Below, one piece after another: positions 1-64,000 of a stretch of 64,000 nt of DNA. How positions within the stretch are numbered: position 1 is the stretch's first letter; each line of letters starts with the position of its first letter. The DNA is taken from assembly GCF_006345805.1 (NCBI RefSeq), contig NC_042998.1, positions 192,014,001-192,078,000 of the forward strand, read 5' to 3'. Source of the stretch: Octopus sinensis (Eukaryota). The notes under the pieces were generated by a model. The model did not search any database. It had not been told where the DNA came from and was given only the letters and a program-made list of their open reading frames with translations. Both the position numbers and the translations under genes were made by a program.

Positions 1-524
1 CTACCACTTTGCAAATTAATAATTCTTCAAATCTAAGCACAAGGCCTATAATTTTTTAGGGAGAAAGTAAGTTAATTACATCGACTCAACAATTACATCG
101 ACTCCGTACTCAACTGGTAATTATTTCTTCAAGCTCCGAAAGGATGAAAGATAAGGTCGACTTCAGCCGAATTTGAACTTAGAGCGTAAAGTACTAGAAA
201 AATATTCCAAAATTAGGAATAGTTATTATTATTCTTCAATGAACATATTCTAAATGGTTTTGAAATATCAGCTAATTAAATTTATCTAAATCTCAAGAGA
301 AACAACTTTTTTTTGTACAACAACAAACAAGTTTGCGTTTTTTACATTTTATAAGAAACCATAGCACGTTTTAATTTCATATAAATTTTAATCATTCACT
401 ACAATCATGTACAACAGTCGCTGTCGTCGTCGTCGTTATTGTAGTTGTTAAGCGACTGGTCAACAATGATCTAATAGTCGTAGTCGTTTTAACTGTAACC
501 ATCATGTATTTTTGTATATCTATT

Positions 525-910
525 GGTGGAAGCACTCCGTCGGTTACGACGACGAGGGTTCCGGTTGATCCGATCAACGGAACAGCCTGCTCGTGAAATT
601 AACGTGCAAGTGACTGAGCACTCCACAGACACGTGTACCCTTAACGTAGTTCTCGGGGATATTCAGCGTGACACAGAGAGTGACAAGGCCGGCCCTTTGA
701 AATACAGGTACAACAGAAACAGGAAGTAAGAGTGAGAGAAAGTTGTGGTGAAAGAGTACAGCAGGGATCACCACCATCCCCTGCCGGAGTCTCGTGGAGC
801 TATAGGTGTTTTCGCTCAATAAACACTCAGAACGCCCGGTTTGGTAATCGAAACCGCGATCCTATGACCACGAGTCCGCTGCCCCAACCACTGGGCCATT
901 GCGCCTCCAC
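525..910 (-). mobile_element. tRNA-derived SINE, group A (tail type A1), full length
   Basis: Near-identical to copies at 8085, 8831, 12112 and 14956. Head has A box (TGGCCCAGTGG) and B-box-like TTCGATT, (CCA)n 3' end, TSD atatctatt at 516-524 / 911-919. Confidence 0.92.
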
Positions 911-954
911 ATATCTATTACCTAATACTTTATCCCTTTCTAAAGACTTTTGCA

Positions 955-1389
955 GGTTCTTTTCGGTTTGACCGGCAGTTTTTTCTAGCGGTGTCATATG
1001 AAATTGTCACCCATAATTATGACCCTAGTATCGATCTATTGCATATCGATCTATTTTAGGGTTAGGGTTAGTTAGTGTAGGTTAGGGTTAGGGATGGGGG
1101 AAGGGTATCTTTGTTTCTTCACAAATGTAAATAAACCCAATCTGTTTCTTAATCGAGGGACATATTCATATGGCACAGAATGTTTTCACCTCAATAGACG
1201 TCATTGATTGTTTGAAATTGCAGAAATTGAAGAAAAAAACAACAAATATCTTACAAACTATAGAATTTTCTCAATAAAGCCAAGAGAAAAAGATGTTTTA
1301 TAAACACATTCTACCAGTATACGAAGTTTAAAAGTGTTTAGTTACGTGGAAATTATTAAAAAAAACTGCCGTTCAAACCGAAAAGATCC
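955..1389. mobile_element. MITE / non-autonomous DNA transposon with internal TTAGGG repeats
   Basis: About 30-bp imperfect TIRs GGTTCTTTTTCGGTTTGACCGGCAGTTTTTT / AAAAAAACTGCCGTTCAAACCGAAAAGATCC; 8-bp TSD cttttgca / tttttgca (1 mismatch); TTAGGG units at about 1056-1093. Confidence 0.85.
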
Positions 1390-1509
1390 TTTTTGCAAGA
1401 TAACTGTTGAGAAAGGTTTGGCTGATATTTTTAGCATATATAGCGACCACATAGACACTTCATCGTTGGCTCTATGAGTAATAGGTGTAGACTGATGGTA
1501 AGACTTACA

Positions 1510-1961
1510 ATGAGATACTGCTCCTAGGTCTGGGAGAGCATAAGCGCCACACAGTCATTGTAAGTCGAATCCAGTTTATTGGATTTGATCTAGAATGACT
1601 GATTAGCATGAAGTCCCTAACAAATATATTTTGTCCTCTGGTACACAAACATGGTTTTTCAGCCGCCTTTTTCGTCCAATATAGTGACTTTTGCTTTTCA
1701 AGTGTGGCCGGAATCGAGCTACCGCGCGCATGCGCTCTTATCACTCCTTTATCTTGTTCCCATCATACGCATTGTGTCCAATGACGAGAAGCCACATGTC
1801 CGGTACCTTCTGCCAAGAACACTGAGTCTCTGCTATTCTCTCTCTTCCCATATTTCATGCAATCGTTTTGTAACACTTTGAGCGACATATTAACGTCACC
1901 AAGTGTCACCAATCTCGAATGGCTTGCGATGGTCATGGTCACAGCTCCTTTCTCCGAATTC
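1510..1961 (-). other. possible host exon (5' UTR or first coding exon)
   Basis: Unique, higher-GC block bounded on the minus strand by ttcttgtctgtttgaatag (acceptor-like) and gtaagt (donor-like). Could end in MTVWRLCSPRPRSSIS. No recognisable domain. Confidence 0.25.
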
Positions 1962-2591
1962 CTATTCAAACAGACAAGAAATTAGAAAAAAGTGGACCAG
2001 ATATAACGATTGTAGATAAGGAAAAGTGAAGTTGCTTACTAATATATGAGTGAAGACACTTATGTGGTATCTTTACAACCATTAAGATCTATAGAGAGAA
2101 ATTTATCCGTGCGTGAAAAAAAACCAGAAAGGACCTGAATACGGTACTATTAACGGAGGTTTAACAACATCGTTGTGCACAAAAAACGTGAGTCCAAGAA
2201 GTAAAGCTTTCTTCAAAGCAGAGCTAGAAATACAATTGTCAAGTAGGTAAAAGGTTTTAAACAGGAGCGATATATTAAATATTGGTAAAACTAAAAATTG
2301 TCGAAGATAAATTAAATTTATTATTGCTACTGAATATGTTAGTGTTACTAAATTTCCGAACGGTTTTGCTGCCGTTTGCTTATGTAGTTTGATTTCATTA
2401 TCCATCAGTTTCTACTAAGATAGAGATGCGAGTGAAATAAATAATAGAGAATCGAAAATAAAACTTTGGAAACAACAATACCGCCATAACTTAGTGGAAA
2501 CCATGAGCGTGCTTTCAATGGAGATAATCAGAGAAAGACTTTAAAATGAACGTAAGATTGTAAAATTTCATGTAAAGTAAAGTAAACATAG

Positions 2592-2678
2592 ACGTAGGTG
2601 TGGCTATGGGTTGTGTGATAAGTAGCTAGCTTACCAACCACATGGTTCCGAGTTAAGTCCCACTGCGTGGCACCTTGG
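2592..2678 (+). mobile_element. SINE group C 5' fragment
   Basis: Matches the group C head up to cccactgcgtggcaccttgg, then truncated. Confidence 0.7.
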
Positions 2679-2689
2679 CTTAAAGGAGT

Positions 2690-2920
2690 AAAAGATTAAA
2701 ATGAGAATAGCAAATAACCCAGAACCCTTGTCCGCTACCGGATCGATTCCAAAATCTAAACACTTCGTGCTAATCCGTTCGTGCCAGTCATGAGACCAAA
2801 CGTCCCTGAAAGTTTCATCCGAATCCATCGGGCGGTTCTTGAGATATCTTGTCCACGGCCAAACAAAGAAAAAAACACGAGTGAAAACAATACCTCCGCC
2901 TTTGCTAAAGCAGAGGTAAT
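2690..2920 (+). mobile_element. Helentron-type non-autonomous element, terminal part
   Basis: Ends in the palindrome tacctccgcctttgctaaagcagaggta, similar to the terminus at 8682-8700. Confidence 0.5.
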
Positions 2921-5044
2921 TATAATAATAATAATTATAACACTTCGTTTTTAATCACCCTCGGAAGGATGTAAACAAAATCCACCTAAGCAGGATTTGA
3001 ACTCAGGAAGTGAAATGTCCTAAATAAATTCTAATTATCATTATACAGACGCTTTAATGATTCTGCTTCTTACCAGTAATGAGTGTTACTTGTTAAGGTA
3101 TTTAATATATGCCATCATATGCTGTCACACTAAAACATCTCTGTCCAATGGTTTCTATTTAGGTACGTTGTGTAGAAGCATATTTAATCTTACACTATCA
3201 AATTAACAATTATATTTTCTGACATGAGCCAGTATTGACATACACTGCAACATAGTCATTGCACTTAAACCATTATTGACGCATGCTAAACAGCTAAAAA
3301 CTTTCAACCGAAATATTTGCCTCCATTTGTATCTCCTTTATTTATTTGTTTTTTTGTAAGCAATTTTTTCCACCAACTTTAAAAGTTGTTTTGATTCTAA
3401 TTGCAGCTGAATGCTTTGTAATTATTTGAAATATAGTTTTCATTGGATAGTATTGTTGTATTAATTACAGCAGCATATAATGAAGTTTCATTAATTGCTA
3501 AAAAATTGGAATTATTGATTTCAATCAACTACTCATACGAAAGATAAACAACAGCAGTAGAGACAACCACTACTACCACTATAATACTTCTACCGTTACT
3601 ACATGAACTCCTAAAAGAGCTATTGATAAAAATAATGATTTCTCACATTGGCACAAGGTTGTACAATTGCAGAAGGAGGAGAGTAAAAGATTTAATTAAC
3701 TGGAATACATGCCTGATAATTACTTCATCGACCCTTGAGGCAACAACGGTAAAATTTATCTCCAGTGATTTTTTACTCCAGAATATATGACAACACTACA
3801 TAAATTAAGACTTTTATTCCAATGCTAGTTCTACACTATCAGCTAGTCAGCAAGATTTTAAATATTGGTTTGCAGACATTCCATATTTGAAAGTTACAGA
3901 AATTTAGATATTCTGACACCCGTGTCGTTGCTATCAAGCTCCAGGTCATCCTTGGACTTGCTGACTTGTAGTCAATGCATCGCAGCGATGCATATCTCAT
4001 CTACGCTTTATTGCTTTCCCCCCATTATCAGTGTATCTAGGACCATCTTATTCCATGCGTTCTATCTTCTTTTTAAAATGATAGGTTTAATTTGAGGGCG
4101 ATTTACCTAACGTTCTCCAGGTGGTTCGGTGAGGTACTTCTTTTTTTCCAATGGCAATGAAACATGCAAAGACATGTTGAATTGAATGTTGAAACTCCAT
4201 CAGAATGACGGTTTCTACAGATCTCAAATCTTCAGTGTGTCTTACACTAATTAGGATTTCATGAGTTACTACAACTCAAGAAAACTGTAGTAGAGGTAAA
4301 TAACCGATCCAAATTCACTAGGTTTAAAATCGCTGCTGCTTTTAGCTCCGTGCAATGCTTTGATCTAGCGAACATATTGTTAAAGTAGTCCCGGGTGTGA
4401 TTTTGCCTTGGTGTTCCTACATACATATCAAACTACATCTGGAAGTACAGGGCCAGAAGATATTTCAACTCAGTTTGCTGATTCTCTACCTAGTCAAGTA
4501 TGATCTACAATGGAAAACTGCTGCTGCATATTGGACAGTACTGCAAACACTTTGCAAGTATATACGAGATCACAACCAACAAAACAATACTCAGCTACTC
4601 AGATGTGTTGTCTCCTTAAACTGCATATTCCGGTGTTACTGTAGCAGTATAAATAAATACATGCATATCTACATATATGTACATTCGAACGACGAAAAAA
4701 CAGAGAAACGAGACATGCAACATAAAGAATATTCTATATGTTGCTTGTCTCGTTTCTTTTGGTGTATGAGGATGGCCTCAGAGATTCTAAGGTCGACCCT
4801 GTTCCGCTGTGTTGCTTTGATGTGCACTGTGAATTCCCGGGTCTGTCATTTCCGTAGATATTTTTTGATGGAAGTATCTGCCTGCATGTATGTGGGAGAG
4901 CCATTATGTCAATATTATTAACACACGCACTGGTTCAATTTCACACCTCTATTATTAGTGAGTTAGTTAAATGTCACACGATCTAATCGATTGTTTGTTT
5001 AATTTGGTTAAACAGTGAGTCCTTTGTTTTGTTTTTGTTTGCTC

Positions 5045-5485
5045 GTATTTACATCCTTTAGTTATATACATTATTTGGTTCGACAGTTTTCTTAGTGATT
5101 TTTCTATTATTTCGCTTCCATCTGTTCAGTCTTTTTGTTCTTCAGCGAGTGCACCCTACAGGTGATAGTTTTCCTCTCCGTTTGCTCCATGATTCTTTTA
5201 GGCGGCGACAACTTCACGTCGCCACCCACCTTCTGCGTCAAGTTTCGAAATTCCTTTAGTCTACCCAGGTCTACATCCATTCCCTTCTCAGAAAAACTAC
5301 TTGTTGTTTCCAATATTCCGTCCATTCTTCTCACCGCCTTCACCGGCTCCTCCTCTGCTGAAGACAATTCAGATCCGCTAAAGTCTGAATACATTTTGTC
5401 TAAACCGCTGCCAAGCAGCACAAAATTCCTCTCCGACTCTAAAAAAAAAAACAAGCAACTGAATCAACACATGCTCAGTAATCGG
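5045..5485 (-). pseudogene. divergent, 3'-truncated ORF1 of the Tx1/L1-like family seen at 52097-54019
   Basis: LKEFRNLTQKVGGDVKLSPPKRIMEQTERKTITCR aligns by eye with LKEYEKFVKREGDSVKLVPPVETIEEKNNMTITYR. After a 1-nt frameshift near 5110 it continues IIEKSLRKLSNQIMYITKGCKY versus EIEKCLGDIMKKATFVDRGKKY. ATG at 5394. Confidence 0.75.
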
Positions 5486-5535
5486 ACGCAAACTTCTTAC
5501 CACACAGCCACTACAACGCGTATAAAAAAATTATC

Positions 5536-5650
5536 TGTCAGAAGTGAGATTCGAACCCACGCCCACATTCGTCGACTAGAATACTTGACGTTCTGGTTAA
5601 GATAACATGTACTTTGAGTCTGGCGCCTTAGACTGCTCGGCCAACCTGAC
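5536..5650 (-). tRNA. tRNA-Leu(CAA) with 31-nt intron, probably a pseudogene
   Basis: GTCAGGTTGGCCGAGCAGTCTAAGGCGCCAGACTCAAA-[intron 5582-5612]-TTCTAGTCGACGAATGTGGGCGTGGGTTCGAATCTCACTTCTGACA; long variable arm; T7 terminator at 5524-5530. Mismatches in acceptor (T:T), anticodon stem (C:A) and variable arm (G:G). Confidence 0.88.
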
Positions 5651-8084
5651 AACTTGCAACCTTTTCAATGACCTTCGTCTTAGTCCATTAGGGAGGCCGC
5701 GTTTGTCTTCCGGAGACCTTGTTGCATGTGTATGTGTGCGTGTGCTTGAGTATGATAACAATAAACACCAAAACATTAATGTGAAGGTAAGCTAGAGATA
5801 CAAAGGACAAAAAGAGACGGCAGTGGGTGTGAAATTTTCCTTTTCTTTATTTCTGGGACGCCTAACTTGTTTTCTTTTTCAGGTGCTGAGTTTATTACTT
5901 CGTAATTGAGGGAAACGAAACGTTTATAAGGAAATGTTATTTGAAATTGTCTTTATTAAATTCTGTTTCAGTAAAATATTTTTTTATAAGGTCATATATT
6001 TTGTTACTCTCCCCAGAGCTGAATCCATACCGATTTAGAATGTACATTATATCTAAGATTTTTAGTATTCACAAATTTACACCCGAACTCTGTAAGTCAT
6101 TATAAAAATTTTAATCAAAGATATTTGTTCATACACGCGACTAAAATTGTTGCAAGAGGTAATATGAATCGTGTTTTTATACTGACTTCGAAAGGATGAC
6201 CAGCTTAATCAACTTCAGAGGGATTTGAACTTGTTGAGACTTAATATTGCCTTTTGGGTGATTCATAGTATATCATTCTTTTTTGAAATTACTTACTATA
6301 GCCTTATTGGAATATGCTTCAGGCAATTATCAGCTGAGCAAAAGCAATGTGTGCTGAAAATAGCCATCACTTCAAATTGTTGAGCAAATACTTAAGTGTC
6401 ACCAGGTGAGAAATCACAACTGCTGCTGTAATAGAATCGATATCTGGAATATTTATATCTTATATCGACACCATGGCGATAACACACATCATGGCTGGAA
6501 GCTGGAAATTATGATTGACAGTTTAATTCATTCTACTTAAAGAAAACAAAGCAAACTACTTATAATTCATCATAGTCACTGGACAACAAATGACGCTTCA
6601 AAGGATTTCAGAAAACTATTGTTTTATGTTGGCATCAAAGAACCGACAGATTACATTGTGTTCTAAATAAATAAGTCTACTGTATGTATACACACACACA
6701 CACCATACACCACACAACACACACACAGACATATTTAAATATATAAGTAGTAATTTATGTCGTTTTAAATTATATACTTTTATTTGTATACTAGTCAACA
6801 GAAAATAAACAGACTGTGTGTATTTTAATGATTTTATATAATTTACAGTGGTCAGCTTTTAAAGTTGAAGATTTAAGAAAATAATTGTATGTTTTTAGTC
6901 TGTCCATTCGATGGCCGGCATCGACTTCTTCATTAATTATCAGATAGAACATTTGTATTTGAAATACCAATTGTAGGTTAATTTTTATGGTCGATAGGTA
7001 TTAATTAAGGTATTTCAAAATGTATCATTTCAGGTTATTAAGTCAATCAAAAGAACAAGACTTTGAATATTTAGACTATCATCGAAGTAATAATTGATTT
7101 CACTTCTATTTCTTCCGTCCATCATGATATCAATTGAATAGAAAAGTAGTGGCTTTCGTTTCTCTTTGCATTTGTAGTCTGTCTTTTCATCAATAATTCG
7201 ATATAAATATCTTAACTATTACAAAGAGGCTGATGCAATGACTCGGTTATCAAGATGTGAACTTGACAAAATCTTTTAGTGCATCATCACTTTTTGTAAT
7301 TATAAATTTGATTATCACCGGGTGTTGCAAGTTCATTCAATTTTTCAGCCTTTGTACATTCTAAATATACTTGACCTAATTTTCTATTTAAAAAAGCATT
7401 GATTTTTGAAACAAGTGTCTAACTGAATCAGCAATGACATGAAATGCAAACTCTAACTATAACAATATATTACTCTCGTTAGATACACATTTTTTCTTTC
7501 TTCCTATTCTTCTATTTTCGATTTCATTTGTCTTTCCTTTCTTCATCTTCGATTAGTTTTCGTTTGCTGCTCTTTCATATGATGGCAAGTATTTCACCAC
7601 TGAAACTCAGTCATAACATAAAAAAACAAGGCCGTAGAATGATAAACAAAGTTCATATTACACATTTTTTGCATAGAAAACCGGCGAACATCCCACTAAA
7701 ACTGATGGACAAACCTCTGTACGCAGTGTTATTGGGTCACTTTCTCAAAAATCTATGTTATTAGTATGACGGTTTTCTATCATTAAATAATTGCTGCATC
7801 CGATATTTACTGATTGATGTATAGAATTTTTGTACCTAAATGCTATTTCAACAGCAAATTTGTGTGTGGGTGTGTGTGTACACTGGGAATGAATAGAGAC
7901 AATATATCCAAGTGGGTGCCCTACAAGCCCGTTTGTATAATCCAAATTACGATTAACCGCATTATTGGATTATAAACAGATTGTTGAGAGTATAGCCAAG
8001 AAAATCCAAATAAAGAAAGGAACAATACATCTACACACTCTTGTTTTTCAGTATTACAGTCAATTATACAGCATATTTATAAGG

Positions 8085-8468
8085 GGAGGCGCAATGGCCC
8101 AGTGGTTAGGGCAGCGGACTCGCGGTCATAGGATCGCGGTTTCGATTCCCAGACCGGGCGTTGTGAGTGTTTATTGAGCGAAAACACCTAAAAGCTCCAC
8201 GAGGCTCCGGCAGGGGATGGTGGTGATCCCTGCTGTACTCTTTCACCACAACTTTCTCTCACTCTTACTTCCTGTTTCTGTTGTACCTGTACTTCAAAGG
8301 ACCGGCCTTGTCACTCACTGTGTCACGCTGCATATCCCCGAGAACTACGTTAAAGGTACACGTGTCTGTGGAGTGCTCAGCCACTTACACGTTAATTTCA
8401 CGAGCAGGCTGTTCCGTTGATTCGGATCAACCGGAACCCTCGTCGTCGTAACCGACGGAGTGCTTCCA
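8085..8468 (+). mobile_element. SINE group A (A1), full length
   Basis: Family sequence; 12-bp TSD atatttataagg at 8073-8084 / 8469-8480. Confidence 0.95.
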
Positions 8469-8571
8469 ATATTTATAAGGTCAATTTCATAACCGATTTT
8501 ATAGCCGTATCAGGTTTCTAAATGTTTCTCTCTCATTCTTTGCACTCAAAACCCATCATCCCATACCAAAT

Positions 8572-8700
8572 ACTAGAAAAACACTCGGGGAGCGCAGACC
8601 TCCGCCAAGCAGCTCAATTCCATTTATATACACGCATGCTGAAAATCGCCCAATTTCCCAAACCAATGCCGGCCAAAAAATTACCTTCTTGGCGGGGGTA
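8572..8700 (+). mobile_element. very short Helentron-associated (HINE/DINE-1-like) element
   Basis: Subterminal inverted repeat acctccgccaag (8598-8609) / cttggcgggggt (8688-8699), overlapping a terminal palindrome. Confidence 0.6.
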
Positions 8701-8830
8701 AAAATAATAAGACAGCCATATGATTTTTTTTAACCCTCTAAAAATGTGAAGGAGTTATAATACATCAATGACAACAGCTAGTTTCACCATACAACTAAAA
8801 AGAAACGCCAATTACCTAAAATTTGAGTGA

Positions 8831-9212
8831 TGGAAGCACTCCGTCGGTTACGACGACGAGGGTTCCGGTTGATCCGAATCAACGGAACAGCCTGCTCGTG
8901 AAATTAACGTGTAAGTGGCTGAGCACTCCACAGACACGTGTACCCTTAACGTAATGCTCGGGGATATTCAGCGTGACACAGAGAGTGACAAGGCCGGCCC
9001 TTTGAAATACAGGTACAACAGAAACAGGAAGTAAGAGTGAGAGAAAGTTGTGGTGAAAGAGTACAGCAGGGAGCACCACCATCTCTGCCGGAGCCTCGTG
9101 GAGCTTTAGGTGTTTTCGCTCAATAAACACTCACAACGTCCGGTCTGGGAATCGAAACCGCGATCCTACGACCGCGAGTCCGCTGCCCTAACCACTGGGC
9201 CATTGCGCCTCC
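8831..9212 (-). mobile_element. SINE group A (A1), full length
   Basis: Family sequence; TSD aaatttgagtga at 8819-8830 / 9213-9224. Confidence 0.95.
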
Positions 9213-9899
9213 AAATTTGAGTGATACACACACACAACATCATGGTCGGAAAAGTAACGGTCATAAGAAAAATAAGGGAGAAGGGAAATGTCCACGATCA
9301 AAATAAATTATTAGTTTGATACTTTGAGAAATGCCGCAAGTTAATTAAACCTTTTCTAGCATTGTTCTTTCTATGAATACAGGTCAAGATGTAGACAGGA
9401 AGTAAAACGACAAAAATCTGAAGAAAAAAACAGAGTGCAACCAAGGTGATAATGCCCGCGTGATACCTGATGACAAAGTGGTACTCATTGTGTTCAACAG
9501 AGTAGATAATTGGGGGAAAACTATATGTGATAAATAGCATGAAATCTACAATGGAAAAAGTTCCTATTCGGAGTTTAGCGATATTTTTTTCTGATTTAGA
9601 GGAAACCATTTAACCGTAAATGTTTCTTCAATAGAAGGCTTAAATACCATCAAATACTTTCGTTTAGGAATTTCTTGCAGTGAAATTGCTCCACTAGTTG
9701 TATGGAGAATTCCATTTTGCCAATTTTTTCGCATCATTGTATTACATTTTAAAGAAATTATTATGGCATTATTTAGTATGCAGAATGGACCCTGGGAGTG
9801 TAATCCTGAACTATATTGTTGCTATTCATAATGCGTGAAACAACAATCTCACTATCTAATCTCTCTCTTGGAATATACATACATACATACATACATACA

Positions 9900-10131
9900 T
9901 ATTTCTTTACTACCCACAAGGGGCTAAACATAGAGGGGACAAACAAGGACAGACAAAGGGATTGAATCGATTACATCGACCCAGTGCGAAACTGGTACTT
10001 TATTTATCGACCCCGAGAGGATGAAAGGCAAAGTTGACCGCGGCGGAATTTGAACTCAGAACGTAACGGCAGACGAAATACGGCTACGCATTTCGCCCGG
10101 CGCGCTAACGTTTCTGTCAGTTCGCCGCCTT
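9900..10131 (-). mobile_element. SINE group B (about 230 bp)
   Basis: Multi-copy family with central GACTTTGCCTTTCATCCTTTCGGGGTCGATAAA..AAGTACCAG (Meta-domain-like) and tail AGCCCCTTGTGGGTAGTAAAGAAATA; inserted in (TACA)n. Confidence 0.92.
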
Positions 10132-10912
10132 ACATGCATACATATAGCTTCTGATCTTAATTGATTGGAAGTGTTATCATGTACATTGTTTTGTCTTGGT
10201 ATAAAAGATGGGCTACAGCAAATAGTCTGCTCAATACCACAGATGTGCTTGTCACTTGTTTGACCATAACCAGTTGAGCATGTCCCTTAAGTGGCTGACG
10301 ATATATGCATCTCTAATCACGAGCAGAAGTAGTGGGGGAGCATCATAGCCATGTGTTGAGAAGAATTCTTTGGGGTTTGGATAATTCACTTTTGGAAACA
10401 TGGATGTTTTGTTCAACATCCTGAAACAACCCTTAAACACGGACCTTTTGATGGCCTACTTGACTGAAGAAAATGCTAACTGCCCTCCCCCCCCGCAAGG
10501 TCATGTTCCGTTTATCGTGATATTAGATCACTATGTCGCGTGCTTATGGTTGTGATGCATGTGCCTGGTATACCCTTATCAGATAGGTATTCATGATGGT
10601 TATACCGGGCTTCGTATATTTTAGCTCAGCGTCACTTTGATGGCATGCACTGCTTTCTCACTCATACACACCCCTGTTATTGAATGCATACACAAAGATC
10701 AGCACAAGGAATATTGGTGGGACGCGTCCATCAAAACATCTGTCCATCAAAACGTCCATGAAGACATTAAAACAGCCCCAAAACAGCGGGGCTCTCTTAC
10801 TTCAGCAAAGACCTGGATGGAAATCACTCAGCATACAAAAAAAGACTATTCATGGGCATGTTCCCTGAAAGCTTGAAGAAGACAGTGAAATTGATACGAA
10901 GTAGCATATCTT

Positions 10913-11310
10913 TAGTACCGGAGCTGTGACTTCGCAATACCTATTTCTTTATTACCCACAAGGGGCTAAACACAGAGGGGCCAAACAAGGACAGACATAG
11001 GTATTAAGTCGATTACATCAACCCCAGTGCGTAACTGGTACTTAATTTATCGACCGCGAAAGGATGAAAGGCAAAGTCGACCTCGGCGGAATTTGAACTC
11101 ACAACGTAACGACAGACGAAATACCGCTAAGCATTTCGCCCGGCGCGCTAACGTTTCTGCCAGTTCGCCGCCTTTGGTGACTTCGCAATACCGAGAGGTC
11201 GTTGACTAACCTCGAGAGGCTCCTTGAACTTAGATCTCTGTAGCCTGTTGAGAAACAGTACTCCAGAGACCATTTGGCGTTCACACTGACAAGTCGCAGC
11301 TCCGGTGCTA
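10913..11310. mobile_element. small MITE interrupted by a SINE-B
   Basis: 20-bp TIRs tagtaccggagctgtgactt / aagtcgcagctccggtgcta (2 mismatches). Confidence 0.7.
10942..11176 (-). mobile_element. SINE group B
   Basis: Family sequence; 16-bp TSD gtgacttcgcaatacc at 10926-10941 / 11177-11192. Confidence 0.95.
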
Positions 11311-11315
11311 CAGGC

Positions 11316-11426
11316 CTCCTTTTTGGTCTATGTCTATGTCTCCTACCAGTTGGCCTGGATTAGAAGAAGCTGGATCCTTCAAGCCAGGCCAACTGGTAGG
11401 AGACATAGACATAGACCAAAAAGGAG
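11316..11426. repeat. perfect 43-bp inverted repeat with 25-nt loop
   Basis: 11316-11358 is the exact reverse complement of 11384-11426. Confidence 0.95.
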
Positions 11427-11432
11427 ATGATT

Positions 11433-11844
11433 GGAGTGGCTGTGTGGTAAGAAGCTTGCTAACCAACCACATGGTTCCGGGTTCAGTCCCACTGTGTGGC
11501 ATCTTGGGCAAGTGTCTTCTGCTGTAGCCCCGGGCCGACCAATGCCTTGTGAGTGGATTTAGTAGACGGAAACTGAAAGAAGCCTGTCGTATATATGTAT
11601 ATATATATATATGTGTGTGTGTGTGTATGTGCTTGTGTGTCTGTGTTTGTCCCCCTAGCATTGCTTGACAACCAATGCTGGTGCGTTTACGTCCTCGTCA
11701 TTTAGCGGTTCGGCAATAGGGACCGATAGAATAAGTACTGGGCTTACAAAGAATAAGTCCCGGGGTCGATTTGCTCGACTAAAAGGCGGTGCTCCAGCAT
11801 GGCCGCAGTCAACTGACTGAAACAAGTAAAAGAGTAAAAGAGTA
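11433..11844 (+). mobile_element. SINE group C (CORE-like domain, internal TA/TG microsatellite)
   Basis: Multi-copy; CORE-like gtggcatcttgggcaagtgtctt; tail ggcggtgctccagcatggccgcagtc..tgaaacaa(gtaaaaga)n. Confidence 0.92.
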
Positions 11845-12111
11845 TAGTATAAGTTGGTCAAGCTTGGGAATCTTTCTGGGAATTGTAAAGACGGTTGTTT
11901 CTCAAAGGACCATAGGGTAGAAGGTCTTGGGGTCTCAACCCACACGACCTTGCCTGGAACACTGAGAGAAGATAGATGTATTTTATACATGGTTTGCTTT
12001 TACACCAATGTACTCTTACGTTAGACACATCATATAGTCTTCATATATAACAAGTATAGAAAGTATTAGATGATGAATGCAATAAACTGTGGTTATGTGG
12101 TTGTAAAGGTT

Positions 12112-12496
12112 TGGAAGCACTCCGTCGGTTACGACGACGAGGGTTCCGGTTGATCCGAATCAGCGGAACAGCCTGCTCGTGAAATTAACGTGTAAGTGGC
12201 TGAGCACTCCGCAGACGCGTGCACCCTTAACGTAGTTCTCGGGGATATTTAGCGTGACACAGAGAGTGACAAGGCCGGCCCTTTGAAATACAGGTACAAC
12301 AGTAACAGGAAGTAAGAGTGGGAGAAAGTTGTGGTGAAAGAGTACAGCAGGGATCACCACCATCCCCTGCCGGAGCCTCGTGGAGCTTTAGGTGTTTTCG
12401 CTCAATAAACACTCACAACGCCCGGTCTTGGAATCGAAACCGCGATCCTATGACCGCGAGTCCGCTGCCCTAACCACTGGGCCATTGCGCCTCCAC
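12112..12496 (-). mobile_element. SINE group A (A1)
   Basis: Family sequence; TSD tgtaaaggtt(t) on both sides. Confidence 0.95.
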
Positions 12497-12625
12497 TGTA
12501 AAGGTTTAACTATACTCTGAACAGCGAATGACTTATACCGAAATACTTATATCGGTTCTGATGGTCATAAATCTAATTTGTATCAGCTATTTCAGCCATA
12601 AATATTTCTCATCCCTCGGCATCCT

Positions 12626-12812
12626 TGTCTCTGTATGTCTGTTTCTGTCTCTGTCTCTGTCTGACTGTCTGCTGTATGTCTGTCTCTGTATCTGTCTCCG
12701 TATCTCTTTCTCTGTCTCTGTCTGTCTGTCTCTCTCTCTCTCTGTCTCTGTCTGACTGCCTGCTGTATGTCTGTCTCTGTCTCTGTATCTCTCTCTCTCT
12801 GTCTCTGTCTGT
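12626..12812. repeat. CT/CTGT compound microsatellite with an internal duplication
   Basis: (TCTCTG)n/(CTGT)n with repeated unit ctgactgYctgctgtatgtctgtctctgt. Confidence 0.85.
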
Positions 12813-12819
12813 CAGCAGA

Positions 12820-13178
12820 CAGCGGACTCGCGGTCATAGGATCGCGGTTTCGATTCCCAGACCGGGCGTTGTGAGTGTTTATTGAGCGAAAATACCTAAA
12901 AGCTCTACGAGGCTCCGGCAGGGGATGGTGTTGATCCCTGCTGTACTCTTTCACCACAACTTTCTCTCACTCTTACTTCCTGTTTTTGTTGTACCTGTAT
13001 TTCAAGGGGCCGGCCTTGTCACTCTCTGTGTCACGCTGAATATCCCCGAGAACTACGCTACGTTAAGGGTGCACGTGTCTGTGGAGTGCTCAGCCACTTA
13101 CAACGTTAATTTCACGAGCAGGCTGTTCCGTTGATTCGGATCAACCGGAGCCCTCATCGTCGTAACTGACGGAGTGCT
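12820..13178 (+). mobile_element. SINE group A (A1), 5'-truncated
   Basis: Family sequence lacking the first ~25 nt. Confidence 0.92.
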
Positions 13179-13696
13179 AAAGATATCTAATGAAACAGAA
13201 TCAAACGTTATTTGTTGCTTTTACCAGCTGATTTAAGTATCAAATATATTCTTACCGAGTATTTTATATAGTTTCCAATTTTGTATTAATTGCTTTGTTA
13301 ATTGTCTCCTTTGTTCGTTACGTTTGCATTGTAAATGCATCAAAGGGTGTTTACATTTATTAGTTATATGGTTAATCTCTTTTAATCGAAAGTTTTCATC
13401 CCTCCCTATTACATATGTGAAGTCTTATCTTTCATTTAGCAATTAGTACTCTCCACAGATAACGTTCAACTACCGTACCGGTAGTGCTCAACTAGAGAAA
13501 ACGCTGTTCCACTAGAGCTGACAAACAAAACCTTCATCCATAGACATTAGTGGTAGCGCAGAAGTATTTTTGTCAACTGTATTATTTCGATAATGGAACT
13601 TTGTTGTTTATCATCTTACTGATTTTCGTGATTTTCAAGTGATTTTAGTTAACTAGTTTTAGTTTCTCATAAGTTATTGGCTACAATCAAGAGTTA

Positions 13697-14093
13697 TCTT
13701 TATATATAAAAGTGAGGTTGTGTGATGTCTGTCTCCTACGATTTAGATTCCTAACTACTCCCACATTTTGCGGTGCAGTTTAACCAAAACCAGGTATCTT
13801 ATAGTCGTGATTCATATCGAGCGCTTCTGGGTATTAGCGCACGTCTACGATGAGTCTACGATTAAAAAAAAAAATTACCATCAATTTTTCCCATTTTTAA
13901 TGCATTTTTGGCATATATAAGGGAAGTAACTCTATAAATTTATTATTAAATCTCAGAACGTAAAAAGCTACAGTAACACCCCCCTCCCTTTGTGGTTAAC
14001 CATATTGAGATGGCTATTATACTTTACATCTCTAAAAATGCTTATATAGTTATTTCCCTTACAAACCCGAGCAACGCCGGGCGATACTGCTAG
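13697..14093 (+). mobile_element. non-autonomous Helitron
   Basis: A|TC...CTAG|T boundaries, GC-rich hairpin cccgagcaacgccggg just before the 3' end, no TSD; second copy at 60253-60765. Confidence 0.9.
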
Positions 14094-14422
14094 TGTCATA
14101 TAAGTTTTGTTGTTTATGCAAAATAATTCGTTATTCACAAAACTCTTCCATCATTTACTCTCACCAGCTCTGACATCCATGAACTCCTACAGAAACTACT
14201 CAAACTAGCTTTATATCTCCGCTCACTTCATAAACTTTCGGCTCTTCTTTCCAACCCCAACATCACTCAAAACCCAGAGAGAGAGTAAAGCATTATTTCG
14301 AAGTAAGAGGATGGAATCCATGTATGCTTACCTAAGTGTATAAAACAAGAGGACAAGAAGTAATAAAGAGAAGCGGCGAAGCTACATGCAAGAGACTGGG
14401 GATAAAATATCAAAAACTAACA

Positions 14423-14833
14423 AGGCGCAGGAGTGGCTGTGTGGTAAGTAGCTTGTTTACCAACCACATGGTTCCGTGTTCAGTCCCACTGCGTGGCACC
14501 TTGGGCAAGTGTCTTCTACTATAGCCTCGGGCCGACCAAAACCTTGTGAGTGGATTTGGTAGACGGAAACTGAAAGAAGCCCATCGTATATATGTATATA
14601 TATATATATATATGTTTGTGTGTCTGTGTTTGTCCCCCTAGCATTGCTTGACAACCGATGCTGGTGTATTTACGTTCCCGTAACTTAGCGGTTCGGCAAA
14701 AGAGACCGATAGAATACGTACTGGGCTTACAAAGAATAAGTCCCGGGGTCGATTTTCTCGACTAAAGGTGGTGCTCCAGCATGGCCGCAGTCAAATGACT
14801 GATACAAGTAAAAGAGTAAAGAGTAAAAGAGTA
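14423..14833 (+). mobile_element. SINE group C, full length
   Basis: Family sequence with (gtaaaaga)3 tail. Confidence 0.93.
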
Positions 14834-14955
14834 TCAAAATGAGATGAAGATATATTAAGATAAATTAAGATAAACGAAATAGAAATAGTGAAACGGGGAG
14901 AAAAAAGACTTCTCTTCCAGAAGAATGTATTTGCATATTTATTTAGATATCTAGT

Positions 14956-15341
14956 GGTGGTGGAAGCAGTCCGTCGGTTACGACGATGAGGGTTCCGGTT
15001 GATCCGAATCAACGGAACAGCCTGCTCGTGAAATTAACGTGTAAGTGGCTGAGCACTCCACAGACACGTGTACCCTTAACGTAGTTCTCGGGGATATTCA
15101 GCGTGACACAGAGAGTGACAAGGCCTTTGAAATACAGGTACAACAGAAACAGGAAGTAAGAGTGAGAGAAAGTTGTGGTGAAAGAGTACAGCAGGGATCA
15201 ACACCATCCCCTGCCGGAGCCTCGTGGAGCTTTTAGGTGTTTTCGCTCAATAAACACTCACAACGCCCGGTCTGGGAATCGGAACCGCGATCCTATGACC
15301 GCGAGTCCGCTGCCCTAACCACTGGGCCATTGCGTCTCCAC
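14956..15341 (-). mobile_element. SINE group A (A1)
   Basis: Family sequence; (CCA)n tail; TSD agatatctagt at 14945-14955 / 15342-15352. Confidence 0.95.
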
Positions 15342-17686
15342 AGATATCTAGTAATACTAACGACAATGAATGACAACTATCCAAAATAATTCTTGTGTTC
15401 ATGTGTGTGTGTGCGTGTGTGTGTGTGGTGGTGGGGGGGGGGGGCGCGCATGCGTGTACATGAGCAATAAGTTATATATTTAAATATTTAACCACGTATG
15501 TTAAATTTGATTGCATGACGTTTCCGAAGTTGTCATCTTGAAAATAGCGTGTTAGCTCTAAAATGCATTTCATCAATTTGTAATACTTGCTGCAGTTTTA
15601 ACACCTATAGAGCCCGAGGGGAAATGTTTAGAAACTAACAGAATACCACAGTCACAGCTGTTTTATTTTGGTACCAGATAATTACACACTAATCAGTTGT
15701 AATTTCTAAGTCGAACCAGGCGTTCTTTAAGCTTCCATTCATACCCAAAGACGTGTTATCACAACTTCTCTGTATCAGATTATGTACCGTGTTTCCAGAA
15801 TCAAAGGAGCATGTTACAATTATTCTCCATTCCACTAATATTTCCTTTTAAGTAACATTTACTATTTATTTCATTTTCGACATGGTTTTATCATTATCAA
15901 AAGCCTAAGATGGTAAAAAAACCTCATGAGTCATTTCGTCCGAATATCATAAAAGAATATATAGCTATAAAAAAACACGCCTCTTCGTTTGCATATTAAG
16001 TAATTGAAACGGTTTATGATGGTTAGTTGAACATCAAAATACACCATTATAAAACTGAAGGTTTATTTATATATTATAAACTGAATCACTCTATCGGAGT
16101 GTTGTAATGACCAAATATTCTATTACTCTATTGTATAGAAACCCATTACACTGCCTTATATAACCGAATAAAACTTTAAAGTAATTATATTTTCTCAGTC
16201 ACTGTGCTGGCTGTGTAGGGAAATTAAATCTAAAACAACTTTCTCCAAATGTTTTAGAGAATAATTTTACATCAATATGATCAACATAAAATAATTTAAA
16301 TTTCTAGACGGAATTGCTGCCAAAACTACCGTTTCTGCAGAATGCAGCAGAGAGAGAAACGACAACAGACGTATCTTTGAAAAATGTTCTAATTATACAT
16401 AATGCTCTATTATAATATTATTTCCGGTTATTAAGCCAAACATTATGGCGAAACACTTTTAATTCGGCTTGTTTAGAATCACTTAAATTCTTCACTAACA
16501 AAATGCTTAAAATCATTTATTTTATTGTTTTTTCGTGGGTTTTAAACAAACAGCACACATAAAAATATATACCTTACTATGGACAATAATTAGTTTTAGA
16601 AGTAGAGGTAATTACTCAGATCGTATTTCTGACTAACAATGAAAAATCCAGAGGCAACAAATTTTTTAAATCAGTTTCCTTCTTGATTCAAATATTTCAC
16701 AACGCCTGCTACTAAATCTTATTCCGGGAATCATAACGAAAAATCTTGCCACGATCGTCTTTGCTTTTCATCTCGGAGTCACTAAGGTAAGGTACTCGTC
16801 ACATACAAGGCTGCAGCGAACTGACTATATCATCTCAAAACAGTGAAGCCATGTACCAAAATAAGAAATCAATATTCTTAAACTTTTGCAAATCACTAAT
16901 TTAATATTTAGCAATTTTATGCTAATTGGTGTTCTTGTTTGTAGACTCAAAACGAAATTTGTCCATTCACTGCTTGAAAATTGTTTTTTGATAGAGTGCA
17001 TGTAGCACTACATTTTAAATGTTATAGTGTGATATGAGATACACTTGGCTGCTATTTCTAACCCGCTGTGCTAATACATAAATACCTTCATATCGTGTCC
17101 GATAACTGAATCGATAAGAATTTGGATCTCTTACAGAGGTCGAGAATCGCATCACGTCTCTGCTTATAAATTTAAAGAATTAAATCACTAGCATTAATTA
17201 CTCAGAAACGCTATCCGGTTTTTAGGAACCTTTAAGTATTAAAGTATTAAATTAAGTGAGAATTTAGAAATACTTAGGTAGCGAGGAAACGTAATAATGA
17301 TTCAGTTACTATCATTTAGAGCGTCTGGTTAATTATAACGGGAAAATAATACTACAATTTGTGTATGGCCACGATTCTTAACTGCCTTTTTATGCTTAGC
17401 TGTAAATGGGTACCAACAGTGAGCAGCGGTAAGATTGTACTATTTTCTAATATTTCGTTATTTTATAGAGCTGAATTTAATAACTCCTGTACATTGATGA
17501 GAATGAAACTTCTCTGCTTTGTGCTGCTACTACAGAAATTCTGCTTCTCTGATCTGCTTAGACTAGTACCACTCTCTCGAGCGATTGCGACTTACTTGTC
17601 TCTGCTTCTTTTGTCACCTACAATGTGCTCAGGCTTTCATGCGGGGAAACTGGGGTTTGATACAGTTCTATGCCCAAGACATCCTT

Positions 17687-17976
17687 AAGTGGAGGCACGT
17701 GGCCTAGTGGTTAGAACAGCGGACTCGCGGTTTCGAACCTCAGACCTGGCGATGTGTGTGTTTATGAGCGAAACACCTAAGCTCCATGCGGCTCCGACAG
17801 AAGGTAATGGCGAACTTCTGCTGACTCTTTTGACACAACTTCCTTACACTCTTTCCTCCTGCATCTAGCAGCCCACCTGCGACGGACCGGCGTCCCGTCC
17901 AGGTGGGGACCCTATACGCCAAGGAAACCGGGAAACCGGCCCTTATGAGCCCAGGCGTGGTTCGAGAACGAACAAA
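17687..17976 (+). mobile_element. SINE with group A head and a different 3' half (A2, V-domain-like)
   Basis: Head similar to group A; then cctgcgacggaccggcgtcccgtccaggtgg, resembling the V-SINE domain; TSD caagacatcctt at 17675-17686 / 17977-17988. Confidence 0.85.
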
Positions 17977-18399
17977 CAAGACATCCTTCCCAAAATTTCT
18001 GGAAATTTCTTCCTATTCTTGTTTTCTCTTGTAGCCATTAACTTATGATGAATCACGAGGAAATTTAATTGCATCTTTCTCACTGGTTTCCAAAGATCTT
18101 CCAACAGCTATGAGTATAGCCTCTGCCGCCCAAACAGACAAAAAACTACACACGATCCAATGTTCATTTTATTCTTCTACATGTAATAAAAGAAATAACA
18201 ATTGTATTGTAGGGTTAACTTTCAGAGAAAGGAGAGGCAGAATCGATAGTGATGGAAAATTCCTGACTGAAGTTCAAAGCCTTTCTGACTGAGACTCCAT
18301 TATACTTCCTTCCATGTCTTAGAAAATAAGGACTAGGCAAGTAGTGGTGTTCATATGCGTGACAACACACCAGACCAAACTTTTGTGGACCTATGAAAA

Positions 18400-18600
18400 G
18401 AAACGTTAGCACGCCGGGCGAAATGCGTAGCCGTATTTCGTCTATCGTTACGTTCCGAGTTCAAATTCCGCCGAGGTCGACTTTGCCTTTCATCCTTTCG
18501 GGTTCGATAAATTAAGTACCAGTTACGCACTGGGGTCGATGTAGTCGACTTAATCCCTTTGTCTGTCCTTGTTTGTCCCCTTGTGGGTAGTAAAGAAATA
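18400..18600 (+). mobile_element. SINE group B, slightly 5'-truncated
   Basis: Family sequence; TSD tatgaaaa. Confidence 0.9.
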
Positions 18601-19165
18601 TATGAAAATTTCTACAATATTACAGTCCACGTTGTCATAAAAACAATGAAAACGGATTAAGGTTTGAGAAATCGAGTATAAATCTTCATTAAAGAAACCC
18701 AAACAGACATTATATTTAAATGAAATTTCATGAAGTTTTTGTTTATATTTGCACTTAAAACGTTTATGATCACAAATAACACGTGAATTTGTAATTATAT
18801 ACAAATGTGGTAGTTAAAGAAAAATTCATAAACACGTGAATAAATATATATATATATTTGTTGGAATACGAATTTCAACTTAAAATGTTAAATACAAAAG
18901 ACTTTCTTATGCAATGATTGAAATTTTGTAAACATGTACCTGTTAATGAACTTGTTTATCTCCTATTTAATGTCTTTCTTACGTCGCTCTCTCTTTCTCA
19001 CTTTCTCTTTCTTTCTTTCTCTCTCTTCCTCTCACACCCCTCCCCCTCTCTATATAAATATATATATATCTGTGTGCCTATATACATACATACATATATA
19101 TATATATATTACGGAGATGTACTTGCATAGCAAGTGATTTCATCTGAGATCGTGTGCTGAAACGA

Positions 19166-19411
19166 AAACAATTGCAGCGTGGAAGGTGTTTGTAAGCCAT
19201 TTAAGAAACACACAAAAGCCGTTCGATTCACTTCAACATTTAAGTTTAATTTGTCAAAATATTTTCGTCGCTTTTTTTTGTCAGTGAACAGGCCGCGGTC
19301 TTAAAGCGACGAAAATATTTTGACAAATTAAACTTAAATGTTGAAGTGAATCGAATGGCTTTTGTGTGTTTCTTAAATGGCTTACAAATACCTTCCATGC
19401 TGCAATTGTTT
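19166..19411. mobile_element. fold-back (109-bp arms), probably a Penelope-like element terminus in (TA)n
   Basis: 19166-19274 pairs with 19303-19411 with 3 substitutions; flanked by TA microsatellites; contains a hammerhead-like motif. Confidence 0.75.
19277..19327 (+). ncRNA. minimal type I hammerhead ribozyme candidate with G3:C8 core
   Basis: tttgtca-GTGAACA-g-gccgc-ggtcttaaa-gcgac-GAA-aatatt-T-tgacaaa: 7-bp stem I, stem II with one C:A mismatch, palindromic stem III. Confidence 0.62.
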
Positions 19412-19824
19412 ATATATATATAATATATATATATATGTATGTATATATATATGTATGTATATGTTTTTAGCTTGTGCTTTTTCCATGATCATACGTGATA
19501 TTTTATTTATATCCCATCGAAAGTTTACTGAAGAAGGAATATATTTTTTTTTTATAAATTAAGTCCGAATTTGATTCAATATAGAGATAACAAATTTAAA
19601 TTTTCTAAAGGTTAGTTGCCCGTTTTAGTTTCAATTTTCCTGTAACAAGCGATATATAAGTGGATAAAACATGTTATTTGGCTTAGAATAACCCTCTTTA
19701 CCCTTAATTATATGATGTATATGCAACCGTAACGGTTTTTTTAAATATACTGCCCACGCTTCCTGATGAATTCTTTTGATGTAGAGTAAGGGACTTCATC
19801 CTATATTGCTTAGTTGTATGTAAT

Positions 19825-20101
19825 ATTATGTATATATATATTATGTATATAGTATGTATATATATTGTATGTATATATATATGTATGTATATATATATGT
19901 ATGTATATATATATGTATGTATAATATATGTATGTATATATATATGATGTATATATATATAGTATGTATATATATATGTATGTATATATATATGATATAA
20001 TAGATATATAGGATATATATATATGTATATATATATGTATATATATATATGTATATATATATATGTATATATATGTATATATATATATGTATATATATAT
20101 G

Positions 20102-20138
<37 letters not shown>

Positions 20139-20203
20139 GTATATATATATATGTATATATTATAGTATTATATATGTATATATATATATTGTATATATAT
20201 ATG

Positions 20204-20253
<50 letters not shown>

Positions 20254-20296
20254 GTATATATATATAGTACTATATATATATATGTATATATATATA

Positions 20297-20338
<42 letters not shown>

Positions 20339-20412
20339 CTATATATATATACATATTTATTTATTTATGTGTGTGTGCGTGTATGTATACGTGTGTGTGT
20401 GTACATATATAT
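19825..20412. repeat. (TA)n/(TATG)n compound microsatellite
   Basis: Directly visible low-complexity tract. Confidence 0.97.
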
Positions 20413-21744
20413 TCTATCCGAAATGACTTGTGGCCAGTCATCCGGTCTGCTTACACCAGAAGTCTCTCGGGCGTACATAAACATCAGCTTGAAATTTTTT
20501 TCACTCGACACAGAAGAGCAGGAATGGAAAAACTGTTTCAAATAGAAAGCATACCTCATCTAGCATCTTATCTGATGTTTGTCCTTATCATCCGTGTTGA
20601 TAGTTTTAGACGACCGGAGTAGTTAATTTATGGTTAATTAGTTCTCGATAATCGTCCCAAGCACAATCGGAAACGATATTTCACGACGTCACTTTAAAAT
20701 AAGCCTAAGTCATTGAACCTCAAATGGATTAACTGCAAATATATCGCAGTGAATAGAAGTGAATGTCAATCCACAACTAGACAGCCTGTTGTTTCGGAAA
20801 ATTCGTATTGCCCCTCAAATAGCGATACATGATGCTCCAAAAACTACAGGCTATTGGATTGAAGTAAGCGATTATCATCGCACAATTCTGAGGACAAGAG
20901 GAACAGGCGCCACACAGAAGGATGTCAGGAACTTGGCAAGAAACACAACCTGTAACTCTGGATACTAAGTGTTAACAAATGGAGAAATAATATATTGAAA
21001 TTCTTGCTAGTGGCAATAGACCAGAGGTAGATGATGAATACGATAGGCCCAAGAAATCCCAATTCTCTGTTATATGAGAATCTCTGGATAAAATCACTTC
21101 ATATGTTAGTTTACATCAGAAACTGTTGTTCAGTAATATTATATCTTCGGGCCTAAAGGGAACTATTATTTGAAAGTTGCTATCAAAATTCGATTAATTG
21201 TTTCCCAACTTTGCTGCAGGTGTCAAATTTGCAGATGATATTGATAGCTTGCCTGCCGCAGATTTAGTCTCTTCTTAGTTATCAAAAGTGGAAGGCAACG
21301 GCCAGTGGAGTGCGCATAGCTACATGATTCATAAGGATAAGTGATATTTGCCTTTACTTCCTCCACACAGCAAGTTCATTTGTTATCTACCTCAGGTAAC
21401 AATTTACAGTACTAAGATTTTTAAGTTGTACATAATATAAAGTGAAATAAATCTGTAATGTGTGTATGTGTGTGTGAGAGAGAGAGAGAGTGTGTGTAAG
21501 TGTTGGCGTTCTAGTGTTACGCGATAAATAGGTTTCAGACGCAATATCAGCAAGTCTGTAAGAAAGTCATTGGAAAGATTAATTGGTAATGATATAAACT
21601 GTTATACCACATCAGTGTGATACAGAAGTATATCGGGTTCATCTAATCATTCTTTCATTTGTAACTCTAACCGTTTTTTTATGTAAACGAAAACAAGGAA
21701 ATTGGATTTTTTGGTAAGGATAAACATGGAGTTATAATATTGAT

Positions 21745-22757
21745 TTCAAATTTTGGCTAACGGTCAGCAGGTTCAAGGAAGGAGAGAACTTCATTCCATT
21801 GACCCAGGGCTCAGCTGGTACTTATTATTTTACCAACCCTGAAAGGATGAAGGCAAAGTTACGTAAGGTGCAATTTGAACTCAGAACATAAGGAATGGCT
21901 GAACTACCTATTTCTATTTCTTTTGTACCCACAAGGGGCTAAACACAGAGTGGACAAACAAGGACAGACAAACGGGTTAAGTCGATTACATCAACCCCAG
22001 TGCGTAACTGGTACTTACTTTATCGACCCCGAAAGGATGACAGCCAAAGGTGACCTCGGGGGAATTTGAACTCAGAACGTAACGGCAGACGAAATACGGC
22101 TACGCATTTCGCCCGGCGTGCTAACGTTTCTGCCAGCTCGCCGCCTTTCTTGGCAGACGAAATACCTATTTCTTTACTACCCACAAGGGGCTAAATACAG
22201 AGAGGCCAAACAAGGACAGACAAACGGATTAAGTCGATTGTATCGACCCCAGTGCGTAACTGGTACTTACTTTATCGACCCCGAAAGGATGAAAGCCAAA
22301 GGTGACCTCGGGGGAATTTGAACACAGAACGTAACGGCAGACGAAATACGGCTACGCATTTCGCCCGGCTACACACAGGGGGGACAAACAAGGACAGACA
22401 CACGGATTCAGTCGATTTATATCGACCCCAGTGCGTAACTGGTACTTATTTAATCGACCCCGAAAGGATGAAAGGCAAAATCGACCTCGGCGGAATTTGA
22501 ACTCAGAACGTAACGGCAGACGAAATACGGCTACGCATTTCGCCCGGCTACACACAGGGGGGACAAACAAGGACAGACAAACGGATTCAGTCGATTTATA
22601 TCGACCCCAGTGCGTAACTGGTACTTATTTAATCGACCCCGAAAGGATGAAAGGCAAAATCGACCTCGGCGGAATTTGAACTCGGAACGTAACGGCAGAC
22701 GAAATACGGCTACGCATTTCACCCCGTGTGCTAACGTTTTTGCCAGCTCGACGTCCT
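21745..22757 (-). mobile_element. head-to-tail cluster of SINE-B copies, including a 179-bp tandem duplication
   Basis: Old copy at about 21745-21895, then units starting at about 21908, 22167, 22369 and 22548; the last two are almost identical. Confidence 0.9.
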
Positions 22758-24653
22758 AAAGGAGACATATGATATTCATGGTACATACGTCTCTGTTACA
22801 AGCATAATGGAAGGAAAAGAGAGATTTAAAATTCCAATCATCAACAGCTTATCTTTTACACGACTGAGTTATCCACAGAACAAAAATATTAATGATGCTG
22901 CAATGTATTGTTTCCCAATTGAATGATACTACAAGCTTGTTTTCCCCTCTCTCACTTTGAAAAGGCATTGTAAAGCTTTTCACTGCAAGATTTCTATATT
23001 ATCTCAGGAAAATATCTTCGAGGATATAACGACATACCATGCCAATTTTATCACATTTTAATATCAGTGGTATCATTCTGTCATAAAACGTATTTCTTAT
23101 TTGTAAACCGTGGTAGAAGCAAAAAAAATAATAAAAACGCATCGTGCGGTGTCATAAAAATGGCGTATACTGCATAATAGTTATCCGAGATATGTGTTTC
23201 AATATAAATCATTTTGAAAGGAGATTTACGAAGTGTCTAATCTATGGAATTATTTTTTTAAAGTTTATTTTTGCATTTCAATAGATAACTGCGTGTTGCA
23301 TTTTAATTTTGAACAAAGTGTTTAAATAGAATTGCATACTTCAATACGATTGCATACTGAAGACATTGTCGGTAGGAGGATGTGCCACTGCATAGCCATC
23401 GCAACATATTTTAGTTGCTAGGGCACAGACAACTTAAATACTCAAGATAAAGACAAGAACTAATGCTGAAAAATTAAACTAAATAATGCTATACCGTGTG
23501 ACGCTAAAAGCAAGAAAACTATATGAAAGAAAATAATTTTAATGGATTTTGTAATTAGAATGAAAATATTTTTAATTGAACGCAATGTTAGAGCTAAGCT
23601 TCCAGAGTTTCAAATGCGTTTCTTTGTTACAGCCTCTATAAAGCTTCTGCTCTAGAGGAAATAAAAAAAGATTCAACGAAAACCACGTTATTCCCTACTC
23701 TTTTAAAATTTTCTTACGATGCGTTATAAAACGAAAGGAAACGAGTTTCTGTCGATAAATGAAATAAATATATATCATTTGTCGTGTTTCAAGAAATTTC
23801 AGCTGATCACGTGAGAATTTTCCAACGCCACAGGAAATTTTTGTCTTACCCAAAAATTGATTTTACATCTGTTTTGTAACAGTACAACTTGGAAATATAA
23901 CAAAGACATAGCAAACAGAAAAAAAAGATCATCGTATGACATCTTTTATTTTTCAACCATAGTTCGCAAGAAAGCTCCTGTGGCAGAATAATAGTAAGAA
24001 ATGTAATATCATTACATGGTTTTATTGATTTTATCAAGAATTCTTTGAAAGTGTGTTTCTCTATACTGGCATTTAATACGAATAGCTGCTTGGTCATATA
24101 TGCACCGAAACACCCACACGTCTACTAACAATCTCTGTTGCATAGCTGTCCGTATTTACATGCGCCTGTATGTATGTATGTAAGTATATATACGCATATA
24201 TGTGTGCATTTAGATTTCTTAATATTACTTATATTGCCAAACAATTCTGGTTTGGCAAAAGCGTTAGAGCATGGGAAAAAAATTCCTTGCGGTATTTAGT
24301 TACGGTGTTTCGCTTTTCGTCCGTCCGTGCTCCATAAAATAAAGTAGCAGCCGTGAAACAAATCAATATTATAACATTATTCCCAAAACGTTGTGTGTGT
24401 GTGGTGTGTGTGTGGGTGTGTGTGTGCGTGTGTGTGCGAATTTTGCATTTAGGGATTGATCACTATAGAAGTGGAAATCGGGGTTCACAGCGTGCGGTTA
24501 TTAAAAACATCAAATAAGTCAACAAAATACATTTTACCAATCACAGGTGAAAATAGAAAATCTGAAAACCAATTAACATTAATGAAGCCTTGTATAATCA
24601 AACATAATTAATGAACTGAAATATTCTTTATTGAAATTATACTTTCCTATATA

Positions 24654-25632
24654 CAGGGGTTGGACAAAATAATGGAAACACCTAGCAAAATAACATCATC
24701 ATTTTGAAGTATCTGTGAAACCGTCAAAACCTTGTTTATTTCTGTGTTTTTTAAATATTTCTTATTATTGTTGCTCAATATGTTTTAATAACATTGCTGT
24801 TTCTTTGCAGATATCATCAGAAAAAAGGTAATTAAAATTCATTAAAATGAGAGATCTATCGAACTTTTAAAGAGGTCAAATTATTGGTGCTTGTATGGCA
24901 GGCGCTAACGTAATGAAAACAGCCAAAATGTTTCCTGTATCAAAAAGTACTGTCTCGAAAGTAATGACAGCCTTTGAGAAAGAGGAGAAAATCTCCTCGT
25001 CGAAACAAAATTTCGGAAGAGAACCAAAACTTTCAGAAAGGGACCGTCGGACTCTTACGTGAATTGTTAGAAAGGATCACAAAAGTACAGCTCCCAAAAT
25101 TACTGCAGAGCTTAATGACCACCTCGAGAAGCCAGTTTCCACAAAAAACAGTTCACTGGGAGTTGCACAAAGCCGGATTTCACTGGAAAGCTGCAATGAG
25201 AAACCCACTACTTCCAAAAACAAACGTTGCAAATCTTCGAGAATGGAGTAAAAACCTACGGAATTTGTCCCAAATTAGTGGAAGAATGTTATTTTCACGG
25301 ATGAGTCATCCTTTACTTTATATCCGACCACCGGCAGAGTATACTTGTAGAGACAACCAAAAGAATCATTTGACCGAGACTACCTTCTTTTACCTCTTAA
25401 GAGTCTTTCACCTGTTAGGAGTCTTTCAACTGTTAGGAGTCGATATCCTCCACCATCCTCACTGCAAGGACAGGAAACTGTTTTAGCTGAAGAATGGACA
25501 ATAATTCAAACTTTGTACGAGCCTATACCTCGTAGAATTCAAGCTGTAATTACTGCCAAAGCGGACCTACCCCATATTAAAATAATTTGTTTGAAATTTT
25601 AAGGTGTTTTCATTATTTTTCTCCAACCCCTA
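24654..25632 (+). mobile_element. Tc1/mariner transposon, internally deleted, transposase pseudogene
   Basis: TA|CAGGGGTTGGACAAAATAATGGAAACACCT left TIR and degenerate right TIR; ATG at 24847 gives MRDLSNF*RGQIIGACMAG..GREPKLSERDRR.. and later WKNVIFTDES; stops and frameshifts; rest of DDE domain mostly missing. Confidence 0.92.
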
Positions 25633-27889
25633 TTTATATATAATGGGCCTAGTTTTCAGTTTAGGGAAGATTTAGCTTTATTGTTATAATGTTGTGCATA
25701 GTTCTATGCATTCAATTCTAATATATTTTTATGGGTTAATACGTTACTATCCGATTGGTTTCGCGGAGTGGGCTACATGACGAATTCAATATTTCTTGCT
25801 CTATATCATTAGTTTTATTTTTCGGTGTGGTGTGGGAAGAAAGCCACTTGTTATATATAATATATTCAATGTAATACAAATTATTCCGAGAGATCATTGA
25901 TGACGAGAACAATGTCCTATAACTCCATTTTAGAAACAAATGTTGTTTTGTTTTCTGTTGGGGCAACAACTCTTTGTATCTTATTAGTCATGAGCAAAAC
26001 AGCAATTATTAACACGCAAGTTCATATGGTTGTAATTTAATGAAAATTATTATATCGCATATGCAACGACTAACGTAGTTTCTGAAGATAAGCACTGCAA
26101 ATTCTCGGATTGCACGATTAATTTTATTGCAAGCCAGCCTGATATATGAGCGGTTTGACAAAAGATTTTTATGTTTTCAATTCTATACCTTGAAATTCAT
26201 TGTTAACGATGATTTTACACTTTATTTTTATTACTACGAGCCAAACATTTTAACTATTCAGTTTTCTTCAAAGGATTCGACTTTCTGTACCGTTAAATGC
26301 ATTCTCTATTCTCTGTATTCCCATATATTCTAGTCTCTTCTTCAAGAACAGTTAATATTAACAATACTTCCCACCACAAATGCAAAATATGAAACAGAAG
26401 TTTTAATAAACATAGGATCATATTAATAGCATATTAGCAAATGACATCCTAGCAACGGATGATGAAATGATGAAATATCCTAGAAAGTATTTGATCTATA
26501 ATGGGCAGCTATTACTGTGTACGCCAATTGTTATATGAGTAAATGATCAGTTGATTTAACTGGTTTATTTAAACATCAAAGAAAAAGTGGATTTCTGATT
26601 GCCTAATGTGTAACCGTTTTTTTGTTCTTAGAATGCTTCAAAAATGAATGTTTCAAAAAATTCTTCGATGTTTTCCGGCACATTTCAGTCCATATTCAAT
26701 AGCATAGTTCTCAAAATTCACGTTTACCAAGTCTCATATTTAATCATTTGTTTCATTCACGAGAAAATAAATAATAATAATATAAATAAATAGACCTAGA
26801 AGTGTTTAATCTGAAATAATTTTACACACTCTTTCTTCATTACGGTCTCATATATACAAGCGGACTCCATAAAATCGACGTGGTTAATAAAACTTGGAAA
26901 ATCTTGTGTGCTAAATTGTTAAACTCGACGGAATTTTTTCCTTTTACTCTTATTTATGTTTCTGGTTCTATAGAATAATAAATAATAGTAAATCAAGAAA
27001 AAAGATGGAACGGTTTAAAGACTGTTGTTGCTATTGCTGTGTTAAGTAGTTCACAATTGCTAACCTGACAATACGCTTTTACCATGCCTCTATAATTGAA
27101 AAATGTAATCTTTTATAGATACGGTAAATCAATGCCACTCAATATTCTGATAGGATTTAAAGTGTCAATAAGGGAAAATACGACAATAACCACACAAACT
27201 GTGTTTTCATACAACACGAAGAAAGGGTAGATTTATGGGTGTTAAAAGTTTCTTTGAAGTGTCAGAAAGTGCCGATAAACGTTAATTCCATCGTCAAATA
27301 TACGAGTAAATAGGAAAAGCACTCAAATTTACATATCTCTCTGTAGTGAAACGTTTTTTCCTTGTAGTGAAAGGAATCCTAACGGATAAATATATTCCTG
27401 AATAGCTGTTTGGTTCTTCTATTCTTTACTCATTTGATCATGTTAAGAGGGATTTGCTGTGTAGCTTTCTAAAAAAAGATTTGCTTCGTATTGACAGATG
27501 TTCCACTTTTTTTTGGTATTTCAATATGAATGAGGTTATTCATATTTATGCTGAATATTAATACCGTTGATTTATTTCATATACTCGTAAACGAAACTCC
27601 CAATTACGTTTTAATATATGATTATCTAAGCCCAGCTTACATTCATAGCTTTATTTAATTAGCAGTTGTCAGTAATAAAGATTCGTTCATGTTCGTATAC
27701 TATGGCAGCATATGTGGGTCTAGAAGAAAGCTATTAAACTTCAAACTGAGAGTATTATTAAATCTGACTATTAAAGATCTGTTGCATAGACTCGTGTATG
27801 TTACTGGTATATATTGGATCCTTCTCTAGGGGTAAGGCAAATCAAAATTTAATCTGGACAAGATTTGAATCAAGATACGTAGCTAAATA

Positions 27890-28484
27890 AAGGTTTCAAA
27901 TTTGGCGGCAAGCTCAGCAATTTCGGGTAAGACGATTACATCGACCCCAGTATTGAACTGGTACTTATTCCATCGATCCCGAAAGGATGAAAGGCAAAGT
28001 GGGTCTCGGCAGGATGTGAACGTAGAACATAAAAATAGTCGAAATGCAGCTAATAATTTTTTCCGGGGGCGCTAATAATCCCTATTTCTTTACTAACCAC
28101 AAGGGGCTAAACACAGAGGGAACAAACAAGGACATCAAAACGGATTAAGTCGATTTCATTGACCCCAGTGCATAAATGGTACTTAATTTATCGACCCCGA
28201 AAGGCTGAAAGGCAAAGTCGACCTCGGTGGAATTTGAACTCAGAACGTAACAGCAGCCGAAATACCTATTTCTTTACTACTCAAAGGATCTAAACACAGA
28301 GGTGACAAACGGATTAAGTCGATTACATCGACATCAGTGCGTAACTGGTACTTAATTTATCGACGCCGAAGGGATGAAAGGCAAAGTCGACCTCGGCAGA
28401 ATTTAAACTCAGAACGTAACGGCAGACGAAATACCGCTAAGCATTTCGCCCGGCACGTTAACGTTTCTGCCAGCTCGCTGCCTT
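27890..28484 (-). mobile_element. cluster of three SINE-B copies
   Basis: Old copy at about 27890-28075, then units from about 28082 and 28267. Confidence 0.88.
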
Positions 28485-29130
28485 AAAGTAGCTAAATAAT
28501 GCAATATATTTAGTGTGGCATCCTACTGTTATACTGTCCCATTCTCTATTTCATATACCTAAGAGTAACGGGTAAACATATTTGGAGAAGGATGAAGTTT
28601 CGATTAAACTGATTTCAATAAATGCGTGCTTATTTAATTTTATCGTTCCTCGAAAGTCAGAAGGGAAGTCAAATGTGACTGGATTCCTCTAGAACCAAAA
28701 GAATCATAATAAACCCCCAAGACATTTTCTGTAGAATTCGCATTATTCTTCTGCCTGCCACATTCTTTCAGATGTATTATAGATTTCTAGCCTTGGAAGG
28801 AGCACTCAGATTGGAAAGAGATAACAAGATAGATTTAATCCAATTCATGTTTAATTCTTGAGATGAATATAGCTATTGTAATCATAGTAGAATAGCACGT
28901 TATATATTGAATCCTTCTTTCCTTAGAATATATATTATATTTCATATTTTCCCTTGCAGTGTTTACTTAATTTTGTAGTTGTGTAACATATGCTAACTCT
29001 GTATGTACTGTTAGGCGAACGGCCATACTACGACCATTGTTTTTCTCTTGCAGTTATTGGAAACGCGTCTCGTGGCAAAGTATTCCGTTCAATGAGTTTA
29101 CTGATGTTGCGCTATGACTTTTCCTCTGTA

Positions 29131-29216
<86 letters not shown>
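29131..29216. repeat. (TG)n microsatellite
   Basis: Directly visible. Confidence 0.97.
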
Positions 29217-29217
<1 letters not shown>

Positions 29218-29583
29218 TATAAGTGCGTATGACTGTTTTAACGTTTCTAAATTGAGTGTTAGGATTAGTTGCTGACGTTGCTTTCGTCCAAAATCAACCA
29301 CGAATGACGAAGCCTATCTGTGAATATTCCCAACCATTACATTGTCGTATTCCTTGAAGTATTAAGAATTATCATATTTTCTAATTCGTTCTTGTATTCT
29401 TTTTAAAAAGCAGTACAACGGCATTTCGAAGTAACTTCGCTGTTACATCTAGCATATTAAGAAGCTTCATAGAGACTGCCATTAACTTGGGTCTAATAGT
29501 TAGATAAGCCTTATTCAAGTAAGATACTTTAGTAGTAGTATATGGGAATATTTTACTTATGTCTTGGTATTTCGTGGTTCATT

Positions 29584-29850
29584 GGGCGTGTGGTTTAGTG
29601 GTTAGAGTATTCGGCTCACGATCGTAAAGTCGTGGGTTCGATTCCAGCGGTGCGTTGTGTTCTTGAGCAAGACATTTATTTCACGTTGCTCCAGTCCACT
29701 CTACTGGCAAAAATAAGTAGTACCTGTATTTCAAAGGGCCAGCCTTGTCACATTCTGTGTCCCGTTCAGTCACTCTGAGAACTACGCTAAATGTTCACCT
29801 GTAGGCGGAGAGTTCAGCCAATTGCATGTTAATTTCAGGAGCAGGCTGTT
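29584..29850 (+). mobile_element. older SINE related to group A
   Basis: tRNA-like head with A box and B box (ggttcgattcc), CORE-like cttgagcaagacattt, then diverged A1 body (gtacctgtatttcaaagggccagccttgtcac..gagcaggctgtt). Confidence 0.8.
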
Positions 29851-31481
29851 TTAGTGTTCTATATAATAACATGGACTATACATGATGGAGCTGGTCGCAC
29901 CAAGAAAATATGCTCTATACATGCACATGGGGGCATTAGAATCGATAACGAAATTCTCTAAAATCGATTATTATTGTCAATCAATTGATCTCTTCAGAAA
30001 TATTACAAACCTAAATAAACACTAATTTCATTATAATTCGACAGGAGTTATCATAGCATATGAGTTTTTAAACTATTCATGAGGCCGTAACAACTACTCA
30101 GCTTATATCTTAAATCATATGGTCGATTAAGATCCGGTTTAAATCTTAATACCTGGTCTTGATTGAGTAAATCTATGATCAAAGGCATTCCAGTTTTGAC
30201 CATCCCCTCTTTTGTCAAGCATAATTCATTCCATTCAGTAAAAATTGAATGTGATTTGTGGAATACACAGTTAATGCACGGAGGCATCCTTATTTTCTTC
30301 TCGTATGTAATAGGTAGTGTATAGTAATTAGGTAAACTGAGGCTTGATGCAGTGTCCATTGAATTTATATCAATAATGAGGACCATTTTCATTGTATCCT
30401 GGCAATAAGGGACTTACAGATAAAACTATTATAGACTTAACTTTATAGATATTTCAACCAGAGTAGAAATAAGTATATAGTGAACTATTATATTATGGGT
30501 ATATCCATGTACACGACTACACAAACACACCAAAAGATACGCTTGCACATGTACATACAGGCACAAACACACGCATACACTCAGAACACTGTAAAAAGAT
30601 ATATATAGAAAAACATGGAATACTGCGTCTGGAGATATCTTAACTCAAAATTTATTTGCGTGATCATGTGTACGCATATAAATGTAAGCCTGCGTTTGCA
30701 TATTCATACAATAGCGTTGGAGCAGATGTTCGAAATGAAATGTGTTCTGTTGGTTGACAAACTCCCCGCTTAAATAGTATTGATTTTAGATTGCGCTAAA
30801 CATTTCAACACTTAAAGACCTATAACTGTAAGACATAAATCTCACACCAAACCATATTAAGGTTTCATCAATATACAAGTAAGCACTGCTGTCTTAGTAA
30901 TGCCGGTTAACAGTACTAACGGACCATTTATTCGTGAAGTTTCTTTCATGAACGAAAGGATAGTTGGAAACATCTCGATCCCGATGCATATCTATGCATT
31001 ACCTTTATGACAAATAGTGAAAGTAGAAAAGTAGAAACCTGATACTTGACCCGAATCCTTACAACAATATAAATCCGCTAATCTATTACAAGTATTAATA
31101 TATTTTTAAAATGATATTTTTCCCAGTAATATACGAATATCAAGGATGATTTCCAACTTGATTTTGTCTTCATGTTGGTCCTGAGATCAGTGAATCAACT
31201 AAAATTTTGAAGAAGCTATCGCTTCATGTTGGTAGCTGTTTTTCAATTTACACAAAGGTAAATTGTTGATGTAGCATCGAAAACTGAAATCTAGAAATTA
31301 AAATATCTCCTGATCTTACAATCAAATATTTGTTAATGTTTAGAAATTAGTGTTAAAATCATATGAAGCGTGTTTGCCGCATGTAAAGCCAATTATACCC
31401 AGAATAAATATACATAAGATTTTTGATTTTAGTATTCTAATCATTTCAGAACACATTTTAAGCGGATAAATGTGAAATATA

Positions 31482-31714
31482 TATTTCTTTACTACCCACA
31501 AGGGGCTAAACATAGAGGTGACAAACAAGGACAGACAAAGGGATTAAGTCGATTACATCAACCCAGTGCGAAACTGGTACTTTATTTATCGACCCCGAGA
31601 GGATGAAAGGCAAAGTCGACCTCGGCGGAATTTTAACTCAGAACGTAACGACAGACGAAATACCGCTAAGCATTTCGCCCGGCGCGCTAACGTTTCTGCC
31701 AGCTCACCGCCTCA
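31482..31714 (-). mobile_element. SINE group B
   Basis: Family sequence; 16-bp TSD ataaatgtgaaatata at 31466-31481 / 31715-31730. Confidence 0.95.
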
Positions 31715-33074
31715 ATAAATGTGAAATATAGTTGTGTAATGGCATGAGTTTGTAGCAGATAATGTAGTTCAACCAGAATTACTGAGCTGAGCACCATAAG
31801 CCAATGGAACGCTTCTAAATCCCAGAGTATTGCTAATTCTTAGATAAAATATACATCATCATTTAACTCCTCATTCGTTGCCAGACTCGACGAAACTTGG
31901 TCAAAAACACATTACTATACCGCTATGAGAATATGAAACACCAAACCTTAGGCAACCTATACAGTAACTTATTGAATTAGCTGAAATGCACGAATCGAAT
32001 GATATATGGGCACAGTTCTATGACTGAAGCCATTAAAAGAGTAACATGTAATATTTCCTAATGATATTATCCAATCTCTGTTTCACTTTTTTCTTCGTTT
32101 TGGAAAACCACTGGAAATATTTAAACAAAATGTTTTCGCATTGATTGGTAGAAAATATTCGTATTTTATAATTGAGCAGAAATCATTCTATTAGTGATAG
32201 AAAAGAAGCAGAAATCATGTTTGTAAACAGAATTTCGTTAGGGATTGAATATTAATTAGTCGAGTGGCCTCTCTCTGCGTAAAGTCTATGCACGTAATAA
32301 CCGCACTGTCGCAGATATTAGGAGCAGTACTTCATTGTGGGACACAGTTATGCTTTGTTGGATGTAATGATATAAATGTCATTGGTGGGTGGAGAAAATC
32401 GGATCTGTTAAGCACCAGAGTTGACTGAGGGTGAGTAGCAATGAGCTCCATCACACATGCTGTACTAATGCGATCAAATGATGAAGCTTCCGATCCAAGA
32501 GATGAGAGATGGGCGGAACGCTAAGATAGTGACAGACTAAAGTCAAAACGGAAAGAAAAAGCAAGAGAGAGGAGAAAGTGAAATATATGGAAGAATGAAA
32601 TTAGTGGAGATGGAGAAAAAGATAGTAATTTTGAGATGCAAAAGAAGGATGGCAGCTCTCTGAAATAGAGGGGGAAATTAGAGATAAACTAATAGAGGTT
32701 TAACAGTGTGTGAGTGAGGGCTATAGGGAAAAGTAGAGATTATGGGAGAAGAGAAAAAAAGAGAAAATGAAAATTACATACGATAAAGATGAGGAGTAGG
32801 GGGATCTTTGGGAAATGAATAGAAGACTGGAGGCAGAATTTGATTAAGGTAAAAATAGAGGAAGAGAAGAAATAGTAAATACATGAGCGGAGAAAATGAA
32901 AGTGAATGAGCGGTCGCAAAAAGAATTAAGAATTAATGAAGAATAATGAAACACGAAAATGAGAAAAGGCTTGAAGAAAAGAAATATTAGGAATTAGTGA
33001 ATGGAGACAAAATATATTGTCACTTTCGAAGTATAGCACTGTAAGAATAATAGCACTTTTGATGGAAGAGAGTT

Positions 33075-33452
33075 TAATCGATATTATCCGTCCCCAGTGC
33101 ATGATTGGTACTTTATTTTACCGACTTCTAAAATATAAAAGCCGAAGTTGACCTTGGCGGGATTTGAACTCAGAGCATTAGGAGCCAGAAAAAAATACTG
33201 CAAACCGTTTTGATCGAGGCTCTAAAAATTTTTTTTCCAATCCAGCAAATTAATTTTAATAAGAATAATAATAAGGATGGTGATTTCGAATTTTGACATA
33301 AGTTCGGGGGTGGAGTACTAATTTTATCGATCCCGAAAAAATGAAAGGCAAAATCGACCTCGGCGGAATTTGAAATCAGAAAGGTAAATACAGACGAAAT
33401 GTCCCTCAGCATTTTGCAAGGTTTGCTAACGTTTCTGCCAATTAGACGCCTT
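33075..33452 (-). mobile_element. two degenerate SINE-B-related copies
   Basis: gaccttggcgggatttgaactcaga and gacctcggcggaatttgaaatcaga motifs. Confidence 0.7.
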
Positions 33453-33548
<96 letters not shown>

Positions 33549-33556
33549 ATTATTAC

Positions 33557-33598
<42 letters not shown>

Positions 33599-33599
33599 T

Positions 33600-33630
<31 letters not shown>

Positions 33631-33656
33631 TGATGATGATGATGATGATGATGATG
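33453..33656. repeat. (AAC)n-(AAT)n-(ATG)n compound microsatellite
   Basis: Directly visible. Confidence 0.97.
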
Positions 33657-34049
33657 GCAATGATTTAAGAGTCTTTGTTACAATAGAACTGTAGAAAGTG
33701 AGCTGAATGAAGGTAGAATTTAATCCTATCATAATATTATTTTTGTTTTGTTAATAAAATGACGAGGAAGAAATTAATTATGTTTTGCGGTTACCTCCCA
33801 CGTTGCAAAGCCGAGAGAATGTGTACTCAGTAATATAGGAAGATTAGATTGTGTCAGCTACTGTTATTTGTTAGACTAGAAGATAACATCTTTACCACAT
33901 ATGTTAAAATCACACTTTTTAGCTTGTATATTTCGTCGGGCTAAGGCGGTCGCTGAAGTATGTAAGCTAATTGAGAATTTTGAATAATGAAACGATGTGT
34001 AATTCTAACAAACAGATATATTAGTTTAACGCTCGGGAACTGAAAAAGT

Positions 34050-34085
34050 CTTTAACGTTTCGAGCCTACGCTCTTCAACAGAAAG
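34050..34085 (-). ncRNA. minimal hammerhead-like motif (A6U variant) in a probable Penelope-like terminus
   Basis: Minus strand: cttt-CTGTTGA-a-gagc-gtag-gctc-GAA-acgt-T-aaag. Confidence 0.55.
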
Positions 34086-34731
34086 GAACACAGAAAGAAG
34101 CAAGGAGAGAAAATAAAGAATGTGTAGTGGCTAGCGAGCTATCATGGCGAATGCTAAACAGAAGGGTCATACAGGAGAAGTAGGAAGAAGGAGAGATAAT
34201 AAAGTAGTGGCGATCCCAAAACGAAGGTGCGCGTGCGTGTGTATAAGAGAGCATATATGTGCGTGCGGATTAGGGCTGGTGACTTTGACGCGTGCGTGTG
34301 TGTATGTGTAGGTGTGTGGATGATGGTGTGGTGCTGGGAAATGGTCAGTACTAGTGAGTACGTGGTGGTATGATGTGATGTGGTGTTGTGTTGTGTTGTA
34401 TGGTGGTGTATGGTGTGGTGGTATGGTATCAGCTGGGACCCTAGTCGTCGCAACCGACGGTGTGCTCCTTTATATATATATATAATATATATATATATAT
34501 ATTATATATATATATATTCATATATATATATAATATATATACATATATATATATTATATATATATATTATATATATATATATAATATATATATATATGAA
34601 TAGATAGATGCTCCAATATATGTATATATACACACCTACACATACACCTATATATACATACATATTTATATATATGCATGCGTATGTATTTGTATATACA
34701 TAAAATACATACATACATATATATATATATA

Positions 34732-34775
<44 letters not shown>

Positions 34776-35221
34776 CGTATGATGCTAAGAGAAAACATCC
34801 ATGGAAAAAGAGGAAAAAATAATTTTAAAATACACCAAGCGGCTATATTCAAGGAGCCTACGTAAGCAGATAAACAAATTGAAATGCTATATCTTAATTT
34901 TATGTTAATGATAATTTTGTATTTACTAATACGATGTCAGCTTGGCAGACGTTCAACAAAGAGCAATAAATGGGTCGAGATTAATGATAATATGACCGAT
35001 ATTATATCCAGGGAGTTATAAAGTTAAGACCTGGTAGGATTCCCAGAACACCTCATTATTTAGAGCATCATCATCACAAACTCATTATAGTGAACGACTC
35101 CAAAACAAATCAATTTTCGAATATATAATCTATATTCATAAAAGAAAAGAAGACTAAATAAATACAAATCGAAAATGTAAATAGACATATATCCATTTCA
35201 ATTATATATATATATATATAT

Positions 35222-35529
35222 ATCACGTGATCACGTGACCGACCAGACCATCAGATGTTGTTACACATCGCTGGTCACAATGCGTTCGCATTGTTTTAGC
35301 CTTCGAATGACGCCACCCCGCTGGCTAAGCGAGCAGGCCAACAGAAGAAAGAGTGGGAGAAAGTGTGGTGAAAGAGTACACCAGGGATCAGCAACCCCTG
35401 CCGGCGCCTCGTGGAGCTTTTTAGGTGTTTTCGCTCAATAAACACTCACAACGCCCGGTCTGGGAATCGAAACCGCGATCCTATGACCGCGAGTCCGCTG
35501 CCCTAACCACTAGGCTATTGTGCCTCCAC
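35222..35529 (-). mobile_element. SINE with group A head and a third 3' half (A3)
   Basis: Matches A1 up to ..ctttctcccactct, then an unrelated tail ending ..ggtcggtcacgtgatcacgtgata; inserted in (TA)n. Confidence 0.85.
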
Positions 35530-35610
35530 ATATATATATATATATATTATATATATATATATTATATATATATATATATATATATGTGTGGGGTGTGTGT
35601 GTGTGTGTGT

Positions 35611-35662
<52 letters not shown>

Positions 35663-35940
35663 TATGTACGTGTGTGTGTATTATAAATATGGTAGAACAC
35701 TAGCTGTGCTGTTGGTGTTTATTGAAGCAGAAACACGTATCCAAACTGTCCTCTTCTGTCCAGTCAATAAGCTTGTCCTTTTCTTTCATGACACGTCAAC
35801 TTTGAAAAATTCTTGACCTTTGAGAATATCCCTCCTACTCATACGGAGTATACCATTTGCTAATTGTAACACATCACCAAAAGCTGGAGACAATGTAATT
35901 ATCAAATTTTTATGTTGTACGATATTCGATATGCCTGTAT

Positions 35941-36169
35941 TTTACTCTTTTTTTTTCTTTTACTCTTTTACTTGTTTCAGTCATTTGACTGCGGCCATGC
36001 TGGAGCACCGCCTTTAGTCGATCAAATCGACCCTGGGACTTATTCTTTGTAAGCCCAGTACTTATTCTATCGGTCTCTTTTGCCGAACCGCTAAGTGACG
36101 GGGACGTAAGCATACCAGCATCGGTTGTCAAGTGATTTTGGGGGGACAAACACAGACATACAAACATAT

Positions 36170-36225
<56 letters not shown>

Positions 36226-36249
36226 TATATATATGTATGTATATGTATG

Positions 36250-36280
<31 letters not shown>

Positions 36281-36540
36281 ATATATATATATATGTTGTC
36301 AAGCAATGCTAGGGGGACAAACACAGACACACACACACACACCCACACACATATATATATATATATATACATATATACTACAGGCTTCTTTCAGTTTCCG
36401 TCTACCAAATCCACTCACAAGGCATTGGTTGGCCCAGGGCTATAGCAGAAGACACTTGCCCAAGGTGCCACGCAGTGGGACCGAACCCGGAACCATGTGG
36501 TTGGTAATCAAGCTACTTACCACACAGCCACTCCTGCGCC
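35941..36540 (-). mobile_element. SINE group C with duplicated central microsatellite module
   Basis: ttgtcaag..gggggacaaacacagac(CA)n(TA)n is present twice (about 36125-36295 and 36296-36377). Confidence 0.92.
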
Positions 36541-36863
36541 TTGTTTATGCTGTACACACATGTCAGTATTTATCTTATTTTCGTTATATACGTGTGCGTG
36601 AGTGAGTATGTGTTTCTGTGTGTGTGTGTATGTCTGATAGTGTAAGTGCGCGTGTGTGCCCGCGTGTGCATTAGGCCGCATGTGGCCATCCGTTCGTAGT
36701 GGTCTACCAGGTGGTTAGTATCTTGGTTTGAGAAACTCCCTAATAAGAGTAGCACCTACTTCGTGCTGTTCGATACTGGGAAAATACTAGTCTTCCATCG
36801 CTCCTATTTTCCACAACTGGGCTATCACCTTTGCTGGAAAGATTACAGATATATAGGACGAAA

Positions 36864-37096
36864 AAAGGCGGCGAGCTGGCAGAAACGTTAGCACTCCTGG
36901 CGAAATGCTTTGCGGTATTTCGTCTGTCGTTACGTTATGAGTTCAAATTCCGCCGAGGTCGACTTTGCCTTTCATCCTTTCGGGGTCGATAAATAAAGTA
37001 CCAGTTTCGCACTGGGGTCGATATAATCGGCTTAATCCGTTTGTCTGTCCTTGTTTGTCCCCTCTATGTTTAGCCCCTTGTGGGTAGTAAAGAAAT
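36864..37096 (+). mobile_element. SINE group B
   Basis: Family sequence; TSD atatataggacgaaa (15 bp). Confidence 0.95.
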
Positions 37097-37502
37097 ATAT
37101 ATAGGACGAAATCAACATTATCCTTTTAGCCGGCAGAACCGTTCTTTCTCTCTCTCTCTTTCTCTCTCTCTCTCTTTCTATCTCTCTCTTCCTGTCTTTC
37201 TTTCTCTCTCTCTCTCTCGCTCTTTTTCTCTCTCTCTCTACATAGAAATTACAATAGTTTCTTACAGCTGTTTCAGGCAAGATGTTATAGTGCCCCACAT
37301 TACTCCCATCCCTTCAGTGAACTGAAGTATTTTGTAGATAACATAAGATAAGGTAGATAAGATAAGATAAGATAAGATAAAATAATAAACTATCTTATTT
37401 GCGTCATATTAGCGACTATTAGCGAGTTTTCGTAGCTTGTGACATATCCCGTGAAAAACGTTATCAAAGGCCTTTGCAACTTTCGAACGATTAACAGATT
37501 TT

Positions 37503-37700
37503 TCAATGCATAGATAAAATACTGCAGAAGCTGTGTGAGGCAGCGCTTCCTGAGTGGAAGCCATACCGGGTGTCAAGGAGCAAGTCTTTATCTTCTAAGA
37601 ACATGATCAGCTTTCTCCTGAAAATATGTTCCATGACATTTCTAACAAGTGAAATTAGAGATACGGGATAATAATTTTTAGCATCTGCTATATTTGCTAC
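37503..37700 (-). pseudogene. LINE (CR1/L2-like) reverse transcriptase fragment
   Basis: KNYYPVSLISLVRNVMEHIF..LLLDTRYGFHSG resembles the RT N-terminal motifs NYRPISL..QHGFR.G. Confidence 0.8.
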
Positions 37701-37739
37701 TTGCTTTATTGGCATATATGTCTATATCTGTGTGTGTGT

Positions 37740-37793
<54 letters not shown>

Positions 37794-39937
37794 TGTGTGT
37801 GTGTGTGAGTTGAAGATAGATACGTTCCTGGATAAACATGACAACATATTGGATAGCGGTTCACTCTTCCTTGTTCATTTGATCTTTGATAATTCGTACT
37901 TTCCACCTTTCCACCTTGTAGAATGGTCGAAAATCTTCCTCTTTACCAAAGACACTTGGTGTGGTTTCGGGTTTATTTTCCTTCTGACCCGAGTACTATC
38001 AATGGCGGTTTCTATTGATTGGACACATAGGTAAAAATATTCCGAAACATTTTGTTAAAAGTATTCTTTGACCAAACACTAACACCATAATAAAAGTTTC
38101 AAGGTTTGAGCTTTATCACACTTCGTCAGCGGAATTATAGCCTTCTCGTTTGCTCTCTGGTACTGTAGTAATTAGCTTGCTAAACAGATTGTTAATAAGA
38201 AAACATCGAAAGGCGTCGGGAAATGAAATTAAATGATAATTAAATTATCCAGTATTTACAACATCAGAAATAAACAGAGTAGGGTCAAATGAGCTAATTA
38301 AGAAAAAATGTTATGGGTTATATAACATTATTATCTAAATTGTCAATTAATATCTGTTCCTGGCGTCATTTGATATATTTTGTGAACATTACGTTGAATA
38401 ACTTAGTTGCTACAGAGCAAGTAATGGCGAAGGCTAGATTTCCGTTGCATAATCTTGATAAGCAGAAACGTGTAGATTGTCTCCTCTGTCTGTTTGAGTA
38501 AAGAATATTTGCTAGTCCTCATATATTTTCTTCGATCACTGCATTTAGCATTGCTGTGGGGATTTATGATGGTGAAAACGTTGAATAATCTCGAAACTAT
38601 CTTTTTATACTTCAAGTTTTGATCAGTGCACTTCATGAAGAATTTAGATGAGTATAATGTGAGGATCAGAAAAGGCAGCGCATTGTATGTTACTTGGCGT
38701 TGATATATATGAACATAATATGCTTTACAACTGCGGTAGTGTCTACTTCATGTTACCAGTAATGAATATTTTAGATATTTTCCCAGGGATTTTGTTAAAA
38801 TTTTTTATATATACCAGACCGAGTTTTCTAGATTGCTTGATGTCAAATTTCGAAAGGGAGGATCAAATTTAACACTTTCTTTATAGGAGCGAAATAATAT
38901 TATCATGAGAAAAGAAAAAAGAAAAGGCTTTCACTCTTTTCCACTTAGATGCGTATAGATGCAAAAACGTGTATTTCACCATTGCCAGAACATTGCATGT
39001 TTGAAAAGTGAATCCCTATCTAAATGTGAATGCACAAATACTTCTACTGTGTCGATATACTACAAACGGAGTTCCAGATGGAAAGTGTATCACAATCACT
39101 TAAAAACTACGATAACAGCGAGTGAATCAGCGAGTAATCCTATTACAGTTTAATTAGTAACATTCACGTATCAGCTGGGATTTTAAAGATACCCTGTAAT
39201 CGTGCAATCTTTGATTTTAATTAGACACTGGAAATTTCAGTTGCATAGTAGTTGTAGTTTTCTTACGCCGTGCAGAGTTATAAAAGCAGAGGAAATTAAT
39301 CAATTGAAACTTCAATTCAAAGTGACGCCTTCGAATTCAAAGCTAAGACACATTCACACACCCTGAACTCGTCACTAAAAAAGAAAGAAAACCCATAAAT
39401 CAGAGTTGGCAACATATAGTTCGTCTTCGTAAAGATTTGTTTGCAAGTAATTATTTTCAGGATTACGTAATTCCATCACAATATAGAAGTTGGATTACTT
39501 ATCAGAAGCGAATTGTCTGAAATAATGTTTATAATCCTAATGGGAATAACATAGCTTTAGAATAATTCTATTAGTTGTAAATTTGAAATTGACTTTGGAA
39601 ACTAATAGTCTCCCAATTCAGTTCAGTATTAAATGTTCTGCAGGTTATAAACACGAGATCTTTAATAGATGATCGACAGCGCCAATTTAATTCCGTTTAC
39701 AGGTGGGTCAAAATGTCAGAAAGAATGTATGAAGATAGAGATGTAATAAGTTGATTCAGTCACTAATTGAAGAAAACGGTACGTAGCACTCCAACAGGAA
39801 AAAAGAAATATAAAGTACTTTCAGAGAAATTATTAAAAAGAAGAAGGATAATTCACCTAATTATAAAAGATGTGAAAAATATCTAAATAAGAGAAAACGT
39901 GAAATAAATTAAACAAATACTTAAGGTAGGCAGAAGT

Positions 39938-39981
<44 letters not shown>

Positions 39982-40177
39982 CCTCCATGAATGACATTCT
40001 TCATCGTTTTCTCCTCCTTCTTTTCCTTTTTCAGACAAGAATTTGAGAAATTCGCCTCTATAACACCCGAAGACAGGTTCTTGATAAAAACCTCAGCAGA
40101 TATTTTAATGCACTTCGGAGAATTTCCCAAGAAGTGTTATCATACTCCGAGAAATGAGTATCTATTGTAAGGGCCTT

Positions 40178-40411
40178 AAGGCGGCGTGCTGGCAGAACCG
40201 TTAGCACGCCGGGTGAAATGCGTAGCCGTATTTCGTCTGCCGTTACGTTCTGAGTTCAAATTCCGCCGAGGTCGACTTTGCCTTTCATCCTTTAGGGGTC
40301 GATAAAATTAAGTACCAGTTACGCAGTGGGGTCGATGTAATCGACTTAATCCGTTTGTCTGTCCTTGTTTGTCCCCTCTATGTTTAGCCCCTTGTGGGTA
40401 ATAAAGAAACA
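40178..40411 (+). mobile_element. SINE group B
   Basis: Family sequence; TSD tattgtaagggYctt (15 bp). Confidence 0.95.
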
Positions 40412-40534
40412 TATTGTAAGGGTCTTTTAAGGAACACATACAATAGATAAGATGCAGTCAACCCGCTCTTCTTAATGATGAAACTGAGTAACGTCTCCCT
40501 ATAGTATTCCCAATACAGACGGTATCATTCAGAG

Positions 40535-40640
40535 TTAGGTCTTGGATCAGGTTTGAAACAAGGTCGCTTACTCAATGAGCTCAGATTTCGAGACGTAGAT
40601 GCGAAAGCCATTGCTGAGACCAAAATTCCTGGATCACATA
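40535..40640 (+). pseudogene. degraded APE endonuclease N-terminus of a LINE ORF2 (Tx1/L1-like)
   Basis: Translates GLGSGLKQGRLLNELRFRDVDAKAIAETKI, like APE motifs NxRGL..K..L..D..I.ETK. Confidence 0.5.
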
Positions 40641-41040
40641 CAACTCCATTCTAGACGATTACTTCTGCATCTTTTGTACTGTGCGTAGAGATGGAAACAA
40701 ATTTGATTGCCACTTACTTTTCGGTAATGTCCTAACTTTTAACATGTCAGTCTTTTAAATGTAAAAAAATATTTTTGTGAATAAAAGAATGAATCACTAC
40801 AATCTGCTGTATGAGTAATGTCTATTCAATTTGTTGTAAAATTGCCGTATAGATTTAACAATTACCTCAATGCTTCGGAACAACCAGAAAATTCTGTATC
40901 ACTTTCTTTTAGATTCTAGGAGGAGAAAAGCTGTACTATTTATAATATACGATCGGTATATTATAAATATCCATGAATTCTCACTGAAACATATTTCACA
41001 CATTCTCAAATATATATATATATGTATATATATATATATG

Positions 41041-41077
<37 letters not shown>

Positions 41078-41081
41078 ATTT

Positions 41082-41312
41082 AGGCGGCAAGCTGGCAGAA
41101 ACGTTAGCGCGCCGGGCGAAATACTTAGCGGTATTTCGTCTGTCGTTACGTTCTGAGTTCAAATTCCGCCGAGGTCGACTTTGACTTTCATCCTTTCGGG
41201 GTCTATAAATGAAGTACCAGTTCATCACTGGGGTCAATGTAATCGACTTAATCCCTTTGTCTGTCCTTGTTCGTCCTTTCTATGTTTAGCTCCTTGTGGG
41301 CAGTAAAGAAAT
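41082..41312 (+). mobile_element. SINE group B
   Basis: Family sequence inserted in TA/TG repeats. Confidence 0.92.
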
Positions 41313-41636
41313 ATATATGGGTGTATGTGTGTGTATGTGTATGTGTAAATTTGTGTGTTGAAATAGATATTATTATATTTTGGGACGGTAATTTGTTTGC
41401 CAAATAAATACACGCACTATATATTTGTTCTTCACTTGTATATTACTGTTCTTAATCTAACTCTGGACATGAGTCAGAATAAGAACAGTGATAAACGAGT
41501 AAAGAACGAAATATAGTGCGTGTGTTTATCTGGTAAAGGAAAAAAATTACCATCCCTAAATACAACAATTATACATATGCCGCTGTATTTCGGGATGGTC
41601 ATTTTTCGTATGTATGGTATCTGTATAATATATATA

Positions 41637-41667
<31 letters not shown>

Positions 41668-41896
41668 ACCAAAATATGGGGGTTTATTCACAGGTGATCT
41701 AATAAAAGATAAGATATGCTAGGTAGTACTGTAACGGATTACTAGGGCTCCGAGGTTACAGCCGAGACGGTAGTTATGGAGCCATTGCAGACTTCCGATA
41801 TAGCGGATATAAAATTGTTGTAGAGAGAACAACAAATGTTACGGCAAGGTAAACATCTCAAGTCATATATTTTATTAATATTGGGGAAAAAAATCA

Positions 41897-41952
41897 GTCT
41901 TACAGCTGTTTCTGGGATATCCCAGAGTATGGAATATTCCGTCATCAGAGAC
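41897..41952 (-). ncRNA. minimal type I hammerhead ribozyme, canonical core
   Basis: Minus strand: gtct-CTGATGA-c-ggaatattcc-atactct-gggatatccc-a-GAA-acagctgt-A-agac; palindromic stem III; GUA site. Confidence 0.72.
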
Positions 41953-42263
41953 AAATAGGAAAATGAGAAGGGTATAGATTAATGAAATGATGACATATAG
42001 TACAGGAGTAAAGGATTAAGGTGATGAGGAAAGAGAAGAGAAAAGAAGCATAAAAGTTCACAGTTCAACATTCTGATCTTGTAGAAATAAGGGTGCAATC
42101 CTGCATAAACCCATGGGGGTTAAAGTGGTGATATTGTAAACATCCCTAAAGAATATTAAATGTTTGCCTGAAACACAACGGGCTTGTCCTACAGAAAATG
42201 TTTCCGGTTACTGTTGTTACCCCTGTGTATATATGTGTGTGTGTATATATATTTATATATATA

Positions 42264-42818
42264 CATTACTGTCAGAAATTAATTAGCACCCTTGATTTGC
42301 TCACCATGAAGCATGGTGGGGGTGGTCTGATGGTGTGAGGGGCATTCAGCTACAGTGTGTTGGGGTAGCTCTATGCCGTCGAAGGCAACATCAACGCAGC
42401 AAAGTACGTTGAGATAGTACGGGATACCTCTTGGTGGCCAGGAGTACTCTGGCCAGTCACCTGACCTGAACCTATGAGAACTCTGAGTCGATGGGTAGGA
42501 TTTGAATGTGCAGCAATACAGGAACCGACACGAGCTGTTTGGGGCACTTCTTGCTGCATGAGGGGCCATCCCTGCACAGTACCTGCAGGCCACTCATAAA
42601 CAGCATGCCGACCCCGCTAGCAGCTGTCATTGCTGCCAAAGGAGGAGCAGCAACAAGATATGACTAAATTTCACGATTAAACACCATATGTGTGTGGTGT
42701 GCTGGGATATGTTTAATAATTTTGATTTAAAAACGAATTCGTTTCTGATAATAAGTTAATTAAATTAAGAAAATGTAAGAAAATGTAGAAATTTGAGAAG
42801 TGCTAATTAATTTACACA
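42264..42818 (+). mobile_element. Tc1-like transposon remnant
   Basis: TIR cores aaattaattagcac / gtgctaattaattt; peptides TMKHGGGGLMV*GAFS, VEGNINAAKYVEI, SPDLN-like, SMPTR*xAVIAAKGG. Confidence 0.85.
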
Positions 42819-43781
42819 CATATATATATATATATATGTATGTATGTATGTATATGCATGTAAAAGTTAGAGTTGTTTAAAGCTTGTAATTGATAGATAT
42901 ATCCAAAGGCACTTCTGGTAATTACCTCAGTAGGTATAGTCCTTGGTAACAGGTATACGGCAGCAGGTAGTTTAATTTATATGGAGGAAAAATAACAATA
43001 ACAAGTGTGTCTTTTGCGCTATGAAGCCAATATTTAATTAGTTGATGGTAAACATCATCAGGACGAAAAAGTCAGAAGTAGAGAAGAGCAAAAGGTAAAG
43101 TGATACATCGGAAAAGAAAATGACCAAAGATTCGAAAGTCTTACATTATAGTTAGGTTCAATGTTCTTTAAAACCGTTGTGAGGTTTAAGAAGAATAGAA
43201 GTTAGTTGAACCTTTGGTCTCGTGGTCATTTAATAGCATGTCTTAAAGTTTTCTGTGACTTCTGTGGATTGACCGGCGGTGTAATGTAAGGGAGTTAACT
43301 CTAAACGGATAACCGGTGCGAAGGATCTATGTGTCAGTAAGTCATAGGTTGTAGGCGGTTCGCATTTTTAAAGGAAGCCGTATATAAGTGTAAAGTATAA
43401 ATCGAGCTTCGGTCCGATCTAGCGTGTAGGGAGACTCGTTACCGTAATAATATTTAGTTAGGAAGAGTGCAAAGAGACAGGGGGTTGGAAGAGGACAATT
43501 TGCGTGTAAGTAATGTTGGTGGTTCTCGACTAAAAATAATTATAGGAATAAACAGGCTAGAGTAGGATGTAGAATAGGTATATAATTATTGGTTTATAAT
43601 GTAGGTTTCGAGTAGTGTAACGTAGAATATGGATTGGGTATATTATTTATTTATTCATTTATAATGTAGGCTTGGATTAGTGTATGCTAGTTAGGTTAGC
43701 AATAGGTTAAGGGGAGTTAATGTGCTGATAAGTAGGTCTGCTAGTAGGGGAGGTAGTGATGTGTACAGGATTGAGTGTGTT

Positions 43782-44012
43782 TAATGAAACTTTGGGAAGA
43801 CAAATTGGCCTATATGTAGACAAAATCTATTATTTTCATATTTCCTATTGCGGACAGGCGGTTTAGCCATTAATATTTGGAGGCGTTCTGTTAAACAAAG
43901 ATCACACCGCTTATTGGTAGTGTTAGAAAACGGTGTTTTTGCTAGAATACGCCATTCAAATCTATAACTGATTTTTTTTATCCTTTAATTCCCAGATGTA
44001 GCTACTAAGCGT
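43782..44012 (-). pseudogene. Penelope-like element GIY-YIG endonuclease C-terminal region
   Basis: With one frameshift in an A run: TLSSYIWELKDKK/ISYRFEWRILAKTPFSNTTNKRCDLCLTERLQILMAK..NRKYENNRFCLH..*. Probable 3' non-coding part continues to about 42880. Confidence 0.78.
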
Positions 44013-44155
44013 ATATATACATAAATATTCCTTTTCAACCTTTTATATGTTCGTTTTCAACCATCTACATATATTTATATATACATACATATATAAAGTT
44101 AAATAATGAGGGTAGAAATTGATGTTAATCAATTAAAACAATTGGCTTCAGATTT

Positions 44156-44191
<36 letters not shown>

Positions 44192-44204
44192 TAATAATAA
44201 TAAT

Positions 44205-44988
44205 AGAGAAGCTCAGGACTCAAAGCAGAAACAGAGGGATTTTTAATTGCAGCACAAGACCAAAGCCTCCCCACCAGAAATTACCAAAAACATGTAATGA
44301 AAAGAAATATTACAAGTAACTGCAGAATATGTGGAGATGGACAAGAAACAATAAATCATATTATCTCTAGCTGCCAGTCCTGGCTAAGAAGGAATATATT
44401 CACAGACATGACAGAGTTGGAACTTACATACATTGGAAGCTATGCCAACATTATGGAATAACAAAGAAAAAAGATGGTATAGGCACACCACCAGAAAAGG
44501 TCACAGAAAACGAGAAAGCAACCATACTCTGGGATATGCCGATACACACAGATAGAGAAATTAAGGCCAACAGACCAGATATAGTTGTCAGAGACCATGA
44601 AGAAAAAAAAATGCTTTCTAATTGATGTATCAGTACCGGCAGATGACAACGTGTCTCTAAAAGAAATGGAGAAACTCTCAAAATACAAAGACCTGGAAAT
44701 AGAGGTAACTAGAATGTGGAATCTGAAAACAGAAACAATCCTATCATAGTAGGTGCATTAGGCAAGATAAAAAAATATTCAGACAAATACATAACAAAAA
44801 CACCAGGACTTACAAACACATATAACATACAGAAAATTGCACTACTAGGCACTGCACACATCCTACGCAGAACACTTTCCATACAATAACCATCAGAGCA
44901 TCACAACAAATCACAGCACATACCCAAGGCACACAGAGCTGCGCTCGGTAGTGAAGTGAAAGCACGCTATAAAAATAAAAATAAAACT
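44205..44988 (+). mobile_element. 5'-truncated Dong/R4-clade non-LTR retrotransposon
   Basis: [94 protein letters not shown] (CCHC plus restriction-like endonuclease); several 1-nt frameshifts; stop at 44887-44889; abuts (TAA)n. Confidence 0.93.
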
Positions 44989-45041
44989 ACAATTGGCTTC
45001 AGCTTTTATATAATAATAATAATAATAGTAATAATAATAAC

Positions 45042-45092
<51 letters not shown>

Positions 45093-45204
45093 AATTTAAG
45101 GGAATATTATTCCTGACTTACAGGGAAAAATTCAATTTAGAAATACTAAATCAAATTTCATAAAATATAATATATATATATATATATATAAAACCACATT
45201 TTAT

Positions 45205-45469
45205 CAATTCAAAATGAACAATTAAATTACACCATCTAGAAAAATTACATATAATAGAAATATAAAAAATAAAATAACAATAATATACCGATGGTTAAGT
45301 AAAATTGCAAAATAATAATTAAAAAATAATAAAGACCTAAATATTTACGTTTTTATTATTATTTTGCAATTTTACTTAACCATCGGTATATTATTGTTAT
45401 TTTACTTTTTATATTTCTATTATATGTAATTTTTCTAGATGGGTTAATTTAATTGTTCATTTTGAATTG
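45205..45469. repeat. AT-rich long inverted repeat (about 115-bp arms) between TA tracts
   Basis: caattcaaaatgaac..aaaataataat pairs with attattattttgc..gttcattttgaattg. Confidence 0.88.
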
Positions 45470-45472
45470 CTG

Positions 45473-45503
<31 letters not shown>

Positions 45504-45507
<4 letters not shown>

Positions 45508-46100
45508 TAAGCAATAAAGGGTTTAGCAACGAATTGCCTTACCACATACCGAATTTAGAAATAGCAGTCAAAGAGTTATAGCTATTTCTTCTACTAAAAA
45601 GGGAGATCTCAGTAAAAACAGCAATTGGAAGGCAGACACAAACAGGTAAGAGAGAATGAATTGGCGGCAATCTATCATACAATTTTAAGTTATCTACGGA
45701 CGCACGTTTCGAAATCAAGTTTTTAGGAAAGCATAAGAATTAAATATTAAATAATTCTACCTTACCAAAACTTCCTTTCTCTTCAGCGTAGAATACTATA
45801 ATCATAAATGATTATATATTGAATTTTGAGATACTAGAAGGCACCAACTCAACTCAGTATCAGAGCGAGCTAGAATCCGCAACTAGTATCCCCAAATCCA
45901 AAGTGTGAATGAAAAGATTGTGTCACCAGCCCCTTCCCACCCGCGTGTAGCCAAAACAAGATGCTGTGGTCATCTACTGAGATAAAATATGGTTATCCGT
46001 AATAATGAAGGGTGAAATTAATTAATTTGGAATAATTATCAATTACACGATAATTATTCCAAATTAATTAATTTCACCCTTCATTATTACGGATAACTAT
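45504..46100 (-). mobile_element. Penelope-like element terminus with hammerhead and terminal fold-back
   Basis: Bounded by (TA)n on both sides; hammerhead at 45693-45792; perfect 49-bp inverted repeat 45992-46040 / 46049-46097; first ~62 bp recur at about 48177-48238. Confidence 0.7.
45693..45792 (-). ncRNA. type I hammerhead ribozyme with extended stem II
   Basis: Minus strand: tctacg-CTGAAGA-gaaa..(long imperfect stem II)..tttc-GAA-acgtgcgt-C-cgtaga; 6-bp stem I, intact core, GUC site. Confidence 0.82.
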
Positions 46101-46110
46101 ATATATATAG

Positions 46111-46145
<35 letters not shown>

Positions 46146-46173
46146 ATATATATCATTTGATATATATATATAT

Positions 46174-46388
46174 CATTTGATTGCGGCCGTGCTGGAGCAC
46201 CGCCTTTAGTCGAACAAATCGACCCCAGCACTTATTCATTGTGAGCCTAGCACTTATTCTATCGGTCTCTTTTGCCGAACCACTAAGTTACGGGGACGTA
46301 AACACACCAACATCGATTGTCAAGCGATGGTAGGGAACAAATACAGATACACAAACGCACGCGCACACACACAGACACACACACACAC

Positions 46389-46448
<60 letters not shown>

Positions 46449-46608
46449 CGACGGATTTCTTTCAGTTTCCATCTACCAAATCCACTCACAAGGGTTTGGC
46501 CGGCCCAAGGCTATATTAGAAGATACTTGCCCAAGGTGCCACGCAGTGCGACTGAACTCGGAACCATGTGGTTGGTAAGCAGGCTTCTTACCATACAGCT
46601 ACTCCTGC
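46174..46608 (-). mobile_element. SINE group C, more diverged
   Basis: Family sequence; extreme tail missing. Confidence 0.9.
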
Positions 46609-47810
46609 TACAAGAATTAAGGAATGGAGTATATAAGATCCGTGCTATATATGTTTCAATTATTAGAATTTCAGGATCTATAATACTTATTGACACTTTT
46701 ATACATATGAAGAATTAACCTTTAATTTTTTTTGTATTTCAGATATCATATTAGACTATAATAGATTATACGAGATCTATCATAATCTATCATACCAGAT
46801 CTATCATAATCGACTATATACGAACTTTCATAGAAAGCATCACCTTAAATATTGCACAAAAATCAGCTTTGCTATCAATTATTAAGATCATATCAATAAT
46901 TTAAACTATAATAATTCATCACAGAAGAAATGACATAGAGATGTATGTGTAATCTGGTTTAAATTTTTAAATTAAGGCGAATATCTGTCTTCTATTTGTA
47001 TCTATGATGGACTGATAAGAGATTACGCGGTAGTCATGGCAATTTTTTGAAAACTAGCTCTGTGTCTGAACACTAAAGATTCTTTATTATATTTATAAAC
47101 TGAAAATTCAGCCTATATTCACGGGAAAATTCAGAAGTGGAGGAGATATTCTGTAAGCCATTTGGGAACCAAACAAGCATCTTTCACCTTTCAACAGAAT
47201 ATGTTGGATAAAAGACCTCCCAGAGTTCTCATTATTTCAAGGCACCAGTTTTAAATTGCTTTCTGTCTATGTTGAGATCTCACTTAGTAACCTATAGCCA
47301 GTTACAAATATGCTCTTGTATACGGTGTGTTCTTTAATATAAAATATACACACATTGAATTGACACAAATATTATTATAAACAAGTAAGAATAAATTAAA
47401 TTCAAGAAAATATTCTCCATATTTAAGCATTTTAGACCATTTTTATATGCAAATGATTATTTGTAATTAATATTTCTTAAATCTTGTATTTAATTATTCA
47501 ACAAAACCACAGATCATCATTCGATTCCTCCAACTGTATGAAATGCTTACATTTCATTGTATTAGAGGGAGAATAATAGAATGTAAAGTTTCCACATTTT
47601 TTATAGCTGTTGTGGAAACAATCAGTGTTGTCATATTATTTACGCATGAACAGTGGTTTATTCAGATTTATTATTAGCATTTTGATTAATGCCTTATGAA
47701 GTAACATAACCTAAACATGTGTATACAACGCTACTATCTCTGAATACAACGGAATTATAAAAACAGTATTTTCGCTTTCCCTTTTTTGCACCTCTCTCTC
47801 TCTCTCTCTT

Positions 47811-47866
<56 letters not shown>

Positions 47867-47871
47867 TATAT

Positions 47872-47929
<58 letters not shown>

Positions 47930-48103
47930 TAATTAGAGATAAAACCACTATTAGGCAAATCAAACAATGAAAAACATTAACCAAAACGTAAAAATAAAAA
48001 TAATTAATATAATATACAAAATATACAAAATATAAAATTTAAAAATTTAAATTATTTAAATTTAAAATTAAAATTATTAATTTATATTTATAAATTTATA
48101 TAC

Positions 48104-48178
<75 letters not shown>

Positions 48179-48289
48179 CTAAGCAATAAAGGGTTTAGCA
48201 ACGAATTGCCTTACCACATACCGAATTTAGAAATAGCATATATATATATATATATATTATATAATATATATATATTATATATATAAATA

Positions 48290-48331
<42 letters not shown>

Positions 48332-48338
48332 ATAAATA

Positions 48339-48377
<39 letters not shown>

Positions 48378-48422
48378 TATATATTATATATATATATAAA
48401 TATATTTATATTATATATATAT

Positions 48423-48458
<36 letters not shown>

Positions 48459-48954
48459 GTTCTTGTATTTTGTTTACAAAATTCTCTATCTGAATACGTG
48501 TGTTGAAACATATTGGTGTATCTCAGGAAAGACATTATGCCAATAATTACCACACGCATTGGTTCTGTTTCACTGCGTTTTATTCAATATTAATCTATTA
48601 GTTAATGAATTAACCACTGAATCAACTGTCAATTAAAACTAAGGAAGTTAAGCAGAACCAATGCGTGTGTTTATTACTTACACAATGGCTCCACCCACAT
48701 ACAGCGATATATGTGTGTGTCTGTGTGTGTGTGCGTGCTTGTGTAAGTATGTATGTATATATGTATATATATCAATGCATGCGTGTCTGTGCACTGCATG
48801 TATATGTGTAAACATGTTAATTTTATCATCATTCGTTAACAAGTTACGTATACATACAAGAATATAGAATTAGCACTAAACCTCACAACAAACATTAGAC
48901 CTTATGACCTCTGAACTGAAGAGTTGACCCCCTGTACATATATATATATGAACA

Positions 48955-49552
48955 ACAGAGATTGGGAAAATGATGTTTTAGATCGGACCAAGTTGAGAGC
49001 TGCTGTTAGGACTTGTTGCAATTAATGGGAGGAAAATGCTTAGCAGAATTTCGTGCATCCTTAAATTCTGGGAGGAAAAGATTATTCAGCATTCTGAACG
49101 TTAAAGGACCTGTCGCAAAGGAACAATTGGAACTGTAATCGACAGTGAATATTCGATATGTTAATATACGTGACCATATTCTGTTATCAAAAGCCTGATT
49201 CGTGAATCATATGAAGTCACTTGAAAATCGTAATGTCCCGATAGGCAATGATCTTGAATACCAACCGCCTCTTACGATATGCGTCATATGTCACAAAACT
49301 TGTATGGCAATATCTGGACTTAAAAGACATATGCTAGTTCATAAAAACGTTCCTTCAGAATTAGATTCCAAAGGGCAAAGACGTAGAAGAAACTTGAATG
49401 ATATCTGTTACTTGTTTTAAAACCTGTCAGTCAGCAGCTTGTCTTTAAAGTTATCTAAAGGCTCATCAACAGAATGATTGTGATGTTGTGCTGTGTGAAG
49501 GGATGTGGTGTATGTATTGATGGGACCGTTATAATCTCTCAAGAGAAGCAAT
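48955..49552 (+). pseudogene. 3' remnant of an RTE-like LINE with C-terminal C2H2 fingers
   Basis: WENDVLDRTKLRAAVR resembles the RTE C-terminal W..A.DR..WR motif; followed by CVICHKTCMAISGLKRHMLVH and two degraded finger-like segments; flanked by TA tracts. Confidence 0.65.
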
Positions 49553-49610
<58 letters not shown>

Positions 49611-50220
49611 GTATGTATATATATATATATGTATATATGTATGGATGTATGTATTAAATATATATATACAAGTATATATATATATATATGTATATATGTT
49701 GGATGTATGTATTAAATATATATATACAAGTATAATATATATATGTATATATATATATATATATATCTCGTTTGGCTTAACAGCCCTTCTTGTTTGTGCT
49801 ACTGTTATTCTCCGTGTCCTGTCTTTTACTGTTTATATTTTGTACTGTCGTTACTATCCTGTTTTTGTTACCATTTTTACCCCTCCGCAAAAAAATCTCA
49901 AATTTTATTTAATTTGATTTTCGCGGGAAGGAAAATTTCATGAAGACATGTATCGCCTTGACCTTCGAAACGTGGAGTAGATGAAATTAAGGCGACTGAA
50001 GAAGGGGAATTTTCCTTGTTTTGTATGTCCTGTACTTTATTTTTTCGTTGTTTTAAAAAAAATGTCCATTTCCTTGGTTTTGTGTTTATGTTTTCGTTTC
50101 TCATTGCGTTCGACGTTTTTTTGGTGTCCTATACCCATATATGCATGTATATATACATGTAGAGGTAAGTACGTACATATATGTATGTATATATGCATAT
50201 ATTTTATTTATTTATTAATT

Positions 50221-50271
<51 letters not shown>

Positions 50272-50745
50272 ATACGTGCTTGTGTGTTTGAGAGTGCGTG
50301 CGTGTGTGTTAGAAAGAAGAAAAAACAGTAAAAAGAAAAGAAAAAAACTCAATTTTGAACACAAAAAACAACCAGAAACGAAAAAAATGTTTTTAAACTT
50401 TAGTAACAGTCTTCTACCAGGATTCTGAAACTGCATTTCCAAATCACCATACAGACACCAGTTGCTGACATCACCCACCTCCAATTCAATGAAATTCTAG
50501 AAATACCAGTTGCTGACGTCACCTAACTGTAGACCAATCAAAATCGAACTTCAGCAAATACAACGAAATGAGCCTTTAAGAGAACCAACCAACCGGAGCG
50601 ACTTATGACCGTATCCACAAGGAAACCAACCAAGCAGAACGACGAGCTTGACCACGGGAAACAAAACGTCATCAGGATTTTAACTAACCAAAAATCAGAT
50701 TCGCTCGCGGAAAAAATTATAAATTCATCTCACCCCAAAACATAT

Positions 50746-50979
50746 CTATTTCTTTACTACCCACAAGGAGCTAAACACAGAGAGGACAAACAAGGACAGA
50801 CAAACGGATTAAGTCGATTATATCGACCCTAGTGCGTAACTGGTACTTACTTTATCGACCCCGAAAGGATGAAAGGCAAAGTCGGCCTCGGCTGAATTTG
50901 AACTCAGAACATAACGGCAGACGAAATACTGCTAAGCATTTCGCCCGACGTGCTAACGTTTCTGTCAGCTCGCCACCTT
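50746..50979 (-). mobile_element. SINE group B
   Basis: Family sequence; imperfect TSD tctcaYcccaaaaYata. Confidence 0.92.
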
Positions 50980-51054
50980 TCTCATCCCAAAATATACCAT
51001 TACAAGCGAAAGCGTGTATTAGAAGAGGATCAGAGAAACTGTAAACCAAATTCC

Positions 51055-51110
51055 CTTTTTTTCCCCTAGTTTCAGCTCAGAGCTGCGGACATGCTGATGC
51101 ACCGCCGTTT
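51055..51110 (-). mobile_element. isolated LINE/SINE-C-type 3' tail
   Basis: Minus strand ggcggtgcatcagcatgtccgcagctctgagctgaaactag, similar to the SINE-C tail. Confidence 0.6.
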
Positions 51111-52096
51111 TACTATTTTCATTTCACACTTTTTTTTTTTTTTCAGTATGACTTGTCGACCACTACTGAAATTAATGAACTTTGTACATTCAAACAAACT
51201 GATAAAGTTTTAACTTTATTGATTGCTATGAACATTCAAATTTACACCTTCTGTTTTGAACATGTTAATTTATCAGCATTGAAACATTTTAGTTTGTCAA
51301 TATTGGAAACGTTTTAATTCGTCACTATTGAAACTTTTAAAGATGTTTTTTTCTAATTTTAAACTTTTACCATTGATAAGCAAAAAATATTGTTGAAACT
51401 AGTTTAGTATATATGTAAATCAATGCATTTTAAACATTTACGAGTTTTTGAAATTTAGGTGCATTTTCAACAACACATTTTCCTATATTTTTTCCTACGT
51501 GGTAACCCCACCCTCTCTTCCATCAAAAACAGAGATTGCCAATTATTCAGTTTGAAAAACTTCTACTGATTGTACACCACCGCTCTAAAGTGATGGACAT
51601 ATTGCTCTTACCCACAAAGATAATTACATGTTACATTATCACACTTTTGGTTCTCTTAAAGGGTCATTTCGTTGTATTCACTGAAGTTCGGTTTTGATTG
51701 GTCTGGAATTAGATGACATTACTAGTCTCCATAAGGTCGACATAAAAGCGACACATCACAACAAATCCTCAATGGAATTCCATTTCCAATGACCAATGTT
51801 CTGTTTTATATGCATTTTATGTGTATCTCTTGAGTCATTACCATTTATATATATTTTCTCGGACACCTTTATATTTTTATGTATACCTTCTCGTGATTAT
51901 TAGTTAGAATCATTATTTGGTGGTTCCGTGACTTACTAGTAACAAGAAAGTTTGATTTACTAGTAGGAAGGAACAAGGGAAATACGAGGTGTTATCATAC
52001 CAATAGACTTTATTCCTCACTCCATTGCATCAGGAATTAATGCAGAAACAGTTTGGAATTTTAAGGAAAATAATTGCAAACACGCTAAGAACATGT

Positions 52097-54019
52097 TGTT
52101 TTATTATTACCCACTAGGGGCTACATAGATGGGACAATACAATCGGGAAAATGAATAATGAATTATGAAGTTTGTACAATGTGGTGCAATGCCCACTCGA
52201 TCCCCGAAATCGAGCGGTTACATTTCGTCATTTATTTTTATTCGTCAACAATATTTTCCAAATAAAACATTTTATACATTTTCAACATACATTTCAAAAG
52301 TTTTACAAAGTTCAACATTTCTTTTTTTTTTTCAGAATTTAAAGTTCTTTTTATCATTTCCAAATTAAAGTTTTCACAATACCTTTTCTTTTATATATAC
52401 TCCATTATGTCTACCAAATCTGAGTAAACTTCCATCGTTCGAGGCCACCTTGTAAGTCGGCATTTCATATGTTTTAACACGTTCTCGCCCGCTGCCTCGA
52501 TGAACGCCTCGGCGTCGTTCTCGTGGACGAGTGCACCTGTTTCTTTCCATTCGGTGCCCATCCTGACCCACGTATATCCGTTTGTTACGCTTATTAAATC
52601 TTCCATCTCCTCACAGTGCTTGTGATGGATCAAAGTTCCATAGTATTTGAATTTTCTATTCGTACCTACGTTTTCTCTAGTTTTTCTCTTAGGACTTACT
52701 TCCTCTTTTTTCTCCTCCCTCGGTTTCTCTCTTTCTCTCTTTTTGCTTTCTCTTCTTTCTTTTTCCTTCTCTTGTCTTTTTGGCTCTTTGTCTGCCGTCT
52801 CTCTACCCTGTGCCTTAAGTTCCTTTCCTGTTGTTTCTTTTCCTTTTTGCATACCATCTTTTCCTTTCTCTTGGTTCTGTTCCTTCTCTTGTTCTTTTCC
52901 TGCTTTTTCTCTTTCCTTTAATGTACTTTCCTTTTCTTTCTCTTGCTTCTGCCTTGGCTCCTTCTCCACTACTTCTGCACCCTGTGAATTTTGCTCCTTT
53001 TCTACTATCTTCTTCCCTTTGTTTTCATTTTCCTTCAGTGCGCTGTTACTTCCCTTCTCTTGTTGTTTCTCCGTTATTTCCTTTTCCTTATTTTCGCTGT
53101 TCTTTCCTTCGTGTTCGTTTTCCTTCTCTCCACTTTGTGTCTCTTTTTGCTCCGCTGTAAATTCATACAGCGGACATTCCTTTTTTATGTGCCCTCTTGA
53201 ACCGCACAGGTAGCAATTCGGTTTTCTGCCTTCCACTATTACACTAATTGTTTTCTCGTTTTCTATTTCTATTTGGAAGGGAAATCTTTCGATGTCTTCC
53301 ATTGTGGCCATCAGCCACAACTCTACTCCGAATCCCTTCCAATTTACAACGTTCGTCTCCTTAATTGACCCTATTTCTACTTCCTCTTTTGCTGCCCCAA
53401 TAATGGCTGTTACCAGCATTTCTGTTTTAATATTTGGGGGCACCTTTGGGACTCTTACCCGTACCCCTCGTCTTCCTTATACGTCGGCCACATGGTGAAA
53501 TTTTCCGCTTTCAGGACAGTGGAAGCCAATGAGGCCGCCACTTCCTTTGTTGCGCATCTCACCTCCACCGTACCATATTTCTTTCCTCTGTCTACAAAAG
53601 TCGCTTTTTTCATGATGTCCCCCAGACATTTCTCTATTTCTTCAATCGTCACTCTCACCAGTTTTCTCGTGTTTCTATCTTGCGTTCTATACGTTATCGT
53701 CATGTTATTTTTCTCTTCTATTGTTTCCACAGGCGGGACCAGCTTCACGCTGTCACCCTCCCTTTTGACGAACTTCTCGTATTCCTTCAATTGTTCTTTT
53801 CTAAAGAACACTTCTTTTATTCTAAGAGACTCGTCACTTTTTGTTGTGGCGACCCCCGCGTAAGTCTCCATGACTTGAGGGTCGACACACCTTCTATAAA
53901 AGGTTCAAACACGTAGCGGCAAACGCCTCGCGCGATTCAATTTTTTGACAATTTTTAACAGTTTTTTTTCCAATTTTCACATACAAAATAACTCACAACA
54001 CACGTGGGTAGATTTCCTC
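52097..54019 (-). mobile_element. complete ORF1-only non-autonomous non-LTR retroelement (HAL1-like)
   Basis: Perfect 16-bp TSD cacgctaagaacatgt at 52081-52096 / 54020-54035; 148-nt 5' UTR, ORF1, 294-nt 3' UTR; no RT or endonuclease. Confidence 0.88.
52391..53871 (-). CDS. ORF1p / Gag-like nucleic-acid-binding protein with CCHC zinc knuckle (about 493 aa after correcting one 1-nt frameshift)
   Basis: The 138-aa and 350-aa ORFs join near 53477 as ..MWPTYK/GRRGVRVRVPKVPPNIK..; knuckle CYLCGSRGHIKKEC; long E/K-rich linker; short C-terminal globular segment. Confidence 0.8.
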
Positions 54020-54075
54020 CACGCTAAGAACATGTGACCCTTAAATGTACTTTTTCTTCGCATTTCCATGCCCAC

Positions 54076-54503
54076 GGGCGTGTGGCGTAGTGGTTAAGAG
54101 CGTGGGCTACTAATCCCAAGATTCCGAGTTCGATTCCAGGCAGTAATCTGAATAATAATAATAATAATAATATAATAATAATAAGAATAATAATAATAAT
54201 AAATGAACGAACTATTGAGTTTGGTTTAATGGCCTACCAATGCATACTATGAGTTTCTTTACCCTAGGAGTCGGGCAGACGCTCGGCAAGAAATGGAAGC
54301 AAATTTGAAAGAAGAAGAAAAAGAAAAACAAATAATAATAATAATAATAACAACAACAACAACATCGAAAAATACCTTAGGAATGAGAATCCAGGTTCGA
54401 AATTTTCCCAAGACATCTGATAAAGGCTGGAGAGTATATCAGCCTAAACGTTGTGTTAACAACAAACAAGATGAGGACGAATAACCGTCAAATGTAAATA
54501 ATG
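54076..54503 (+). mobile_element. tRNA-headed SINE-like element with (TAA)n spacer and hammerhead-bearing tail
   Basis: A box tggcgtagtgg at 54083-54093, B box gagttcgattcc at 54126-54137; (TAA)n interrupted by about 130 bp of other sequence; degenerate hammerhead at 54412-54457. Confidence 0.62.
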
Positions 54504-54879
54504 GAATTAATGGAAATTATAGGGTTCTCTGGAAAATCTAATTATATGGAACGAACCTAAATATGTATGCATTGTTGACACTTAAAAGATGTCAATAGAA
54601 TTTTAGGACAATGTGTTTTTTTACCTTTACAAGCTACAACATCGTAGATTAAGTTTCTGAGACTTTATTCATATTTTATACACTCCGCAACTTCGCTAAC
54701 CGTTAAACACATAGATTGGAAATTCATGAGACAAAATCGTGGACTGATTGGTAATTTTTGGCTTTCATTTCCTTTGAATATGCATCTGTGCTGTTGTCCG
54801 TTTCGGTATGTTAATTTATTCAAAAACTTTCTTCCTTCCATGTAGTAGATTTTCCAGTAACTTAAAGGAGGGTACAATA

Positions 54880-55365
54880 TGTCCTGTCCGTATATGAGGA
54901 AGCAGAGCAGATGCTAAAAATTATTGTCCTGTTTCTGAAAGACTTAAAGAATTACATCTCTACTTCCTGGAGCGAAAAGGGAAGAGATATGCTGTGATAT
55001 GGATGACATTGAAGATAATGAAGATATGAGTTATACTGGCTTAAGACAAAGACGCCCGTTACACTGTTCCAAACAGTCCACCCATTACTTCTAGAGTGAG
55101 GACGATGTACTGCAATAGCTTCTTCATTCAAAGATTCACGGCTCTTTAAAATGTTGCGAAGAAACCTGAGAGACCTACATAAAGTAGGTATAGATATTTT
55201 CAAGAAGTACTTTCGCTTTCTGCAGTTCAAAATCCCAGATGAATTTACATCACAGCCAGAAACGCAAATGAAGGCAGAAAAATCAGGCTACCTCATTCAT
55301 CAGAGCCAACCCCAAACGAATGCTTATGAAAAAGGGTATGAAATAGGCGGTGCTTCAGCATGGCG
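54880..55365 (+). pseudogene. degraded 3' end of a CR1-like LINE
   Basis: RLFKMLRRNLRDLHKVGIDIFKKYFRFLQFKIPDE resembles the CR1-group ORF2 C-terminus; ends in aggcggtgcttcagcatggc. Confidence 0.68.
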
Positions 55366-55396
55366 ATATCCTATACACATACATATATACACACAT

Positions 55397-55693
55397 TCAT
55401 ACGATATAGTGTATATTTGAACACATAGGGAATCCACTTATAGGGATTCTACACGCTAGAAAGAACAGCTAGGTTGACCTAGTAAGTTCTCCTTGACTCG
55501 CTAAAAGAAGATCAGAAAGCAATTGGTCCAGGAAAATAGATGGTAAATGTTTTTCATTTCCAAATTTATTCCTGTCGAATTTTATCCGCAATTTTTGTGG
55601 TTATAGAACCTAGCTGTTCTTTCTAGCGTGTAGAATCCCTATAAGTGGATCCATTATGTGTTTATATGTTTAAATATACACTATATCGTATGA
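55397..55693. repeat. inverted repeat, about 77-85-bp arms and 135-bp spacer
   Basis: tcatacgatatagtgtatattt..atccacttatagggattctacacgctagaaagaacagctagg pairs with cctagctgttc..tatatcgtatga. Confidence 0.88.
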
Positions 55694-57249
55694 CTAATAT
55701 ATAGTCTTGTTGACTAAATTTTTTTTACACGTTAGACCACTGGAAATGTAAATTTTAATTAATTTCCATTTCCCTTTGATATGATTAAATACACAAATTC
55801 ATACATATATGCGTGTGTGTATTTGTCTGTCCGTCTGCATGTATGTATGTGTGTGTTGGCTTCCATAGATCTTTGAATTGTACTGTCTTTCTGAGAGTGT
55901 TCTACAAACCCGTGAATTCTGATACTACAACAGAGCACAGAGTATGTCTGAACAAAATAGTTTGGGAAATGTCTAAAGTGTAAAGATCAATGTAATAAAT
56001 CAAACGAGACATAGCAGCGAAGGAAAACACCAATTTTGTGTGTTTTACGAGTATATAAATTATAAATACAAGGGGCAAAAAAAATAAGATAAAGCATTAA
56101 ATCAAAAATCAATATGTCAAATCTAGAAATGTTTAAATCACATTTAATATTATCATCACTATTACAGACTAAAGTATAATCATTGATATTATTAGCATTA
56201 GCACCAGTGATAATAGGTATTTTTATTTGTTTTTTTAATATCTCGGCTTATGTTGTTGTTTATATATTTGTTCTTCTTTGTTATGTTTAAGGTATTTGTC
56301 TTATTTTAGAAGTATAGTTTTTTCAACAATACTGTTTAACGGCTTGTTTACGTTTCTCAAATTCGAATTTCCTGTATTTATGTCGTATTGTAGACACACT
56401 AGAAGAATAATACGTCTAAATCAATGTGGATGAAACTATTATTGTTTCGTACATAAGTATGAAATCCCAAACTTAGAAAGAATAGTAAATGTGAACATTT
56501 GATGTTCACGCCTTTCCTAATAGTTTACCAGTGTAAAGTTAAGCACGTACAAAGCGAAATACAAAATGGAGCCTAATTCATTTCGTAATCCTATTATGAC
56601 TCATCTAAATTTATTTCTGTAATACGGCTAATCTAAGTTTATTTCTGTAATTTGAATCACTTCACAATAGTTATGACCTGTTTCTCAGACAATTTTTAAA
56701 AAATATTTTAACGGCACGAAATTAATTACAAAGAATATCATGTAATTTCTTAATGTATAGGTGTCATAAGAGAAGAAATGTTATAGTTATCGCTATGCTA
56801 ATATGGCAGTTCAAAAATATAAGACGAATGCTGCTGTTGATTAGCTCCAAGAGGCCATCGCCTCTAGCTAGCTATGTGACACACGAAATGCATGTGTGTC
56901 AAATAGTCCAGAAGCCATGTTAAGACCGTATGTTGTAACATTGATTCTCCAGTAACTTTAAATGATATAACTTGAAATCAAATCGGTCTGTGATTTGCAA
57001 AAGCCTGTACATCTAGAAAGAACGTGATGTTTCACTTAAAACAAATAACCTGGTTAACAGCGCCGCTGGTTTTACAGATGTGAAATGAATACATTATACA
57101 GGAATGAAATCAATGTTCTAGTTGAGTTTTGCCTGATGTTTGCATTCAATATCATATATATATATATGTTTACACATAATAAATCCGTGCCTATTCGCAT
57201 GCATATGCATATTCATACGTTGTAAAAACTTAAATGAATAAACATCAGT

Positions 57250-57518
57250 ATATCAATAGCTATCGCCAAGCAAATATGGCAGTCCAGAAATATAGGACGA
57301 ATGCTGCCGTTGAATAACTCCAAGAGGCCATCGCCTCTAGCTAGCTATGTGACACACGAACCTGTGTCCATTATAACCTTCGAACAGAGGAGACTATAAT
57401 GGACTCAGGTTCGTGTGTCATAGCTAGCTAGAGGCGATGGCCTCTTGGAGCTAATCAAAGGCAGCATTCGTCCTATATTTCTGGACTGCTATACTAGCTT
57501 GGCGATAAGTATTAATAT
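57250..57518. repeat. fold-back element, about 125-bp arms; partial extra copy at 56783-56897
   Basis: ctccaagaggccatcgcctctagctagctatg..gtccattata pairs with tataatggac..catagctagctagaggcgatggcctcttggag. Confidence 0.88.
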
Positions 57519-58017
57519 CCAGTACCACTGCCGTAGTCTCCGTTAGAGTGACTTAGAAATTTTAATATTTCTACATCAGTATATCACAAAGCATCTTATA
57601 CACTCACATGAACAAACACACATTCGCATATATTACAAATATTCCATCAAAACACGAACACGTTTCAGTAAACCCCAAAACAATCCATAAAAGCTACACA
57701 CACACACACATTAACACACACACACACATGCCACAGCCATACACTACATATATCTGTTTATCACACCAAAAACACAATACAAGGAAAACATTCTATCATT
57801 TTTAATAATGATCTCTGACCACAGGCAAAATAACAGTCATTGCACTTTTAGACAATATAATAACTCCACCATAGCGGATGACCACAATCTGTCAGACATA
57901 CAAAGACAAATATTTCTTTGAATGATTTCAAAAACCTAAATTCTGAAAAATTATAAGTTGCCATGATTGCGCATTCACGCGCACATATACAGACATACCT
58001 AACTAGCTAGCAAGCTA

Positions 58018-58020
58018 CAT

Positions 58021-58052
<32 letters not shown>

Positions 58053-58087
58053 GAATACAGTCAAACTGACAGAATAGATAGGTGGAC

Positions 58088-58146
<59 letters not shown>

Positions 58147-58301
58147 CAAATAGACAGACAGAGAGACAAACAGATAGACATATAGATAGACAGATAGATA
58201 GATAGATAGATAGATGATAGATAGATAGATAGATAGATAGATAGACAGACAGAGAGACAAACAGATAGACATATAGATAGACAGATAGATAGATAGATAG
58301 A
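58018..58301. repeat. (GATA)n/(GACA) microsatellite
   Basis: Directly visible; further tracts at 59526-59652 and 59745-59885. Confidence 0.97.
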
Positions 58302-59525
58302 TATGTTTCTTTATTAGCCACACAGGGCTGCACACAGATAGAACAAATTACAAGGTAGAGCTTTTCTTTTGAAGGGTTAAAAAAAAAAGGAAGGGGGGAG
58401 TTTCGATCAAAAGGGATCGTAAAAGGAGAGAAAGAGGACAAAAAGGGGGAGAGGAAAAAAAAATTGATCAATAGGGATCGTTATCACAGAAATGTCAATA
58501 TGAAGTGTAAAGGGGAGGACAGGTGAGGTTTACCCGTGGAAAGAAAAGCCTACGGAAAAGACCACGGTAACCTCGGTCAATGAAGTCACATTTTATATTT
58601 CTTTTTTTTTTTTTTTTTGCAAATAAGCAACTCTCTGTTTTCGATTTCTGGGTTCATAGGACTATGCTCAAGGTGGCTTCGTCATTCATACGTGCCATTC
58701 TTGCTACATTCACCCATCTTTTTTTAAAACATTCGCTAGACAAAACTTGCCTCTCTACTCTCACTTTCCTTTTCAAGTGGTACTTGAAGAAGTTGATGAG
58801 AGATTGACCAGAGAGGAAAGTGTTTGTCTCCAATCCTTTCAGACGCGTCCACCAGATACATTCTTTCGCCATAGCCACAAGGATGATGAAATAGCTATTC
58901 CTTCCCGTTTGAAGGAAGGAGGCGTGACAATATTGACGATAGACTCAGCTGATAAACCGACTCGTCCCACACGTGACAGCAGTTGTTCGACATAAGCCCA
59001 CAGGTCGGAAATTGTTGGACACTGAACGAGTGCGTGCAGAACGGTTTCGTCGCTCTGACCGCATCTCGGGCAGGTCGGCCCCGTGTTTCTCGAGCCGTGT
59101 CTGTAGAGCTTATCCCGAACTGGTAGCGCTTCTCGGTAGCACTGCCAGGCCAGGGATCTCTGGAAGTTGTCCATGGGCCCTGGCCCGAAAGTCGTCCCGA
59201 ACAGGCGGGTCAGGTACTCCTCGTCGACGTCCAGGTTCGCCCCGAGCTCGTCGTCGTACCTCCCCTCCACTAAACCCCTATAGAATGCTTTGGTTGTGTT
59301 GAAGTCACTTAAGGTCGACCCAGGACGGCAGAGTTGCTTGAGAGCAACGCGACACTCGCGGTGCCATTCGCCCTTCCTCGGCCTCTTTTTGATCCACGAC
59401 TGCAGTTCGGTCATGGAGACGAGCTGCGGGAATGCGTGCCTCACAAACGGCGACCACACCTGTTCACCGTCGTCTACATAGAGCCAGAGATGTCGCAGTC
59501 TCAGCGCGTGTCTGCGCATGTCTGC

Positions 59526-59526
<1 letters not shown>
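58302..59526 (-). mobile_element. 5'-truncated Tx1/L1-like LINE (ORF2 C-terminus plus 3' UTR)
   Basis: LAWQCYREALPVRDKL..CPRCGQSDETVLHALVQC (zf-RVT-like); one frameshift near 58890 then AKECIWWTR..stop at 58654; GC-rich coding part; flanked by (GATA)n. Confidence 0.9.
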
Positions 59527-59604
<78 letters not shown>

Positions 59605-59652
59605 CAAACAGATAGACATATAGATAGACAGATAGATAGATAGATAGATAGA

Positions 59653-59743
59653 TATGTTTCTTTATTAGCCACACAGGGCTGCACACAGATAGAACAAATT
59701 ACAAGGTAGAGCTTTTCTTTTGAAGGTAAAAAAAAAGGGGGGG
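59653..59743 (-). mobile_element. second, heavily truncated copy of the same LINE 3' end
   Basis: tatgtttctttattagccacacagggctg..cttttgaagg is identical to 58302-58375. Confidence 0.9.
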
Positions 59744-59744
59744 T

Positions 59745-59782
<38 letters not shown>

Positions 59783-59786
59783 TAAC

Positions 59787-59830
<44 letters not shown>

Positions 59831-59832
59831 TA

Positions 59833-59885
<53 letters not shown>

Positions 59886-60252
59886 GCGAATTAGTAATAT
59901 GGTTAGGTAAAATACCTTGCAGTATACATTCCAGCACACTGCACTCAGTTCAAAATCCACCGAAATCAACTTATTCAATAGTAGGAGTGATTTCTTTCCT
60001 TCTCTTTCTCTCTTCTCTTCCTCTGTCGCTCTCTCTCTCTCTCTCTCCCTCTCTCTCACTCTCTCTCTCAATTATTGCCTTTGGTTAGACATTGGGAGAA
60101 ATATACTGAGCCATGTTTAGATGCCCAAAATAGACCATATAGTACAATAAGAGTTAAGGTTCCAGTTACATATATGTGTGTGTGACTGTATGTATGTGTG
60201 TGTCTTTGTGAGTGTGTATGTGTATATATATATATATATATATATGTATATA

Positions 60253-60765
60253 CTAGCAGTATCACCCGGCGTTGCTCGGGTTTGTAAGGGAAATAACTAT
60301 ATAAGCATTTTTAGAGAGTTACTTCCATTATAGATGCCAATTCGGGCTTTCTTAGCCATTTCTGTTTTGGTGTCTTCAAGCCATGAAGTCGTTGTTCTAA
60401 AAGAACGCTGGTCTCCTTGACAACGCTTTACGACGTTGATTTCCTTACACTCCCTTCCCCACAGCTTCACGAGGAAGGGAAGAAGTGGGAGAAGCAAACG
60501 GGTGCAGGTGTGACCATGGACGCCAACTCCGCCGCCATCGACACACGAAAGATTATGCATTAAAATGGAATAAAAAATTATGTTAAAATATTTTTAAAAT
60601 CGTAGACTCATCGTAGACGCGCGCTAATAGCCAGACGGGCTCGATATTAATCACGACTATAAGATACCCGAATTTGGTTAAACTGCACCGCAAAATGTGG
60701 GAGGAGTTAGGAATCTAAATCGAAGGGGACAGACACTTACACAACTACAGTTTTATATATATAGA
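60253..60765 (-). mobile_element. non-autonomous Helitron, same family as 13697-14093
   Basis: Minus strand A|TC...CTAG|T, same subterminal hairpin, shared ends but different interior. Confidence 0.9.
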
Positions 60766-60795
60766 TATATATATATACACAGATACATATATGTT

Positions 60796-60827
<32 letters not shown>

Positions 60828-62193
60828 TGTATGTGTGTACATACGTATGTTTGTATGTATGTATGTATGTAAGTATGTATGTATACTAAATAGGATGTCG
60901 ATTTCGGATTGATGGCACACAAAATGTACCCATTTGATATCTCAGTTCAATAAGTTATGTGCTTACCCGCTGTACTGCAATCTACTAACGATTTGTGCCT
61001 TAATTAGAGACGAAACTGTAGAGACCATCGTGTTCTGCAGGATCTCCCAAGAGACTGGTGAACAGAAACTACCACTAATGGAAGGAAGTTTCCGATCAAT
61101 ATATCAACTTCATACTCACCCATTAGATTTAATCAAAATGTCTGGTTTTCACTAAATATACCCAAGATCTAGATATTTATGATTAACTTCTCAGTGTTAA
61201 GTTATGTCTTCAGTAGAGCCAATATTGTTACTAAATTTTCTATAGAAAGGAAGATACCAGTTGCCCGAGTGTCTATTAAATTGTGATCGCTAAACACTAA
61301 TTCTTTTGTTCTTAGCACTTTGACCGATCGATAAACGAGTTAAACTCCAAAGCAAATGCTGCTGTGTGACTATCTGAAATCAAATTTTGCTATTGGTATC
61401 AAGAAAAATTGTGATTATTAGTTCGTGTCTGAAATATAAAATATTAATCTATATCCCCAATTCCTTAATATGAAAATAACGAATCAAAGAACAACCTCCT
61501 GCGAAGCAGATATTGGTGAAAGCGTAGGGAAAGATATTTAAAAAGGTTGTTGATTTGGTATGTATCAGCAGTTTATACGAACTAATACAGTGACATTTTT
61601 GTAGACTAATGTATTCTCTGTAGTCAGATATATAATTATATTTCACCAGTATCTCTGAGGACTAAAACTACCGTAGCTTCAAATAAAATATGCAGCTATT
61701 TTTTAATTGCATATTTAATTACAGGACCACATGTTTACAATTGATAAGAAATGATCGAAACAGAACAATGAATAAGCAGTGGTATGCTAACATATCTAAA
61801 TTTTAAAGAACATATGCATAAAATGTATAATGTTTTGGCAAAGTTTTGTAAGTCTATGCGTTTGAATCAATGTTTATACATATTCATGGTAAGCAATAGA
61901 CATGTTTTATGAATTCGCCTTATAGAAACACAATCTTTGTTAATACCAATGTCAAACGTTTCAATGGGAAACATGCGAGTGCATAGAAAAAGAGTTCAGA
62001 GAAGAATGTTTGTTTACATGCTTGAATATATGCTTACGTGAGATATGAAGATAAAATGCTACAAAGAACAGAAGTAGGATAGCAAAATTCTTTGCATGGA
62101 TAAAAACATTGTGTAGAGACAGTATGGGAACACACACATGGACAGACAGACAGACACACACATACACACACACTCATATGCGATGATTTTTGG

Positions 62194-62472
62194 TATATAT
62201 ATAATATGAATATATATGTATATATATATATAAATATGTATATATATGTGTATATATATATATACACATATATATATACATATTTATATATATATATATA
62301 CGTATATACATATTTATATATATATATATTCATATATATACATATTTATATATAAATATACATACATATTTATATATATATACATATATGTATATATATA
62401 TATACATATTTATATATATATATATAAAATTGAATTATTTATATATACATACATACATATATATATATATAC

Positions 62473-62504
<32 letters not shown>

Positions 62505-62545
62505 GTATGTATATATATGTATATATATATATGTATGTAAATATA

Positions 62546-62592
<47 letters not shown>

Positions 62593-62660
62593 TATATATA
62601 TATATTATATATACATATATTATATATATGTATATATATGTATATATATATGTATGTATG

Positions 62661-62706
<46 letters not shown>

Positions 62707-62776
62707 TATATATATATGTATATATATACATATATATATATATATTATATATATATATATGTTATATATATATATG

Positions 62777-62828
<52 letters not shown>

Positions 62829-62846
62829 GTATATGTATATATATAA
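62194..62846. repeat. (TA)n-rich compound microsatellite
   Basis: Directly visible. Confidence 0.97.
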
Positions 62847-63802
62847 CTGAATTGATATTCTGAAAAAGTGGTACCTTTCTATTCATGATAAATCGTTCAA
62901 GAAATAGATCGATACAAACATGTATGGACATGGCTGCAAGAATGAAGAAATGGGAAAAGAAATCAACGAAACTGTCCTCTTACTACATTGTCATGCAGTA
63001 CAATAGATTTTAAATAAAAAAAAAAGAATCAAAATAAAGAATAATGTAAAACAAACATTCCACTTTCACTTTCGCTTTCATTTGTGTTCTTAAACTTCAG
63101 TTTGCACTAAATATGCAGTGTTATTAAACAATCGAACATTAACAAAAGTCGGTATAGATATAAACAGTTTCATTTGGCAGTGTAAATATATAATAGTTAG
63201 ACCTCCATAAGAATACATTGAATAGCAAAACATCACTCCAGCTTCACTTCATTTCTCTTCATCTTTTTTCTTGTTTATATTTATTTGTTTTGCCCTTTAA
63301 ATAAATTATTTAACAATGATAACATAGTACGGTTAAATAAATGAAGAATTCTAAACTAATAATTTATCACTAACATCTGAACTTGCTAGGATAAATTTGT
63401 AGTCTGAAAGATTTTGATGAGAGCAGTTAAAACAAAATGATATATTGATTGTGCAACAAGATAAATATAAAAGAATTTGATTGCTGTTAGATTTTTACTA
63501 AAACTTCAGACAAATAATTGAATAATTACTGTCAGTGGTTTTACAGAGTATCAGAGTTGATACAGACAACTATTTTAACTCAAGACTATTCTGAATTCAC
63601 TTTGCGTAATATCTAATCAAGTTCGTCATCAATACAATCTTGTATTCTGCTTTACAAAGCAAGCAAGGTTGCTATCATTTTTACTATGGTGTTATGGTGT
63701 AATTAAAGATTGGAGACCAGAGTTTGAGACTAGCTTATGGACGAGCTAAGAAAGGAACATTTACATAGTCAATCGGCCTAATAATTATAGTAAAAAAATT
63801 CC

Positions 63803-64000
63803 AGTGGCTGTGTGGTAAGTAGCTTGCTAACCAACCACATGGTTCCGGGTTCAGTCCCACTGCGTGGCATCTTGGGCAAGTGTCTTCTGCTATAGCCCCC
63901 GGGCCGGCCAATGCCTTGTGAGTGGATTTGGTAGACGGAAACTGAAAGAAGCCTGTCGTATATATGTATATATATATATATATATGTGTGTGTGTATGTC
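63803..64000 (+). mobile_element. SINE group C, 5' half (runs off the window)
   Basis: Near-identical to 11435-11630. Confidence 0.92.

Follow-up and report, generated by a model that had tools for sequence, protein, structure and literature searches.

How does a retroelement that encodes neither reverse transcriptase (RT) nor endonuclease come to lie complete between target site duplications? The question is raised by a locus of Octopus sinensis, contained in a stretch of 64,000 nt (the window). A perfect 16-bp direct repeat at positions 52081-52096 and 54020-54035 brackets 1,923 bp which, read on the minus strand, consist of a 145-nt 5' UTR (53875-54019) bounded by the element end and the ATG at 53874, a first open reading frame (ORF1), and a 294-nt 3' UTR (52097-52390) that directly follows the ORF1 stop, with no ORF2. 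The repeat at 54020-54035 flanks the 5' side of the element, and its identical counterpart at 52081-52096 flanks the 3' side, where the boundary between tail and target site duplication (TSD) may be ambiguous by 1-2 nt; family contigs align up to 52096 or 52095. Among 399 random pairs of 200-nt windows placed at the same spacing, none held a non-simple exact match of at least 12 nt; without the simple-repeat filter, exact matches of at least 16 nt occurred in 14 of 300 pairs. Pfam detected no RT or endonuclease in either part of the ORF, and the sense strand of the 3' UTR has no stop-free stretch longer than 50 codons. The original prediction had claimed both this TSD-bracketed arrangement, with a CCHC knuckle in ORF1, and the absence of RT and endonuclease, and in both respects it was right. 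We consider it highly probable that the locus represents, at full length, an octopus family of many copies that carries ORF1 only and is copied by the ORF2p of an autonomous L1/Tx1-type LINE that recognises its tail.

ORF1 begins at 53874 and stays open in its first part to 53455, and its second part extends from 53476 to 52391 in another frame. Restoring the frame yields 494 codons and a stop, compared with about 493 amino acids in the earlier count. Contigs from four runs (X1, X4, X8 and X15) were compared with the element at 82% likeness; X8 bears organism label C and X4 label B, and X15 may be the source of the window itself and is not independent. An additional base at 53476 is present in all four runs and accounts for 99-100% of the depth (4171.5 of 4222.9, 55.7 of 55.7, 29.9 of 29.9 and 32.3 of 32.3), and in protein P0003 the frame continues past the site of the frameshift to the same end point as the window ORF. 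The single 1-nt frameshift previously proposed (53476-53477) is thus present in the window but not in the family: it reflects the loss of one base that is confined to this copy or to its assembly, and ORF1 is open in the family since all four runs carry the base that is absent here. A programmed frameshift was also considered and is ruled out by the same extra base.

Evidence of selection on ORF1 is mixed. When the window copy is compared with the majority form, 5 of 7 differing sites are synonymous if the majority is taken from at least three runs and 6 of 7 if it is taken at 70% of X15 depth, against an expected 20-26% and with p 0.0003-0.015 over both groupings; the synonymy counts use the 40 differences listed out of 201, and the groupings were chosen after the list had been viewed. 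In the main contigs of X8, one of nine changes is synonymous, which gives no sign of purifying selection.

The ORF1 protein appears to combine several domains. Its N-terminal part (53477-53874), likely a first RRM-like domain, is homologous to the N-terminus of the O. bimaculoides protein P0012 (E 2.2e-27 in a set of 180 proteins). The segment that follows (53174-53476) probably comprises a second RRM-like domain and a single CX2CX4HX4C knuckle (53215-53174), recognised by Pfam as the only zf-CCHC of the window ORF1 (E 1.8e-5, above the cutoff), and the knuckle region resembles nucleocapsid proteins and ZCCHC8. The N-terminal half of P0012 resembles CCHC/RRM clusters that include ZCCHC3 RBD1/2 (ESM Atlas feature score 0.90); one structural comparison of P0012 with PF23058 reached the bar, and a DUF4283 cluster, at TM 0.50, remained under it. 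Pfam found RRM_1 in 1 of 36 ORF1 family members (E 0.031), and AlphaFold modelling of P0001 with 10 sequences (pLDDT 34.5) yielded no usable fold of the RRM-like half. These similarities fit an N-terminal half of the type I ORF1p kind, defined by RRM and CCHC.

A Lys/Glu-rich low-complexity linker of about 170 aa (52664-53173), read from the sequence, connects the knuckle to a C-terminal domain of about 90 aa that ends at the stop (52391-52663) and is conserved across subfamilies (P0003, P0015, P0022 and P0068). This domain is predicted by AlphaFold2 to adopt a ferredoxin-like alpha/beta fold (pLDDT 82.5 for the best model and 50.9-70.5 for the other four) and corresponds to no named family. 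Foldseek gave no hit at E<=1e-3, the best VIA score was Z 7.4 with no specific PDB match, and the ESM Atlas gave no usable hit, results from which one can conclude neither novelty nor absence. In P0031 and P0058, the long C-terminal regions do not align to the profile of the domain.

All nine hits to the knuckle region (among 34 candidates) come from gene models of Octopus vulgaris, which are distributed over several contigs of chromosome size. A wider search returned 375 proteins at E<=0.001, and seven of ten relatives that were checked belong to O. vulgaris, O. sinensis, O. bimaculoides or Argonauta. Identity to the window ORF1 is 95-97% for P0007 and P0194 (aligned over 157-244 aa) and 34-61% for other relatives, including the P0003 type, a sister family at 56%. 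In an ORF1 tree with no labelled outgroup, P0001 groups with the P0003 type and then with P0012 and P0019 of O. bimaculoides. A search for proteins of 666-2000 aa related to residues 1-150 of P0003 found none among 404 candidates, which is weak evidence, and a metagenome scan with P0003 patterns recovered no relative among 594 matches. Elsewhere in the window, a degenerate 5' fragment of a related ORF1 occupies 5045-5349 and 5536-5650 on the minus strand (profile E 9e-6). About 190 nt upstream of its start lies a sequence that resembles an intron-containing tRNA-Leu and escapes ARAGORN and Rfam, neither of which makes any tRNA or other RNA call in the window; the fragment is possibly a tRNA-targeted relative.

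Could ORF2 have been lost from a standard two-ORF LINE by a single or rare internal deletion, with most relatives still carrying it? The original prediction had named this outcome as one that would undo it, and the contigs tell otherwise. The dominant X8 contig (record 25; 1,174 nt, depth 62.2, 17 other letters and 6 gaps) covers 53362-52188, stop included, at a depth that matches the rest of ORF1 in X8 (about 56-67), and X4 record 17 likewise bridges ORF1 into the 3' UTR (52475-52312). The same joint is found in relatives that are about 14% diverged. X15 record 10 and X8 record 26, about 86% alike at the ORF1 end and paired with their joints through matching depths (35.2 and 5.29), leave by record length at most 182 nt between ORF1 and a hairpin of the 3' UTR, and these relatives are therefore also devoid of ORF2. 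Furthermore, X15 depth shows no dip at the stop. It is true that contigs collapse copies and drop rare forms, that 24 of 279 loose ends are listed, that no X15 record bridging the stop is among those listed (32 of 929 pieces), and that X1 leaves the bin surrounding the stop (52352-52430) uncovered, a gap that by itself proves nothing. Overall, a rare deletion is largely refuted and we find it barely credible.

The family is instead multi-copy, lacks ORF2 and has an intact ORF1, as had been predicted and as the contigs now bear out. X15 depth is 3,484-4,172 in the 5' half of ORF1 and 29.9 in the flank, a ratio of 117-140 which, given that contig depth is no copy number and can be read as an order of magnitude only, suggests copies of order 100. 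The depth increases further towards the 3' end, the pattern expected from 5' truncation. Beyond 54019, where its alignment ends, X1 record 8 has 54 more letters that disagree with the window flank, so that another locus has the same 5' end; X4 record 21 ends at 54021. The TSD is seen at the window copy, and no second copy of the element lies within the window. Between the window and near copies there are 4 changes over 902 nt in X1 and 9 over 1,256 nt in X4, few enough for the window subfamily to be young. The youth attributed to the family therefore holds for this copy and its subfamily, while the ORF1-only lineage looks older. Note also that low-depth contigs skip 93-791 nt inside the element (joints 52765-53557, 52230-52859, 53648-53915, 53796-53909 and 53647-53741); the sides of these joints are short, and the contigs may be further internally deleted derivatives.

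The 3' end of the element bears on how such copies were made. Its terminal tail, the last 50 nt (52097-52146), aligns with the tails of two other elements of the window, a tRNA-type SINE of about 240 bp with at least 10 copies and a 5'-truncated LINE on the minus strand at 58305-59450, which retains the end of an ORF2 with zf-RVT (E 2.3e-8, stop at 58654) and lies within an (ATCT)n microsatellite. In 2000 shuffles, none of the pairwise scores between the three tails was ever reached. The LINE-type tail of the original prediction is consequently confirmed as common to LINE and SINE and refined to a motif of about 50 nt, distinct from poly(A). The LINE looks like a microsatellite-targeted Tx1-type element, and a short second LINE 3'-end copy occurs in the same (ATCT)n repeat at about 59650-59740.

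A tail common to a SINE and a LINE is an established mark of trans-mobilisation (PMC5786205, PMC4494074), and the 50 nt in common with the SINE and the Tx1/L1-type LINE suggest a borrowed ORF2p. Upstream of the tails the UTRs of element and LINE have only A-rich chance matches, and the similarity to the LINE is that of the last ~50 nt; for this reason the window LINE is a candidate type of partner and not the parent. In O. vulgaris, L1-Tx1 comprises 13 families of recent activity, whose 421 insertions amount to 2.29 Mb (PMC13282606, Table 1); since these insertions average 5.4 kb by our own division, full-length donors exist. The tails fold no better than shuffles (z -0.41 for the element, +0.52 and -0.26 for the others), and a stem-loop in the tail is unsupported by folding energy. 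A hairpin is predicted further upstream in the 3' UTR, at 52178-52232 (-18.1 kcal/mol, z -2.13, matched by 6 of 200 shuffles), and is retained in the diverged relatives, whose contigs re-align with the element from about 52237. X15 and X8 contigs that diverge at 52142 and 52225 represent further families with only the tail or the hairpin in common.

The L1/Tx1 type of the element is indicated indirectly, by the ZCCHC3-RBD and DUF4283 look-alikes of its ORF1 and by the tail it has in common with a zf-RVT LINE. Type I ORF1 is not limited to one clade, and no ORF1 relative was seen beside its RT, both of which would accommodate an RT partner from another APE clade with a type I ORF1 (the I, Nimb, Jockey, L2 or CR1 group). 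The look-alikes argue against such a partner, as does the tail-sharing LINE, with its zf-RVT and its position in (ATCT)n resembling that of target-preferring Tx1 elements (PMC4494074), and we judge it very unlikely. In animals other than mammals, RRM/CCHC variants of ORF1 have been called consistent with Tx1 (PMC5203782).

The tail also bears on a further explanation, in which the copies would be processed pseudogenes or retrocopies of a host gene domesticated from ORF1 that do not propagate themselves. L1TD1 and ZCCHC3 are host genes with this kind of origin, and the resemblance of the N-terminal half to ZCCHC3 RBD clusters, the annotation of relatives as uncharacterised genes and the presence of the family in runs that are guessed to be RNA would all agree with it. 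However, the tail is of LINE/SINE type and not poly(A), copies are of order 100 and fall into several subfamilies with head-to-tail junctions, and the gene models are scattered over many chromosome-sized contigs. Retrocopies of a host gene are consequently very unlikely, and an ORF1-only family mobilised by an L1/Tx1-type partner remains the preferred explanation.

Under this preferred explanation, a LINE derivative would have lost ORF2 and kept its 5' UTR, ORF1 and tail. Transcription would start from the element's own 5' UTR, and the encoded ORF1p, with its two RRM-like domains, knuckle, charged linker and C-terminal domain, may package its own RNA. The ORF2p of the partner would then prime at the tail by target-primed reverse transcription and leave the TSD. 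After the loss of ORF2 the lineage would have split into subfamilies, and head-to-tail copies most likely would arise by serial insertion or by template jumping of the borrowed RT.

Such head-to-tail arrays of the family are suggested by contig joints and gene models. Contigs that run out of the 5' end and back in through the 3' tail occur in X15 (depth 269.8, 9x flank), X1 and X8 (16.6), with flanks of limited length and through a tail that is also common to other families; the X15 and X1 joints pass through the same variant 5' sequence, and an X4 joint re-enters through a tail closer to that of the SINE. P0003-type models bear consecutive accessions (CAI9715245-249 and 251; 9739099-101; 9729052/53; 9719596/97; CAJ1099379/80), which we take to denote neighbouring gene models, of which identical ones could be isoforms. 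Several of them differ by substitutions, and gene models give no distances between units. Such arrays, like the diverged sister subfamilies and the tail in common with other elements, had no place in the original prediction. In the window, the ~240-bp SINE also forms head-to-tail runs (21793-22770 and 27928-28486), some units of which are 5'-truncated, joined at the tail motif; these runs echo the arrays proposed for the ORF1-only family.

A small ORF of 89 aa accompanies these models. It is identical on 9 contigs, occurs in 2-3 tandem copies per model and in clusters of up to 19 members, and is spliced upstream of ORF1 halves, one of them 97% identical to the window ORF1; no copy was found within the window. 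Dozens of O. vulgaris models (P0164-P0174, P0182-P0199) contain it alone, in tandem, or together with ORF1 halves or unrelated exons. Its similarity to the ORF1 C-terminal domain is weak, with a score of 9.7 against a best of 9.6 in 1,000 shuffles. A wider and rather doubtful proposal is that octopus harbours a long-lived consortium of coding retroelements devoid of RT, made up of several ORF1-only subfamilies and a very abundant element for an 89-aa micro-protein that may be the C-terminal domain alone. These would have one tail in common with a major SINE and form mixed, non-telomeric head-to-tail arrays, with ORF1p supplied or competed for in trans.

Other repeats of the window include a tRNA-like head and (AAT)n runs in the right flank (54075-54520), part of which presumably resembles a Penelope-like terminal repeat. 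A repeat family of about 390 bp has six copies within 15 kb, on both strands and with 92-96% identity (503-920, 8079-8468, 8828-9216, 12112-12496, 12820-13178 and 14934-15353). Two 71-bp segments (50518-50588 and 51647-51717), 1.1 kb apart with a SINE between them, form an inverted repeat of 89% identity and are possibly the ends of a non-autonomous DNA transposon.

How does the octopus element compare with known ones? HeT-A, HAL1 and Ag-Sponge are ORF1-retaining non-autonomous LINEs from Jockey, L1 and CR1 (Kojima 2018, PMC5786205), and in the same source ORF1-only LINEs are listed for three clades, with mammals and insects as hosts. HAL1 had several origins among mammals (PMC5753468; see also Smit 1999 and Bao and Jurka 2010, as cited in PMC5753468 and PMC5786205). 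Telomeric lineages with ORF1 only have evolved repeatedly in Drosophila, and new ORF1-only families can spring from them (bioRxiv 10.1101/2025.06.09.658640). Like HAL1, the octopus element is non-autonomous and dispersed, encodes ORF1p only and appears to derive from the L1 group; unlike HAL1, it has a CCHC-knuckle ORF1, a tail common to a SINE and an extra C-terminal domain, and it is molluscan. Mammalian L1 ends in poly(A). These differences in ORF1 type, tail, C-terminal domain and host indicate an origin independent of HAL1. The ORF1 of mammalian L1 is of type II, with Transposase_22 (PMC5203782); Pfam found this domain, the mark of HAL1 proper, in neither the ORF parts of the window nor 36 relatives.

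HeT-A of Drosophilidae, a member of the Jockey clade, is ORF1-only like the octopus element, depends on the ORF2 of another family, as the octopus element probably does, and forms head-to-tail arrays, of the kind suggested for the octopus family (10.1101/2025.06.09.658640). It differs in clade; moreover, the window copy is solo, interstitial and TSD-flanked, and nothing in this analysis links its family to telomeres. Ag-Sponge, from the CR1 clade of Anopheles, is likewise a bipartite non-autonomous LINE that has kept ORF1 (PMC5786205). Unlike the octopus element, it is CR1-derived and resides in an insect. To our knowledge, no array structure has been described for Ag-Sponge. Tx1-clade LINEs and the SINEs they mobilise (SINEU) have common 3' tails, target preference and tandem insertions (PMC4494074), a combination akin to what is seen or suggested around the octopus family, but are either autonomous or non-coding.

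The literature searched, a scope that leaves Repbase, Dfam and the library of PMC13282606 outside, yielded no ORF1-only LINE from molluscs or from the Tx1 group. Available portions of the 2026 O. vulgaris repeat annotation (PMC13282606) mention no ORF1-only element, and excerpts of PMC10294476, PMC8967140, PMC4758252 and PMC4455052 mention no molluscan or Tx1 case. An automated consensus of the family may well exist in repeat databases under a generic L1-Tx1 or unknown label. The ORF1-only design is thus known from mammals and insects, and the literature searched holds no molluscan precedent for the octopus family.

For flies, repeated ORF2 loss has been reported as a peculiarity of telomeric elements (10.1101/2025.06.09.658640). 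A dispersed, recently active molluscan case with multiple subfamilies would show that keeping ORF1 and dropping ORF2 is a general parasitic strategy. A LINE, an ORF1-only element and a SINE on one tail provide a natural three-way comparison for the contribution of ORF1p in cis. RT-based surveys of LINEs cannot detect ORF1-only elements, and many 'uncharacterised' gene models of O. vulgaris are copies of the element or spliced chimeras of neighbouring copies. If the consortium proposal were true, dozens of annotated octopus 'genes' would be such elements, and octopus genomes would hold HeT-A-like arrays that come from the L1/Tx1 side.
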